Below are positions 1 through 64,000 of a stretch of DNA of 64,000 nt, one piece after another. The first letter of the stretch is position 1; each line of letters begins with the position of its first letter. Both the position numbers and the translations under genes were made by a program. The notes under the pieces are model-generated. The model did not search any database. It saw only the letters and a list, made by a program, of their open reading frames with translations, and had not been told where the DNA came from. Source of the DNA: Octopus sinensis. Lineage: Eukaryota. The stretch spans positions 13,032,464 through 13,096,463 of the forward strand of contig NC_043011.1 in assembly GCF_006345805.1 (NCBI RefSeq). The letters run 5' to 3'.

Positions 1-520
1 GAGGCCTCCCTTGATGTTAGGGAAATGTATTCGGAGCTGGCGGTGTATGTATAGTCCAACGTGGCCGTTGACTTGGGCGGAGTCGGATGATCCCATAGTA
101 ATGTCAAATAATTTGCTATGGTTATTGTTATTGTTATAGTGGTTGGCTCGGCACCAAAGAAATAAGCGTTTTACGGGTATTAAGAATTATGTTAATTTTT
201 AGTGGGGTTAGATTAGATTTCTAGCCAGAAGGAGAGCTTGATTAAGAAGTTTGGAATAAATAGAAAAATAGTAATTATTTATATAGAACTGTAGGAAAGA
301 AAAGTTTTTGTTGTTTAAGAGATGGAACCATTTTATGACTTCGCCTGTACAGGACCATAAGTTGGCATTCAATTTCTCTTTGACGATTGGTATTATCCAG
401 AATATTTTTGCTAATTCTTCTCACGTCGGATTTGGTAGGGCATATGAGGTAGGGCGTATAGATAGTTTGGTTATGAAGTCCTTTTTATGAAGTGTGGAGA
501 TATAGGCAGTAGGGTTCTGT
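1..520 (-). mobile_element. Decayed Penelope-like element reverse transcriptase fragment
   Basis: The minus strand reads, with frameshifts, CPTKSDVRRISKNILD..VKEKLNANLWSCTGEVIKWFHLLNNK...LFDITMGSSDSAQVNGHVGLYIHRQLRIHFPNIKGGL. This matches the PLE RT motifs (FDVTMGS..GAE...LVGLY..GLYRDD). It runs off the window start. Confidence 0.85.
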
Positions 521-539
521 GCGATATATATATATATAT

Positions 540-1197
540 ATACAAGATAAGAAAATGGAGAAATACATCTAAATCAAATATCAATTATCAGATAATACTC
601 AATCACATACTTTATTAAACCACCACATAAGAGACTGTAGGGTTAAACATAAAAAAGCAGAACAAATCAGGGTACATAAAGGAATGTACATAAAAAAGTG
701 TACTACCATAATAGGCTAATATTGGTAAAATGAGACATACTTATCTACATGACCGAAACAGCTGTAAGATGTAATCTATACTTATATTTATATTTACTTA
801 TATTTATATTCTCTTTTTTATATATATTCTACTTATTATACAACATTACTCTTTTATGTACACTTTTTTTTGTACATTCCTTTATGTACACTGATTTGTT
901 TTGCTTTTTTATGTTTAACCCTACAGTCTCTTATGTGGTGGTTTAATAAAGTATGTGATTGAGTATTATCTGATAATTGATATTTGATTTAGATGTATTT
1001 CTCCATTTTCTTATCTTGTATTAGTAATTTGTGGTAAATCATATTACATTTGCCCATATAATACAGTAAATGAATTGATTGCATCGCAATCCTTAACATT
1101 TATGTATTAACTTTGTTGGGTACTTCACTTGAAGTATATTGGATATATGTTATCCCATGGAGGGTTGCATTTACAACCCCTATCTCAATTTGTAACT
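540..1197 (+). mobile_element. Non-coding PLE pLTR-like element with a 5' inverted duplication and half a hammerhead
   Basis: 540-703 is the reverse complement of 858-1021. The spacer contains GAAACAGCTGTA (755-766), a hammerhead 3' half with a palindromic stem III. (TA)n flanks both sides. Confidence 0.65.
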
Positions 1198-1206
1198 ATA
1201 TATATA

Positions 1207-1292
<86 letters not shown>

Positions 1293-1922
1293 TCCTTCAG
1301 TTCCGTCTACCAAATCCATTCACAAGACTTTGGTCAGCCCGAGGCTATAGTAGAAGGCATTCACCCAAGGTGCCACGCATTGAGACTGAACTCGATACTA
1401 TGTGGATGGGAAGCAAGCTTTTATCTGTCCTTAGCACATGTCTATGAAAAGATTTTGTCTCAGACAAGCCTTGTCTACACCAAGTCTTCTAACGGTCTAT
1501 ATACATTTAGTATATTACACTTGATGGTGATTTTAATTTAATGTTATTTCAGTTGTGTATATCAAGTTTTTCTAAAGCTCGGCAAGCTTCTGTGATACCA
1601 GTGAATTTTCTTTTTATTTACTGTTTCTTATATATCGAGTCACGATAATCGGGTGCCTGGCATTAACCAACCGCAACAAAGGCAAAACACGTCTCGTTCT
1701 CGTCAGTCATTGCAGCCATGATGTTCGTCTTGCTCCGTTATGTTTTGTGTATTTTTAACGCAAATCCACGAGAAGAATTTATCTCAGACAACAACTTAAC
1801 GTTAAGCTTTGGCACATTTAGTATGATATACAGATGGCAATATATATGCGCGCGCGTGTGCGTGCGTGTGTGTGTGTATTTATGTGTGTGCATTTATGTG
1901 TGTATTTATATATGTATATATT

Positions 1923-2329
1923 AATTTCTTTATTGCTCACAGGGCGGGCTAAACATAGAGGGGGCTAAACATAGGATCAAGTCGATATCATCGACCCCAG
2001 TGCTTAACTGGTACTTATTTAATTGACCACGAAAGGATGAAAGGCAAAGTCGACCTCTGCGGAATTTGAACTCAGAACGTAACGGCAGATGAAATACCTA
2101 TTTCTTTACTACCCACAAGGGGTTAAACACAGATGGTGCAAACAAGGACAGACAAACGGATTAAGTCGATTATATTGACTCTAGTGCGTAATTGGTACTT
2201 ATTTAATCGACCCTGAAACGATGAAAGGCAAAGTCGACCTCAGCGGAATTTGAACTCAGAACGAAGCGGCAGACGAAATACCGCTAAGCATTTCGTCCGG
2301 CGTGCTAACGATTCAGCTAGCTCGCCGCC
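1923..2329 (-). mobile_element. tRNA-derived SINE family B (partial tandem dimer)
   Basis: Head GGCGGCGAGCTAGCTGAATCGTTAGCACG, B-box GAGTTCAAATTCC and central GCCTTTCATCCTTTCG..GTC domain (resembles the Meta/MESC SINE domain). The body is duplicated. Several other copies occur in the window. Confidence 0.8.
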
Positions 2330-2339
2330 CTTTATATGT

Positions 2340-2672
<333 letters not shown>

Positions 2673-3041
2673 GAAAATAATGCTAAACATTTGTCATCAC
2701 TTATAAAAACATTTAATTTAGTTAGAGAATATAAACATATAGAGTCTCCCGAATCAAAATATTTATGGGGTGGGTGATGCTAAATGTTTTGCCTTTTCAT
2801 ATTTTTTTTTTAAATCTCTATCCAACTGCTCAAGGAGAAACCACTTCTAGCCGACTTCCATAGACAGTCTGAACACCGCACTTTGCAATTGCAGCTCAAG
2901 ATGGAGTTTTCATGGTAAACCAAACTGAGCACTCGTAGTACATACCGTCACTTGGCGGAAACCCCTTCTGTCTCTCTCCTCTTTCTGTGTGTGTGTATGT
3001 ATGTATGTATATATATATATATATATATACGTGCGTGAGTC

Positions 3042-3119
<78 letters not shown>

Positions 3120-3249
3120 AATGGCGGTGCCCCAGCATGGCCACAGCTCATTAGCTGAAACTGGAAAAATCAAAAAATCAAAAAATCATATATATATATA
3201 TATATGTATATATATGTATTATATGTATGTGTGTGTGTGTGGTGTGTGT

Positions 3250-3780
3250 GAATGGCAATGACTAGTGACCGAAACCTTTGGAAGTATACTGTGCGTAAGA
3301 AGACCCGGCAGGAAAAGTGAGGCCATAACTCGCGGCCTCTACCTGGGATGTAGCCAGCCCACTTATGCATACCTTTCCTCCTTGGGACACAAAACTCTGC
3401 TTGCGAAGACCTGTTGAGGCAAGTGAAATCGGAATCGAAATTGAAATCGCTCAAAATTCAATGGAAATTCTAGTTGTGATACCAGTGCCGGTGGCACGTA
3501 AAAGAACCATCCGAACGTGGCCGTTGCCAGAACTGGCCTCCGCGCCCGTGTCACGTAAAAAGCACCAACTGATCGTGGCCGTTGCCAGCCTCGCCTGGCA
3601 CATAAAAAGCACCCACTACATTCACGGAGTGGTTGGCGTTAGGAAGGGCATCCAGCCGTAGAATCACTGCCAGATCAGACTGGGCCTGGTGCAGCCTCCT
3701 GTCTTCCCAGACCCCAGTTGAACCGTCCAACCCATGCTAGCATGGAAAGCGGACGTTAAACGATGATGATGATGATGATG
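3250..3780 (+). mobile_element. SINE/LINE-tail element ending in (GAT)n
   Basis: GC-richer segment with internal GTGGCACGTAAAAAGCACC-type repeats. It ends in CATGGAAAGCGGACGTTAAACGATGATGATGAT, an RTE-like 3' tail. Confidence 0.6.
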
Positions 3781-3892
3781 ATATATATATATATATATAT
3801 TTAAATGCTTAACATGAAACCAATGGCAGCTTTAATCCATAAACAAAGAATTTTTATCCACCACTGCGGTGTTGGGCACTCATTCTCATTGG

Positions 3893-3991
<99 letters not shown>

Positions 3992-5183
3992 TATATATGT
4001 CGTTTTTTTTTTTTTCGTTGAGAGCACAGGACTCGAACGTCCACTAACATTCTCTCTTACCAGTTTGCGTACCAACAGAAAAACTGGACTATGCACAGCC
4101 ATCTCTGCTGATGTGTTTATATATCCAAGTAGCTTCATATGAACACATCATATAGCTACAGTTTTATAAACCTAATGCATATACAGAGTCCAGTATAATC
4201 TTAGATGCAAGAAGTATAGAAACAGCTAGACGCGTGCGCGCGTGTGCCTGCGTGCGTGCGTGTGTGTGTATGTGTATGTACGCACGCACACAGACACTCA
4301 CACACACACACAGATACCGGATTTTCATCCTCTAAATACTTCCCTATAAATAATAGTGATTTACATTCGCTGTTTGTCCTCCTCCTCCTTCTCCTCCTCC
4401 TCCTCCTCCTCCTTCACCTCTTATTGTCCTGCCTTGCAACAAAAACGGACAGGAAGGAAAAAACTCGAACAACAATCCCTTCTACTTCTGTTGTCTTATA
4501 TTTTTCTTTTCTCTTTTCTTTTTCCTTTTTCCTTCTTGCTGACGACAATACTTGATGTATAAGGATGCGAGCTCTCTCTAAAAGAGTGACAGTCGGAGGA
4601 GTTGCAGGTCGGAATATTTTACTCACTCTTATTCTACTCTCTATTATCGGGTATTTTGTTTGTTTTGTTTATTGAGGGGGGGGGGGTCTTTTTTTCTCCA
4701 TCTTTTTTCCTTATATTTGTGGGTGGGTTTTTTTTTCATGGATACCTTTTTTTTGCCAGAAAATCTTCGTAAATTTTTTCAATGACAGGCAGATTTAAGA
4801 ATGGGTGTTTCTTCAATGATTCTAATCTTATCACGTCTATCCGTTATTTATCGTCAGCTCTCTTCTTTAGCCATTTACAAAGCCTCGTTTAAACTCGTCA
4901 CCTGACAAACGCTCGTTTTTCTGAGTCTATAAAAATACACACTTTTAACTCATTCACAGCCTTATGGAGTATATGTTTGTGTGTGTGTGTGTGTGTGTGT
5001 ATGTGTGTTGTGTGTGTGTGTGTTTGTGTATGTGTGTGTATGTGTGTAAATGTGCGCATGCGTGTTTGTCTTCATTGTCTATTTATCTGTGTGAGTACTT
5101 GCGTGCGCGCGCGCGATATCTTCCTTGTTCCTGCTTTCTATCTTCTATGTGTGTGTTTGTGTGTGTGTGTGCGTGCGTGCGTG

Positions 5184-5216
<33 letters not shown>

Positions 5217-6798
5217 TTGTGTGTGTGTGTTTGTGTGTATATGCGTGTGTGTGTGTGTGTGTGTATGTACAGTGGTGGTCGAGTGGTTAAAAAGTTTGCT
5301 TCGCAGTCGTGCATATGAAACCGTAGGTTCAAACCGCGCTGTATGGTGTCTTAGGCAATTGGTGTTAGCGTAACTTAGGATGAGCGAAGCTTCGCGAGTG
5401 AAGCTACACTTACAATCTATCCCTGCCACATTGTGTTATGCTCAATGTGAGAGAGAATTATATTTAGTGTCTGGATATCTGTGCTATACTCGGCCATTTA
5501 CACTTATAACTCAAAGCAGATAGCACAGTTGAATAAGCAACTGCGATAATGATCGTTGAAACCGATGCAGATCCATTAGATTTACTTGTATGTATGTGTA
5601 TGTGTGTTTGTATGTGTGTGTGTTTGTGTTCACGCGTGTGTGTGTGTTTGTGTATGTGTTGTTGTTGTGTGTGTGTGTGTGCTTCTATCTATAAGTGTGT
5701 GTCTGTGTCAGTGCATGTATATTCATGTGCGCTAAATGTAACTAAAGTACACACAACTGTTGCTTTCTCATGCAGGTTTAGAAACGGTGGACTAGAAAGT
5801 ATATTGCGATCTTATTAGACAATAGCAGACTACAAAGAGGCTAGTCAGTGTTAGCAACTATTTCTTGTTCTAAGTAGCAACACTACCGATAGATGAAGAG
5901 AGCACAATGTTGTACAAATAATTGAGGATCAACTGTTAATAATAGTTGTTTAAAACAAAGAGGTAACTGCCTCTTAAAGTGCTTGAGTAACGAATAGGTT
6001 TATCAGAAATGCATACAAAAAGGTGGGGGGAAGGCACTACATGGTCGCCTGGCCTCCTAGAAATAGCAACTAAGTCTGTTAAATTTACCACCACCACCAC
6101 TACCACTCCCACACCCTGGCCACCGTCTTAAAAAAAAAGACAGATATGATACGTTCCTATCTGTACCGTGCCTTGAAAAGGAATGCGATAATCACGGCTT
6201 TGACCATAGGTCTGCTCGATCAGGACTTTCTGGACGCTGTTGAACAATAATAATTTTACAGAAATTGAACGAGCGAAGCAGCGAGCACCTACGTGGTTAC
6301 TTGACAAGCTAGAAATAGCAATCGTGTCTCTCAAATCACACGTCGCCATCTTTAAAAAATGGAAAGCTATATTAGATATATATCATCGAAGAGTAATCCC
6401 TCCTGTCAAGGCTATTTTGCTTTTCATCATACGTCTTCTGAATGGCTAAACCTCTGGCTAAACAACAATAAGTACACTGTAAAGAGTCAACGAAGATTTT
6501 CTACAAAATCGTGTAATTGCTAGAAATATCAGCTAAATCTTATTCAAAGTTACAGGTGCAGTCAGCTTGGTAAAAAAGAAAAATTCTAGCGTAATTGGAT
6601 GATAAAATTTTCATCAATGACAGTTGCGGTCAGGCATATGATAACGCGGTTATTATAAGTGGAGCGAGGGATGGTTTTCTACAAAATATTGTTGTTTGTG
6701 AATTGCGAGAACCACAGCCTCAATCTGGCTTGTATCCATGCAAATGAGGTACAAACTGATGTTAGATTTTTTTTTTTAATTCTGGAAGAAAGTGTTTA

Positions 6799-7001
6799 CT
6801 CTTTTGCTCTTTTGCTCTTTTGCTTGTTTCAGTCATTTGACTGTGGCCATGCTGGAGCACCACCTTTAATCGAGCAACTCAACCCCTTTGTAAGCCCAGT
6901 ACTTATTCTATCGGTCTCTTCTGCCGAACCGCTAACTGACGGGGACATAAACACACCAACATTGGTTGTCAAGCAATGCTAGGGGGACGAACACAGACAC
7001 A

Positions 7002-7097
<96 letters not shown>

Positions 7098-7233
7098 CAA
7101 CGGACTTCTTTCAGTTTCCATCTACCAAATCCACTCACAAGGCTTTCGTCGGCCCGAGGCTATAGTAAAAGGCACTTACCCAAGATGCCACGCAATGGGA
7201 CTGAACCCGGAACCATGGGGTTGATAAGCAAGC
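6799..7233 (-). mobile_element. tRNA-derived SINE family A with an internal microsatellite
   Basis: Matches the full plus-strand copy at 60454-60863 (B-box GGTTCAGTCCC; 3' end GTCAAATGACTGAAACAAG). Confidence 0.85.
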
Positions 7234-7521
7234 TTTTTTTTTCTTTTTTTTCTTTCTTTTACTTTTGCATCTACTTCTCGTTGTGAAATATTAAAATCAT
7301 CTATTTCTCAGACTGTGAAAATATGATACATCAGGGAGTTCCCACTATAATATTGTGAAAGTAACCTACGAAGTATGCGATAGCGCCATTGTAAGCTTCA
7401 CATACTTGTAGGAAGGAGAATCGCACCAAATCTAACACAGGATCGTTTTCAACTCAACACTTTCTGTTTTTATCTTTGTTTAATCTTTGGTATCGAATTT
7501 TATTATCTGTGGAGAAAGTTT

Positions 7522-7921
7522 GGATCTTTTCGGTTTGAACGGCAGTTTTTTAAAATAATTTCTAGGTAACTTCGTATACTGGTAGAATGTGTTTATAAAA
7601 CATCTTTTTCTCTTGGCTTTATTGAGAAAATTCTATGGTTTGTAAGATATTTGTTGTTTTTTTCTTCAATTTCTGCAATTTCAACCAATCAATGACGTCT
7701 ATTGAGGTGAAAATATTCTGTGCCGTATGAATGTGTCCCTCGTTTAAGAAACAGATTGGGTTTATTTACATTTCTGAAGAAAAAAAGATACCCTTCCCCC
7801 CACCCCTAACCCTAACCCTAAAACAGATTGAAATGCAATAGATCGTTCCTAGGGTAATAATTAGGGGTGACAATTTCATATGACACCGCTAGAAAAACTG
7901 CCGTTCAAACCGAAAAGATCC
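7522..7921 (-). mobile_element. MITE with internal telomeric (CCCTAA)n, copy 1
   Basis: TIR GGATCTTTTCGGTTTGAACGGCAGTTTTT at both ends. Perfect 8-bp TSD GAAAGTTT (7514-7521 and 7922-7929). Confidence 0.92.
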
Positions 7922-7929
7922 GAAAGTTT

Positions 7930-8605
7930 CAAAACGTTTGCAGTGTCCAGTAATTTGGTACATGAAGCTTCTTGTCATGTAAAAAGCTTATCAAAATCTT
8001 GTATTTGAAAAAATAACGAAATTACCCACAGTGCAATATATTCGGCTAATGACTTTTGTCAAGAATAGGGACAATAACTGCCCAAACAAGAAGAATGATG
8101 CCAGGAAAACCAATGGGAATGAGTGGAGTGATGGCACATCAAGAAATTAATCGAATAATGGTAGAGTTTGTGAACCGATTAAAAACTGAAACGGAAGATA
8201 GCAGTTTTCGCCTTCAAGATCTCGGAAATCGGTTTTCAGTTTTTCTGAATTTGTACAAAGTTATAATTGAGGGTAAACATGAAAGAGAAAGATTTAAAAA
8301 GGAACGTTCGGACTTTAGAAATTATAATAATGATGTGACAGCCAGTTAGTCATATGATGAAATTACTGACTTTATGGTGCCCCTTTGACCCAAAGGAAAT
8401 ACAGTTCCCTTTTATCCTAAAGAGGCTTTGAGATATTTACTGCAGTTTGGAAGGTGTTTCTTTCAATATCTACACGTTACTGCTTACCATCGCCTTTTTT
8501 AATTACAAACAGTGAAAGGTTTATTTTCAAAGTTGAAATTATTGAAAACAAACCTGAAGTCTTCCATGTCACAAGAACAACTAATTAACTTGGCTTTAAT
8601 CAGTA
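7930..8605 (+). pseudogene. Decayed hAT-family transposase C-terminus (dimerisation domain)
   Basis: Reads LLLTIAF.ITNSE..FSKLKLLKTNLKSSMSQEQLINLALIS, matching the hATC motif SAERSFSKLKLIKTYLRSTMSQERL..LAL. It is frameshifted and the upstream limit is approximate. Confidence 0.75.
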
Positions 8606-9427
8606 CTACTATTACTACTATTACCGTATATATATATATATATATATATACACATACACGCGCGCACAAACACACACACACACACACACACACCACACAC
8701 ACACACATACCTATATGCACACTAGCTGAGTATCCCGTCATTGCCGGGCAAATTTTCACTATAGAATGCCTTGAACTTTAGGAATAACACAACCACATAA
8801 GTTGGATTTTCTCCAATTTGACGGAGATTTTTCATTTTTTCTTTCTCACGACACCCTGGAAGGAAGCTTTTTTATGAAAAAATTCCTCTCAGCTAATATG
8901 AAAATGAAGTAGTCCGAGTGTTTTCTTTTAGGAGATCCCTTTTGGGTCGTGGACACTAAATTTAATTAATGTGGCTGATTTATATTTAATTTGAAGAAAA
9001 TATTCATTTTAACAGTTTTTAAATGCCGTCCTTCCTGGCATTTCTCAGTATTAGGCCCTGTTCTTGAATCTTGGAGGCAAGCAGTCAAGAAATTGACCAA
9101 AGACATCACCAAAACATCTTCACGCTATGAAGGCAGTATGGTCACGGTCGAGTGGTCATACATCTGTTCGTTCACAGTCAACAACTTCAAAGTAAGTTAT
9201 TATGTGTGTTTATGAAGGCACGCGTGTGTTTGTGTATGTGTGTGTGTGGTTATGTTTTTCTTTGTATGTGTATGTTTCTGTGCACGTCTGTATATGCGTG
9301 TGTGTGTACGCGCGCGCGTATGTCCTTACTGTTGGACGTGAATTGAGGATATCAAGGCGAAACGCGCTCCCAAGAATTTACATCCCTCATTAGCAACGGA
9401 AGGTATATGCTGTGGATTGGGATTAAC

Positions 9428-9842
9428 GGATCTTTTCGGTTTGAACGGCAGTTCTTTCTAGCGGCGTCATATGAAATTGTCACCCATAATTATGACCCTA
9501 GTATCGATCTATTGCATTTCAATCTGTTTTAGGGTTAGGGTTAGGGGTGGGGGAAGGGTATCTTTTTTTCTTCACAAATGTAAATAAACCCAATCTGTTT
9601 CTTAAACGAGGGACATATTCATACGGCACAGAATGTTTTTTACCTCAAAAGACGTCAGTGATTGGTTGAAATTGCAGAAATTGAAGAAAAAAACAACAAA
9701 TGTTTTACAAACTATAGAATTTTCTCAATAAAGCCAAGAGAAAAAGATGTTTTATAAACAAATTCTACCAGTATACGAAATTTAAATTTTTTTAGTTACG
9801 TGGAAATTATTTTAAAAACTGCCGTTCAAACCGAAAAGATCC
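9428..9842 (+). mobile_element. Telomeric-repeat MITE, copy 2
   Basis: Same TIR. 8-bp TSD GGATTAAC (9420-9427 and 9843-9850). Internal TTAGGG x3. Confidence 0.92.
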
Positions 9843-10539
9843 GGATTAACAGTCAAAAAATAAGGAAGATAGCCATTATGGGATGCGAATGACAACCATA
9901 ATCAAGCAAGAGTTATGCAATGTTTGCATTGACAATCTAATGAAAGAGAATTACAGATATTTGAAAGATCTGGCTCAATTCTAAAGCCTCTTCTCAATAA
10001 GCTGCTGTTTATAGACATGGAGTCAATAAATCGAGAGAAATCTAATCCATATAAGAACAATAATTCTACTCCATTTGCATTGTGGTTTCACTATTATTGC
10101 ATATTAAATACGATACAAATTTTTTTTTTAATGGATCCAGAAAATTGCTTCCGGTTAATCTGTAGAATGAATAATAATCATCGATGTTATGGAACAAACT
10201 ACCCAAGTGGAGAATTAAGTTCAATTATAAAGAAATTAGTTTAGATTGGAACAATTAATGAGCGTGTAATCAACTTTGAATGGCGGTAATTACAATAAAT
10301 ATGATTAATAGCAAACTAATAAAAAAAAAGCAAAAAAAACATGGGCCCTCCAGGCAAGATGTCTTCCGTGCGACTAGTGATAGAGAAAAGGAAAATTAAA
10401 TCATACGAAATACAAAAGAACGATTGAACTTTAACTTTCTTTCTTTCTTTCCTTCCCTCTCCTTCTCTCTCTGTATACACACACGCGCGCGCGCGCGCGC
10501 ACACACACACACATATCTATACATTGTTACATACGCAAC

Positions 10540-10960
10540 AACATGAAACAGGGCTGTGTACTTGGCCACACCCTGTCTGCATCTTCTTTGCAGTCATGCG
10601 TAAACATGGATTTGGGGCATCAACTGACCGTGTTTACCTCCACACATCAGGTCAAGTGGGAAACCGTTTAATCTGTCGAGGTTGAAAGCAAAATCCAAGG
10701 TGCGCCGCAGGCGCTCGTCAGAGAAATGTTGTTCACAGACGATTCATCACTGACTGCACACTCGGCGGAAGGAAAATTCAGTGGCACCGGCAGAGAGCTC
10801 TTTCAAATACATTCGCTGCAAGCGTGACTGCCACTCCCGCGTGAGCCTACACAGGCGCAACAGACGCTGCACCACCACCTGCAGCTGACACGATTTCTTT
10901 GGGCGCAGATCCATGGCCTCTCGAGACTTACGGATGCCTACTGCTACAACTACTACTACC
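10540..10960 (+). mobile_element. Internally deleted RTE-clade LINE (RT core fused to the 3' end)
   Basis: MKQGCVL..IFFAVM...FNLSRLKAKSKV..VREMLFTDD is joined directly to the C-terminal CKRDCHSRVSL motif, a short 3' UTR and a (TAC)n tail. Confidence 0.75.
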
Positions 10961-10974
10961 ATTACCGTATATAT

Positions 10975-11370
10975 CTCTTTTATTTGTTTCAGTCATTTGA
11001 CTGCGGCCATGCTGGAGCACCGCCTTTAATCGAGCAACTCGATCCCGGGACTTATTCTTTTGTAGGCCCAGTATTTATTCTGCCGGTCTCTTTTGCCGAA
11101 ACGCTAAGTAACGGGGACATAAACACACCAGCATCGGTTGTCAAGCAATGCTAGGGGGACAAACACAGACACACAAACACACACACACATATATATATAC
11201 ATATATACGACGGACTTCTTCCAGTTTCCGTCTACCAAATCCACTCACAAGGCTTTATTCGGCCCGAGGCTATAGTAGAAGACACTTGCCCAAGGTGTCA
11301 CGCAGTGGGACTGAACCCGGAACCATGTGGTTGGTAAACAAGCTACTTACCACACAGCCACTCCTGCGCC
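10975..11370 (-). mobile_element. SINE family A, full length
   Basis: Head GGCGCAGGAGTGGCTGTGTGGTAAGTAGC, read on the minus strand, through to the conserved tail. Confidence 0.88.
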
Positions 11371-11387
11371 TATATATATGTATATAT

Positions 11388-11700
11388 GTGGAGGTGCAAT
11401 GGCACAGTGGTTAGGGCAGCGGACTCGCGGTTGTAGGATCGCGGTTTCGATTCCCAGACCGGGCGTTGTGAGTGTTTATTGAGCGAATACACCTAAAGCT
11501 CCACGACGCTCCGGCAGGGGTGGTGGTGATACCTGCTGTACTCTTTCGCCACAACTTTCTCTCACTCTTTCTTCTGTTGGCCTGCTCGCTTAGCCAACGG
11601 GGTGGCGTCATTTAAAGGCTAAAACAATGCGAAGCGCATTGTGACCAGCGATGTGTAGCAACATCTGGTAGCCTGATCGGTCACGGTGACCACGGTGATA
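11388..11700 (+). mobile_element. tRNA(Arg-like)-headed SINE family C
   Basis: A-box TGGCACAGTGG, GGACTCGCGG anticodon-like arm and B-box GTTTCGATTCC. A near-identical minus-strand copy lies at 63178-63491. Confidence 0.85.
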
Positions 11701-11707
11701 TATATAT

Positions 11708-11741
<34 letters not shown>

Positions 11742-13299
11742 CACGCACAAACACACACACACACACACACCTATATGCATACTGGCAGAGTATCCCGTCA
11801 GTGCAGGGCAAATTTTCACTATAGAATGCCTTGAACTTTAGGAATAACACAACCACATAAGTTGGATTTTCTCCAATTTGACAGAGATTCTTCAATTTTT
11901 TTTTTCCCGACACCCTGGAAGGAAGCTTTTCATGAAAAAATATTTTTGAAAATTTATGAATCCCCATCCCCCTTCGGGACCAATTTTGTCAATTTCTTTT
12001 TGCACTACGCACTTAAAACAATGAGACACGCCTTTTCGATAAAAAGAAAAAAAATTCTTTCAAATCCCCTCACCCAATCAGTACCGATTTGGCCTTTTTT
12101 TTTTTTTTTTTTTGCACTACAAACTTCAAAACTGTCAGAGAAGCCTAGAAGGTTAAAATAAAACATTGCTGTATTTCGGGACGGTAATTTTTTTTTTTTT
12201 TTTGAGAACTACACGCACGCGATATATATCTCTTCTTCGCTCGTTTATTACTGTTCTTATTTTATTATTTAAACTCATGTCCATTATCCGGAAATCTTTC
12301 GCCACGCATCTTCAGCAACACGTTTCGTTTTCGTGTGTCTTCTTGCTTCACTTACTCCATTCTGTTTTTCTAAGGTCTGTATCCTTATGTGCCCATGCGT
12401 TTGTATGTGTGTGTGCGTGTATGTGTGTGTAAGAGAGACAGAGAGTATGCTTGCGTGTGTGTCATAGCTTTTAGAAGCAGTGTGACCTTCCCCTCAGCAG
12501 CCCCAGCCTCCCACCCCCTTGTGCTGCTGCTGTCCTAAGACACGAAAATACGGTACAGTTCCTGTATTCCTCTGTGTCTGTGTGTTCGCCCTCGGCGATG
12601 CCATCGTGGTAGTTGTTGTTGTTATTGCCAACATTGTCCCCGCCGCTGCTGCTGTCGTTAATTGTGTTGTTGATATTGTTGTGGCCGTCCGTGAAATTTC
12701 TTGTGTCTGTTTGTGGGTGTGTTTGGATTCGCTTCGTATGTTGTATGTACCCATACCCTTTATATAGATTTATTTAGTTATTTTATCTATCTCTATATCT
12801 TATATTTATCCTAGGTATGTGACAAATATATTTATATACTTGTTTATTTACCTATTCATATATATACATATACAGACGTATGAATATAAATCTAAATATA
12901 CACATAAAAGCATGTGTACATATATTCACGCAAACCGTCTCGCACGCAAGCTAAAATTCATCTATGTAGTAATTCTCATATACTGAGCAAGGAGGGGGAA
13001 CGAAAGAAAGGGAGAGAGAGAAAAAGGAACGAAGGAGGGGTGGGGAAAAAACGAAATAAGAAAAAATTATGTATACAAGCAGTGTAACGGTATTATTGGC
13101 ATATATAGAGACCAGTATACATACACAAGTTTGAATGGATACATATACATACAATCGTGTATATGTGTGCTTAAGCACAAACATACTTTCACTTACACAT
13201 ACACAGATACGCATGCTTACAAATACATATGCTTTGCTATACACATACTTATATAAACATTCTAATTTTGACAACATTGCTTTTTTAAAAAAATATTGC

Positions 13300-14008
13300 T
13301 TTTAAAAAATGGGTGCATTAATAAAAATATATACGAAAGACATATAAAATAAAATATAACATCCTATTTTGGGTCATTTATAAATAATCAAGGTAATATA
13401 AATAATCAAGGTAATCCTATGCAATACAATAACATGAAAACAAAGTTTGTAGGTTTTTCCTAATATATATGTAGAAACATAAGACTTTGCTATACGGATT
13501 AAGATCCGCATAGCTTGGAAACAAAAACAAAATCCATCGTAGCGCTCATCGTTCAAGAGTCAAAATCAAAATCAAAAATACAAAATATATACTCTATCCA
13601 TATGGTATATTTATATTCGACATTTTAAATTTAGCCGCGTGCCTACATAAGTTCATTAGCTCACTTCTTTGATTCAAAGAATTATTGTCTTTGAATAAGA
13701 TGTACATTTTTTTCTAATAGACAAAGCTTGCACTTGAAATTATTTTTGTAAGCTCCATGCCTGTATGGTGCCGCCCTGTCCAGAATGCTCCATGTCACGT
13801 TGAAAGGTGGGGCTTCCTTTTATTTTAGTTCCCAGACATATTTTGCTAGGCTGGTTTTCTTCCTATTCTCTGGTTATTTAAATGAATTTTTATGAGAATA
13901 AAATCTTGTTTTAAATGAATTTTCCGAAGCCCCTGTGTATGTCTTGTATTCCGATGAGCCTTCCACTTGCAAGACATACACAGGGGCTTCGGAAAATTCA
14001 TTTAAAAC
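13300..14008 (-). mobile_element. 5'-truncated Penelope-like element (GIY-YIG endonuclease end) with a 39-bp 5' inversion
   Basis: The minus strand reads YKTYTGASENSFKTRFYSHKNSF..TSLAKYVWELK...CKLCLLEK...LNQRSELMNLCRH. Perfect 39-bp inverted repeat at 13908-13946 and 13970-14008. The 3' limit is approximate. Confidence 0.85.
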
Positions 14009-14099
14009 GTGCGACGAAAGATTTCCGAACAATGGACATGAGTTAAAATAATGAAATAAGAACAGTAATAAACGTGTGAAGAAAAATTATGTATTACGT

Positions 14100-14105
14100 A
14101 AGTAC

Positions 14106-14136
<31 letters not shown>

Positions 14137-14772
14137 TGTATGTATGTGTGTATGTATGTATGTATATATGTGTGTGTATGGATGTATGTATGTGTGTGTG
14201 TATGTATTTATGTGTGTATGTATGTATGTACGTATGTGTGTGTGTGTATGGATGTATGTATGTATGTGTGTATGTGTGTATGTATATATGTATATATGTG
14301 TGTATGGATGTATGTATGTGTGCGCATGTATGTATGTTTGTATGTATGCATGTACGTATGTATGTATGTATGCATGTATTATGTATGTATGTATGCGTGT
14401 ATGTATGTGTGTGTGTATGCATGTATGCATGTATGTATGTATGTATGCATGTATGTATGTATGTGTGTATGTATATATGTATGTGTGTATGTATGTATGT
14501 ATGTGTGTGCATGTATGTATGTATGTATGTATGTTGTATGTATGTATGTATGTTGCATGTATGTATGTATGCATGTATTATGTATGTATGCATATATGTA
14601 TGTATGCATGTATTATGTATGTATGCATATATGTATGTATGTATGCATGCATGTATGCATGTATGTATGTATGCATGTATGTATGTATGCATGTATTATG
14701 TATGTATGCATATATGTATGTATGTATGCATGCATGTATGCATGTATGTATGTATGCACGTATGTATGTAGG
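14100..14772. repeat. Degenerate (TATG)n microsatellite
   Basis: Direct reading. It explains the long MYVC/HTYI ORFs. Confidence 0.95.
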
Positions 14773-16037
14773 CATATGAAAATTCTTGAGAAAGCACGTG
14801 ACTTAGTGGTTACGGTATTCCGGCTCACGATCATAATGTCGTGGGTTCGATTCATGGCGGAGCATTGTGACCTAGAACAAGACATTTTATTTCATGTTGC
14901 TCCAGTCAACTTAGCTGACACAAGTGAGCAGTACCTGTCATTCAAAGTTCCAGCCTTGTCACATTCTGTCTCACGTTGACTCTCCCTGAGAACCACGTTA
15001 AGAGTACGCGTGTCTGTGGAATGCTCAGCCACTTGCACGTTAATTTCATTCGAGTTAAAGACGAGAAGTTTTATAATAAAACATGTAAATGTCTCCCGAC
15101 TCCTTGTGACACGCATTTGGCACCGACCGAGAAAGACCATTTTTTTTTCACCCTTATGCAAAGTATTAAGTTCACTGAGAAAATTAACCCTTTCGAAAGG
15201 GATTTGAACACCGGTGTGAGAGACGTCAGTGATTCAAGGGTTCCTACCACCGTTTTTTACTCAACATAGACACTAAGTATTACCTTAAAACAAGCCGGAA
15301 TGTATTGAATGATGTCAACAATTCGTGGTTTAATGAGAACTGCAGACTCCTGATATTCCTTATTTCACACAGAAAGATCATAAATCAGATGTCGATAATA
15401 AAGTAATTATTAGGATGATCCGCCCAATTAAATTGTTCCTTTAGCCTTATAGAGTAATTCCTTTACAGTCATTGATTGTTTCAAAGGTATCCCTAATAAG
15501 AGATTTACAAAATTTATGGCTGACCGTTGGTAAGGAGAGACACACAAATAAGAAAGAAGAAAGCAAAGGACCACTGATGCGGTCACAGGAGTGTGACGAA
15601 AGAACTCTGGCCGAATGTAAAAAATAAATAATGCTTAAGCAAAGTAACACCAAATATATAGTGCGTGTGTTTTTATTGGCTAAACTGGCAAAATGACCAT
15701 TCCTAAATACAAAAATTTATTCAGTTTGATATAAATAATTATTGCACCTCCATCACATTAACACTGTTATTCAAGGTTTTAAATTTTGCTAAAACCGTTA
15801 ACAGATATTAATGATTTCGTGATTGATATAATTATACATGTCAAGAAAGCTGCTATAAGCTACGATAATTCTATTTGGATACAGAAAAATCTACAAATAC
15901 TTTCTTTTATGTAAGCATAACTGAAGTCGCTACTTTATTGGTTTATTTATTGTTTCCTCTCAGAGATGAATTCCGTAAGCTAGGTGGTGGCCTATTGATT
16001 ACGACCAGTTTCAGCCCCCGAGAACCTGACTGGTTTC

Positions 16038-16450
16038 GGATCATTTCGGTTTGAACGGCAGTTTTTCTAGCGGTGTCATATGAAATTGTCACCCATAATT
16101 ATGACCCTAGTATCGATCTATTGCATTTCAATCTGTTTTAGGGTTAGGGTTAGTTAGGGTTAGGGTTAGGGTTAGGGTTAGGGGTGGGGGGAAGGGTATC
16201 TGTTTTTTCTTCACAAATGTAAATAAACCCAATCTGTTTCTTAAACGAGGGACATATTCATACGGCACAGAATGTTTTTTTACCTCAATAGACGTCATCG
16301 ATTGGTTGAAATTGCAGAACTATAGAATTTTCTCAATAAAGCCAAGAGAAAAAGATGTTTTATAAACACATTCTACCAGTATACGAAGTTTAAAATTTTT
16401 TAGTTACCTAGAAATTATGTTAAAAACTGCCGTTCAAACCGAAAAGATCC
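16038..16450 (+). mobile_element. Telomeric-repeat MITE, copy 3
   Basis: Same TIR. 8-bp TSD CTGGTTTC (16030-16037 and 16451-16458). About 7 TTAGGG units. Confidence 0.92.
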
Positions 16451-16458
16451 CTGGTTTC

Positions 16459-17370
16459 TTCAAATGTCTTTGGCACGAATCTAATTATAGTAAATTTTTG
16501 GATGTGACCCTGAATCTTTGTAGCTCTGTAATGTATCATTTTGCCCACGTAAACACGGATGAGACCATTTCATAAATATTTTTTGATCTTTAAACCATCC
16601 AAACTTATAAAAAGTTGATAAAAATGCCTCATTTAAATTATTTTGGCTGTCAGCTAACGAACTGATTTTTAACGTTTACTCAACCTATTACAAGTCATTT
16701 ACTCAACGTGATTTTAAGGAGTTGTATACTATTAACTACAAAAATGAAATTAGAAAGAATAAATCTATAGATATTATTTTGTATAACCTTCAATTTAATA
16801 GGGAAATGGCAACACCTATAGCCAAATTCTTCTTTACTTAACATTTTCCGTTAGAACATAAATATTGCAATATCTTTAACAGGAATACTGTTAATTGTCT
16901 TATTTTACATCTCCTAACCTCGCGCAGAGCATTGTGTTATTGAATGTAGCTAAACTGACAAGCAGTAGTAATAATAGAACAAATTACATTAGCAGTAGCT
17001 ATAATACATTTTATAATTGTGTTAAGAAGAAGAACTTGCCCTTTAGATGGGAATTTCCTAATTAATGATGTAATATATAGGTATGCTGTTAACGTCCACA
17101 CAACTAGTAATTCTTAAGAAGGTCTAATAGCTAAATAGATTTAAAGGCCAATATCAAATACACTCCTTAATTTCGAAATCCAGCAAAAAGGAATATGATA
17201 TCACTTTTGGCATATATGTGGAGTCAGAAGAATAGGCACATCTAATGCGGGATCAAATGGAAGATTGTAGCTTTGCGATTTGTGTGCGGTGAAAGCAATT
17301 AAGATGCTTTCTAAAAAGGATTCGCTCTTGAATTCTGAACTCATTTCAGCATGTAAGCATAAGACTTACA
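16459..17370 (+). mobile_element. Highly decayed Penelope-like element (RT thumb, linker, GIY-YIG)
   Basis: Fragments VNFLDVTLNL, KYCNIFNRNTV, TCPLDGN.LINDVIY, YMWSQK and LLNSELISACKHK occur in PLE order, with many stops and frameshifts. Confidence 0.75.
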
Positions 17371-17375
17371 GGACA

Positions 17376-18925
17376 TAATTTAGATAACTTAGATAACTTA
17401 GATTGGTTTCGGTCATTATCGGCCCAGGCCATGACTAACTCAATAGCACCACTTGGGAAAGTCTTTTAATTAATTATTTCGATATACCATGGACCACTCA
17501 AGCAGAGAGTTGTTGTTTGAGACGTATCCAGGTGTAGGTGGTTTGTCCAGTATTTCCTGGAGGAATTTGTCCAGGTACCGTTTGAAAGTTGTGGGGTCAT
17601 TTTCTACTTTAATTTCTTTCGGGATAACATTGAAAAGAGCAGGACCATTTGCAGTGAAGAAATTATGCCGCAATATTCTTATGTGATGTGATTTCGACCT
17701 TTGCAGGGGACGCATTGCACGGGGGCCTATTTGCGGTGAATTGTAAACATATTACCGATATCATTTGGATAATATTGGTGGAATATTTTCCACATGGTGC
17801 AAATAATGTATTGCTCACGGAGGCATTGCAGAGAATAGAGTTTCAGCTGCTTAATTCGAGCTCAATGATCAAGTCCCATCATGCCATTTATTTATTTATT
17901 TTTTTTTAGTGATTGATCTTGTGGCGCTTCGATCCTCATTATGCCTTGTCTTTTGTGGTGGGACCACAATGGGAAGCAGTATTCGAGGTGGAGCCTAGCG
18001 CATGTGAATAAGAGAAGGATGATAGTTTCATGATCCCTAAATTGAAAAGTTCTGAGGATACATGAGCACATTCTGCGGACAACATCGACTTTTTTTGATG
18101 TGCACACTCCAGCTAATGTTGCTGTCGACAAAGTCTCTAACATTATCCGGCGGTTCAAGTAATTCTCCCGATGGTAGTGTATATGGTTGTTTTGGAGTGT
18201 GCCATCTTTTCCAAAGTGGATGAGCGCAAATTTTTCTTCGTTCAGCTGCATATTGTTTTTTTTGTGCCCAGTGGGTTACTACGCATAGGTCCGATTGAAG
18301 CATCATTCGATCTTTTAATGACTTTCTGAAGCTTAGAGTCATCTGCAAATACTTTAATGGTGTTAGGGTTAGGGTTCAATGGAATCTGCAATGTCATTGA
18401 TATAGACAATAGAAAGAAGTGGACCCTGCGGGACTCCGCTGATAACTTTTGCTGGTCTTGAGTGAATGCCATCAACCACAGCATTCTGGGTCCTGTTTGT
18501 TAGGAAATACTTAATACATTGAAGTAACTCTCTCCCGACTCCAGTGTTGGATAGTTACCTTAACAGTATATTGTGGTCGACTCTGTCAAAGGCCATGCTG
18601 AAGTCAAGGTATATGACATCAGTGTTGGAGCCCTCACTTAGTGCATTTAAGATGTCATCAAAGTGGTGGAGGAGCTGTGTTAGACAGTCCCTCTCACCAC
18701 GAAAGCCATGCTGGTTGCAATTTAGAAGATAATTTTGCTCTAGGAAGGCTATCATTCTTGATCTCAACACTCTCTCAAATATTTTGATATGTGCGGTGAG
18801 TGAAATTGGACGGTAGTTTACTGGGAGTTTTAAAAATAGGAACGATTGACTGGGAGAGAAAGTTTTGAGAGATGAAACCTGTTTCCGGTGATTTCCTCCA
18901 GAGATTTGCAAGAGAAGCTGCAAGT
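17376..18925 (-). mobile_element. CR1/L2-group LINE, 5'-truncated RT and 3' UTR
   Basis: NYRPISLT..KIFER..QHGFR..YLDFSMAFDRVDH, then KVFADD, then LEYCFPLWS, then FKRYLDKFL. It ends in a short (TCTAAGTTA)n tail and has multiple frameshifts. Confidence 0.9.
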
Positions 18926-18929
18926 TGCT

Positions 18930-19300
18930 ATCTGCACTCCTGAACTATCTTTTCGCTCACTATTCCTTATCTTAATACCCCCCCCCCAGTTCCCTTTCTA
19001 ATACACTTAGCTCTCCACATTCAATCATTCAACTTCTCTCTTTTAACACCTCAAATGTAAGATCTCTTCCTTGAAGACGGAGGCTTGTCTCATCCTATGA
19101 CCGCTGAGCCCCAGAAATAGCTGTTGGATTTGTAATTCTTTTCTTACACCCCTTTAATTCTCTCTATTGTTTGTATTCTGTATAAGTTGGACCTTTTATA
19201 TGTAAACATATATACATTTTTTTGTACTTCATGCACTTATATACTTTATATATTGATCTGTCTAATTTTCTTATCCCCCACATTTCTGTCTGTCTGTCTA
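18930..19300 (+). mobile_element. PLE pLTR-like fragment with a degenerate hammerhead
   Basis: TCC-TTGAAGA...GAAA-TAGCTGT-T-GGA at 19067-19129 is a mutated CUGAAGA/GAAACAGCUGUH core. Confidence 0.5.
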
Positions 19301-19329
19301 TATGTATGTATGTATGTATTATGTATGTA

Positions 19330-19806
19330 TGCTCTATGGAGAACTTGTGAATGGAAGGAGACTCCGGCAGAATCCAAGGCTGCGATTTAAGGACTGTGTC
19401 AAGTCCTCATTAAAGGCTTGTGATATGCAGGACACTGACTGGGAGAACAATGCCTGACATCGCCACAGATGATGATGAAACCAGGTTAAGGGGGGATCGG
19501 ACACTTTGAGAGAACACGTATCCAACATGAAGAACTTAAGCGAGCTGCGCGAAAGCGAGCTGCGCGAAAGCGAGCTGCGCGAAAGCGAGCTGCGCGAAAG
19601 CGAGCTGCGCGAAAGCGCGCGGCTCGTATAGTGAATGGGGAAAGCTTGGTCTGCAATGTTTGCAGTCGTGTATGCTTGTCAGGAGCAGGGCTCATTAGAC
19701 ACCAACGTAGCCGCAAATGCAAAATATAAGTTAGTCCTATAGCGCACAATGTTCCTGAAGGTCGGCAATGGTCTTCCTCGGTCACTAGTGGACGGCCATC
19801 ATCATG
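19330..19806 (+). mobile_element. RTE-clade LINE 3' end with a 15-bp tandem expansion
   Basis: LYGELVNGRR..PRLRFKDCVKSSLKAC...WE, then a C-terminal CNVCSRVCLSGAGLIRHQR zinc-finger-like motif. CGAGCTGCGCGAAAG x5 at 19541-19615. Confidence 0.8.
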
Positions 19807-20071
19807 TATGTATGTATGCATGTATAAATGGCTGGATGCATGTGTACGTATATAACCTAAACTCTGTTATAAGTGTCTACATGTCTGTATGTTTACATAA
19901 ATAAATGGTGAGGTTGAGTTTTTGCACACATTTGTAAATGTATCACTCACGCGTAGATTGCGTTTATTTATGCATTTTTCTAATTTATTCTAATATATCA
20001 TTTTTGCTCTATCAGCTATCTATTTATTTATTTAGTTGGGTGGTAATATATTTATTATACTAGAAGATGCG

Positions 20072-20102
<31 letters not shown>

Positions 20103-20121
20103 TGTGTGTGTGTGTGTGGTG

Positions 20122-20166
<45 letters not shown>

Positions 20167-21363
20167 TTTAGGTATGTGTCTATTCACTTCACATGAAATG
20201 ATATCATTTGATAATTCCATCAACCTTTTGTTGTTTGACGTCACATTTCATGGAAAAATTATTTTAACTGTTATGACTCAAATTTGTTTCAAATGTTTGA
20301 ATCACCAAGAAACATTTTGCTATATTCAGTTTCATTGCTAAAACATTAAATCTATAAAATCTAAATGTGTGTGTTTGTGTGTTTAGTTACGTCATATTTT
20401 GTGCATTTCATTAACAACAAATATTTCCAAATAGAACAGCAATAATCATTTTATGCTTTTCAAAGTGTCTGATATAACCTAAACTCTGTTGAACCTGGAA
20501 AACGCTTTCACACCAACACCACTGTTTTGAAACATTTGAAGGGCTAGCCTATGTCCAAACGCCAAAAGCTGTTCTTGACCGAAAGTCAACCCTAATTGAA
20601 AATTCCAATAGTGACCATCCAATCATTTTAACGATGTGTAGGTCATTATTTAATCTATTGTTTCCTCAAATAAGGTAAGGATACATTAGATAATAATTAA
20701 TCAGAAAGGACACGTTATGACGGTAAGGTGTGATTTGATGAAGACTTGGTTATTAAAAACAGTGGATTGTCCACGTAGGATGTTCTTGAAAGTAAAGGTG
20801 TGTTTCATCAGGTGAGATGGTTATTGGAGCCATGCTATGGAAAAATAAAAATGCAAGAAGCTATTCTAAACAATTCCCAGTAGCTATACTGCTGACAACA
20901 TTATTTTAAAAGAAATCTAGAGAAAATACTATAATTTCTCGCCAGTTTTAATTTGATTGTTTTTTGTTTTTTGTTTTTGGTTTCTTGATAGAACCTTGCC
21001 GAAAAATCTTTATCGAAGCCTAAATTAGATTTTAGAAAATTTATTTTAAAAGCACAATATCACAAGAATTTCAACTGAACATTCAACACTCTGTTGTAAA
21101 GAGAATACTAAAATATTGATTTAGACGAAATAAAAACATTGCTTGAAATTAAAGAAAGAAAGTTAACTTAATCAAACAATTTAAACTAGTCAAAAGTCAC
21201 CTCACTTAATAAAATCTGAAATCAAATAATTTACATGAGCTTGTTAAAAAACACGTTTTTCTTTTTGCAGAATCATGAAAAGCGAGTTATAACGGAATAC
21301 GTTTCAACTGGAAATCAAAACCAAATCATGAAACCTCTCAAGAATTTAAGGGCATTAGTGACT

Positions 21364-22162
21364 GGATCTTTTCGCTTTGACCGGAAGTTTTTTTTTATAA
21401 TTTCTATGTAACTAAACACTTTTAAACTTCGTAAACGGGTAGAATGTGTTTATAAAACATCTTTTTCTCTTGACTTTCTTGAGAAAATTCTGTAGTTTGT
21501 AAGATATTTTCTTCAATTTTGGCTATTTCAACCAATCAATGACGTCTATTGAGGTGAAAACATTATCTGCCGTAAAATTTTCTGGCGGTGAAATATGAAA
21601 ATTCCCTCGTTTAAGAAACAGATTGGGTTTATTTACATTTCTGAAGAAAAAAAGATACACTTCCACCCACCCCTAACCCTAACCTAAACCCTAACCCTAA
21701 CCCTAACCTTAACCCTAACCCTAACCCTAACCCAACCCCTAATCCTAACCCTAAAACAGATTGAAATGCAACAGATCGATACTAGGGCCATAATTATGGG
21801 TGGACACTAAATAGGGAACGGTTTTGTTATCCAGCTCTGTTTACGAGTGACCCCTCAGTTTATGGCCACAGGGTATCTTTTTTCTCATAAATAACAGGGA
21901 CAATTTCATATGACACCGGAAATAAATATTGTTGACACACTACGGCAGAAATCGTTTTCTCCTCAATAGACGTCATTGATTGGTTGAAATTGCCGAAATG
22001 CAAGAAATTAAAGACCAAATGTCTTACAAACTATAGAATTTTCTCAAGAAAGCCAAGAGAAAAAGATGTTTTATAAACACATTCTACCAGTATACGAAGT
22101 TTAAAATTTTTTAGTTACATAGAAATTATTTTTAAAAACTGCCGTTCAAACCGAAAAGATCC
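21364..22162. mobile_element. Telomeric-repeat MITE, long rearranged variant (copy 4)
   Basis: Same TIR, with both ends formed by the long arm (~250-bp inverted repeat). About 13 CCCTAA units at 21670-21753. 9-bp TSD TTAGTGACT/TTAATGACT. Confidence 0.85.
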
Positions 22163-22467
22163 TTAATGACTTAAGTGCTAAAATGGGAATTTTTTTAATG
22201 ACTTAGTTAGTGGAAGAAAGATAAAGTTCGTGACCCTTTTCAGAGTGAGCATTATTGGTGGGAAGAAGTTAGCCATATATACCAGAGACCTGGCCAGAAT
22301 GCTTGTTACAGGATGGACTTCAATAAGCGACCTAGGGAGTGGGTGAGGATGTTAAATCGGGTGATGTATTAAGACTTCCACCAAGACAATGGGGGAATTT
22401 GAACTGGATAGTGAAGTGTGGTGGGTAATGCTGATGTCAATAACCTATGATAAAATTTTATCATATA

Positions 22468-22832
22468 CTAGCACTATGACCCGGCAACGCCGGGTCATAG
22501 TGCTAGTGCATGCATATACAGCTGCGTGCGTGCGCACATACACGCGAGTACTGTCCAAGTCTCCGACCAACCACATACAGCTAGCTGGCATTCAATTGGC
22601 ATATCAAGTTTCGGGCATTTTGATTGGGTTTTGGATAGAAAATTCGCAAAAAAGTCACTTCTATTGATTTTTTAATGGCTTTGCGGGGTGACTGGGGAAA
22701 TGTAAAGATGTGCACGACCACCCTTTGATGGTTTTGAGTGACCATAGAAAGTGCAAGCCCTCTAACTGAAAAATTGTGGATTTGTATAAAGGATACACAC
22801 ACACAGACATTTTGCCGTTTATAAATAGAAGA
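22468..22832 (-). mobile_element. Non-autonomous Helitron
   Basis: The minus strand starts A|TC and ends CTAG|T with the hairpin CTAGCACTATGACCCGGC..GCCGGGTCATAGTGCTAG. A second copy lies at 29868-30300. Confidence 0.8.
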
Positions 22833-23272
22833 TAACATTAATACATTAATACTTTCTATTTATGCATCAGTTATGTTTTTCAACATTCACTTCTGTTAAA
22901 AAGGGCGGATTGCTGATGCTGAATATTATAATTATTTGATAATAGTCAATATAGATGTTCTCCAGTCATGTATAGATCGTATAGAGAGAGGAAGAAGAGA
23001 GGAAAAGGGAGAGAGAGAGAGAGAGAGTTTACTTAAGAGTTGTAGGCTTTGTGAAAGGCGATGAATAAAAGAACGCTGCGCGCGCACTTACATAGAGGGG
23101 GAGGAGAGGAGGGGATCGAGGAGGAGGAGGAGGAGGAGAAATGATAGAATAGTTGGTCATAGCTAACAAAAAAGGCTTGCAATAGTAACTACTTATTATA
23201 AATGTCTTCCTTAGGTACTCTTCGAGTAAGCTTTTCTTTATTTTAATCACGAAGACATTTACTAACTTCGGA

Positions 23273-23338
<66 letters not shown>

Positions 23339-23726
23339 GGGAAAATGTCGCGCTCGCACGATTGGTCTTTCACGCAACTTGACAGTTAAATTCACTCGCA
23401 AAGCATTAGTCGGCGTGGTGTTATAGTTGTAGACACATATCCAAGGTACTCTACAGGGGGGAGTAAATCCGAAACACTTGGTTGTGAAGCAAACTTTTTA
23501 ACCACACAGCCATGCCTGCGCCTAATGGAATAAAACTTTATGACAAGCCTATTCAGAGATTTTTGAAATTTTGAAATTTGAGTTGATTTGGATATAAGAT
23601 CAAGTTCTGTAGCACGAAAGTTGTTGTTGATGTCGTTGTTGCTACCAGGCCGATCGATGACGTAGTTTCCCAAGAAATCTCGTTGCCTCCAGAACAGTTT
23701 AAGACAAAAATGTTATCTCTTTCTTT

Positions 23727-24125
23727 CTCTCTTTTACTTGTTTCAGTCATTTGACTGCGGCCATGCTGGAGCACCGTCTTTAGTCGAGCAAATCGACCCC
23801 AGGACTTATTCTTTGTAAGCCTAGTACTTATTCTATCGGTCGCTTTTGCCGAACCGCTAAGTTACGGGGAGTTAAACACACCAGCATCGGTTGCCAAGCG
23901 TTGTTGGGGGGACAAACACAGACACACAAACACACACACTTATAAATATATATACATATATTCGACGGGCTTCTTTCAGTTTCCGTCTACCAAATTCACT
24001 CACAAGGCTTTGGTCGGCCCGAGGCTATAGTAGAAGACACTTGCCCAAGATACCACAGAGTGGGACTGAACCTGGGACCATGTGGTTCGTAAGCAAGCTA
24101 CTTACCACAAAGCCAATTCTACGCC
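23727..24125 (-). mobile_element. SINE family A
   Basis: High similarity to the other family A copies. Confidence 0.88.
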
Positions 24126-25140
24126 TATAGAGACTATATTTTAATGCAATACAAACTGCCATGCTCCAGCAAAGTTTCCCTCTGGAATTAAAATCAGACG
24201 CTGACAACATAATATGGCGCAGTTCAGCAATCATATCTGTTTAGAACTTCACCAAATTAACAATACAAATTCAGAAAACAAACAGAGAACAATTACCTTC
24301 GTAGATTTATAAAAACGAAACAAAAAAGCATTTTCTAGATTCCAATGTAAAAGAAGCGTTTGTATTTATTTACGAAGAAAAAACGGAAGTTGAAATACAT
24401 TTCTCCTATGATCGCCAACCTAGCAGAGGCATGCAATAGCGTTTGCACTATTACAAATATTCCAGCACTAAGATAATGTCTTCCATTTCGTAGTCAGTCA
24501 AAGAGCTCCTAAAAACGTCGTGGACAAACACTTTCTGTCCTTGCTGATCGGAGATGTCAGAGAGCATAGTTGTTGATAAGAAATTACGGGCAACATCATT
24601 ACTGACAGGAAGTATCATTTGACAGTGTTATTGATGACAAGTGCCAGATTCCACTGCTATTGATAAGAAATGATAGACACTAGAGACACGTGTCTTAATG
24701 CTAAAACATAACAGACACTAATATTGATAATAGTAAAGACTGCGAGCAAGCAGAATCGATAGCATGCCGGGTAAAATGCATTCTGAGTTGAGATCCGCCG
24801 AGACCCACCGAGGTCGACTGACTTTCATCTTTTCAGGGTCGATACAGAGTCGATGCGGTGGATGGAATCGACTTCCCTCCCCCCCACCTTCCCTGATGTT
24901 GCTGGCCTTGAACCAAAATTTGAAATGTTGTTTTGTTTTTTGTTTGTTCCTTTTCGAGCCTGGCTAATAAGGGCCAGTTTCCCGGTTTCTTGGCGTATAT
25001 TTTGTCTAGAGTCTGTATCTCCACATGTTCCTGAAATTCTTTAAACTTTAGGAATGTTAGATTTACTAATCTATTTTTATTACCATTATCATTATCTTTT
25101 AGCCATTGCTTGTTTCTCACAACCTTTAAGACAGTACAAG

Positions 25141-25447
25141 TTTTTTTGTTCCTTCTCGAGCCATGCCTGGCTCATAAGGGCCAGTTTCCCGGTTTCCTTG
25201 GCGTATACGTTCCCCACCTGGACGGGACGCCGGTCCATCGCAGGTGAGCTGCAAGATGCAGGAGGAAAGAGTGAGAGAAAGTTGGGGCGAAAGAGTCAGC
25301 AGAAGTTTCGCCATTACCTTCTGCCGGAGCCGCGTGGAGCTTAGGTGTTTCGCTCATAAACACACACATCGTCCGGTCTGAGATTCAAACCCGCGATCCC
25401 TCGACTGCGAGTCCGCTGCTCTAACCACTAGGCCATGTGCCTCCACA
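25141..25447 (-). mobile_element. SINE family C' (same head as C, V-domain-like body)
   Basis: Body CCTGCGATGGACCGGCGTCCCGTCCAGG resembles the V-SINE domain. Together with a partial tail copy it lies within a family B SINE tail, flanked by a duplicated CAAAATTTGAAAT. Confidence 0.8.
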
Positions 25448-26021
25448 AAATTTGAAATCAATATTGATAATAGGAAATGTCAGATAGCAAAGTAGTAATA
25501 GGAAATAAGTTTAATAATACGAAAAGGGTTTTCATCTAAAATGTCAGGTACCAATTAGATGAGTTCAAATATGTTTCGGGCATATTTGAACTGTAAAAAG
25601 TCCGTTTTTACTACTGTTTGACGTAGAAAAAAATCTCGCTTCAGGCAACGGTTGTTAGAAACAGTAACACGGTACTCTCTGACAGACCGATGAATGCATT
25701 TCTCGCTTTTTGATAATTCTCTACAATTTATGTGGCAAACTGCACGGAAAATATCGTTTTCATGAGGTAAATGTCCCAAGCATATTTGATCTGATCTAAT
25801 TGTTTGTTTACTCACAACATTGCATTCGTGTGCCTACTACAATATTCAGATACCAGTGTTATGGATAGGGAATGTCAGAGACCTATTTTTATGGTTTGGA
25901 AATTGATCGCAAGAATTGTTCATGGAAAGTGTCAGACAACGTTTATCAGTAGGAAATGTGTGAAACCATGTTATTAAACGTTGGACATCAAAGTTGTTGT
26001 TGGTGTTGTTGCTGTTGTTGT

Positions 26022-26318
26022 TTGCTTCTTCTCGAGCCACACCCGGCTCACAAGGGCCGGTTTCCCGGTTTCTTGGCGCACAGGTTCCCCACCTGGACGG
26101 GACGCCAGTCCAGCGCAGGTGAGCTGCAAGATGCAGGAGGAAAAAGTGAGAGAAAGTCGGGGCGAAAGAGTCAGCAGAAGTTTCGCGACTACCTTCTGCC
26201 GGAGCCGCGTGGAGCTTAGGTGTTTCGCTCATAAACACACACATCGCCCGGTCTGAGATTCGAACTCGCGATCCCTCGACAGCGAGTCCGCTGCTCTAAC
26301 CACTTGGCCATGTGCCTC
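26022..26318 (-). mobile_element. SINE family C'
   Basis: Near-identical to 25141-25447 and 49848-50150. Confidence 0.82.
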
Positions 26319-26339
26319 AAAGTTATAGACAAGAACTGA

Positions 26340-26870
26340 TGGATAACAAATATGAAAAAACACGCGTAAGTGTTATTGATAGGAAATGCTGGACACCAGT
26401 TTCACCTATTGCAAATATCAGATAAGAAATTGATACGAAATATCAGAAAATTTATATTCATGGAAAACGTCAGCCACCGATGTTATTGGTAGTAAATGTC
26501 TGACGCTATTATCATTGATAAGAATGGATGAACAGCAGGGTTATTGATTGGAAATGTCAATCAATTGTGTTATTGATTGGAAATGTTACCTAGCAGTGTT
26601 GTTAGTAAGAAATGGTCGACACCAGTGTGATTAATAGGAAATGTCACAGATCATTATAATTGATTGATAGGAAGTGTTATACGACAGTGTTATTGCTGGG
26701 AAATCTGAGACACTGGCATAATTGGTAGGTGAGAGACACAAGCGTTATTGATTGGAAAATGTTACATTGCAGTGTTGATAATTGGAAATGATAGAACCCG
26801 GTGTTATTGATAACAAAAGTCAAAGACCAGTGTTATTGATAGGACGTCTGACACCAATGTTTCTTTTTCT
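26340..26870 (+). repeat. Degenerate ~29-30-bp minisatellite (TGTTATTGATAGGAAATGTCAGACACCAG-like)
   Basis: The TATTGAT(A/T)GGAAATG motif recurs every ~30 bp. Related units occur at 24540-24740 and 25845-25990. Confidence 0.7.
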
Positions 26871-27581
26871 TTCTTTTTCATATTGATAGGGAATGGAATT
26901 TAGTATGTAATAATAAAAGAATATCGATCAGCTTTACACAAATGTGAGAAATATTTCTTCTTTTCTTTTTTTTTTTTTTCTTAACATACATGTTCAATAA
27001 CATCATTGAATGATATCATTATTTGTTTCGACTACCACACCATTGTTGTTAGAAAAATGACGAGACTTTTGCTAATGATAGAATATGGCTCATTTATTCA
27101 AAAGAATCGGAGAAGCTAGTCATAAATTTCGTACTTGAAAGGTTTTGCTCTTATTATTTCAATGAAAAATATTGCAATAATTCGTAAATTTGATGGTGCT
27201 TTTACATCGACGAAGTTTTGGGGTAGATGCAATTAAGCATCACTCCGAATTATGTTCTTCATCACTTTGCGGAGGATGCCTATTTTTCATGAAATTTCAC
27301 AGAGGTATCTTTTCGATGGTATAATGTACGGCTATGTTAATAAAATTATTAATAGGCGTTCTGGAAGATTCTCCGGCTCATGATTTTGCTTTCGCATAAC
27401 TTTCTCAACTATGTATATTTTAAAATGGAATTTTTCAGACCTACGTATGTGTAGATTACAATTACAAAATTAAGAAAAATGCTTAACGGAAATTGATGGT
27501 AACAAAGTCAGCAGGCGGTGAATGATTCAAAACATATCTTAATTTTTGTTTATTGTCTTTTGTAAATTTATTTCCTCAATC

Positions 27582-27639
<58 letters not shown>

Positions 27640-27737
27640 GAAAATGTATTTAAGCGAAAGTTCATTTGAAAATATGTTGTTTAGAGAGTGTTATGAAAAA
27701 GATAATCGAGGGGATTCCAAGCTGTAACTATGACTTT

Positions 27738-27906
<169 letters not shown>

Positions 27907-27965
27907 ATTTACTACAGATTGCTTGAAGCTAACTTTCTTCCTACACCTCGATCCCTGGATCTTAC

Positions 27966-27999
<34 letters not shown>

Positions 28000-28029
28000 A
28001 ATAGTAAATAATATTTTTTTTTCTTAGGT

Positions 28030-28430
28030 GATTTATCATATGGGATTTTACCAAAAGAGATTTTCTGGGAGTACCCAGCTTTAGAGAGGGCCTGATTATA
28101 GTGATGCGCATGATTACTGAAAATACTTTCGTTTGATGATATTTAATGATTTAACCGATTTCCTAGTTTACACTCATTTTCGAACGTTGAGATAGAAAGA
28201 TGTGGGTTATGCCCCAACTGTCTTGCTTCTGACTAATGTTTGAAGCATGTCCTATTTTTATAGGGGGTACATGGCTCAAATTGGTGTATGTTTTAGATAG
28301 GACTTGATTGGTAGAGGATAGTCACATGACTGGTCTTAGAAAATTTTGTAGGTTCCCCGTTGCATTCGTGTGTTAATGTCAAGGGGCAATGTTTGGCGTC
28401 TTAAGGCTGACACGGTTTTGTGAACATGCC
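28030..28430 (-). mobile_element. Short decayed PLE fragment
   Basis: The minus strand reads ISSNESIFSNHAHHYNQALSKAGYSQKI, like the PLE RT thumb motif (LSSN..IF.....Y..AL..SGY). Confidence 0.55.
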
Positions 28431-28650
28431 TAGCGACAGTAGCAAACAATCAATGCTCTTAATATTTGCAAGTTTTTGTAGAGAATGATCACGTAATTAA
28501 GTTTAAAACCTTTCTTTACGTTTCCCGCTATGTCCGTGCGTCAGTGTTACGTAACAGTATATTTTGCACCGAAAATTAAGGCCGACACGGTAGAGTGAAT
28601 ATGTTTAGTTTTGTGTGTTGAAGTGCGTATGAATGTGTGTGTGTGTGAGT

Positions 28651-28711
<61 letters not shown>

Positions 28712-28884
28712 CCAGCATGACATTAAATAGTAAGCATTTTTCTTTTCGTTTAAAAGTATTTTTCTTAAAAACAGCAATATCGCTTATGACTGATTAAGTA
28801 AAAATTGTATCACTTTTGTGTGTGCGCTCAAGTGTAAACGCCCGTATGTGTGTTTGTGCTCCCGCACATTTGTATGAACTATTA

Positions 28885-29067
28885 TAATTCAAAATTAAAA
28901 AGTCGAACACTCTTTACACTATTTACATTTGACGGATATTTGCCCTCATCTTGTTTGTTGTTAACAAAACGTTTCGGCTGATATACCATCCAGCTTTCAT
29001 CAGGTGTCTTGGGGGAAATTTCGAACCTGGGTTCTCATTCCTAAGGTATTTTTCGATGTTGTTGTTA

Positions 29068-29150
<83 letters not shown>

Positions 29151-29237
29151 TCACTGCCTGGAATCGAACTCGGAATCTTGGGGTTAATAGCCTGGGCTAC
29201 TAACCCCCAAAATTCCGTCTTCGATTCCAGGCAGTGA

Positions 29238-29329
<92 letters not shown>

Positions 29330-29556
29330 CAACAACAACAACAACAACAGCAACAACAACAACATCGAAAATACCTTAGGAATGAGAACCCAAGTTCGAA
29401 ATTTTCCCCCAAGATACCTGATGAAAGCTGGATGGTATATCAGTCGAAACGTTTTGTTAACAACAAACAAGATGAGGACAAATATCCGTCAAATGTAAAT
29501 AATGTACATAATTCCTCATCTCTTAAATATAGAACTGTATTAAAGACGTCGAGTTT
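28885..29556. mobile_element. Head-to-head inverted pair of a tRNA-headed, (AAT)n-containing, hammerhead-bearing element
   Basis: 28921-29186 is the reverse complement of about 29200-29500. There is a B-box-like GAGTTCGATTCC head, and CTGATGA..GAAACGTT cores at 28966-29008 (-) and 29414-29459 (+). Confidence 0.8.
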
Positions 29557-29867
29557 TTTGGGGGTTTTTTCAGTTCTTTCCTTTCTTTTCTAAAAATATG
29601 GAGTGGAAATTTACGACAAAATTTCCAGTTTCATTTTGATCAAAATGCCTGCAACTCCAGCCACTGAAATTACAATTCTTTCACTTTTCTTTCCCTACAT
29701 TTAACCTCTCCAACTCTTTCTCTCCTTCTCCCTCTCTCCATCTGTTGTTTCAGTTTCCTTCTATCAAACTTAATAACTTAATATGATAAAACATATTTGT
29801 GTTTTATTACGTCTAAAAATAGTTATTTTCTGTCTTCTTTATTTCAATAAAAAGAGAATGTATAATA

Positions 29868-30300
29868 CTAGCACTATGACCAGGCATTTCCGGGTCATAG
29901 TGCTAGTATTATATATGATCAAATTTTATCATATACTAGCACTATGACCTGGCAACGCCGGGTCATAGTGCTAGTGCTTGCATATACAGCTGCGTGCGTG
30001 CACACATATACGCAAGTACTGTCCAAATCTCCGACCAATCACATACAGCTAGCTAGCATTCAATTGGCGTATCAAGTTTCGGGCATTTTAATTGGGTTTT
30101 GGATAGAAAATTCACAAAGAAGTCACTTCTATCGAATTTTTTAATGGCTTTGCGGGGTGACTGGGGAAATGTAAAGATGTGCACGACCACCCTTGGACGG
30201 TTTTGAATGACCATTGAAAGTGCGAGCCCTCTAACTGAAAAATTGTGGATTTGTATAAAGGACACACACACAGACATTTTGCCGTTTATATATAGAGAGA
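29868..30300 (-). mobile_element. Non-autonomous Helitron with a doubled 3' hairpin
   Basis: Same family as 22468-22832. Two CTAG hairpin termini (29868 and 29936) are separated by the palindrome ATGATCAAATTTTATCAT. Confidence 0.78.
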
Positions 30301-30377
30301 TGACCAACTGATTTTATAAGAACTTTTGCTCGACACCTGTAAATGCTAGATTTGTTTCTTTCGCGAACACGATAACT

Positions 30378-30796
30378 GGATCTTTTCGGCTTGAACGGCA
30401 GTTTTTAACATAATTTCTAGGTAACTAAAAAATTTTAAACTACGTATACTGGTAGAATGTGTTTATAAAACATCTTTTTCTCCTGGCTTTATTGAGAAAA
30501 GTCTATAGTTTGTAAGATATTTGTTGTTGTTTTTCTTCAATTTCTGCAATTTCAACCAATCACTGACGTCTATTGAGGTATAAAAAACATTCTGAGCCGT
30601 ATCAATATGTCCCTCGTTTAAGAAACAGATTGGGTTTATTTACATTTGTGAAGAAAAAAAGATACCCTTCCCCCCACCACTAACCCTAACCCTAAAACAG
30701 ATTGAAATGCAATAGATCGATACTAGGGTCATAATTATGGGTGACAATTTCATATGACACTGCTAGAAAAAACTGCCGTTCAAACCGAAAAGATCC
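30378..30796 (-). mobile_element. Telomeric-repeat MITE, copy 5
   Basis: Same TIR. 8-bp TSD CGATAACT/CGATAATT. Confidence 0.9.
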
Positions 30797-32280
30797 CGAT
30801 AATTTGACCCAAAGGGAGGTAACAGTGATAGAAATGAAACCATAAGCTTTTAGAACTGGAACCACGTTGCAGGCGTCGTAACATCAACAACTTACCACTA
30901 ATCTATTACTAAGACTTTTCGGATATAGCAACTTAACGACACTTAAATTGGGTTCTAACTGTTTGGTTTGTTTTAAATAGGCAGCTGCTGATTTTATTTC
31001 TCATGCTTTGTGTGTTGTTTTGGTGTTGGTTTATTTCTCATGTTTTGGGATGGTGGTAATCGTGGTGGGATTTGGCGACAGCAGCGACGTGAACGATAAT
31101 ATTGACATAATTATAATCCCAAATGATGCTATTTTATAAAGTACTCTTGTGATAAAGCCAGCTCAAGTAGAGAGAAATGAGAGCAAACAACTTAAATAAT
31201 GTTGTGTAATGAGAAGAACGTTGACGAATATGGCGATAATATCAACAGTAGTTTCTTCGTTTCTCCTCAGAGAATAACGACTGAAACTATTGTTTATTGT
31301 ACCAGTTATGTCCTCTATATATTACGTCTATTATGTCAACGACAGTCTTTAGATAAACAAATTAAATTGATTAATGTTATGTTATGGTTTCATCCCAAAT
31401 GAAATAGAGAATAGATTAATCTAGTACTTCTTTTGCAGCTTTTTGGTGAACGTGTCAGAACTCTATTTTACAGTAAGAATATAATTTATTTAGTTTTGCG
31501 CTATTTTAATATTTCAAATGTAAATTACCAAGCGCCGGAAAACTCCAGCGAATTTCATTCTTCAGTAAAGCCAAATAGGCTGAGTTTGACAGCATAATTT
31601 TATGACTTAGAGTTCAACCACCTCATCGATTTGTAATGGCGCATTTTTTTCGCCGTCGATGTCCTGATTGTTGTTGTTGTTGCTGTTTCGGGTACTTAAA
31701 CAAATTAAATGTACTGACACCGAAAACAACAGATGTTATGTGTCGTTCTCGTTTACAACACTTCACATACATGACACCACAATAAATACTGCATCGTCAA
31801 TAATTCATTGGTGGCTTAGCGGTATTTCGATTTATCAAACAAATTTCACACTCTCTAAAAATTATCATTGCATAAAAATCTCCTTGTTCAACTGTACTGT
31901 GATAACGGTTGGGAAATATGTCAGTGTAACGTGAAATACTGCAAAAGGTATTATCCCTGAATTAAGCATGTTCCATTGCCACCTACGCTCCATTTGACAA
32001 AATGGAATCTTAAGCTGAAGCAATTTTCATTGGTAGTGATATAAAAGAAGGGAGAAAGGGGGTTTTCAGGATCGTTTAGTGATAAAAAATTTTATTTCAG
32101 TAATGTCATAATGTAAAACTGTATTTTTTACAACAAGAAGAGAAATAAAATAGATAGAAAAACGTTCGTAAAATAACTGGGGGGAAACATGCCTAGCAGC
32201 TGGATCAGTAAATCAGGAAAAAGCAGCAGAAAGATTTCTAGAGAACTGTTCGATACGCATAAATGCTCACAAGAACTTAT

Positions 32281-32483
32281 CTCTTTTACTTGTTTCAGTC
32301 ATTTGACTGTGGCCATGCTGGAGCACCACCTTTTGTCGAGCAAATCGACCCCAGGATTTGCTCTTTGTAAGCCTAGTACTTATTCTATCGGTCTCTTTTG
32401 CCGAACCGCTAAGTTACGGGGACGCATCGGTTGTCAAGCGATGTTGGTGGGGGGGGGGGACAAACACAGACACACAAACATAT

Positions 32484-32538
<55 letters not shown>

Positions 32539-32704
32539 TACGACAGGCTTCTTTTCAGTTTCCGTCTACCAAATCCACTTACAAGGCTTTGGTCGGCCCG
32601 AGGCTATAGTAGAAAACACTTGCCCAAGGTGCCACGCAGTGGGACTGAACTCGGAACCATGTGGTTGGTAAGCAAGCTACTTACCACACAGCCACTCCTA
32701 CGCC
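32281..32704 (-). mobile_element. SINE family A
   Basis: High similarity to the other copies. Confidence 0.88.
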
Positions 32705-33850
32705 TATGTTTAACTTACATCTTTAAATACTTGCAAAAAAGAAAAAAAGATTGTATTGCATCTTTGAATTTGTAAATTTTTAGAAGATTGTATCCTAACG
32801 GGTGTTCAAACACGTCTCTGTGTTCTCTTCGTTTTAATATGTATTTATTTATTTTCTTTACTTGTTCAGAGAATAAATTAGGGGTTTTGTAAAATACCAA
32901 AAGCCAATAACTGTAACATTTTAGTTTTACTGACTTTATTATAGTTCCATCTTCTTCGTAAGTAAAATGAAAAGACTGCATTTCGTTCGGTGATATTTCT
33001 TTTATAGGTCACCATGAATTTGGGGAATTAAGAAATACGTTCTTTTCTATGAAACTAGTAAAATAAAGGCTACTTCGAATGATATTCACAAATAAATCTC
33101 CTGAGTTCTGAAAATCTCAATATTCTGGAAGAAAATCTTCAGAGCAAATTTAATATGACAGTCAAAGTCTCTCAGAAACTGTTCTAAAATCTTTGCACGA
33201 GCGTTTATTTGCGCCGCTGGCCAATTCGGAAAAACAAAATGAGGATGAATTTTATTAGACGAATAAGGAGCTTCCATGTATAAATAAAATACAATTTCCT
33301 GTTCTAATTTATTTTATTAGCATTGCAAGATCTGTTCCATAAAAGACTCAAACGATGCAAGAAAGACAATATATTAGCGATTTAATTAAAATATTTTAAT
33401 GATTCCACATGTTCAATTCATCAACTGAAATAATGCATTTCATTGATTTCTAATAAATTAATTGCAATAGCAATCAATACCAAAGGTGTGTAATGGACTA
33501 ACTACGATACCAGTAATTGTTAAAGGTATGTAATAGACTAACGATAATAGTACTAATTAGTAATGATTTGTAATAAACTAACTACATTTGAAGTAATTAC
33601 TAACTACAATAGCTGTAGCAACTAACAGCAATAGCACTAATTAACAAAAGTATGCAATACACCAACTATAAAGAAGCCATTTCTCATACAATACCAGTAA
33701 TGACCAAAAGTTTACTTATAAGAAGCATACACAGATTCTTCTGTTGTGCGCGCGCATGTGTGTATGCATGCATGTATGTTGTAACAATGTGGAAATGATT
33801 TTTCTCCTATTGATAATATTACTGTTTATAGAAAGGAATATGGGATTGGC

Positions 33851-33901
<51 letters not shown>

Positions 33902-33989
33902 CAGTCGCCATGATAGATCGTTAGCCACTACACACATTTTTTCTCTCCTTTTTTCTCTCCTTGTTTCTCTCCTTGTTTTTTCTGTGTCC

Positions 33990-34027
33990 CTTTCTGTAGA
34001 AGAGCGTAGGCTCGAAACGTAAAAGAC
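33990..34027 (+). ncRNA. Minimal hammerhead-like motif (variant core) in a short element between (TA)n tracts
   Basis: CTTT-CTGTAGA-A-GAGC(GTAG)GCTC-GAAAC-GTA-AAAG. Core A6 appears mutated. Confidence 0.55.
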
Positions 34028-34461
34028 TTTTTCTATTCCTGAGCGTTATACTAATACATCTGTTGTTTTGTACACCACCTGTCTTCGTCTTTTGTTTTTT
34101 TCGTAAAATCTCCCTATATATATATATATATATATATATTTGAGTAGTTGAATGAATTATATTATTATGGATAATTCGGTTAACCGATACCTGGGTAGCA
34201 AATTCACGTCAGAAAAACACGATTGAAGCTACATGCCAAGGCAGAGATCACGTGCTTTCGTGTGGAAATGTGTGTGTTTTTTTAAATACAAATAAATGAA
34301 AGAATGGAGTTGAACGACGAATTAACAAAATTCCTTTATTCTCGACATATGTTTCGAAGGCTGCATATTCCTAATTTAGATGACTGCCCACACGGAGCCC
34401 ATAATGGGCTTCGTGTGGGCAGTCATCTAAAAGATTTTGTGCATCTTCATGCTGACATAAG

Positions 34462-34560
34462 TTCCTTGTTTTTCCTGATGAGAAGGCGGCATAATGCACC
34501 CCTTATTCCTTCGAAATTAGGAATATGCAGCCTTCGAAACATATGTCGAGAATAAAGGAA
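34462..34560 (+). ncRNA. Type I hammerhead ribozyme, intact core
   Basis: TTTTC-CTGATGA(34475-81)-GAAGGC...GCCTTC-GAAAC-ATAT-GTC|GAGAA. Stem III is the palindrome ACATATGT and stem I is extended by TTCCTT/AAGGAA. Predicted cleavage follows 34547. Confidence 0.85.
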
Positions 34561-34616
34561 TTTTGTTAATTCGTCGTTCAACTCCATTCTTTCATTTATT
34601 TATATATATATATACG

Positions 34617-34675
<59 letters not shown>

Positions 34676-34780
34676 ATATACCGGAGTAAACACACAAATG
34701 TGAAACAAAGTGGAAAAGAAGAGTACTCAAATACCAGTGGTAGAGTAATATACTTTATTTAAAGCAGCAGAAAATTCAAC

Positions 34781-34828
34781 AAAACCCGTTACTCTGAGTT
34801 TCACGTTCCCGTTCGTCGGACAGTTTTT
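34781..34828 (-). ncRNA. Type I hammerhead-like motif (CCGACGA variant)
   Basis: Minus strand: AAAACTGT-CCGACGA-ACG(GGAA)CGT-GAAAC-TCAGA-GTA-ACGGGTTTT. Confidence 0.6.
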
Positions 34829-34835
34829 GAAAAAA

Positions 34836-35070
34836 GGCGGTGAGCTGGCAGAAACGTTAGCACGCCGGGCGAAATGTTAAGCGGTATTTCGTCTGCTGTT
34901 ACGTTCTGAGTTCAAATTCCACCGAGGTCGACTTTGCCTTTCATCCTTTCCGGGTCGATAAATTAAGAACCAGTTACGCACTAGGGTCAATGTAATCGAC
35001 TTAATCCGTTTGTCTGTCCTTGTTTGTCCCTTCTGTGTTTAGCCCCTTGTGGGTAGTAAAGAAATAGGTA
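34836..35070 (+). mobile_element. SINE family B
   Basis: Full-length match to the copy at 50794-51024. Confidence 0.85.
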
Positions 35071-35932
35071 CGTACACGTGGTACGGTTAGCGTGCGCTAC
35101 TACTACAAGCCTTAACCTGCATAAACTATACAACTCATACATACATACATACATACATACATACATACATACATACATACATACATACAACATACATACA
35201 TACAAGGTATAATTTTAACGTGAATGCCTCAGTCACAGTAACTAATAGTCACGTTCTTGTTCGAAACTTTTTATTTCTTTGGAATCGTGCATGAATTTCC
35301 AAGAAAATTAATGGTTTTGACTTGGAATATGCAAGGAAAATCATGAGCGAGAAAGACTCAAGCGAATGCGACATCCGGGTTTATGCAAAGTACTTCCACT
35401 GGGTTGCAGAGATACCATGCTACAAAATGAACATTTGTGTCGTGCTGATCTTCTTTCTCCAGCAGATCTGGTTTTTAATCACGCCAAATTTTACGAAAAG
35501 CCAAACAAGGTAATTCAGGATGAATTAATTTTGAACTTAGTGGAAATTGACTGCCCAAACCGACGTTGTAAAAAACGGGAAAGACACAGAAGTGTGGAAG
35601 TAGGAGTCAAGACAACGTATGCTGGGAATTACAGTTTCCATCCAATCTTGAAGAGAGGAAGAAAGTGGTCAGAATTCAAGGCAGTCCCTCTGGACATGGT
35701 GTCAACGGTGGAGAGTTAACAAAAAAATAGACGTGGAAAAGTTGCTGTCTGAGATTGACATTCGTGAAGAGGCATTTTACATCCGTACTCTCAGAGGTAC
35801 ACGAGATACATGAGGGGAGATAAATATATATAGTTAATCCAAACATGAAAACACAAAGAGAAAACACAACAACGCGAGGACGTGGAACAAGTATAGTGTT
35901 ATTGGACGCTGAGGAAAGAAGGTAAGAAGGAG

Positions 35933-35969
35933 TGTTTAACGTTTCGAGCGGAGCTCTTCGTCAGAAACA
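35933..35969 (-). ncRNA. Minimal hammerhead motif
   Basis: Minus strand: TGTTT-CTGACGA-A-GAGC(TCC)GCTC-GAAAC-GTT-AAACA. Stem I is TGTTT/AAACA. A related degenerate copy lies at 38652-38688 (+). Confidence 0.7.
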
Positions 35970-36045
35970 TAGGAAAAGGAAAGATCCAAAGAAGGGAAGA
36001 CGAAGGAAAAAAATCGCCAACGGTACACACGCGGTCACATTTTGA

Positions 36046-36092
<47 letters not shown>

Positions 36093-36166
36093 TTGAATAT
36101 ATACATTTTGAATATATATATATATAAATAAATGAAAGAATGGAGTTGAACGACGATTTAACAAAA

Positions 36167-36265
36167 TTCCTTTATTCTCGACATATGTTTCGAAGGCTGC
36201 ATATTCCTAATTTCGAAGGAATAAGGGGTGCATTATGCCGCCTTCTCATCAGGAAAAACAAGGAA
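36167..36265 (-). ncRNA. Type I hammerhead ribozyme, intact core (same family as 34462-34560)
   Basis: Reverse complement of the 34462-34560 motif, inside a ~295-bp element (36125-36420) flanked by (TA)n. Confidence 0.85.
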
Positions 36266-36420
36266 CTTATGTCAGCATCAAGATGAACAAAAACTCTTAG
36301 ATGACTGCCCACACGGAGCCCTTAGCATGTAGCTTCAACCGTGTTTTTCTGACGTGAATTTTCTACCCAGGTATCGGTTAACCGAATTATCCATACTAAG
36401 ATAATTCATTCAGCTACTTA

Positions 36421-36473
<53 letters not shown>

Positions 36474-36475
<2 letters not shown>

Positions 36476-36795
36476 TGGCACCTTGGGCAAGTGTCTTCTA
36501 CTATAGCCTCGGGCCAACCAAAGCCTTGTGAGTGGATTTGGTAGACGGAAACTGAAAAAAGCCCGTCGTATATATGTATATATATATATGTATATGCGTG
36601 TCTGTGTTTGTCCCCCCAGCATTGCTTGACAACCGATGCTGGTGTGTTTATGTCCCCGTTACTTAGTGGTTCGGCAAAAGAGACCGATAGAATAAGTACT
36701 GGGCTTACAAAAGAATAAGTCCCGGGGTCGAGTTGCTCGATTAAAAGGCGGTGCTCCAGCATGGCCGCAGTCAAATGACTGAAACAAGGTAAAAA
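36474..36795 (+). mobile_element. SINE family A, 5'-truncated
   Basis: Body and tail match the other copies. Confidence 0.85.
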
Positions 36796-36827
36796 AAAAT
36801 ATATATATATATACATATACATATATA

Positions 36828-38495
36828 TCTCTTATTATAAAAGGCAGATTTTATCTGCCTCCCTTTGTAACTTTAGAAATCTACAATATAGGATTTCTTC
36901 AATTACAATTTACCTAGCATTTTTAAGAGTAGAATGCATCGGGTCATGCCAGGTCCAGTATTTAAAATTTAAACTCCAATAAGCAAAATTTACAGAAAAC
37001 TCACATTCTGGTGTGTATGTCAAATGCTTTTCTTAATGTGGTTTACACCACACGCACACGCACACACACAGTGTGCAACGAATAAAATGAAAGTAAATAG
37101 CGACAGAGTGATTTGAGGAAGACTAAACTGAAAGTATTTAAACCACTACTCAAAAAAAAAAAAACACAGCAAACAGAAACAAATAAATACATAACGATTT
37201 ACTCCTCACACAATTTCTTCAATTAGAGTTTACCTAAGACTTTTCAAAGTACTCCATTCGGTCATGCCATAATATATTTCTTTCAATTTCACCCCCAATT
37301 AAGACAAAATTCGAGAAAACTCAATATTTTAACATTTCACTCCGAAAGCATGATGTACATGTGTGCGTGCGTGAGTGGTGTGTGGTGTGTGTGTGTGTTT
37401 GATGGGTTGTGCGACACAGAAAGTGTGGTGTGTAAGTGAAGTGCTTTTGTTAGTGTGTGTAAAGAGACAGACAGAGTGAAAGACAGAAATAACTGAACTT
37501 TTTTTATTCACTTTTTGTAGTGAGTGACTGAGAGAGAAAAGAGAGAGAGAGGTTATGTATGTATATATGTATGTATGGCTTCAGTGACACACACACACAT
37601 ACAAAAACACATACCTAAGGCACGCACACCTAAAGCACGCACACACACACACACACAAGCGGAGCGCGAACTTCAAAATTTTGGTAGTATTAATTTGCCA
37701 GCGTACTTCTAAGCGCGCGTAATTGAAAGTTTTCACTATGATATCATCACGTGCGAAAAAATTCGAAGGGTTTTGAACAATTGAGATACACATGTCACGC
37801 CTGTATTGAAACCATTGCTAAGCTGCCGTAATTGCTTAATTAAGACTTTGTTTAAATTGAAAGGAGCAAATATGTGACGAGGTTGAAAAAAAATACCCCA
37901 GAAAAAAAATGTACTGCTGGTATTTATATAATTCACTACTATTTTGCTACAATGTCATGAAAAAGAAAAAATTTAGGTATGTAAATCGAATTCGCCACCC
38001 CCTTTTCCCCGTTCGCGTTTGTGTAAAAAAAAATATTATTTAAGTTTTAAAAATTATTTACTTTGTTCAAAAAATATTAATATTAATTAATTTTCAAGAA
38101 TTATTTAATTTTATTCTGTAAAATAGTAATTAATTCATTTATCTGTAAATCCGCGAGGTTGTTACTCAGGCACCTAGAATGGTAACCTTCAACTAACACT
38201 ATCTCCTCCGAGACCCTGCGGCGCAAGTTGACCAAAATTGAGAGTATGGTAGAAGGGTTGCTCTTCCTTCCGTAGAACATAAAATTCAAATCGGACCATG
38301 TTAACACCAAAAATTATTTACATCAAAAAGATGCTTTTTTCTATGAAAATCCCTATTTTTTACGATTTTTTCACTGCTGTGTCGCCACTTTTCGGTGTAT
38401 TTCGACCAGAAAAATGTTCACAAAATTTTTACTTTTCAAAATTACAATTCCAGCGGGTCGAAACAAACCCGAGCAACGCCGGGCGATACTGCTAG
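36828..38495 (+). mobile_element. Non-autonomous Helitron (~1.67 kb)
   Basis: Starts A|TCTCTTATTATAAAAGGCAG and ends CCCGAGCAACGCCGGGCGATACTGCTAG|T. The same 5' end occurs at 58659. Confidence 0.8.
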
Positions 38496-38552
38496 TATAT
38501 ATATAAATGAACGTTTATATATGAACATTATTATTTTATTATATATATATAT

Positions 38553-38594
<42 letters not shown>

Positions 38595-40735
38595 TGTGAG
38601 TGTGTGTTTGTATACATATGCATATATCCTTCTTTGAACTTTCCCTTTTTCGTTCCCGACGAAGAGCTATGTTCGAAATGTCAAAAACACTCTCTTCTCA
38701 CCGATCGTCAAACTAATATGTTCCTTGTACAATTCCTTTTGTTGCCTGTTATTGTTAGTTTTATTGTTTTTTTATTAATTTGACTACATACATACATACA
38801 TACATACATACATACATACATACATACATACATACATACATACATACGTATGTACGTACGTACTAAGTTCCGAACGCAAGATGTGAACTCAGAGCATAAA
38901 AAATGAGATTTGACATTTTTAGCACAAACCAAAAACCAGCAATTTCGTGCCCTTAAACATTGAAAGTGGTTTTCCATTCAACTGCCAGCTGTTATTATTA
39001 ATTAATTTAATCCTAGAAAAGTCTCTAGCCTTTGTAGCTATATTTTTTTCGCTAGAGTAGAAAACATTTAATACATGGAGTTGGTGGGTAATGCCTGCAG
39101 CTCCACCGCAACATAAACTGATGTACGCATCAGCCATCACAATCAAGCAGTAAACTGAACTGGTCTATAGGGCGAGGATGATGAAACTGAATATTCCGAA
39201 TGATTTAATATGTATCCCATGGAGCTACGTTAAGTGAGAGCATGTAGAATAAAGAATACCACCCAGAAAAATAATAAAACACCAGCAGCAGATTTGAACC
39301 TAGTGACCATTGTTCCTCATGCCACCTCACTGGAATTTGTATAACAGTGATGTTAAGTTGGACTTTGGAAAAGTTTTGCATATTTTTACTGTTCTACTTA
39401 CAGACTATATACGTAAAGTGCATATTAGCTAGTCTCTTTTTTAGTTTTTGTTATCACTTAGATATTTACTAACACATCCAAGTTGCCCAGTAATTATTGG
39501 TAAAAATGTAAATTCATAATCAGTGCATAGAGCCTGCAAGTTTGGAGGCAAATATCCGAAAACATGTTTCTAACATACAATTTTGGAAGAGATGTCCACA
39601 TCTACAAGGCAGCTAACATCTGTAACCAAACTTGAGTTTTCTTTTCTGTGCCCAAGAACTCGTATATCAGGCATGTTGTATTTGCAGCTTGTAGAAGTTT
39701 TCGTGCAATTGCTCTGTTCTGCCAATAATCCTCGTGATGGCATATATGAATTCAATGCAGAGATATACATGCATGAATGTTTGTAGTTATGGATGTAGTC
39801 ATGTGTGTGTGTGAGTGTATGTGGAGTGGAGTGTTAGATGCGGCCGACGTCTGGAAGCGGTATTGTCGCTGTTTTGTTTATTTGTGGTTCGATGTTCAAT
39901 CTTAACAGCTGTTAACCTTTACATTTTCACTTGTTAAGAAGATTTATATCATTTAAAAGCGCAATGTGAGAAGGTATCGACAACATAAAAAGGTCGATTA
40001 AATACGTTGTCCAATGAAAGGTGTGTATCAAAAATTATCTTCAATTGAAAATACAACAATGAAATTTGTGTAATAAACTGAGAAATATTAATAATTCTCT
40101 GAAAGTGTTAACATTCAAAAAGAATGGAAGCACACAACCGCAGAATACTTGAAACATTGTCTCAAAAGAAAACCACGCAACTTGTGAGAAGGATATATTC
40201 CATTGTTAATCAGATCAAAGAATTATTCTGTCGTTCGTTAAAGAATTATTTTATTAATCCAGCTGAATGGTTTATTGACATTTATCCTGAAAATGAATCA
40301 TTTCAGAACAGATGTTATTAATAATAGAAATAAATAACTAAGATGATCCTCTCAGCTTTTGCCTGAGCAGTTAATTTATTATAGACTCCTATCACATGTA
40401 ACTTTCGCGTCATCTTAAATAAATTCGATATTTCATAAATTTTTTACTTTGTTTTCTTTCGCATCTTAGTCTCACATTGTTATTAAGAGCTTTAGCATTC
40501 AGATAGTATTATTGAGTTTTTTTCAAAAGACATACTAATGTACAGAAGACTGATCTAATGTTGTGACGTCCATGCTTTTCTTGTGCCTTGGCATAAATTA
40601 AGTAAAAATCGATCCAACTGACAATCGCCTGCGTACTTCAATTCAAAACAACGGCCGTTAACAGATCGTAATTAAAATTCAAATGGAGTGGTATAAGAAA
40701 ATAGAGTACCAGGTAGGTTGTCAATTAGTACTTTG

Positions 40736-41158
40736 GGATCTTTTCGGTTTGAACGGAAGTTTTTTCTAGTGGTGTCATATGAAATTGTCACCCATAATTA
40801 TGACCCTAGTATCGATCTATTGCATTTCAATCTGTTTTAGGGTTAGGGTTAGGTTTAGGGGTGGGGGGAAGGGTATCTTTTTTTCTTCAGAAATGTAAAT
40901 AAACCCAAGCTGTTTCTTAAACGAGGGACATATTCATACGGTACAGAATGTTTTTTACCTTAATAGACGTCATTGATTGGTTGAAATTGCAGAAATTGAA
41001 GAAAGAAAACAACAAATATCTTACAAACTATAGAATTTTCTCAATAAGGCCAAGAGAAAAAGATGTTTTATAAACACATTCTACCAGTATACGAAGTTTA
41101 AAAGTGTTTAGTTACGTGGAAATTATGTTAAAAACTGCCGTTCAAACCGAAAAGATCC
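40736..41158 (+). mobile_element. Telomeric-repeat MITE, copy 6
   Basis: Same TIR, flanked by a 39-bp direct repeat (40697-40735 and 41159-41197). Confidence 0.9.
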
Positions 41159-42284
41159 GAAAATAGAGTACCAGTCAGGTTGTCAATTAGTATTTTGTTC
41201 TATCTCTATCCCAGTACATTTTGCGATCATTGCTATTCTGGTCATTAAAATGTGTACCAATCACGGCTATACTTCTAACATAAAACTTAGCAATCGAGAA
41301 TCAATATCAGCATTTGATATTAATCATTAAGCAGGGCGGCGAGCTGGCAGAATTGTTAGCACACTGCGCGAAATGCATAGTAGCATTTCGTCCGTCTTAA
41401 CTTTCTGAGTTCAAATTCCGCCAAGGTTGACTTCGCCGTTCATCCTCTCGGGGCCGATAAAATAATCACCAGTTGAACACTGGGATGAAGTAACTGACTT
41501 ATCACCATCCCCCTAAATTGCTGGCCTTGTGCCAAAATTTGAAATTAGTATCAATCATTAAGATTGGGACAAGTTGGCAAAAGTGCAACGGGCTTGACTG
41601 AAATATCTTGCACTATTTACGAATTATACGCAACGATCAGTTCTGTTTTTCACCCCTCCACGGTCAGTAAAATGTGTAGGGGGGGCGTGTAATCAATCTA
41701 CTATACTCACCCTCTTCTAAAGTTGGCTTTTTGCCTCTTCGAAAGAAACCATTATTAATATTTCAAGTAAGTGCCTTAGAGAAAGATTTGCTTTCTCCCC
41801 TTTAAAGTTATACAAGGCAACTTTCGTTTCATTTCGAGTTAAAAATATCTCAAAAGCACTGATCCTCCAAATGAAATCATTTGGGGGTTCAGTGAACAAT
41901 TTCATTACAGCCTCGACACAGAAAATTAAATAAATTGGGTGTAAACAAATTGCCTTTAGACATTCAGTTGTAATTACACTGCATTTTGCGCTGTCCTCAC
42001 TGGAAGAACCATTTTATTGGACAAAACCAATATCAATGTACATAGTTACAAAGACTTCATCATAATTCAAAGAGAGAAATCGCAAAATACCAAAAAAAAG
42101 AGACATTACAAATCTAAAGGGCTTCATTAAATGTAACAGTAAATGCAAAATGCTGAATAAGAACAGAAACTAATCTCAGTTTTACATTCGCACACACACA
42201 CACATTTACTCACTCACTCACTCACACAGGCACGCATGCACATGCACATACACACAATATATACATATATATATACATGTATAT

Positions 42285-42317
<33 letters not shown>

Positions 42318-42456
42318 ATTATATATATAATATATATAATGTGGTGTGTTTGTATGTATGTATATATATATCTATATATATATATGGTAGGTCCCCGGTT
42401 GATTCGGGGTTAACCACAGTAAATAAGGTACTCAATACATAGCAGAGTAAAATTAA

Positions 42457-43103
42457 TTTATTATATAGAAGGAGCTTCTACAGGACTAGAACTGTTTCAT
42501 TCAAGAGAAATCTTCAGGAAGCTAGTTTAACAAGAATTGTATTGGCATTTATACATTTAGGCAGGTTTAAAGGGGTGGTGGTGGGGACTTTTTGGGGGTA
42601 GGCATAGCGCAAAAAATCATACTTGGGGAGTGGTCAAGGAGTCAGTGTAAATTAGATAGAAGAATAAATAAAAGAATAAAAAAGGGAGAATAAAAAAAAA
42701 TATATAGAAGAATGGAGTTTTAGGTAAATAAGGAAAATCTCACTTATACCTATACACATATGTATACATATATACACACACTCACACACATATACATACT
42801 CACATACATACACACACACCCATATATATATATATATATATAACACCACACACACACATACATACATACATATATCTACACATATATATATATTCTATAT
42901 ATACATCACATATACATGCATATACATATACACAACACACATGTATATATACACACACACACGACCACACATATACATATACACAAAAAAAATATATACA
43001 TACACACACATACACATACACACATACACACACATATATATCCACATACACATATGCACACACAACACACAAGTCCCTATATACTCATATATACTTATAC
43101 ACA

Positions 43104-43141
<38 letters not shown>

Positions 43142-43587
43142 CATATGTGTACCTATTCATACCTACACATACACACATATATACATACAAATACAAACCC
43201 ATTCCCTAATTTTAATTTTATTATCTTCATTTATTACTTTCGTTATCTTTGACCGCTGGTCACAAGCATCTTGGCTACGACAACTAGTCCCTTTTATCTT
43301 TCTACTTGAGCACAAGCACTCACTCACGCACGCACACTCGTTAGCACGCACACTCACCCATTCGTACACTCATACACATACACGCACGCACGCGTTATAT
43401 TCATACATACATACATCTACATACATACACGTATATACACATACGTACGCGTACCTACAGATTCATGTCTACAATCTTAGAAGACTAGTCTATACATATA
43501 CACCAATAAATAATATACACACATACATATACACCTACCTACATACAAATACATACTACATATATATACACACACATATACATACAC

Positions 43588-43657
<70 letters not shown>

Positions 43658-43824
43658 TATATATACATACATATACAAATTATATACATACACATCCGCA
43701 TACATACATACATACACCCATACATACATACATATATACAAACAACACACACCCACACGTATACATATACATACATATACGCGCATGCATACACATACAA
43801 ATACATACACATACACATATACAT

Positions 43825-43856
<32 letters not shown>

Positions 43857-44263
43857 CTATACTATCTATATACATATATACATACATACATATACACATA
43901 TACATACACACACCACATACATACACATATACACATACACGCACATACACATATACATGCGTACCCATACACACACACACACACACACACACGCATCCAT
44001 ATATACACATAAGTACACACATGCGTAAAAGTATACATATATCTATGCTTACACATACACACACACACACGCACTCCTTATGTTCATACTTACATGCATA
44101 CTCAAAAATAAGTAATAAAATTATATACGTGCAGTTATTCATACATGCATACTCAAAAAATAAATAATAATAATAAATAATAAATATTAAGTATATATAC
44201 GTGCATTTACCTATTATACAGACGGATACATACATATAAACTTACACACACACAACTATATAT

Positions 44264-44318
<55 letters not shown>

Positions 44319-44628
44319 CACACACACACACACATATATATATATCTATATATATATATAATAATATATGTACACATACTTACACATATGTAAATATCAT
44401 ACACACATACATAACTCTACGTACCTACATATACCTAAACACACGAGCGTACACGTATATGTACTATACACTACACATACACATACCCACGCATATATAC
44501 ATACATACACATACATACACGCACATATACACATATATATATATACATATATATACACATATATATATATATACATATACACACATACACACATATATAC
44601 GTACATATACATACACACACATACACAT

Positions 44629-44673
<45 letters not shown>

Positions 44674-45027
44674 TATATATACATATACACATACATACAT
44701 ACACATACATATACATATACACACATACACACACACATATATATACACACACACACACATACATATACATACACACATACACACATATATACACATACAT
44801 ACACATATACACATATATATATTTATATATATATATATACATATACATGTGTGCAAACATACATACATACTCATACACACTCACACACTTACATATACAT
44901 ATATACACACACTTACACACACACATATATATATATATACATACATACATATAATATATATATAATATATACATATATAACACACATGTCTATACCACAT
45001 ACACATATGTACACATACACACATATT

Positions 45028-45064
<37 letters not shown>

Positions 45065-45552
45065 ATATCATACACACACATACATTATATACATATATAC
45101 ATATACATATAATATATATATATATATATACATACATACACACACACATATATATATACCACCACACCTACACATACACACATATATATACATATATACA
45201 TACATATACACACATACACACACCACATATATATGTACATACTACACATACACATACAACATACATATACATATACATATACACATGCACATACGTATAA
45301 CTCTACATACCCACATATACATATATATATATACACACACACACATATATATATATACACACACATATATATACACATATATATATGCACAATACACACA
45401 CATATATATATACCCATCTACAATCTATATATACACACACATATACATGCACATACACAATAACTCTACATACCTACATATACATCGACATACTCGCGTA
45501 CACTCATATATATATATATATACACATACGAGTATTATATATACACTATGAG

Positions 45553-45612
<60 letters not shown>

Positions 45613-45818
45613 TATGTATATGTATATGTGGGTATGTAGAGTTATACGCATGTGCATGTGTATATGCATATGTATATGTATGTGTATGTGTATGTGTATG
45701 TATGTACATATATATGTGTGTGTGTGTGTATGTGTGTATATGTATGTATATATGTATATATATGTGTGTATGTGTAGGTGTGGGTATATATATGTGTGTG
45801 TGTGTATGTATGTATGTA

Positions 45819-45849
<31 letters not shown>

Positions 45850-45866
45850 ATATATGTATGTGTGTG

Positions 45867-45906
<40 letters not shown>

Positions 45907-45984
45907 ATATGTGTTGTATAGACATGTGTGTATATATATGTATATATAATATATATTATATGTTGTATGTATTATGTATATAAT

Positions 45985-46017
<33 letters not shown>

Positions 46018-46275
46018 AAGTGTGTGTATATATGTATATGTAAGTGTGTGAGTGTGTATGAGTATGTATGTATGTTTGCACACATGTATATGTATATATA
46101 ATATATATATATGTGTGTGTATATGTGTATGTATGTGTATATATGTGTGTATGTATGTGTGTATGTATATGTATGTGTGTGTGTGTATATATGTATGTGT
46201 GTGTGTATGTGTGTATATGTATATGTATGTGTATGTATGTATGTGTATATGTATATATATGTATATGTGTGTATA

Positions 46276-46316
<41 letters not shown>

Positions 46317-46485
46317 ATATGTGCGTGTATGTATGTGTATGTATGTATATATGCGTGGGTATGTGTATGTGTATATGTACAATATACGTGTACGCTCCTG
46401 TTTTTAGGTATATGTAGGTACGTAGAGTTATGTATGTGTGTATGTATATGTACATATGTGTAAGTATGTGTACATATAATATATA

Positions 46486-46523
<38 letters not shown>

Positions 46524-46915
46524 AATGTGTATGTATGTGTGTGTGTGTGTGTGTTTGTGTAAGTTTATATGTATGTATCCGTCTGTATAATAGGTAACTG
46601 CACGTATATATACTTAATATTTATTATTTATTATTTATTATTTATTTTTTGAGTATGCATGTATGAATAACTGCACGTATATATATTTTATTACTTATTT
46701 TTTGAGTATGCATGTAAGTATGAACATAAGGAGTGGCGTGTGGGTGTGTGTACGTGTAAACATAGATATATGTATACTTTTACGCATGTGTGTACTTATG
46801 TGTATATATGGATGCGCGTGTGTGTGTGTGTGTATGGGTACGCATGTATATGTGTATGTGCGTGTATGTGTGTGTATATGTGTATATGTATGTATGTATA
46901 TGTATGTATGTGTAT

Positions 46916-46961
<46 letters not shown>

Positions 46962-47126
46962 ATGTATATGTGTATGTGTATGTATTTGTATGTGTATGCA
47001 TGCGCGTATATGTATGTATATGTATACGTGTGGGTGTGTGTATGTGTGTATATATGTATGTATGGGTGTATGTATGTATGTATGTATGCGGATGTGTATG
47101 TATATATATTTGTATATGTATGTATA

Positions 47127-47175
<49 letters not shown>

Positions 47176-47617
47176 ATGTGTATGTATATGTGTGTGTATA
47201 TATATGTATGTATGTATTTGTATGTAGGTGTATATGTATGTGTGTATATATATTTATTGGTGTATATGTATAGACTAGTCTTCTAAGATTGTAGACATGA
47301 ATCTGTAGGTACGCGTACGTATGTGTATATACGTGTATGTATGTAGATGTATGTATGTATGAATATAACGCGTGCGTGCGTGTATGTGTATGAGTGTACG
47401 AATGAGTGAGTGTGCGTGCTAACGAGTGTGCGTGCGTGAGTGAGTGCTTGTGCTCAAGTAGAAAGATAAAAGGGACTAGTTGTCGTAGCCAAGATGCTTG
47501 TGACCAGCGGTCAAAGATAACAAAAGTAATAAATGAAGATAATAAAATTAAAATTAGGAATGGGTTGTATTTGTATGTATAATGTGTGTATGTGTAGGTA
47601 TGAATAGGTACAATATG

Positions 47618-47665
<48 letters not shown>

Positions 47666-47910
47666 ATAATCTATGTGTATAAGTATATATGAGTATATAG
47701 GGACTTGTGTGTGTGGTGCATGTGTGTATGTGGATATATATGTGTGTGCATGTGTGTATGTGTATGTGTGTGTATGTATAAATTTTTTGTGTATATGTGT
47801 ATGTGTGGTCGTGTGTGTGTGTATATATACAATGTGTGTATGTGTATATATACATGTGTGTGTGTGTATGTATATGCATGTATATGTGTATGTGTATGTA
47901 TATATATATA

Positions 47911-47960
<50 letters not shown>

Positions 47961-47975
47961 AGATATATGTATGTA

Positions 47976-48012
<37 letters not shown>

Positions 48013-48371
48013 GGGTGTGTGTGTATGTATGTGAGTATGTATATGTGTGTGAGTGTGTGTATATATGTATACCTATATGTGTATAGGTATAAGTGAGATT
48101 TTCCTTATTTACCTAAAACTCTATTCTTCTATATATTTTTATTCTCCCTTTTTTTATTCTTTTATTTTTCTTCTATCTAATTTACCACTGACTCCTTGAC
48201 CACTCCCCAAGTATGATTTTTTTGCGCTATGCCTACCCCCCAAAAAGTCCCCCACCACCACCCCTTTAAACCTGCCTAAATGTATAAATGCCAATACAAT
48301 TTGTTAACTAGCTTCTGAAGATTTCTCTTGAATGAAACATTCTAGTCCTGTAGAAGCTCCTTCTTAATAAA
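42457..48371. repeat. ~5.9-kb imperfect palindrome of (CA/TA)-microsatellite-rich sequence
   Basis: Unique anchors are mirrored: 42460-42760/48075-48370, 43190-43510/47250-47570, 44000-44240/46560-46810 and 44400-44520/46320-46450. Confidence 0.9.
42473..42523 (-). ncRNA. Type I hammerhead ribozyme motif
   Basis: Minus strand: AGCTTC-CTGAAGA-TTTC(TCTT)GAAT-GAAAC-AG(TTCTAGTC)CT-GTA|GAAGCT. A damaged mirror copy lies at 48310-48358 (+). Confidence 0.75.
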
Positions 48372-48909
48372 AAAAAAATAATATATATATATATTATATA
48401 TATAATACACACACGCACACACACACACCATATATATATATAAATTCAGAGCGCAAACATGACTTTTTTCTTGCACTCTGAATTTTTCCATGGTCTAGGC
48501 TTTTAAAAGGCCCTCAATGTTGGTTTCTTTGTCCTGTTTTTATTTCTTTATGTGTACTGTATTTTTTGCATTTGTATTTTTATTTTGTATTTGTATTTTA
48601 ATTTGTATTTTTATTTGTATTGCTTTTACGTCCTGTTCTTGTCACATTTTTTTCTTTCCTTGCTTTTACCCCACTGCAAAGGAATTTTATTTAATTCTCT
48701 TGCAGGAAGGACTGGTTCGACGGGTCGTGTTCTGTCCTTACCTTCGAAACACGCATGGAGTCGAACCAGGGACAGCCGATGAAGGGGAATATTCCTTGTA
48801 TTGTTTGTCTTGTACTCTGTTTTTCCGTTGTTAAAAAAAGTCCGTTTCCATGTTTGTTTTTATGTTTTCATTTCTCGTTGAGTTCTACGTCTATTTGTGG
48901 TGTCCTGTA

Positions 48910-48985
<76 letters not shown>

Positions 48986-49847
48986 TGTATATATACATGT
49001 AGATGTAGGTATGTACATATATGTATGTATGCATATATTTTATTTATTAAATTATTGTATGACTGAGCGCTCTCGCGTCGTTTCGTTTCTTTTCTTTTCT
49101 CCAAGTAAGTTTATATATATATATATATATATAATATAAGTAAGCTTTGGATAAAAATCTGTGTAGAATGCTATGCAAAGCTTGTCCACAGTTATTGCCA
49201 ACCTGATGTCATCATACAGTGGAAATGTTCCTGCAACTGGATATATACCAGGAATTCCATAGTATCCGTAGAGTTTATATAAATAGAAAATGGAATTAAT
49301 GACGGAGGTGTACTTGCATAGCAAGTGACCCGAAGTGAATCTAACGGATTTTGTGTGTTTCTTAAATGGCTTATAAACATCTTCCACGCTGGAATTAATG
49401 ACATTATTTAAAATCACTACAATTGTTTCGACACATTCTTCCACCTTTAGTACATTGGTGAGATGTGTAATCCTTATCTTACAACCAAGGTGCAAAATGC
49501 GCCTCCTCGTGTGATTGTTTAAATAAGTCCTTCGTTTAGTCCTCTCTTCGTTTCAGTGTGATAATGTATAACCAAAATGATGTGTCATTCCCAGCAGTTT
49601 ACGGACAAAGCTAAGACCATAGACTTAGTGATAAACAAAATACAATTACAATAAAAATACTAAATGCATAAATATTAAAAAAATAGTCGAAAGAAGTCAG
49701 GTTGACTATAAATTACCATTCTGTCTTAATGGTCAGATTATAAAGAAGAAAGTTCTAAACAGAATGAAGAATAAAAGAAAGCACTTAGCGATAATAAAGT
49801 GATATGGAGGTGAAGACTGACCTATTCAGTGCTTAATCAACTGTTCA

Positions 49848-50150
49848 GTGGAGGCACATAGCCTAGTGGTTAGAGCAGCGGACTCGCGGTCGAGGGATCG
49901 CGGGTTCGAATCTCAGAGCGGGCGATATGTGTGTTTATGAGCGAAACACCTAAGCTCCACGCGGCTCCGGCAGAAGGTAATGGCAAAACTTCTGCTGACT
50001 CTTTCGTCACAACTTTCTCTCACTCTTTCCTCCTGCATCTTGCAGCTCACCTGCGACGGACCGGCGTCCTGTCCAGGTGGGGAACCTATACGCCAAGAAA
50101 CCGGGAAACCGGCCCTTATGAGCCAGGCATGGCTCGAGAAGGAACAAATA
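49848..50150 (+). mobile_element. SINE family C', full length
   Basis: A-box TAGCCTAGTGG and B-box GGTTCGAATCT. Flanking repeat ATCAACTGTT (49836-49845 and 50161-50170). Confidence 0.88.
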
Positions 50151-50567
50151 AAACATACATATCAACTGTTTCCTTGTCTCTTTTAAAGATCTAAATTACG
50201 CTTCGTCTATCGTGGAGAGTAATTTAGATCAACATCTCATGGGAAGAATAAAAAATGCCTATCCGTATAATACGTTCTGGTGATCTTGCAATTTCTGTTC
50301 CAAGGAAGCCCTATACATTCTAATGGGCGCAGATAAATTGGTGAACAGGCACTCCGAGAAAGTTATAAGATACAACCACAGACTAGAATGCTCATTTTCG
50401 CAGTTTTGTAAAAATGAATTGACGTTTGAAACGTTATCCTTTCAACATACTCCAATCTTTTCTTCTTTTTTTTATTATATTGAATGTATTTGTCTCAGAT
50501 CTTTAAAGTTAGTTAAATGTATGTTAGAAAAATATATGTGCAAATTATTTAATCGTATCATATTGTA

Positions 50568-51370
50568 CTGCAGGGCAAGCTCGCAGTAAGGTGCGTTCGA
50601 GAAGCTGAGTACTCTGGAGCCCTCTACATCCATCGACGCAAATTCACCAGTGCCATGGATCAGTTAATTTACAGTGCTTTGGAGGCCATAGACTACTCCT
50701 TCAATCAAGCGGATGGCACACGCCAACTTCAACTTCTCAAACACAAATCCAGGCACGATGGGAATAGTCTAACAGAGACAGATATGATGAACAAGGCGGC
50801 GAGCTGGTAGAAGCGTTAGCACGCCGGGCGAAATGCTTAGTGGTATTTCGTCTGCGGTTACGTTCTGAGTTCAAATTCCGCCGAGGTCGACTTTGCCTTT
50901 CATCCTTTCGGGGTCGATTAAATAAGTACCAGTTACGCACTGGGGTCGATATAATCGACTTAATCCGTTTGTCTGTCCTTGTTTGTCCTCTCTGTGTTTA
51001 GCCCCTTGTGGGTAGTAAAGAAATAGATATGATGAACACTGGAAGTTAGAAGGATCATTTCCGTGATTCCGTGACCTTGGCGCTGAAATAACATGACAGT
51101 GCTGGAATTTCCTTCTGGCCTTCATGGCCAAGCGAGTTTTTAGGTCCAGTTCCACTCGCTTCCAATGAGAACAGTGTTAAAAATATAATTAAAAAATTGG
51201 TCAGATCACCTCGTTCAACGAGTTTATCGGGAATGTGATGGCATTTGAAGAAAATCTACTCGAAACGCATGTGCTCTTGTAACTTGTAACCCTAACCCTT
51301 GTAACAGATGTCCCTAACCCTTTTAACTGATATAGAGAAAGGAAAATGACTGCGACAGACTAGAAAGATG
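50568..51370 (+). mobile_element. Decayed RTE LINE fragment, locally duplicated at 53065-53612
   Basis: The two segments are near-identical apart from the SINE inserted in this copy. Confidence 0.7.
50794..51024 (+). mobile_element. SINE family B with a 14-bp TSD
   Basis: TSD AGATATGATGAACA (50780-50793 and 51025-51038). The empty site is present in the duplicate near 53276-53292. Confidence 0.92.
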
Positions 51371-51499
51371 AAAAGCCTTTATAAGGAGAAAATTCCAGGG
51401 ATACAACATCGATACTGCAATATTAATTGTAATATGACTACATGATATGGGACAGAGGGCATAAATCGGAACCTGCTGTATATTCTTTAAGCCAAGTGG

Positions 51500-52310
51500 A
51501 GATCGAAGGCTGCGTGAGGTTGTAATTTAACATCAAGACTTCCATTGTGGAACAACTTAACATGGTTCCTCATGCCATCATCACTGTGAGACTTTCACTT
51601 TCAGGGAGAAATCCCATCACCATTGTCCGTATATCTACTTCAGCTCTGGATTCCAATGAAGATATCAAAAAATATTTCTGAATCTCTGAATTAACTCCAT
51701 TTAATCTCCAGGTACAAAAAATTGTATATAACGGGTGACCTAAAGTGGGAAGAAAATCACCATCTTTGGAAGAATGTACTGGGGAAAGAGGCATTCGACA
51801 ATTTCAACTCAAATGATCTTATGTTGCTGGGTCTTTGTTCTAAGAACAACCTTGTCATCACCAAGACCCTGCTCATACTCAATGAGAAATGCAAAACATC
51901 TTTGATGCCTCCGAGATTGAAATATAGATATCCCATTGGCAATGTTAATGCCAGAGCCACAGGTCAACCACGCCTTCACATTACCAAAGACATGAAAGAC
52001 TCTGATGATTGTTGAAAATATCACCGATTGAGCAAATCAAAAGCCAACAATAAACTGAATTTGAAACCTCGGATCAGATTTCATAATACCTCGCCAAAAA
52101 AATGAACGCAGTACTCCTAAACCCTATAAGCACGTTGAATTTTAGGACTACCTCTGCAGAACTTCAATAATATTCACCTTAAGAAAAGGACAAGAAGGGC
52201 ACAAAAGGAAACTGACAAAAGTTCCAACCGAGTTTCTCAAATTTACCAAAAGACGCCATCGAGACTGGTTTGATGAAAACGATTCTGAAATTACAACTCA
52301 TCAAAGACAA
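51500..52310 (+). mobile_element. RTE LINE AP-endonuclease region remnant
   Basis: ITGDL..WKNVLGK....NSNDLMLLGLCSKNNLVITKT..KTSLMPPR and KRRHRDWFDENDSEI. Confidence 0.75.
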
Positions 52311-54183
52311 ATTTGACGAGCGTTAGACAATTTAACCATTTTAAAATGTTAAAAAGTTTCAAGAAGTATTTTATTCGGTGTATTAACGATTCTGCCAGCT
52401 TGCAGCTTTAGTTTCCAATTAATATTGAAATAATAATTTGTTTCAAATTATTTTAAGGAAAAAGTAGATTAATTAGGAATGTAACATTTTCAGCATTTTT
52501 TGCTTACTTAAATAATGTATTTACATTTTGCACTTCAGCTGGGATAGGATGCATAAAAAGAGAAATTCGGAATTTTTCTCATTAAACTACACACTGAAAA
52601 TAAATTCAGCGACATGACAGTTTTCACTTAGTCATGTCAACACAAAATGTATAATCCTCTTTAGTACTGGTTCTCTAGACAGCCACTTAGTTTTACAGTT
52701 GGCAGGAGGAATATTTAATAGATGTGATCTATGATGGATAACAATTTTTATAATTATTTTGTCTAAAAGATGAGTTAGAATAGAATGTAGAACAGAACAG
52801 AATGCACATCTTATTAAAATGCTTGATGGAACTTCATTTTTAGCCTCGTATACACACCACTATTAGTTCCAATCATTAAACTAGCAATTTCAATACCGAC
52901 TGCTATAACTTTCTTCAATTGCTTTTATAATGATTTTGGTATTACGTTTTCCAGCTCTACAAATCCATGACACGTAGAGGCAACTTTATCATTCTTACAA
53001 TTGCATATTTTAGAAATAACAGATTCATTACTGTAATACTCATTTAATAACAAACTAAATTAACTGTAGGGCAAGCTCGCAGTAAGGTGCATTCGAGAAG
53101 CTGAGTACTCTGTAGCCCTCTATACCCATCGACGCAAATTCACCAATGCCATGGATCAGTTAATTTACAGTGCTTTGGAGGCCATAGACTATTCCTTCAA
53201 TCAAGCGGATGGCACACGCCAACTTCAATTTCTCAAACACAAATCCAGGCACGATGGGAATAGTCTAACAGATACAGATAAGATGAAATACTGGAAGTTA
53301 CAAGGATCCTTTCCGTGACCTTGGTGCTGAAATAACATGACAGTGCTGGAATTTCCCTCTGACCTTCATGGCCAAGCGGGTTTTTAGGTCCAATTCCACT
53401 CGCTTCCAATGAGAACAGTGTTAAAAATATAATTAAAAAATTGGTCATCACCTCGTTCAACGAGTTTATCAGGAATGTGATGGCATTCGAAGAGAATCTA
53501 CTCGAAACGCATGCGCTCTTGTAACTTGTAACCCTAACCCTTGTAACAGATGTCCCTAACCCTTTTAACTGATATAGAGAACGGAAAATGACTGCGACAG
53601 ACTAGAAAGATGCTATTTATTAAACAGTGTTCAAAATGGTCGCAACGGGGATTTTTTAATGTTTGTACAGTTTGTACGATGTAATTTCATATTAGAAATT
53701 TTTGTTGTCACCAGTATTATTATACGCATGCATAGCAGCCAATCTCTCAAGCTTACTTAGAAGATAGTTCACTATTACAGAGTTGGCAGAATTCATTCAT
53801 ATAGGAATGAAATGGAGATAATCAACCAACCTAAATTAAATTGTTTATTATGATCTTTTAGATACCAAATTAATTTACTAAGCCCTGTAAAAGTTACGGA
53901 GTGATAACGCATGCATAGCAACCGATCTCTCAAGCTTACTTGAGAGATCTGCACTCTCACTTCCTCTTTTGGCACACCAGAAAGAAGAGTGCGAAAAAAT
54001 TAGCCAGTTATAACATCAAAGGAAAGTCTATTGCAAGATCAAGCTCTAACAGAAAGAGAAATATAAGTCGTGATCTTTGTACTGCAGAGAAATGACTCCT
54101 ACCCGTAAACCTGAATAGCTATGAACTTTATTTAAAACCAATGTACCACCAGTTTCAATAACTGCAGTAAGGAATAAATAATT

Positions 54184-54574
54184 GTTTCAAATTTTGCCAC
54201 AGGGCAGCAATTTTGGAGAGGGGGTTGAGTCGATTACATCGTTCCCCAGTGTTCGACTGGTACTTATTTTATCGATCCCGAAAGGATGAAAGGCAAAGTC
54301 GACCTCGGTGGAATTTCAACTCAGGATATAAAACGGGTGAAATTCCTATTTCTTTACTACCCACAAGGGGCTAAACACAGAGAGGACAAACAAGGACAGA
54401 CAAACGGATTAAGTCGATTATATCGACCTCAGTGCGTAACTGGTACTTTATTGACTCCGAAAGGATGAAAGGCAAAGTCAACCTCGGCGGAATTTGAACT
54501 CAGAACGTAGCGGCAGACGAAATACCGCGAAGTATTTCGCCCGGCGTGCTAACGATTCTGCCAGCTCGCTGCCT
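54184..54574 (-). mobile_element. SINE family B, partial tandem
   Basis: Matches the other family B copies. A (AAT)n/(GAT)n tract follows at 54600-54805. Confidence 0.82.
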
Positions 54575-54601
54575 TGCTGTAAAGAATAAATAATAAAAAT
54601 A

Positions 54602-54671
<70 letters not shown>

Positions 54672-54717
54672 GATGACGATGACGATGACGATGATGATGA
54701 TGATGATGATGATGATG

Positions 54718-54807
<90 letters not shown>

Positions 54808-55150
54808 CAGCTCTAAGATAGAATGGAATAGAGCAAGAAGAACCAATTATGGAAAGTGAACCAGCTCTCAAAATTTCGGTAAATGTAAACACTCCGAGAA
54901 GCATACGCTACACTAGCTTTACTTGGTTTACTTCCAACAAAGATACGTAAATTCATACACATAATAGATACATGCATGTGTATGTGCTTTGTATGTGTGT
55001 GTGTGTGTGTGTGTTTGCAACTTTCATTTTTTACTCTTCTTTTCACTTTCTATAGCTGATTCTTTTTGTTCTTTTCCATTCTGTCTTAGAGCTGTTTTTT
55101 TTTATTATTCACTCCTTACAGCAGTTATTGAAACTGGTTGTGTTGTAAAA

Positions 55151-56109
55151 CTAGCAGCATAGCCCGGCGTTGCCCGGGTATGTAAGAACCCCTAGTAGGC
55201 AACGACTAATCCCAATCTAGTCCTTTCCCTCTAGGGAACGAAGGCGCATGTGTAGGTTGCAATGTCTTCTCTTCACTCGAATACTTCTGTGTATACGATG
55301 TTCCTAGCTGTCCCTTTGGGCGAAAACATAAAAACATCATTGCGCCTCCCAACGCGTGAACAGCCCACGTAGAGTTGACCGTGGGCGAAGCACTGTTCGC
55401 CCAACTGTAACCCAGCGACTTGTAACGTTTGGCCTTGGGATTTATTGATGGACATTGCGAAGCAGAGTTTAACAGGAAACTGAGAACGCCTGAAGTGGAT
55501 TGGTAGATCAGCGCCCGACGGTTGAAGGTGCATGCGTGGAATGAAGACGTCCTCTTCCTTCCCACAACGGGTAAGTATTGTGGCTGTTATTAAATGTGGT
55601 GGCAAATGTTTCACAACCAGACGTGTGCCGTTGCACTGTTTAGGTGGAACCAAATTCCTGATAAGCATAATGGGCGCACCGACTTTTAACTTCAGGATGT
55701 GTGGCAGCAGGCCTGGCGGTTCAAGTGAATTCAGGAATTCAACAGGATAATCGGCAAGCTCGGCAGGGCCTGCTGTCCTATCAATAGATTTGTAGACGTG
55801 GACATCAGAGGAATAGCTTCAAGTAGCTGGATATTGATGGAGTTGAGAGTTAAAAAGGTCGAGTTGCGTCCCCTAGACAGTCTGTGGTTTGTGTTTCTGA
55901 TTCTCGACTCCATGTCGAATTTATCGATTTTTTTCAGAACTGGGGGAACTTTTCAAAATTTTCGCTGCGTTAGTTTTGAATTATGACATTTGGCTATGTG
56001 TGTGTCAAGTTTCATCAGAATTGGTTGAAAGCCGTGGTCAGGGTGAGGGTACAACCTGACAGACACACAGACACAGATACAGACAAACTGCCGTTTATAT
56101 AGAGAGAGA
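55151..56109 (-). mobile_element. Helitron derivative carrying a Pif1 helicase C-terminal remnant
   Basis: [16 protein letters not shown]...VFIPR....[23 protein letters not shown]...[14 protein letters not shown] (55273-55668). Termini are A|TC (56109) and hairpin plus CTAG|T (55151). Confidence 0.92.
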
Positions 56110-56686
56110 TAATGCACCTGAACGAAAATGGAAACGTTTTACGTTTTTTTCAAATCATCATTCTGTGAGAGTTAACATTATTAAAACAAATGGTCTGATG
56201 TTTGTTTCTGGAAAGAGAAACTATTAGTAATCACGATGAAAAATCTGTAATCTTAATTTATATATATTTACATTACACTACGTATTGTATTTTATATTGT
56301 AATCAACCGTTATATGCTAGCTGGATGCATGGATGAATGGATTGATAGTTAGATGTAGATGGATAGAGATGGTTGACTACCTGCATGGATGAATAGTTGG
56401 ATGCATTAAGGGATAAATGCATGATAATGAAGGAATCATTCACACGGGAGGTGAGGAATTAAGTGGAGAAGTACTTAATGGAATGGTGGAATGGGATTTA
56501 TTCAAATCTAAATATGAGCTACTATTCAAGGTTTACGTTTCTACTTCATCTGGCAAATGGTGAAATCCTCTGTTTATAGCAAGTGTGGTGTTTTGTTGTT
56601 TTTTACCCAAAGTGATAGGCAACGATAAAGCCATCACCGTCTATAAGAAAACACTACTGATTTACACTCATGGTATTTCTCGCTGA

Positions 56687-56926
56687 AGGCGGCGAGCTGG
56701 CAGAAACGGTAGCACGTCGGGCGAACTGCTTAGCGGTATTTCGTCTGCCGCTACGTTCTGAGTTCAAATTCCGCCGAGGTCGACTTTGCCTTTCATCTTT
56801 TCGGGGTCGATAAATTAAGACCCAGTTACGCACTGGGGTCGATATAATCGACTTAATCCGTTTGTCTGTCCTTGTTTGTTCTCTCTGTGTTTAGCTCCTT
56901 GTGAGTGGTAAAGAAATAGGTATTTC
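56687..56926 (+). mobile_element. SINE family B
   Basis: Full-length match to the other copies. Confidence 0.87.
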
Positions 56927-57636
56927 TACATACAAATATAATGGACAGTGATGAGATGAATAAATTAATACAGCTATGATGATAGGCTAGCTTATAATAA
57001 ATATATAGAAAGATGGCAAAATGTTTATAAAAAGCAACTTTTTATATTTTCCATTAAAAACTGAATTATATTTGCCTAATCACTGCAATTGATTTGGGAA
57101 TTAAGTAATCAGTAACACTAAGTGCGATTTTTATTATGATGTCAACGTTTCGTCACGTCAAGTGGGAAAGATGGATCTGCTTTATAATTAGTTTTTCCAT
57201 GTTGCAGAATAAAACAGAAAAGCTGATTAACCGCAAGATAAATCTGTTATGTGGCGATTCTTTGTTAGAGTGAAATAGGATGTCAGTTTAGGAAATATCT
57301 TCATTAATGATGGCAAAGTATCTCAACGAACGACTAGAGACTTTAGAAAAATCTCAGCTACGTTCTATGGTCCAATTTTATCAATCACCAAAAACAGCTG
57401 CAATGTTTCAGGCTATTTAATTATTGGAAGTAGGGTCGCTTTTATTCGATGTTGCAGGCAATTAATGGATCCGTTCTTGAACAGACACTTCAGAAATATC
57501 TGACCACATCATGACTTATTCTTACGACATGTTCGTGAATAGCATCTATGGCATTCTATGCTCTTACAGAAGGTCCTACATAGGACGGACAAGACTATCC
57601 CAAGTTATCAGAATAAAAGAATACTGCAAATATCTA

Positions 57637-58116
57637 TAGTGGTTGTATACTGTCAACTCAACGTGACAGTCCCGTAAGGGAATTACACCACCACCATTTA
57701 GCCCTAGGAAACATCGACGTCTTCTGTCGGCTTTGACACATTTTATGTGTCCTTATATTTGCAAAGGGGAGGCAATCACCCCCGCAAGCCGGGACAAGGC
57801 ACCTGAAGACATATGTTTCTGAGTGTATTGCTCGTCTTCAGTCCAGGGTAGCTTGTCTCACTCGCTGATATGACTGCAACATCTCTGCAAAAATATCCTA
57901 TTTTCAGTAAAATTTATTTACTGATCACCAAAATTAGAAATATTGAATTTATAAATGTCTCAGAGAGACATGAGCGGTGGTGGAGGGATAGAGTGGTTGT
58001 ATACTGTCAACATAACGTGACAGTCCCGTTGAGTTGACAATATACAACCATTACATCGCTCCACCACCACTCATGTCTCTCTGAGACATTTATAAATTCA
58101 ATATTACTAATTTTGT
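57637..58116 (-). mobile_element. Retrozyme-like non-coding element: 354-nt terminally redundant unit, 5' inversion and 9-bp TSD
   Basis: TSD AAATATCTA (57628-57636 and 58117-58125). Direct repeat at 57639-57675 and 57993-58029. Inverted repeat at about 57929-58011 and 58033-58115. Hammerhead at 57802-57847. Confidence 0.85.
57802..57847 (-). ncRNA. Type I hammerhead ribozyme
   Basis: Minus strand: CCTGGA-CTGAAGA-CGAG(CAATACA)CTCA-GAAAC-ATAT-GTC|TTCAGG. Stem I is extended by GACAAG/CTTGTC. Confidence 0.85.
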
Positions 58117-58454
58117 AAATATCTAGTTAGGTCAGAACCAACCAAGTCATGAATTGTTTGGTATTAAACTCAACATCAATCGTCACAAAATAATAGAAAG
58201 TCGGAGAGAAAGAACCACATTGGAAACACAATGATCAACGGCACATCACGTGGAGTACTGAGAAATAAATCAACAAACCCGGTAAAAACTATAGCTATCA
58301 CGGAAATGAGTGATTGTACCTAAAAATGATTCTGATTTGTAACGCTGTTTACAGACATACACACAAACATAATTACACTCACATACACACACATATATAC
58401 TTACAGACACACACACATACACGCGCACACACAGGCACACACATTCATAGACAG

Positions 58455-58625
<171 letters not shown>

Positions 58626-58658
58626 TAAATGGATAGATAGATCTATTATATATATATA

Positions 58659-60145
58659 TCTCTTATTATAAAAGGCAGATTTTATCTGCCTCCCTTTGTC
58701 AGTTATAGAAATCTACAATATAGGATTTCTTCAATTACAATTTACCTAGCATTTTTAAGAGTAGAATGCATCGGGTTTTGCCAGGTCCGGTTTTTAAAAT
58801 TTCAACCCCAATTAAGCAAAATTTAGAGAAAACTCACATTCTGGTGTATATGTCAAATGTTTTTCTTAATGTGGGATACACCACACGCAAACGCACACAC
58901 ACACAAAGGGAGCGAACTGTTTCACTGACGCTATCACCCTTCTCCTCCTTTGTCTTTGCAAGTTTGCAGCTATTAAAGTGAAAACAGTGAATCCGACAGC
59001 GATTAAGAAAATGAATTGGTACCTGAATGGAGTGAAAATTTAAAAACTGTTTCTTTCGGTGATTTTTCTGAAGAAACTGCACCAAGCCACAGACTTTCCC
59101 AGAAGAGTATAAAGCCTTAAACTATTTCTTTTTACTTTTTCGAATGAGCCCATCTGAAATCATTACGGTGGAAACGAAACGTTACGCTAAACGTAAACAA
59201 AACGAAAGAAAGGATAGTTTGTTATTTCCCACAACCTTAAATTAAATTAAGGCCTATTTTGCCATAAATATTATTATGGGTATCAGAAAGTTACCCAGAA
59301 TAACAAATTCTATCGTAAAATTTTGTCGTATACCCAATTGAATATTAGCTAATAACCCATTTTCTATAGCAATGTTTGAACAAAATTTTAATAATTTTAT
59401 ATATTGTTGAATTTACCTGTATCTACCTGCAATTAGAGTCACTTTGTGACAAAAATTATAGTATAGAATTGGTTGAGGACATTTCATTAAATTATCTTCC
59501 AAAAATCAGATTAATATATCGATAAATAAAAAAGTTATTGTTGTTTAATGAAACCAGACTAAATTTGTGATTACGTTAGAAATTAATTGAAACACATAAG
59601 GGGTGTATTTTGGTCAGAAATATAGTAACGAAAGGGTTAAGAAAAACCAAAAAATATTTTATTCTTTATAAATGTTGTGTTCAAAATAACATTTTCTTTT
59701 AAGAATGTGTATATAACAAAGTATGTGTATATAACTACGTGGCTTATATCTTTATATATAAAACTGAAGTTGTGTGTCTGTCTCCTACGATTTAGATTCG
59801 TAACTACTCCCACATTTTGCGGTGCAGTGTAACCAAAACCGGGTATCTTATAGTCGTGATTCATATCGAGCCCTTCTGGGTATTAGCGCATGTCTACGAT
59901 GAGTCTACGATTTTAAAAATAATTTACCATCATATTTTTCCATTTTCATGCATTTTTTCGCTATTATATAAGGGAAGTAACTCTCTAAAAATATTTACGA
60001 TGTGTCAACGATTTAAAAATAAATTTACCTTAATTTTTTTTCCATTTTTAATGCATTTTTTCCTACTTTTTGGCTATAACTCTCTAAAAATGCTTATATA
60101 GTTATTTCCCTTACAAACCCGAGCAACGCCGGGTGATACTGCTAG
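58659..60145 (+). mobile_element. Composite Helitron: two 5' ends (58659 and 59749) sharing one 3' end
   Basis: The 5' end at 58659 is identical to that at 36828. A second TC start, TCTTTATATATAAAACTGAAG, lies at 59749. The 3' end is CCCGAGCAACGCCGGGTGATACTGCTAG. Confidence 0.72.
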
Positions 60146-60176
60146 TATATATATATAAATATAAATGCTTATAAAC

Positions 60177-60268
<92 letters not shown>

Positions 60269-60453
60269 AAATAAGGGGGAAAATTAATAATATCGTCAAT
60301 TTAACACCAAGTGGCTTAATGCATAAAAACCAGGGATACAATAAAAAATTTATACATAAATATAAGAGAGTGAGCACTATATGGTCGACTCCAGCGCTAA
60401 AAATAGATCCGCTATGGTATTAGCCACTAAAAATTAAGTAAAATTGCATAATA

Positions 60454-60863
60454 GGCGCAGGAGTGGCTGTGTGGTAAGTAGCTTGCTAACCAACCACATG
60501 GTTCCGGGTTCTGTCCCACTGCGTGGCATCTTGGGCAAGCGTCTTCTGCTATGGCCCCGGGCCGACCAATGCCTTGTGAGTGGATTTGGTAGACGGAAAC
60601 TGAAAGAAGCCTGTCGTATATATGTATATATATATATATATGTGTGTGTTTTTGTGCGTCTGTGTTTGTTCCCCTAGCATTGCTTGACAACCGATGCTGG
60701 TGTGTTTACGTCCCCGTCACTTAGCGGTTCGGCAAAAGAGACCGATAGAATAAGTACTGGGCTTACAAAAAGAATAAGTCCCGGGGTTGAGTTGCTCGAC
60801 TAAAGGCGGTGCTCCAGCATGGCCGCAGTCAAATGACTGAAACAAGTAAAAGAGTAAAGAGAG
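60454..60863 (+). mobile_element. SINE family A inserted into hammerhead loop II
   Basis: Interrupts TAAGTAAAATTGCATAATACATTAATAGC, with AATA duplicated. Confidence 0.9.
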
Positions 60864-61321
60864 AATACATTAATAGCGAAACAATTGTCCAGAGTTAATC
60901 TATATTTTTTTATTTTTCACTTGCCCTGCTCGTTTACGTTAAATGTGTTGATTCTCCTAGGAAACAATTTTTTAGTGGTTAATACCATAGCGGATCTATT
61001 TTTAGCGCTAGAGTCGACCATATAGTGGTCACTCTCTTATATTTATGTATAATTTTTTTATTGTATCCCTGGTTTTTATGCGCTAAGGCACTTGGTGTTA
61101 AATTGATGGTATTATTAAATTAATATCCAATTTTTCACCCTTATTTGTGATTTTAATTATACTGCAGTAAATCTTTTATGCACTATTTGTTTCCGGAAGA
61201 CTTATCGCACTTTTAGCGAGGGAATTTGAATCATAACTGCGAATATAATCGATTAAACCACACGTGTGTTTGACGTTATGTTAAAATTCAGCGTGCGATT
61301 TAATAAATTGTATTTTAGACA

Positions 61322-61398
61322 AATTCTGTTGATGACCTATAGATGTTGTGTAAGTAAAATTGCATAATACATTAATAGCGAAACAATTGTCCAGAGTT
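61322..61398 (+). ncRNA. Type I hammerhead motif (UUGAUGA variant)
   Basis: AATTCTG-TTGATGA-CCTAT...ATAGC-GAAAC-AATT-GTC|CAGAGTT. Stem III is the palindrome ACAATTGT. Confidence 0.72.
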
Positions 61399-61553
61399 AA
61401 TCTATATTTTTGTTATTTTTCACTTGCCCTGCTCGTTTACGTTAAATGTTGTGTTGATTCTCTTTGGAAACAATTTTTTAGTGGCTAATACCATAGCGGA
61501 TCTATTTTTAGCGCTAGAATCGACCATATAGTGGTCCCTCTATTATATTTATG

Positions 61554-61596
<43 letters not shown>

Positions 61597-61735
61597 AGCT
61601 GTTTACACCGTAAAGGAAAATTATAGTCGTCACCTAAACTTCGCTAAGGGTATGAATAACATCTACATTGCTAGAGATAGGACCTAAAATGTTCCAATGC
61701 TGTTACAAAGCACATAACATATTCTCTGATAGGGG

Positions 61736-61904
61736 CAGGGCAGGGCAGGGCAGGGCCGGCCCAAGGGTTGATGGGGCCCCGGGCAAGCTGAACCTCGGCG
61801 TGTACAAGCTGACGGTCGTGGAAATTTCCTTGTCTTTGTCACGCCCCCTAGCACATGGCACCCAGGGTGACTGCCCGAGTTGCCGGCACCTTTAGCCGGC
61901 CCTG
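61736..61904. mobile_element. hAT-type MITE
   Basis: TIR CAGGGCCGGC/GCCGGCCCTG and 8-bp TSD GATAGGGG (61728-61735 and 61905-61912). Confidence 0.85.
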
Positions 61905-62068
61905 GATAGGGGCTGCAATCGCCCCGAACACCGAACCAAGAATTCCCTACCGGTCGGTTTCGTCTATTGCTGTAGCCATCTTCAGCAAGGCCAGCTCGTT
62001 CAGTTGATTCCGGACTGCCCCGCCGAAAAAAGAGAATTTGGTAGGCAGAAACTGAAAGAAGCCCGTCG

Positions 62069-62137
<69 letters not shown>

Positions 62138-62179
62138 TTCTAATATAGGATAAATGATACTTCCAGATTCTATATCAAT

Positions 62180-62695
62180 CACCAAATCTCCAACGAATAA
62201 GTAAAAAATTACAAATTATCAACAGTCGAAGACAATCGCCTAACCTCAAGAGACTCCTTAACAAAGGCGAGATTCACCTTTGAAACAGACACGATGCGAG
62301 TAACCAACTGTAGAAACCCTCGTTCTGAGACATGTGAACTAATTGAGCAAGGGACAACCAAAAGACTCAAGAATGGGAAGGAATTAAAAGTGAATGCAAA
62401 CATGAATTGCAAAATAAAAAAAAACTCAACTACTGCATCACATGCCCACAATGCAATGAAAACTACGTTGGAGAGACAGGAAGGAAACTGACCAGCCGTG
62501 TAACTGTACATAAACTACAAATGAGGGATTAATCTCTTAGGTATGTCCCATGCAGTGAAAGTCTAGATATCTATGCAAATGGAAAATTTAAAATATTCCC
62601 ATTTTACAAAATAAATGATGAAAATGTACAACTATGAAAGGCAAAAGAAGAATGCTTTTTTCAGAATTCTAAATCCGAAATTAAACCGAAAATAG
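62180..62695 (+). mobile_element. Penelope-like element GIY-YIG remnant (Cys-rich linker type)
   Basis: RQSPNLKRLL..CRNPRSETCELI...MNCK..YCITCPQCNENYVGETGRKLTSRVTVHK...KIFPFYK...PKLN. Confidence 0.85.
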
Positions 62696-63177
62696 CCAAC
62701 ACTCCATATAATAAACAACAGTAAAAGAATATTTATGACTAAAATCGTAAGTGCGAAAATAGATCGGAAATAATACTACCACTGCCACAAAAATAATTTC
62801 CTCTTTAAGAGTGCGTGTGTTTGAAAAGGTTTAACGAAAGCGCTCATACACTAGAAAAAAATTTCATTCCAAAAAGTTAGTAACATCCTCATAACAGATT
62901 TCATAACATGTTTTTGAACAATTTCTCTTTTTTTTAATCACCTTTACACTTCAAAAACTGTATTAAGAAATCCGCATAGACTTCCAAATATATACAAATA
63001 TATATATACATGCTTATATAAAAAAAAAAAGAAAAATCTTCGTCTAAGGACGTAATGTAATAGGTTTGATGGATGTATGTATGTATGTATGTATGTATGT
63101 ATGTATGTATGTATGTATGTATGTATGTATGTATGTATGTATGTATGTATGTATGTATGTAGGTATGTATGTATGTA

Positions 63178-63491
63178 TATCACAGTGATCACCGTGACCG
63201 ACCAGGCTATCAGATGTTGCTACACATCGCTGGTCACAATGCGCTTCGCATTGTTTTAGCCTTCAAATGACGCCATCCCGCTGGCTAAGCGAGCTGGCCA
63301 ACAGAAGAAAGAGTGAGAGAAAGTTGTGGCGAAAGAGTACAGCAGGGATCGCTATCTCCCCCTGCCGGAGTCTCGTGGAGCTTTAGGTGCTTTCGCTCAA
63401 TAAACACTCACAACGCCCGGTATGGGAATCGAAACCGCGATCCTACGATCGCGAGTCCGCTGCCCTAACAACTGGGTCATTGCGCCTCCAC
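63178..63491 (-). mobile_element. SINE family C
   Basis: Reverse complement of 11388-11700. Confidence 0.87.
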
Positions 63492-63673
63492 ATGTATGTA
63501 TATACATCCCTTTAACTCCTGTGCGATGCAATCCCTCACTACACCGCCTAGTCTGCATCGGTTTGGTTTACCACTAAAACTTCGGCTTGAACTGAAACTG
63601 AAAAACAGGTAGTGTTGAAGCTACCTATCAAAGAAAGCTAGATATGGTTCAGCGTTGAGTGGGTAGATATATA

Positions 63674-63858
63674 GGATCTTTTCGGTTTGAACGGCAGTTT
63701 TTTCTAGCGGTGTCATATGAAATTGTCACCCATAATTATGACCCTAGAATCTGTTTTAGGGCTAGTTAGGGTTAGTCGATTTGATTGACTGAAGGCGGTG
63801 CTCCAGTATGGCCGCTGTCAAATGACTGAAACAAGTAAAAGAGAAAAAAAGAGTAAAG

Positions 63859-63891
<33 letters not shown>

Positions 63892-64000
63892 CACTAACTA
63901 GGGTTAGTTAGGGTTAGGGTTAGGGGGGGAAGGGTATCTTTTTTTCTTCAGAAATATAAATAAACCCAATCTGTTTCTTAAACGAGGGACATATTCATGC
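63674..64000 (+). mobile_element. Telomeric-repeat MITE, copy 7 (interrupted; runs off the window end)
   Basis: Left TIR at 63674. A SINE A tail fragment (about 63775-63858) lies inside the TTAGGG tract. Confidence 0.85.

Follow-up and report, generated by a model that had tools for sequence, protein, structure and literature searches.

A 480-bp insert in the Octopus sinensis genome is a two-armed copy, one of hundreds, of a non-coding 354-nt unit with a hammerhead ribozyme motif, a new family of an already known kind of element. We found it in a 64,000-nucleotide stretch of contig NC_043011.1 (positions 13,032,464 to 13,096,463; hereafter the window). Copies of this family mostly have fixed 3' ends at either of two sites (A and B) and truncated 5' ends; many have a second arm that pairs an end at A with an end at B, and these usually carry 9-15-bp target duplications in AT-rich DNA. 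The unit is probably a non-autonomous Penelope-like element (PLE) on which a PLE enzyme acts in trans, with a linear RNA slightly under two units in length as the template.

Anatomy of the insert

We numbered the unit along the minus strand, which carries the ribozyme motif, such that u1 is position 58029 and u395 is position 57635; with a period of 354, u395 corresponds to u41 of the following lap. The insert is an A+B two-arm insertion, in which a long arm ending at A is fused head-to-head to a short inverted arm ending at B, across about 3 nt of common sequence (Table 1). The sequence-only reading had placed a 9-bp target-site duplication around a 480-bp insert, which we found to be exact and in the expected positions, and an inverted duplication of ~83 nt, which we also recovered (57929-58021 and 58023-58115, 93 nt at 89% complementarity, with an arm proper of about 84-90 nt). 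It had further proposed a terminal redundancy of 37 nt. The 354-nt period and a 17-mer at 57641 and 57995 stood, but the direct repeat is 41 nt long (93% identical). This redundancy is what remains of an upstream lap at the point where the window's copy was truncated. The copy is 6.7% off the commonest letters of the family alignment columns (family median 4.8%), and from its sequence the two-armed insert looks dead on arrival.

Table 1. Coordinates of the insert in the window, and of related retroposon insertions elsewhere in the genome
Feature	Position	Strand	Remarks
Target-site duplication beside end A	57628..57636	.	exact 9-mer repeat; final 2 nt overlap the element end
Target-site duplication beside end B	58117..58125	.	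exact 9-mer repeat
Long arm, 395 nt = 1.12 units (u1 to u395), 5'-truncated partial tandem with 3' end at fixed site A	57635..58029	-	
One complete 354-nt period of the family unit	57676..58029	-	from repeat spacing and from other copies that continue head-to-tail
Downstream lap of the 41-nt redundancy, ending at A (inferred RT start 1)	57635..57675	-	44/95 copies end here
Upstream lap of the 41-nt redundancy	57989..58029	-	rare two-base family variant, not in this copy's other two laps
56-nt "tail" between sites A and B, here an internal lap	57933..57988	-	3' edge (B) is the end of 37/95 copies
Type I hammerhead motif	57802..57847	-	predicted cut 57808|57807 (after u222)
Empty site (u163-u190), occupied by an ORF1-only L1/Tx1-like retroposon in other copies	57840..57867	-	occupied in L077, L110, L241, L063, L176
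Short inverted arm, 5'-truncated, running through A and the tail to B (about 58111-58115)	58027..58116	+	
ORF1-only insertions 5' of hammerhead cores	L077:3300-4910, L110:3075-4730, L206:1720-, L241, L212, L236, L237, L239, L243, L245, L246, L252, L253, L260, L261		

Copies across the genome end at two fixed sites

We searched the 2.7-Gb genome with the element as a DNA query, resulting in 2,601 first-look candidates (40 scored), and with a 23-nt ribozyme motif, resulting in 95 exact matches across most chromosomes and 0 for the reversed control. All 95 motif places were inspected; some insertions, with the motif in both arms or in both laps, are counted twice among them. The 3' ends lay at A (u390-398) in 44 places, at B (u445-456) in 37 and elsewhere in 14, such that 81 of the 95 ended at one of two sites 56 nt apart, whereas the 5' ends were scattered from u-192 to u208. 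Two further samples of 30 loci, which overlap the 95-place sample in part, gave ends at A or B in 26/30 (anchored at u240-330) and 29/30 (anchored at u330-394). Because the 3' ends cluster at A and B in every sample, the copies are not permuted round a circle. Circular permutation of the copy ends, as proposed in the sequence-only reading, is thus not supported: fixed ends, the outcome which that reading had named as refuting it, were found for the 3' ends. Its description of the redundancy as a fixed "one turn plus 37 nt" does not survive the range of 5' ends. Its broader view of a non-coding, retrozyme-like 354-nt unit held up (the unit contains no ORF), as did that of a PLE-type retro-insertion, which is borne out by the fixed 3' ends, 5' truncation, inverted arms and target duplications.

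Among 139 insertions, the longest arm was 594 nt and no arm reached two units, with two hammerhead motifs in a few single arms (L009, L047, L171). Target DNA was AT-rich, and 33 of 91 insertions lay in simple repeats. Three copies (L167, L169, L171) begin at u216, with an (AT)n tract abutting the AT-AT loop of helix III; microhomology joining is the likely origin of these 5' junctions. Some copies also contain an open frame of 60-85 codons that starts in the hammerhead, which we considered as a coding remnant and rejected, as its ATG is not conserved.

Two-armed insertions pair site A with site B

A head-to-head second arm was present in 39 insertions among the 95 motif places. Both ends lay at A or B in 28 of these (the remaining 11 had an end elsewhere), comprising 25 A+B, 2 B+B and 1 A+A insertions; an A+B excess of this size has a P value of about 1e-5 against independent choice of ends. 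Outside simple repeats, exact duplications of at least 8 nt flanked 11 of 13 A+B insertions (9-15 nt), compared to 5/36 one-arm and 2/9 other two-arm insertions, and to 1.6% of trials at shifted positions. The two arms of one insertion agreed at 117 of 123 non-CpG diagnostic sites (67.6 expected for random pairs), a comparison in which the sites of one insertion are linked and later conversion between inverted arms may have raised the agreement.

We considered whether such structures could arise at the DNA level, from satellite pieces or fold-back rearrangements without an RNA step. DNA repair can create inverted arms and nearby microsatellites; however, one-sided truncation, two fixed 3' ends, the A+B rule, target duplications and a spread over most chromosomes all speak against such an origin, which we regard as extremely unlikely.

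Search for a coding partner

To identify a possible autonomous partner, we examined two high-copy PLE families, one of the GIY-YIG type (12,600 first-look candidates) and a second one (4,046 candidates); no pLTR in common with the unit was seen at the 30 loci taken from each. When 268 loci were scanned with five PLE peptides, none had a PLE ORF joined to the unit, and no RT plus GIY-YIG ORF was found within the unit or joined to its copies. Because no autonomous partner turned up in these searches, it is the insertion signatures that point to a PLE enzyme, and a rare ORF-linked copy may exist elsewhere in the genome.

The window itself contains fragments of PLE RT/GIY-YIG ORFs at 13597-14041, 1-448, 15671-15887, 16593-17108 and 28035-28166, and Pfam named no family for any PLE ORF piece. 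The fragment at 13597-14041 belongs to the family of 12,600 candidates, with open frames of up to 766 codons elsewhere. A 181-codon frame at 55276-55818 on the minus strand resembles the end of a Helitron PIF1-type helicase.

The partner search bears on the possibility that the copies are 3' stubs, or solo pLTR ends, of a coding PLE rather than a self-standing unit. Most copies are indeed short 3' pieces, the search covered two PLE families, and PMC4209133 names stubs of this type as the usual origin of hammerhead motifs. Long copies, however, with arms of up to 594 nt, pass from the tail directly into the next hammerhead with no ORF between, and the sister family described below shares this ORF-less period. 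No coding sequence other than an L1/Tx1-like piece was common to the regions upstream of the 95 copies. The stub reading is largely refuted for the long copies, and we consider it very unlikely for the family.

The hammerhead motif

In the window's copy, the minus-strand motif consists of stem I (57847-57842 and 57807-57802, extendable to about 57857-57792), the core (57841-57835), stem II (57834-57820), GAAA (57819-57816) and a palindromic helix III of 2-3 bp. This motif had been called an intact hammerhead. A type I motif with all core nucleotides is present, but the term "intact" goes too far: position 10.1-11.1 is C.A rather than G-C, helix III is short, and Rfam was silent, with 0 matches in the whole window at the gathering threshold and the motif at 57847-57802 left unscored at E ≤ 10. 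The description should read as a complete core with possible activity. The minimum-energy fold of the 71-nt monomer stretch did not contain the hammerhead form.

A sister family (2,216 first-look candidates), at about 72-78% identity, shares the ORF-less period, the end sites and the inverted arms. Its stem I is altered yet still pairs, and its helix III is another palindrome; by these sequence comparisons, the hammerhead covaries across sister families. Across all loci collected, helix III was palindromic in 104 of 120 hammerhead-shaped sites, with eight different sequences, though this count is dominated by the 354-nt family, comes from loci partly chosen on the motif, and passed a filter that itself required pairing. 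At 10.1-11.1, the 120 sites included C.A in 70, U-A in 33, U.U in 9 and G-C in 3. A short palindromic helix III is the mark of dimer-acting hammerheads (PMC4209133). The hammerhead is probably under selection and shaped for dimer action, with a dimer possible only in rare near-full-length copies.

Several other hammerhead-bearing sequences were observed. Several sister families of units of about 350 nt are represented in L204-L233, L122, L240, L263 and L278, and core variants of sister units include U3-A8 (L122, L262, L263) and U4C (L246, L253, L260, L261). In the window, a weak Rfam Hammerhead_1 match with a broken core lies 33 nt beyond the insert, in its flank (57561-57595, plus strand, 17.3 bits, E 0.42), and is probably a chance match or an old remnant. 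A 6-kb palindrome at 42457-48374 (83% arm identity), with degenerate tandem repeats inside, has a minimal-hammerhead-like motif near either end (42517 minus and 48315 plus). An inverted repeat at 28915-29506 has one such motif per arm (29003 minus, 29418 plus), and is probably another two-arm PLE stub. More of these motifs are found in other repeats, at 34475 (+), 36252 (-), 35964 (-), 61985 (-) and 12315 (-).

A linear or a circular template

We propose that a PLE RT/GIY-YIG protein would cut both strands of AT-rich DNA in a staggered manner, and that each target 3' end would then prime reverse transcription inside the element RNA, with A used by one end and B by the other. The two cDNAs would stop early and be joined head-to-head by microhomology. 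In the window's copy, the B-primed cDNA would be about 85 nt and the A-primed cDNA 395 nt, hence the 41-nt redundancy. The identity of the enzyme, the order of priming and the linear form of the template are what we infer from the structure of the copies.

The same enzyme could instead copy a circle. In a retrozyme cycle with fixed priming, dimeric hammerhead cleavage would yield a 354-nt monomer that is ligated into a circle, on which the PLE enzyme starts at A or B and passes one turn. The genomic ends weaken such a model no further than that, because fixed 3' ends are also expected from a circle that is primed at set positions inside the unit; a re-ligated circle would also span the predicted cut site. 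The exact 354-nt period is retained in all partial tandems, the hammerhead covaries across sister families with differing palindromic helix III sequences, and the predicted fold of the unit is much more stable than that of shuffled sequences (z -5.0), a result that is unspecific as to circles. Circles have been demonstrated for other animal retrozymes and proposed as their templates (PMC7229834), and have been proposed as templates for PLEs (PMC4209133).

To distinguish these models, we compared diagnostic variants between the laps of partial tandems. The laps agreed at 50 of 63 sites (35.9 expected at random) and were concordant in 20 of 28 insertions; this majority fits a circle equally well and counts against the linear reading. 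Yet they were discordant at the other 13 sites, in 8 of 28 insertions, an excess over the discordance of inverted arms (Fisher P 0.0015, linked sites). In two of these insertions, L047 and L171, entire variant blocks are switched between laps. The window's own copy is discordant as well: its upstream lap has a rare two-base variant, shared with three other insertions and found in 4 of 220 laps (L001, L002, L063, L085), and such a split between laps is not what 1.1 turns around a single circle would yield. Template switching between circles could also account for differing laps. With 45 haplotypes among 71 copies, the family is highly mosaic, a pattern that fits frequent template switching or mixed tandems.

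Arm lengths and motif spacing bear on the same question. No arm held two units. No arm started beyond u-200, where a constant truncation rate predicted 3-5 (P 0.007-0.05); the absence of two full laps alone was not significant (P 0.1-0.25). Only 1 pair of motifs lay 354 apart among the 95 exact matches, and no long unit arrays were found among them (arrays of variant motifs would escape this search), so substrates for double cleavage are rare. The atypical 10.1-11.1 pair also counts against the circle. We rejected a cleaved linear monomer as the main template: cleaved RNA would pile up starts at u223, and we observed 0 of 41 arm starts at u222-224 and 4 of 41 at u221-229 (P 0.37). Assembled contigs of four runs cover the family, and joints leading 354 nt back are also present in one run that is probably DNA, so these data have no bearing on expression or circles. 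On balance, a circular template is possible and less likely than a linear one, and we judge the circle model unlikely. The hammerhead may also give a 354-nt monomer or circle, and under the linear model the insertions would be explained without either.

An ORF1-only retroposon inserts beside the ribozyme

Several copies are interrupted at u163-u190, in sense, by a 1.6-kb element that contains one ORF of 460 codons and is flanked by 14-21-bp duplications. The ORF has a weak zf-CCHC match and CCHC/ZCCHC3-like look-alikes at a low recognition score. We provisionally take the element to be L1/Tx1-like from the shape of its ORF1.

The ORF1 has 13,531 first-look candidates in the genome. We took the 30 closest genomic relatives of the element, 26 of which had a mappable 3' end. 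A hammerhead core was located ≤45 nt from the 3' end in 11 of these 26 (10/25 without the query locus), against rates of 1.0% in random pieces of the window and 0.3% in shuffles. Flanks matched hammerhead-unit contexts in 18 of 26 versus 9 of 150 controls, where the contexts were drawn partly from the same loci, and the hammerhead units targeted belong to several diverged families. For these 30 closest relatives, the flanks in one target type exceed the 20% that PMC4494074 gives as a criterion. Five head-to-tail arrays of more distant ORF1 relatives (L264-L268; 3-4 units of 1.7 kb seen, e.g. G000:C5:62289500-62299400) contained no hammerhead unit, and the target preference can therefore not be extended to the whole ORF1 family.

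Some composites of retroposon and unit seem to have moved as PLE-type insertions. One locus (L110) has two head-to-head arms that both start within the 3' end of the retroposon and end at A and B, and another (L063) is truncated inside the ORF1-only element and has different flanks. Separately, at L190:1457 an ORF1-only element is fused straight to u286 and ends at B, with the hammerhead part absent.

Tx1-clade elements are known to target other transposons (PMC4494074). Compared to Tx1L/Tx1D and Tx1-Mar as described there, the octopus element has in common a zinc-knuckle ORF1, 14-21-bp duplications and the reuse of one site in another repeat; unlike them, it is ORF1-only and its target is the 5' edge of the hammerhead in several diverged families. 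We found no report of a ribozyme motif as a retroposon target in the literature searched.

Comparison with known elements

PLE insertions are described as partial tandems truncated at the 5' end, next to an inverted copy and with a 30-40-bp tail that is often confined to one end (PMC8557442); in one case, the duplication is 9 bp and the tail is borne by one of the inverted pLTRs (PMC3846280). The pLTRs suffice in trans (PMC3846280). In vitro, a PLE protein was found to cleave both strands of AT-rich target DNA and to extend each of them; two internal RT starts bound the tail, unprocessed RNA is the main substrate, the protein is predicted to be a dimer, and hammerhead cleavage is not needed (PMC11167929). 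The 354-nt family resembles these endonuclease-bearing PLEs (PMC3846280, PMC8557442, PMC11167929) in its partial tandems, 5' truncation, inverted truncated copy, one-arm tail, duplications of the 8-10-bp class, AT-rich targets and a hammerhead that precedes two internal RT start sites. It differs in that it has no ORF, its whole unit is 354 nt, and its tail is 56 nt rather than the published 30-40 nt, the last of which counts against a PLE reading.

Animal non-LTR retrozymes (PMC7229834; preprint 10.64898/2026.07.22.740005) are similar in their head-to-tail units of the 170-400-nt class with GC <50%, type I hammerhead with a short palindromic helix III, lack of LTR, PBS and PPT, longer target duplications and proposed dependence on PLEs. 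The preprint argues that animal retrozymes are non-autonomous PLE derivatives, and reports cleavage in 1 of 9 dimers tested. In contrast to these retrozymes, the copies here are dispersed and shorter than two units, no arrays were found, and 10.1-11.1 is non-canonical; circular RNA and cleavage would be predictions for the octopus element. The window locus does not contain the "two consecutive complete units" of the preprint's rule.

Chlamys/MRC1-type PLE derivatives (PMC8557442) are likewise non-coding, pLTR-forming, head-to-tail and mobilised in trans; unlike our element, they are described without canonical hammerheads and have 3' sequence in common with a known partner. Plant LTR retrozymes have a type III hammerhead in their LTRs, a PBS and PPT, and a 4-bp duplication (10.64898/2026.07.22.740005). 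This class was rejected for the octopus element given its type I motif, 9-bp duplication and absence of a tRNA-like part.

Implications

The A+B pairing and the target duplications provide in-genome support for a two-start, both-strand mechanism whose demonstration has so far come from in vitro work on one PLE. The 354-nt element is also a compact test bed for the open question of which templates, circles or linear multimers, give rise to animal retrozymes and PLE partial tandems: its many copies have diagnostic variants, so the circle and linear models differ in their genomic predictions. The genomic variant data lean towards linear templates.

More broadly, the hammerhead units and the retroposon may form a stack of parasites, with ~350-nt hammerhead mini-PLEs relying on a Penelope enzyme that primes on both strands of the target, and an ORF1-only retroposon that targets the 5' edge of their ribozyme. 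We give this combined picture an even chance of being correct. If true, one RNA would be primed at both A and B, one per target strand, and the retroposon would have evolved to target a ribozyme in sense across families that are 25-35% diverged. The host ribozyme would then lie about 50-70 nt behind the retroposon's 3' end, in a composite that could be moved by the Penelope enzyme. A ribozyme-targeting retroposon, if true, would add a target of a new kind to those used by site-specific LINEs.

Follow-up and report, generated by a model that had tools for sequence, protein, structure and literature searches.

The window analysed here is a 64,000-nt stretch of the Octopus sinensis genome (contig NC_043011.1, positions 13,032,464 to 13,096,463), and its positions 60264-61556 are a single insertion within a (TA)n tract. 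The insertion consists of an inverted 170-nt arm followed by 1.41 head-to-tail copies of a 502-nt unit, and it was later split by a 410-nt SINE-like repeat (Table 1). The left, outer end of the inverted arm (about unit 286-288) is the fixed end B and the 3' end of the partial second unit is the fixed end A; both directly adjoin (TA)n. A gap-free inverted-repeat core pairs 60281-60433 with 60969-61121 (153 nt, 93%). With the insert removed, 60434-60453 continues into 60868, and the direct arm has a length of 16 + 502 + 191 = 709 nt. The direct repeat (60864-61050 against 61366-61556) aligns in three gap-free blocks of 94-98% identity with a start-to-start spacing of 502-506. The longest stop-to-stop frame overlapping 60864-61556 is 55 aa. 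This layout bears out the original prediction, which had placed about 1.4 tandem copies of a 502-nt unit between (TA)n tracts, with a SINE inside and an inverted copy at the 5' side; only the length of the inverted copy, given as 172 nt, was slightly off.

Table 1. Features of the 502-nt family insertion and its flanks, in window coordinates
Feature	Position	Strand	Basis or remark
Left (TA)n flank, part of target microsatellite	60190-60264	.	TA runs 60190-60235 and 60237-60264
Inverted arm, reverse complement of unit 106-288	60264-60433	-	BLAST 87% with gaps; nhmmer E 5.6e-44
Direct-arm start, about unit 487-502, plus AATA	60434-60453	+	Sequence read against 61350-61369
SINE-like dispersed repeat, 410 nt, later insertion	60454-60863	+	Genome matches; AATA on each side
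Full 502-nt unit, non-coding, 30.9% G+C	60864-61365	+	BLAST, unit 1-502
3' half of upstream hammerhead: GAAA, CAATTG, TC, helix I 3' strand	60878-60896	+	Predicted cut between 60889 and 60890
Only complete hammerhead fold of the window copy	61322-61398	+	Sequence, copy alignment, pair counts
Helix I	61322-61328 with 61392-61398	+	Complete window motif
Core TTGATGA, C3 to U at 61329	61329-61335	+	Complete window motif
Helix II	61336-61379	+	Complete window motif
GAAA	61380-61383	+	Complete window motif
Palindrome CAATTG	61384-61389	+	Complete window motif; predicted cut between 61391 and 61392
Partial second unit, unit 1 to about 190	61366-61556	+	BLAST, unit 1-187, 95%
Right (TA)n flank	61558-61593	.	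TA run

The three window segments of the unit are similar to one another (arms 94-95% alike) to about the degree that they resemble 37 other young segments (91-94%). Private variants common to all three, which would prove a single template, were not found. Contigs of three genome-like runs cover the locus at the level of the repeat, and none of them is a locus-specific bridging contig for the empty site or the pre-SINE allele. The 410-nt insert is a discrete dispersed repeat: a first look at the genome gave 4,038 candidates, and most of the matches among the 40 scored span nearly all of positions 1-410 at 95-98%. It is bordered by AATA at 60450-60453 and 60864-60867, and other copies continue into A-rich tails in the contigs of three runs. 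ARAGORN called no tRNA head in the insert.

The cleavage half of a hammerhead ribozyme, GAAACAATTGTC/CAGAG (the slash marks the predicted cut), occurs twice in the direct arm, at 60878-60894 and 61380-61396, as had been noticed before. The direct arm starts inside the helix II loop (about unit 487), and the upstream hammerhead therefore lacks its CUGANGA half; no 5' half for it is present in the window insertion. The only complete core reads UUGAUGA. Its U at C3 is private to the window copy (1/33 aligned copies), and position 61329 reads C in every contig that covers it from other copies (seven runs). Because the sole complete core has U for C3, the upstream motif lacks its 5' half and the SINE-like repeat splits that motif, the window copy is predicted to be unable to make a monomer, in agreement with the earlier suspicion that it may be inactive. 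The window copy is predicted to be a dead relic with no expected function.

A genome search (2.7 Gb) with the 502-nt unit gave 2,933 first-look candidates, 40 of which were scored; these yielded 105 matches, 76-95% identical and spread over many chromosomes. When an older subfamily supplied a second query, 1,404 candidates were obtained. Since the unit matches many loci on many chromosomes, it represents a repeat family and not a local coincidence. Copies are dispersed instead of lying in long arrays, they have no terminal direct repeats beyond the partial tandem, and their 5' insertion ends vary. No Pfam family was found among 16 frames from the window and from the vicinity of family copies. 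No run recorded as RNA contains the family. Contigs of four runs guessed to be RNA, which possibly contain DNA, cover parts of the family on both strands, and none spans a unit; three contigs from such runs bridge the unit junction together with the uncut site, but with DNA possibly present they speak neither for nor against cleavage. The family had been described as unrelated to the other element of similar architecture. This holds within the window, but the GAAACAAUUGU half is common to several families genome-wide.

The hammerhead core is well conserved among family copies. In 28 copies chosen by BLAST alone, C3 U4 G5 A6 N7 G8 A9 (CUGANGA) is intact in 26, with only N7 varying (U, A or G), while GAAA is present in 27, CAATTG in 27 and GU(C/U) in all 28. 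The A15.1-U16.1 pair (alignment pair 77-84) is A-U in 33/33 copies. When the named fold was applied to these 33 copies, 90.6% of cells were paired, compared with 31-38% when the partners were slid. Both-side changes occur in 5/7 pairs of helix I (95.7% of cells paired) and in 3/5 pairs at the base of helix II (76.4%). The observed covariation score was reached by 0/500 shuffles, and RNAalifold recovers helix I unaided. Genome-wide, CTGANGA-N45-62-GAAACAATTGTH was matched 4,802 times, compared with 0 and 2 matches of the reversed control.

The strands follow the order helix I 5' strand, core, helix II hairpin, GAAA, helix III hairpin, UH and helix I 3' strand. Judged from this sequence order, the motif is of type I, with helix I as the open helix. 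Helix III is an invariant palindrome, and helix II holds an insertion of 44-47 nt with a hairpin fold of its own. Rfam hammerhead models gave no match at the gathering score in the window, and relaxing the threshold to E up to 10 brought none on 59500-62200 or in seven loci of the family; the miss is likely owed to the insertion in helix II and to the 2-bp helix III. At position 10.1-11.1 the 33 copies have G-C in 9 and G-U in 3, and are unpaired in the other 21, mostly as the C.C mismatch of a young subfamily that includes the window copy. The family consensus has the expected CUGAUGA, while the GCUAU/AUAGC stem II that had been anticipated holds for the older subfamilies (G10.1 in 12/33 copies) and not for the young one. 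In canonical motifs, G10.1-C11.1 is described as highly conserved in the available text of PMC4209133. Because of the C.C mismatch, hammerhead activity in the young subfamily may be low.

When two copies were co-folded unconstrained, an 8-bp intermolecular helix III formed and both cores stayed open (-39.8 vs 2 x -17.8 kcal/mol). The minimum-energy fold of a young-copy monomer is not the hammerhead fold (-17.8 vs -14.3 kcal/mol). From the invariance of the palindrome that the original prediction had already pointed out, and from the intermolecular helix in the co-fold, dimeric cleavage may fairly be inferred; it is reported for other animal type I hammerheads in the accessible part of PMC4209133. 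Among 50 motifs, only one (L002) ends exactly at the predicted cut, so beyond this anecdotal case they show no trace of cleaved templates.

The ends of 40 distinct insertions were compared. Their 3' ends lie mostly at two fixed unit positions, A (about 188) and B (about 286), adjoining TA repeats, and their 5' ends vary. A TA run of at least 10 nt adjoins 36/48 A or B ends, whereas this is seen in 87/2,000 background windows (4.3%). One insertion outside a microsatellite (L014) has a 7-bp target duplication, GGTTCTT. Two-armed insertions account for 16/40, all with the 3' ends outward; 11 combine A with B, 5 combine B with another position, and neither A+A nor B+B occurs (0 each; P ~7e-4 if the two ends were independent). 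Thus in 11/16 two-armed insertions the second arm ends about 100 nt further on, at B instead of A. The remaining 24 insertions are one-armed, and 13 of them end at A, 8 at B and 3 elsewhere. Some arms exceed one unit, up to 2.4 units (L018), and partial tandems are found in most of the 40 insertions. The tandem with a 5' inversion is therefore no one-off local duplication.

Penelope-like elements (PLEs) are abundant in the same genome. A first look gave 5,029 GIY-YIG candidates, and intact PLE frames of 775, 781 and 883 aa combine RVT_1 with a C-terminal GIY-YIG. Of 14 sampled PLE copies, 11 stop at one terminus that adjoins (TA)n. A two-armed structure, again with outward 3' ends, is present at two PLE loci, and at one of these a single end is extended by about 36 nt. 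At the only two-armed PLE locus whose arms are 100% identical, both arms share the same end, unlike the A+B rule of the 502-nt family. The available portion of Craig et al. (2021, PMC8557442) describes PLE insertions that are truncated at the 5' side, form partial tandems, lie next to an inverted 5'-truncated copy, carry a tail on one side only and favour (TA)n targets; this architecture resembles both the 502-nt family and the PLE loci of this genome. Animal retrozymes are regarded as non-autonomous PLE derivatives in the part of the study by Li, Clavereau and Pollet (2026, bioRxiv 10.64898/2026.07.22.740005) that was available.

A PLE partner with sequence similarity to the family was sought in 28 PLE loci, a small sample of the 5,029 candidates. 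A 13-unit nhmmer profile found no similarity in these loci, except for an inserted family copy 2.4 kb downstream of one ORF. In a regex scan of 1.5 kb downstream of the ORFs at 14 oriented PLE loci, the hammerheads were of other types and not that of the 502-nt family. A motif of the form CTGAAGA...GAAACAATTGTA was seen in one degenerate copy only (L036/L089), where it follows the GIY-YIG by about 940 nt. Weak matches upstream of the PLE frames in L049, L055 and L057, obtained with lenient BLAST, were dropped after nhmmer did not confirm them.

In our view, the locus is probably a decayed insertion of a 502-nt non-coding type I hammerhead family, made when a PLE enzyme reverse-transcribed multimeric or circular RNA of the family by target priming at (TA)n. 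Transcription of a master copy that has a partial unit upstream would yield an RNA with two hammerheads spaced 502 nt apart. Through the palindrome ACAAUUGU the two would join as a double hammerhead, and cutting after GUC would release a 502-nt monomer. By analogy with the retrozymes of coral, mussel and axolotl, the monomer would likely be circularised by the host tRNA ligase. The PLE reverse transcriptase would then start at A or B on the family RNA from a nicked TA target, and priming from both DNA ends of the break would give two arms, each running a variable distance and sometimes more than one round of the unit. The tandem junction itself would look the same whether it came from a circle, a multimeric transcript or a switch of template from one linear monomer to another.

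It is also conceivable, though we consider it unlikely, that a LINE mobilises this hammerhead-bearing non-autonomous family and that the 5' inversions are ordinary twin priming, not a PLE footprint. Target-primed reverse transcription by LINEs, together with twin priming as known for L1, gives insertions whose 3' ends are fixed and whose 5' ends vary, along with 5' inversions and target duplications. The same features in the 502-nt family, among them its one 7-bp target duplication, would fit this explanation as well, and the search of 28 PLE loci found no PLE partner by sequence. However, the fixed ends of the family carry neither poly(A) nor a LINE-type tail. Twin priming on one RNA predicts arms that are contiguous on the template, whereas the arms of the family overlap or are unrelated in register. 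The (TA)n bias, the partial tandems, the one-sided 100-nt extension and the lack of A+A and B+B pairs match the PLE description, and PLE copies in the same genome share the layout; such tail features are said, in the text available from PMC8557442, not to be seen in non-LTR elements. An equally small chance is given to the idea that the hammerhead was inherited from a PLE-type ancestor and plays no role in spread, with linear read-through transcripts as templates, tandems made by template switching and no 502-nt circle. Several older insertions have their 5' end in common, near unit 331-351, as expected from a linear RNA whose start is fixed, and the young subfamily spread despite C.C at 10.1-11.1. 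From the literature as far as it was accessible, PLEs that are not circular form partial tandems too (PMC8557442), and minimal PLE hammerheads cut poorly in vitro (PMC4209133). Against this, the core is kept and the helices covary across subfamilies that differ by at least 20%, a pattern difficult to account for unless master copies were selected for the fold, and comparable animal repeats yield abundant circles according to the available part of PMC7229834.

The census of arms and ends in the 40 insertions led us to reject two readings at the DNA level, both very improbable. Within the window alone, the layout might be taken for a satellite or a local rearrangement, made by duplication and inversion of DNA with no RNA intermediate, and one locus (L010) is indeed a DNA-level tandem duplication of a whole composite. 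But the layout recurs at independent loci where the inner junctions differ and the two outer ends are the same, the copies are dispersed and not in long arrays, and one copy has a target duplication. Inverted arms with TA-rich flanks on both sides likewise suggest a foldback or MITE-type DNA transposon with terminal inverted repeats that inserts at TA. Yet the outer ends of the arms differ and are not inverted copies of each other (A against B in 11/16 two-armed insertions, B against another position in 5/16), a single arm is present in 24/40 insertions, and the inner ends vary freely.

We class the 502-nt repeat as a new family among the non-LTR retrozymes already known from animals, and not as a new system. 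Metazoan retrozymes, as described in the accessible portion of Cervera and de la Pena (2020, PMC7229834), likewise have a type I hammerhead inside an A+T-rich repeat that is non-coding and a few hundred bases long, arranged head to tail in many dispersed copies with no LTR. Their hammerhead has a weak helix III and in axolotl acts as a dimer, as that of the 502-nt family would by analogy. The octopus unit is longer (502 nt, against RNAs of 170-400 nt in that paper). Copies in octopus are mostly 1.2-1.7-mers, with an inverted arm in the two-armed insertions, whereas the elements described there form longer tandems. The words 'octopus' and 'cephalopod' have 0 occurrences in the available text of PMC7229834. 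Dimer-type animal type I and minimal PLE hammerheads, in the part seen of Cervera and de la Pena (2014, PMC4209133), also have a helix III of 1-2 bp with a small palindromic loop, a helix I of 6-7 bp, and tandem motifs able to form a double hammerhead. The 502-nt family differs from them in its 44-47-nt helix II insertion and in having no bulged base between 9 and 10.1, and its young subfamily also in the loss of G10.1-C11.1.

Compared with the endonuclease-bearing PLEs of PMC8557442, as far as that text was available, the 502-nt family is without an ORF, and its one-sided extension from A to B is about 100 nt and not 30-40 bp. The Xenopus study (bioRxiv 10.64898/2026.07.22.740005, available in part) resembles the present case in having a retrozyme and PLEs in one genome and a hammerhead in a pseudo-LTR-like repeat. 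The Xenopus retrozyme consensus matches PLE termini, whereas the 502-nt family has no such match in the 28 PLE loci. In the accessible part of PMC4918200, two hammerheads in the direct repeats of plant LTR retrozymes flank the RNA to be released, a layout like that proposed for the 502-nt family. The type III hammerheads, true LTRs, PBS and PPT, and 4-bp target duplications attributed to plant retrozymes in the portion available of PMC7229834 are not apparent in the 502-nt family.

The family is a well-behaved case: its copies number in the thousands, several of its subfamilies show compensatory changes, the two start sites are sharply defined, and two-armed insertions follow a strict one-of-each rule. 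To our knowledge, few animal species have been found to carry retroelements that combine a ribozyme with a circular RNA, and the way in which such elements borrow a reverse transcriptase is, as far as we know, still argued from co-occurrence and sequence kinship. The one-of-each rule and the defined start sites make the start signal and two-ended priming testable by mutating a marked unit. Tentatively, and with the odds rather against it, A and B may be coupled start sites: one Penelope-type enzyme complex would dock at about unit 200-330 and prime both broken TA ends on one circular RNA, with one arm starting from B and the other from A. If true, the coupled sites would reveal which RNA handle and which geometry Penelope-type integration uses, a process for which we know of no in vitro system. 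An origin of A and B by internal duplication of one module was rejected, the local alignment score being reached by 89/500 shuffles; the likeness between them is limited to a short end motif, C(Y)CTTAT(A)TTT..GT. Unit 200-330 (approximately), around B, is the most conserved part of the unit; one hairpin ends 12 nt before B, and an invariant 8-bp hairpin lies about 10 nt after it.

The insertion at 60264-61556 was resolved into two oppositely oriented arms, each derived from a 502-nt non-coding repeat unit. As the original prediction stated, the unit lies in partial tandem of about 1.4 copies: without its 410-nt insert, the direct arm measures 709 nt (1.41 units), and gap-free blocks of the first unit and the partial second unit are 94-98% identical at a spacing of 502-506. 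The inverted copy upstream and the (TA)n on both sides were likewise recovered; the inverted arm has a gap-free core of 153 nt that is 93% complementary to the direct arm. A similarity search of the 64-kb window found no other unit-like sequence outside this insertion.

Layout of the 502-nt-family insertion (window coordinates)
Feature	Position	Strand	Basis
Inverted arm, reverse complement of unit 106-288	60264-60433	-	BLAST, 87% with gaps
Direct-arm start, ~unit 487	60434-60453	+	Between inverted arm and 410-nt insert
410-nt SINE-like insert, AATA on either side	60454-60863	+	Sequence
Full 502-nt unit	60864-61365	+	BLAST, repeat comparison
Partial second unit, unit 1 to ~190	61366-61556	+	BLAST, 95% to first unit
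(TA)n flanks of whole insertion	60190-60264 and 61558-61593	.	Sequence

The SINE reported within the insertion proved to be a distinct, very abundant dispersed repeat, with 4,038 first-look candidates in the genome; most matches from the 40 scored are near full length at 95-98% identity. Other copies continue into A-rich tails, and ARAGORN found no tRNA in the 410-nt insert. A second SINE-like fragment (89% to 60579-60641) occurs at 62031-62093, 470 nt beyond the downstream end of the insertion; the (TA)n inside it is expanded.

With the unit as query, 2,933 first-look candidates were obtained in the 2.72-Gb genome, and scoring 40 of these yielded 105 matches, spread over many chromosomes, with identities of 76-95%. 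An older-subfamily unit returned 1,404 more candidates. The longest frame in the unit is 55 aa, its G+C content is 30.9%, and no Pfam family matched the frames near family copies. The pattern CTGANGA-N45-62-GAAACAATTGTH has 4,802 genomic matches, a count that excludes the youngest 502-nt subfamily (spacer 44 nt); the reversed control gave 0 and 2. These matches represent several repeat families, which differ in their helix II inserts and have the helix III palindrome in common; many form close inverted pairs among the first 100 places on contig C1 of this genome (G000). In one such family, copies lie about 533 nt apart and the helix II loop resembles that of the 502-nt family.

The family's hammerhead motif comprises, 5' to 3', helix I AAUUCUG, the core CUGAUGA, a long helix II, GAAA, CAAUUG, UC, the predicted cut and helix I CAGAGUU. 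Of 28 copies chosen solely by BLAST, 26 have an intact CUGANGA, 27 have GAAA, 27 have CAATTG and all have GU(C/U); the sole core position varying between subfamilies is N7 (U, A or G), which is free in hammerheads. A 33-copy alignment, which includes relatives found by pattern, was drawn from 34 copies that passed a loose motif filter (one, whose sequence stops at the cut site, was left out for that reason); the filter therefore accounts in part for the invariance of the core in this set, and does not affect the helices. In the named fold, 90.6% of the cells in these 33 copies are paired, compared with 31-38% when the partners are slid. Both sides are changed in five of the seven helix I pairs (e.g., UUCUG/CAGAG, UUCUA/UAGAA and UUUUGG/CCAAAA) and in three of five pairs at the base of helix II; the observed covariation score was reached by 0 of 500 shuffles, and RNAalifold recovers helix I unaided. 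Helix III (A-U and C-G, closed by AAUU) is invariant. When two copies are co-folded without constraints, the 8-nt palindrome ACAAUUGU is predicted to pair between the molecules as a helix, and both cores stay open. Read from sequence and co-fold, this is the layout of most animal type I hammerheads, which are described in the accessible part of PMC4209133 as cutting as dimers in tandem repeats. Rfam hammerhead models gave zero matches to the motif in the window region or in seven family loci. In the young subfamily, C.C takes the place of the expected G10.1-C11.1 pair, and 10.1-11.1 is unpaired in 21 of the 33 copies.

The window copy itself is predicted to be unable to release a monomer, because it carries U for C3 (61329) and its upstream motif, split by the SINE-like insert, has only the 3' half, the direct arm beginning inside the helix II loop. 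Of the 33 aligned copies, only this one has the U, and the position is C in every covering contig of other copies. This agrees with the earlier suggestion that the copy may be inactive. Identity among its three overlapping segments is 94-95%, and they have no private variants in common; thus, it is an old insertion.

To classify insertions, we removed duplicate loci and locus-edge insertions and treated the two BLAST groups at the window locus as one, which left 40 distinct insertions from 55 loci. Their 5' ends are variable, and there are two fixed 3' ends: A at ~unit 186-190 (...CTCTCTTATATTTATGTATA) and B at ~unit 283-290 (...TTTTCACCCTTATTTGTAAT). A TA run of at least 10 nt adjoins 36 of 48 A or B ends, versus 87 of 2,000 background windows. 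One-armed insertions number 24 (13 ending at A, 8 at B and 3 elsewhere). The other 16 are two-armed, with 3' ends outward in all: 11 combine A with B, 5 combine B with another end (unit 26, 161, 203, 327 or 374), and none is A+A or B+B, a lack with P ~7e-4 under independent ends. The longest arm spans 2.4 units (L018), and one insertion (L014) lies outside microsatellite with a 7-bp target duplication. At L002:2062-2087 (G000:C8), an inverted arm stops exactly at the predicted cut (…GAAACAATTGTC) and unrelated flank follows; such an end is expected from cDNA begun at the 3' end of self-cleaved RNA, and it is only an anecdote because it concerns 1 of 50 motifs examined. Older-subfamily insertions with 5' ends near unit 331-351 were seen at L008, L025, L115, C4:299921, C12:75366776, C6:35834576 and C8:84582296; these ends are modestly enriched and may reflect a set 5' terminus of the RNA, where transcription starts, instead of chance termination. 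A Penelope-like ORF lies 2.4 kb upstream of a divergent two-armed copy at L049:7558-8324 (G000:C13), in which the ribozyme 3'-half stretch (~unit 474-502 + 1-41) is missing or unrecognisable.

Our first reading was that LINE-type twin priming lays down these insertions. However, tails and complex tandem/inverted structures are said to be absent from non-LTR elements in the accessible text of Craig et al. 2021 (PMC8557442). The same text ascribes to endonuclease-bearing Penelope-like elements (PLEs) 5' truncation, partial tandems, an adjacent inverted 5'-truncated copy, a one-end-only tail of 30-40 bp and (TA)n targets, and this footprint is also present in the 502-nt family. PLEs are abundant in the genome (5,029 first-look GIY-YIG candidates); among 14 copies sampled, 11 stop at one terminus, next to (TA)n, and two loci carry a pair of arms whose 3' ends face outward. 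At one of them, L120:1384-6509 (G000:C2), both arms end ...CCTCATTTCTTCTAA, with (TA)n directly after one arm and ~36 extra bases, then (TA)n, after the other, which is a one-sided tail. The other, L119:2439-5068 (G000:C15:17221438-17224067), is a near-perfect palindrome of PLE fragments with 71 nt between arms; the arms measure 693, 499 and 118 nt, show 100% complementarity and have the same element terminus at their outer ends. The palindrome reflects either a two-armed insertion of very recent date or an error of assembly. The split between A and B ends in the 502-nt family is naturally read as a one-sided PLE-style tail, here 100 nt. As for a PLE partner, a 13-unit profile matched only an inserted family copy in 28 PLE loci, a small sample of PLE copies.

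The region around A and B is a possible start signal; the data are compatible with this role and do not prove it. In ten representatives, unit 200-330, around B, is the most conserved part (0.89-0.97 per 20-nt window) and exceeds the ribozyme. A consensus fold of unit 111-345 from 13 copies places a hairpin directly before A (GACCAYAUAGUGGUC, one compensatory pair), a GGUG/CACC-closed hairpin that stops 12 nt before B, and an invariant 8-bp hairpin (AUACUGCA/UGCAGUAU) ~10 nt past B. C(Y)CUUAU(A)UUU..GU precedes both A and B, and similar CTT + A/T-rich ends occur in sampled PLEs and another hammerhead element in the window. Duplication of one module was considered as the origin of A and B, and no duplication was detectable.

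The family falls within the sequence-level definition of animal non-LTR retrozymes, as given in the accessible part of PMC7229834, and retrozymes as PLE derivatives are the thesis of a 2026 preprint, so far as its available text goes (bioRxiv 10.64898/2026.07.22.740005). It departs from these systems in its unit of 502 nt (170-400 nt RNAs in PMC7229834), its large helix II insert, its 100-nt one-sided extension (a 30-40-bp tail in PLEs, PMC8557442) and the negative partner search in the 28 sampled PLE loci; these differences are a matter of degree. No description of such cephalopod retrozyme or hammerhead repeats was found among the full-text literature matches listed. One feature alone merits further work: the strict pairing of the two start sites.

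Other hammerhead-like elements were observed in the window. CTGAAGA...GAAACAGTTCTAGTC motifs at 42479-42517 (-) and 48315-48352 (+) form an inverted pair around a 5.8-kb degenerate TA/TATACA microsatellite, whose long frames gave no Pfam match. A hammerhead-bearing element (CTGATGAGAAGG...GAAACATATGTC) at 34134-34630 and 36097-36427, with inverted arms in (TA)n, a second copy 1.8 kb off and one end ...CTTTCATTTATTTAT against (AT)n, is probably the 354-nt element of the original prediction. Finally, a 107-nt inverted pair (28915-29021 and 29400-29506, 95% complementary) flanks (ATT)n/(AAT)n tracts, and each arm carries a hammerhead-like motif, CTGATGAAAGCTGG...GAAACGTTTTGTT.
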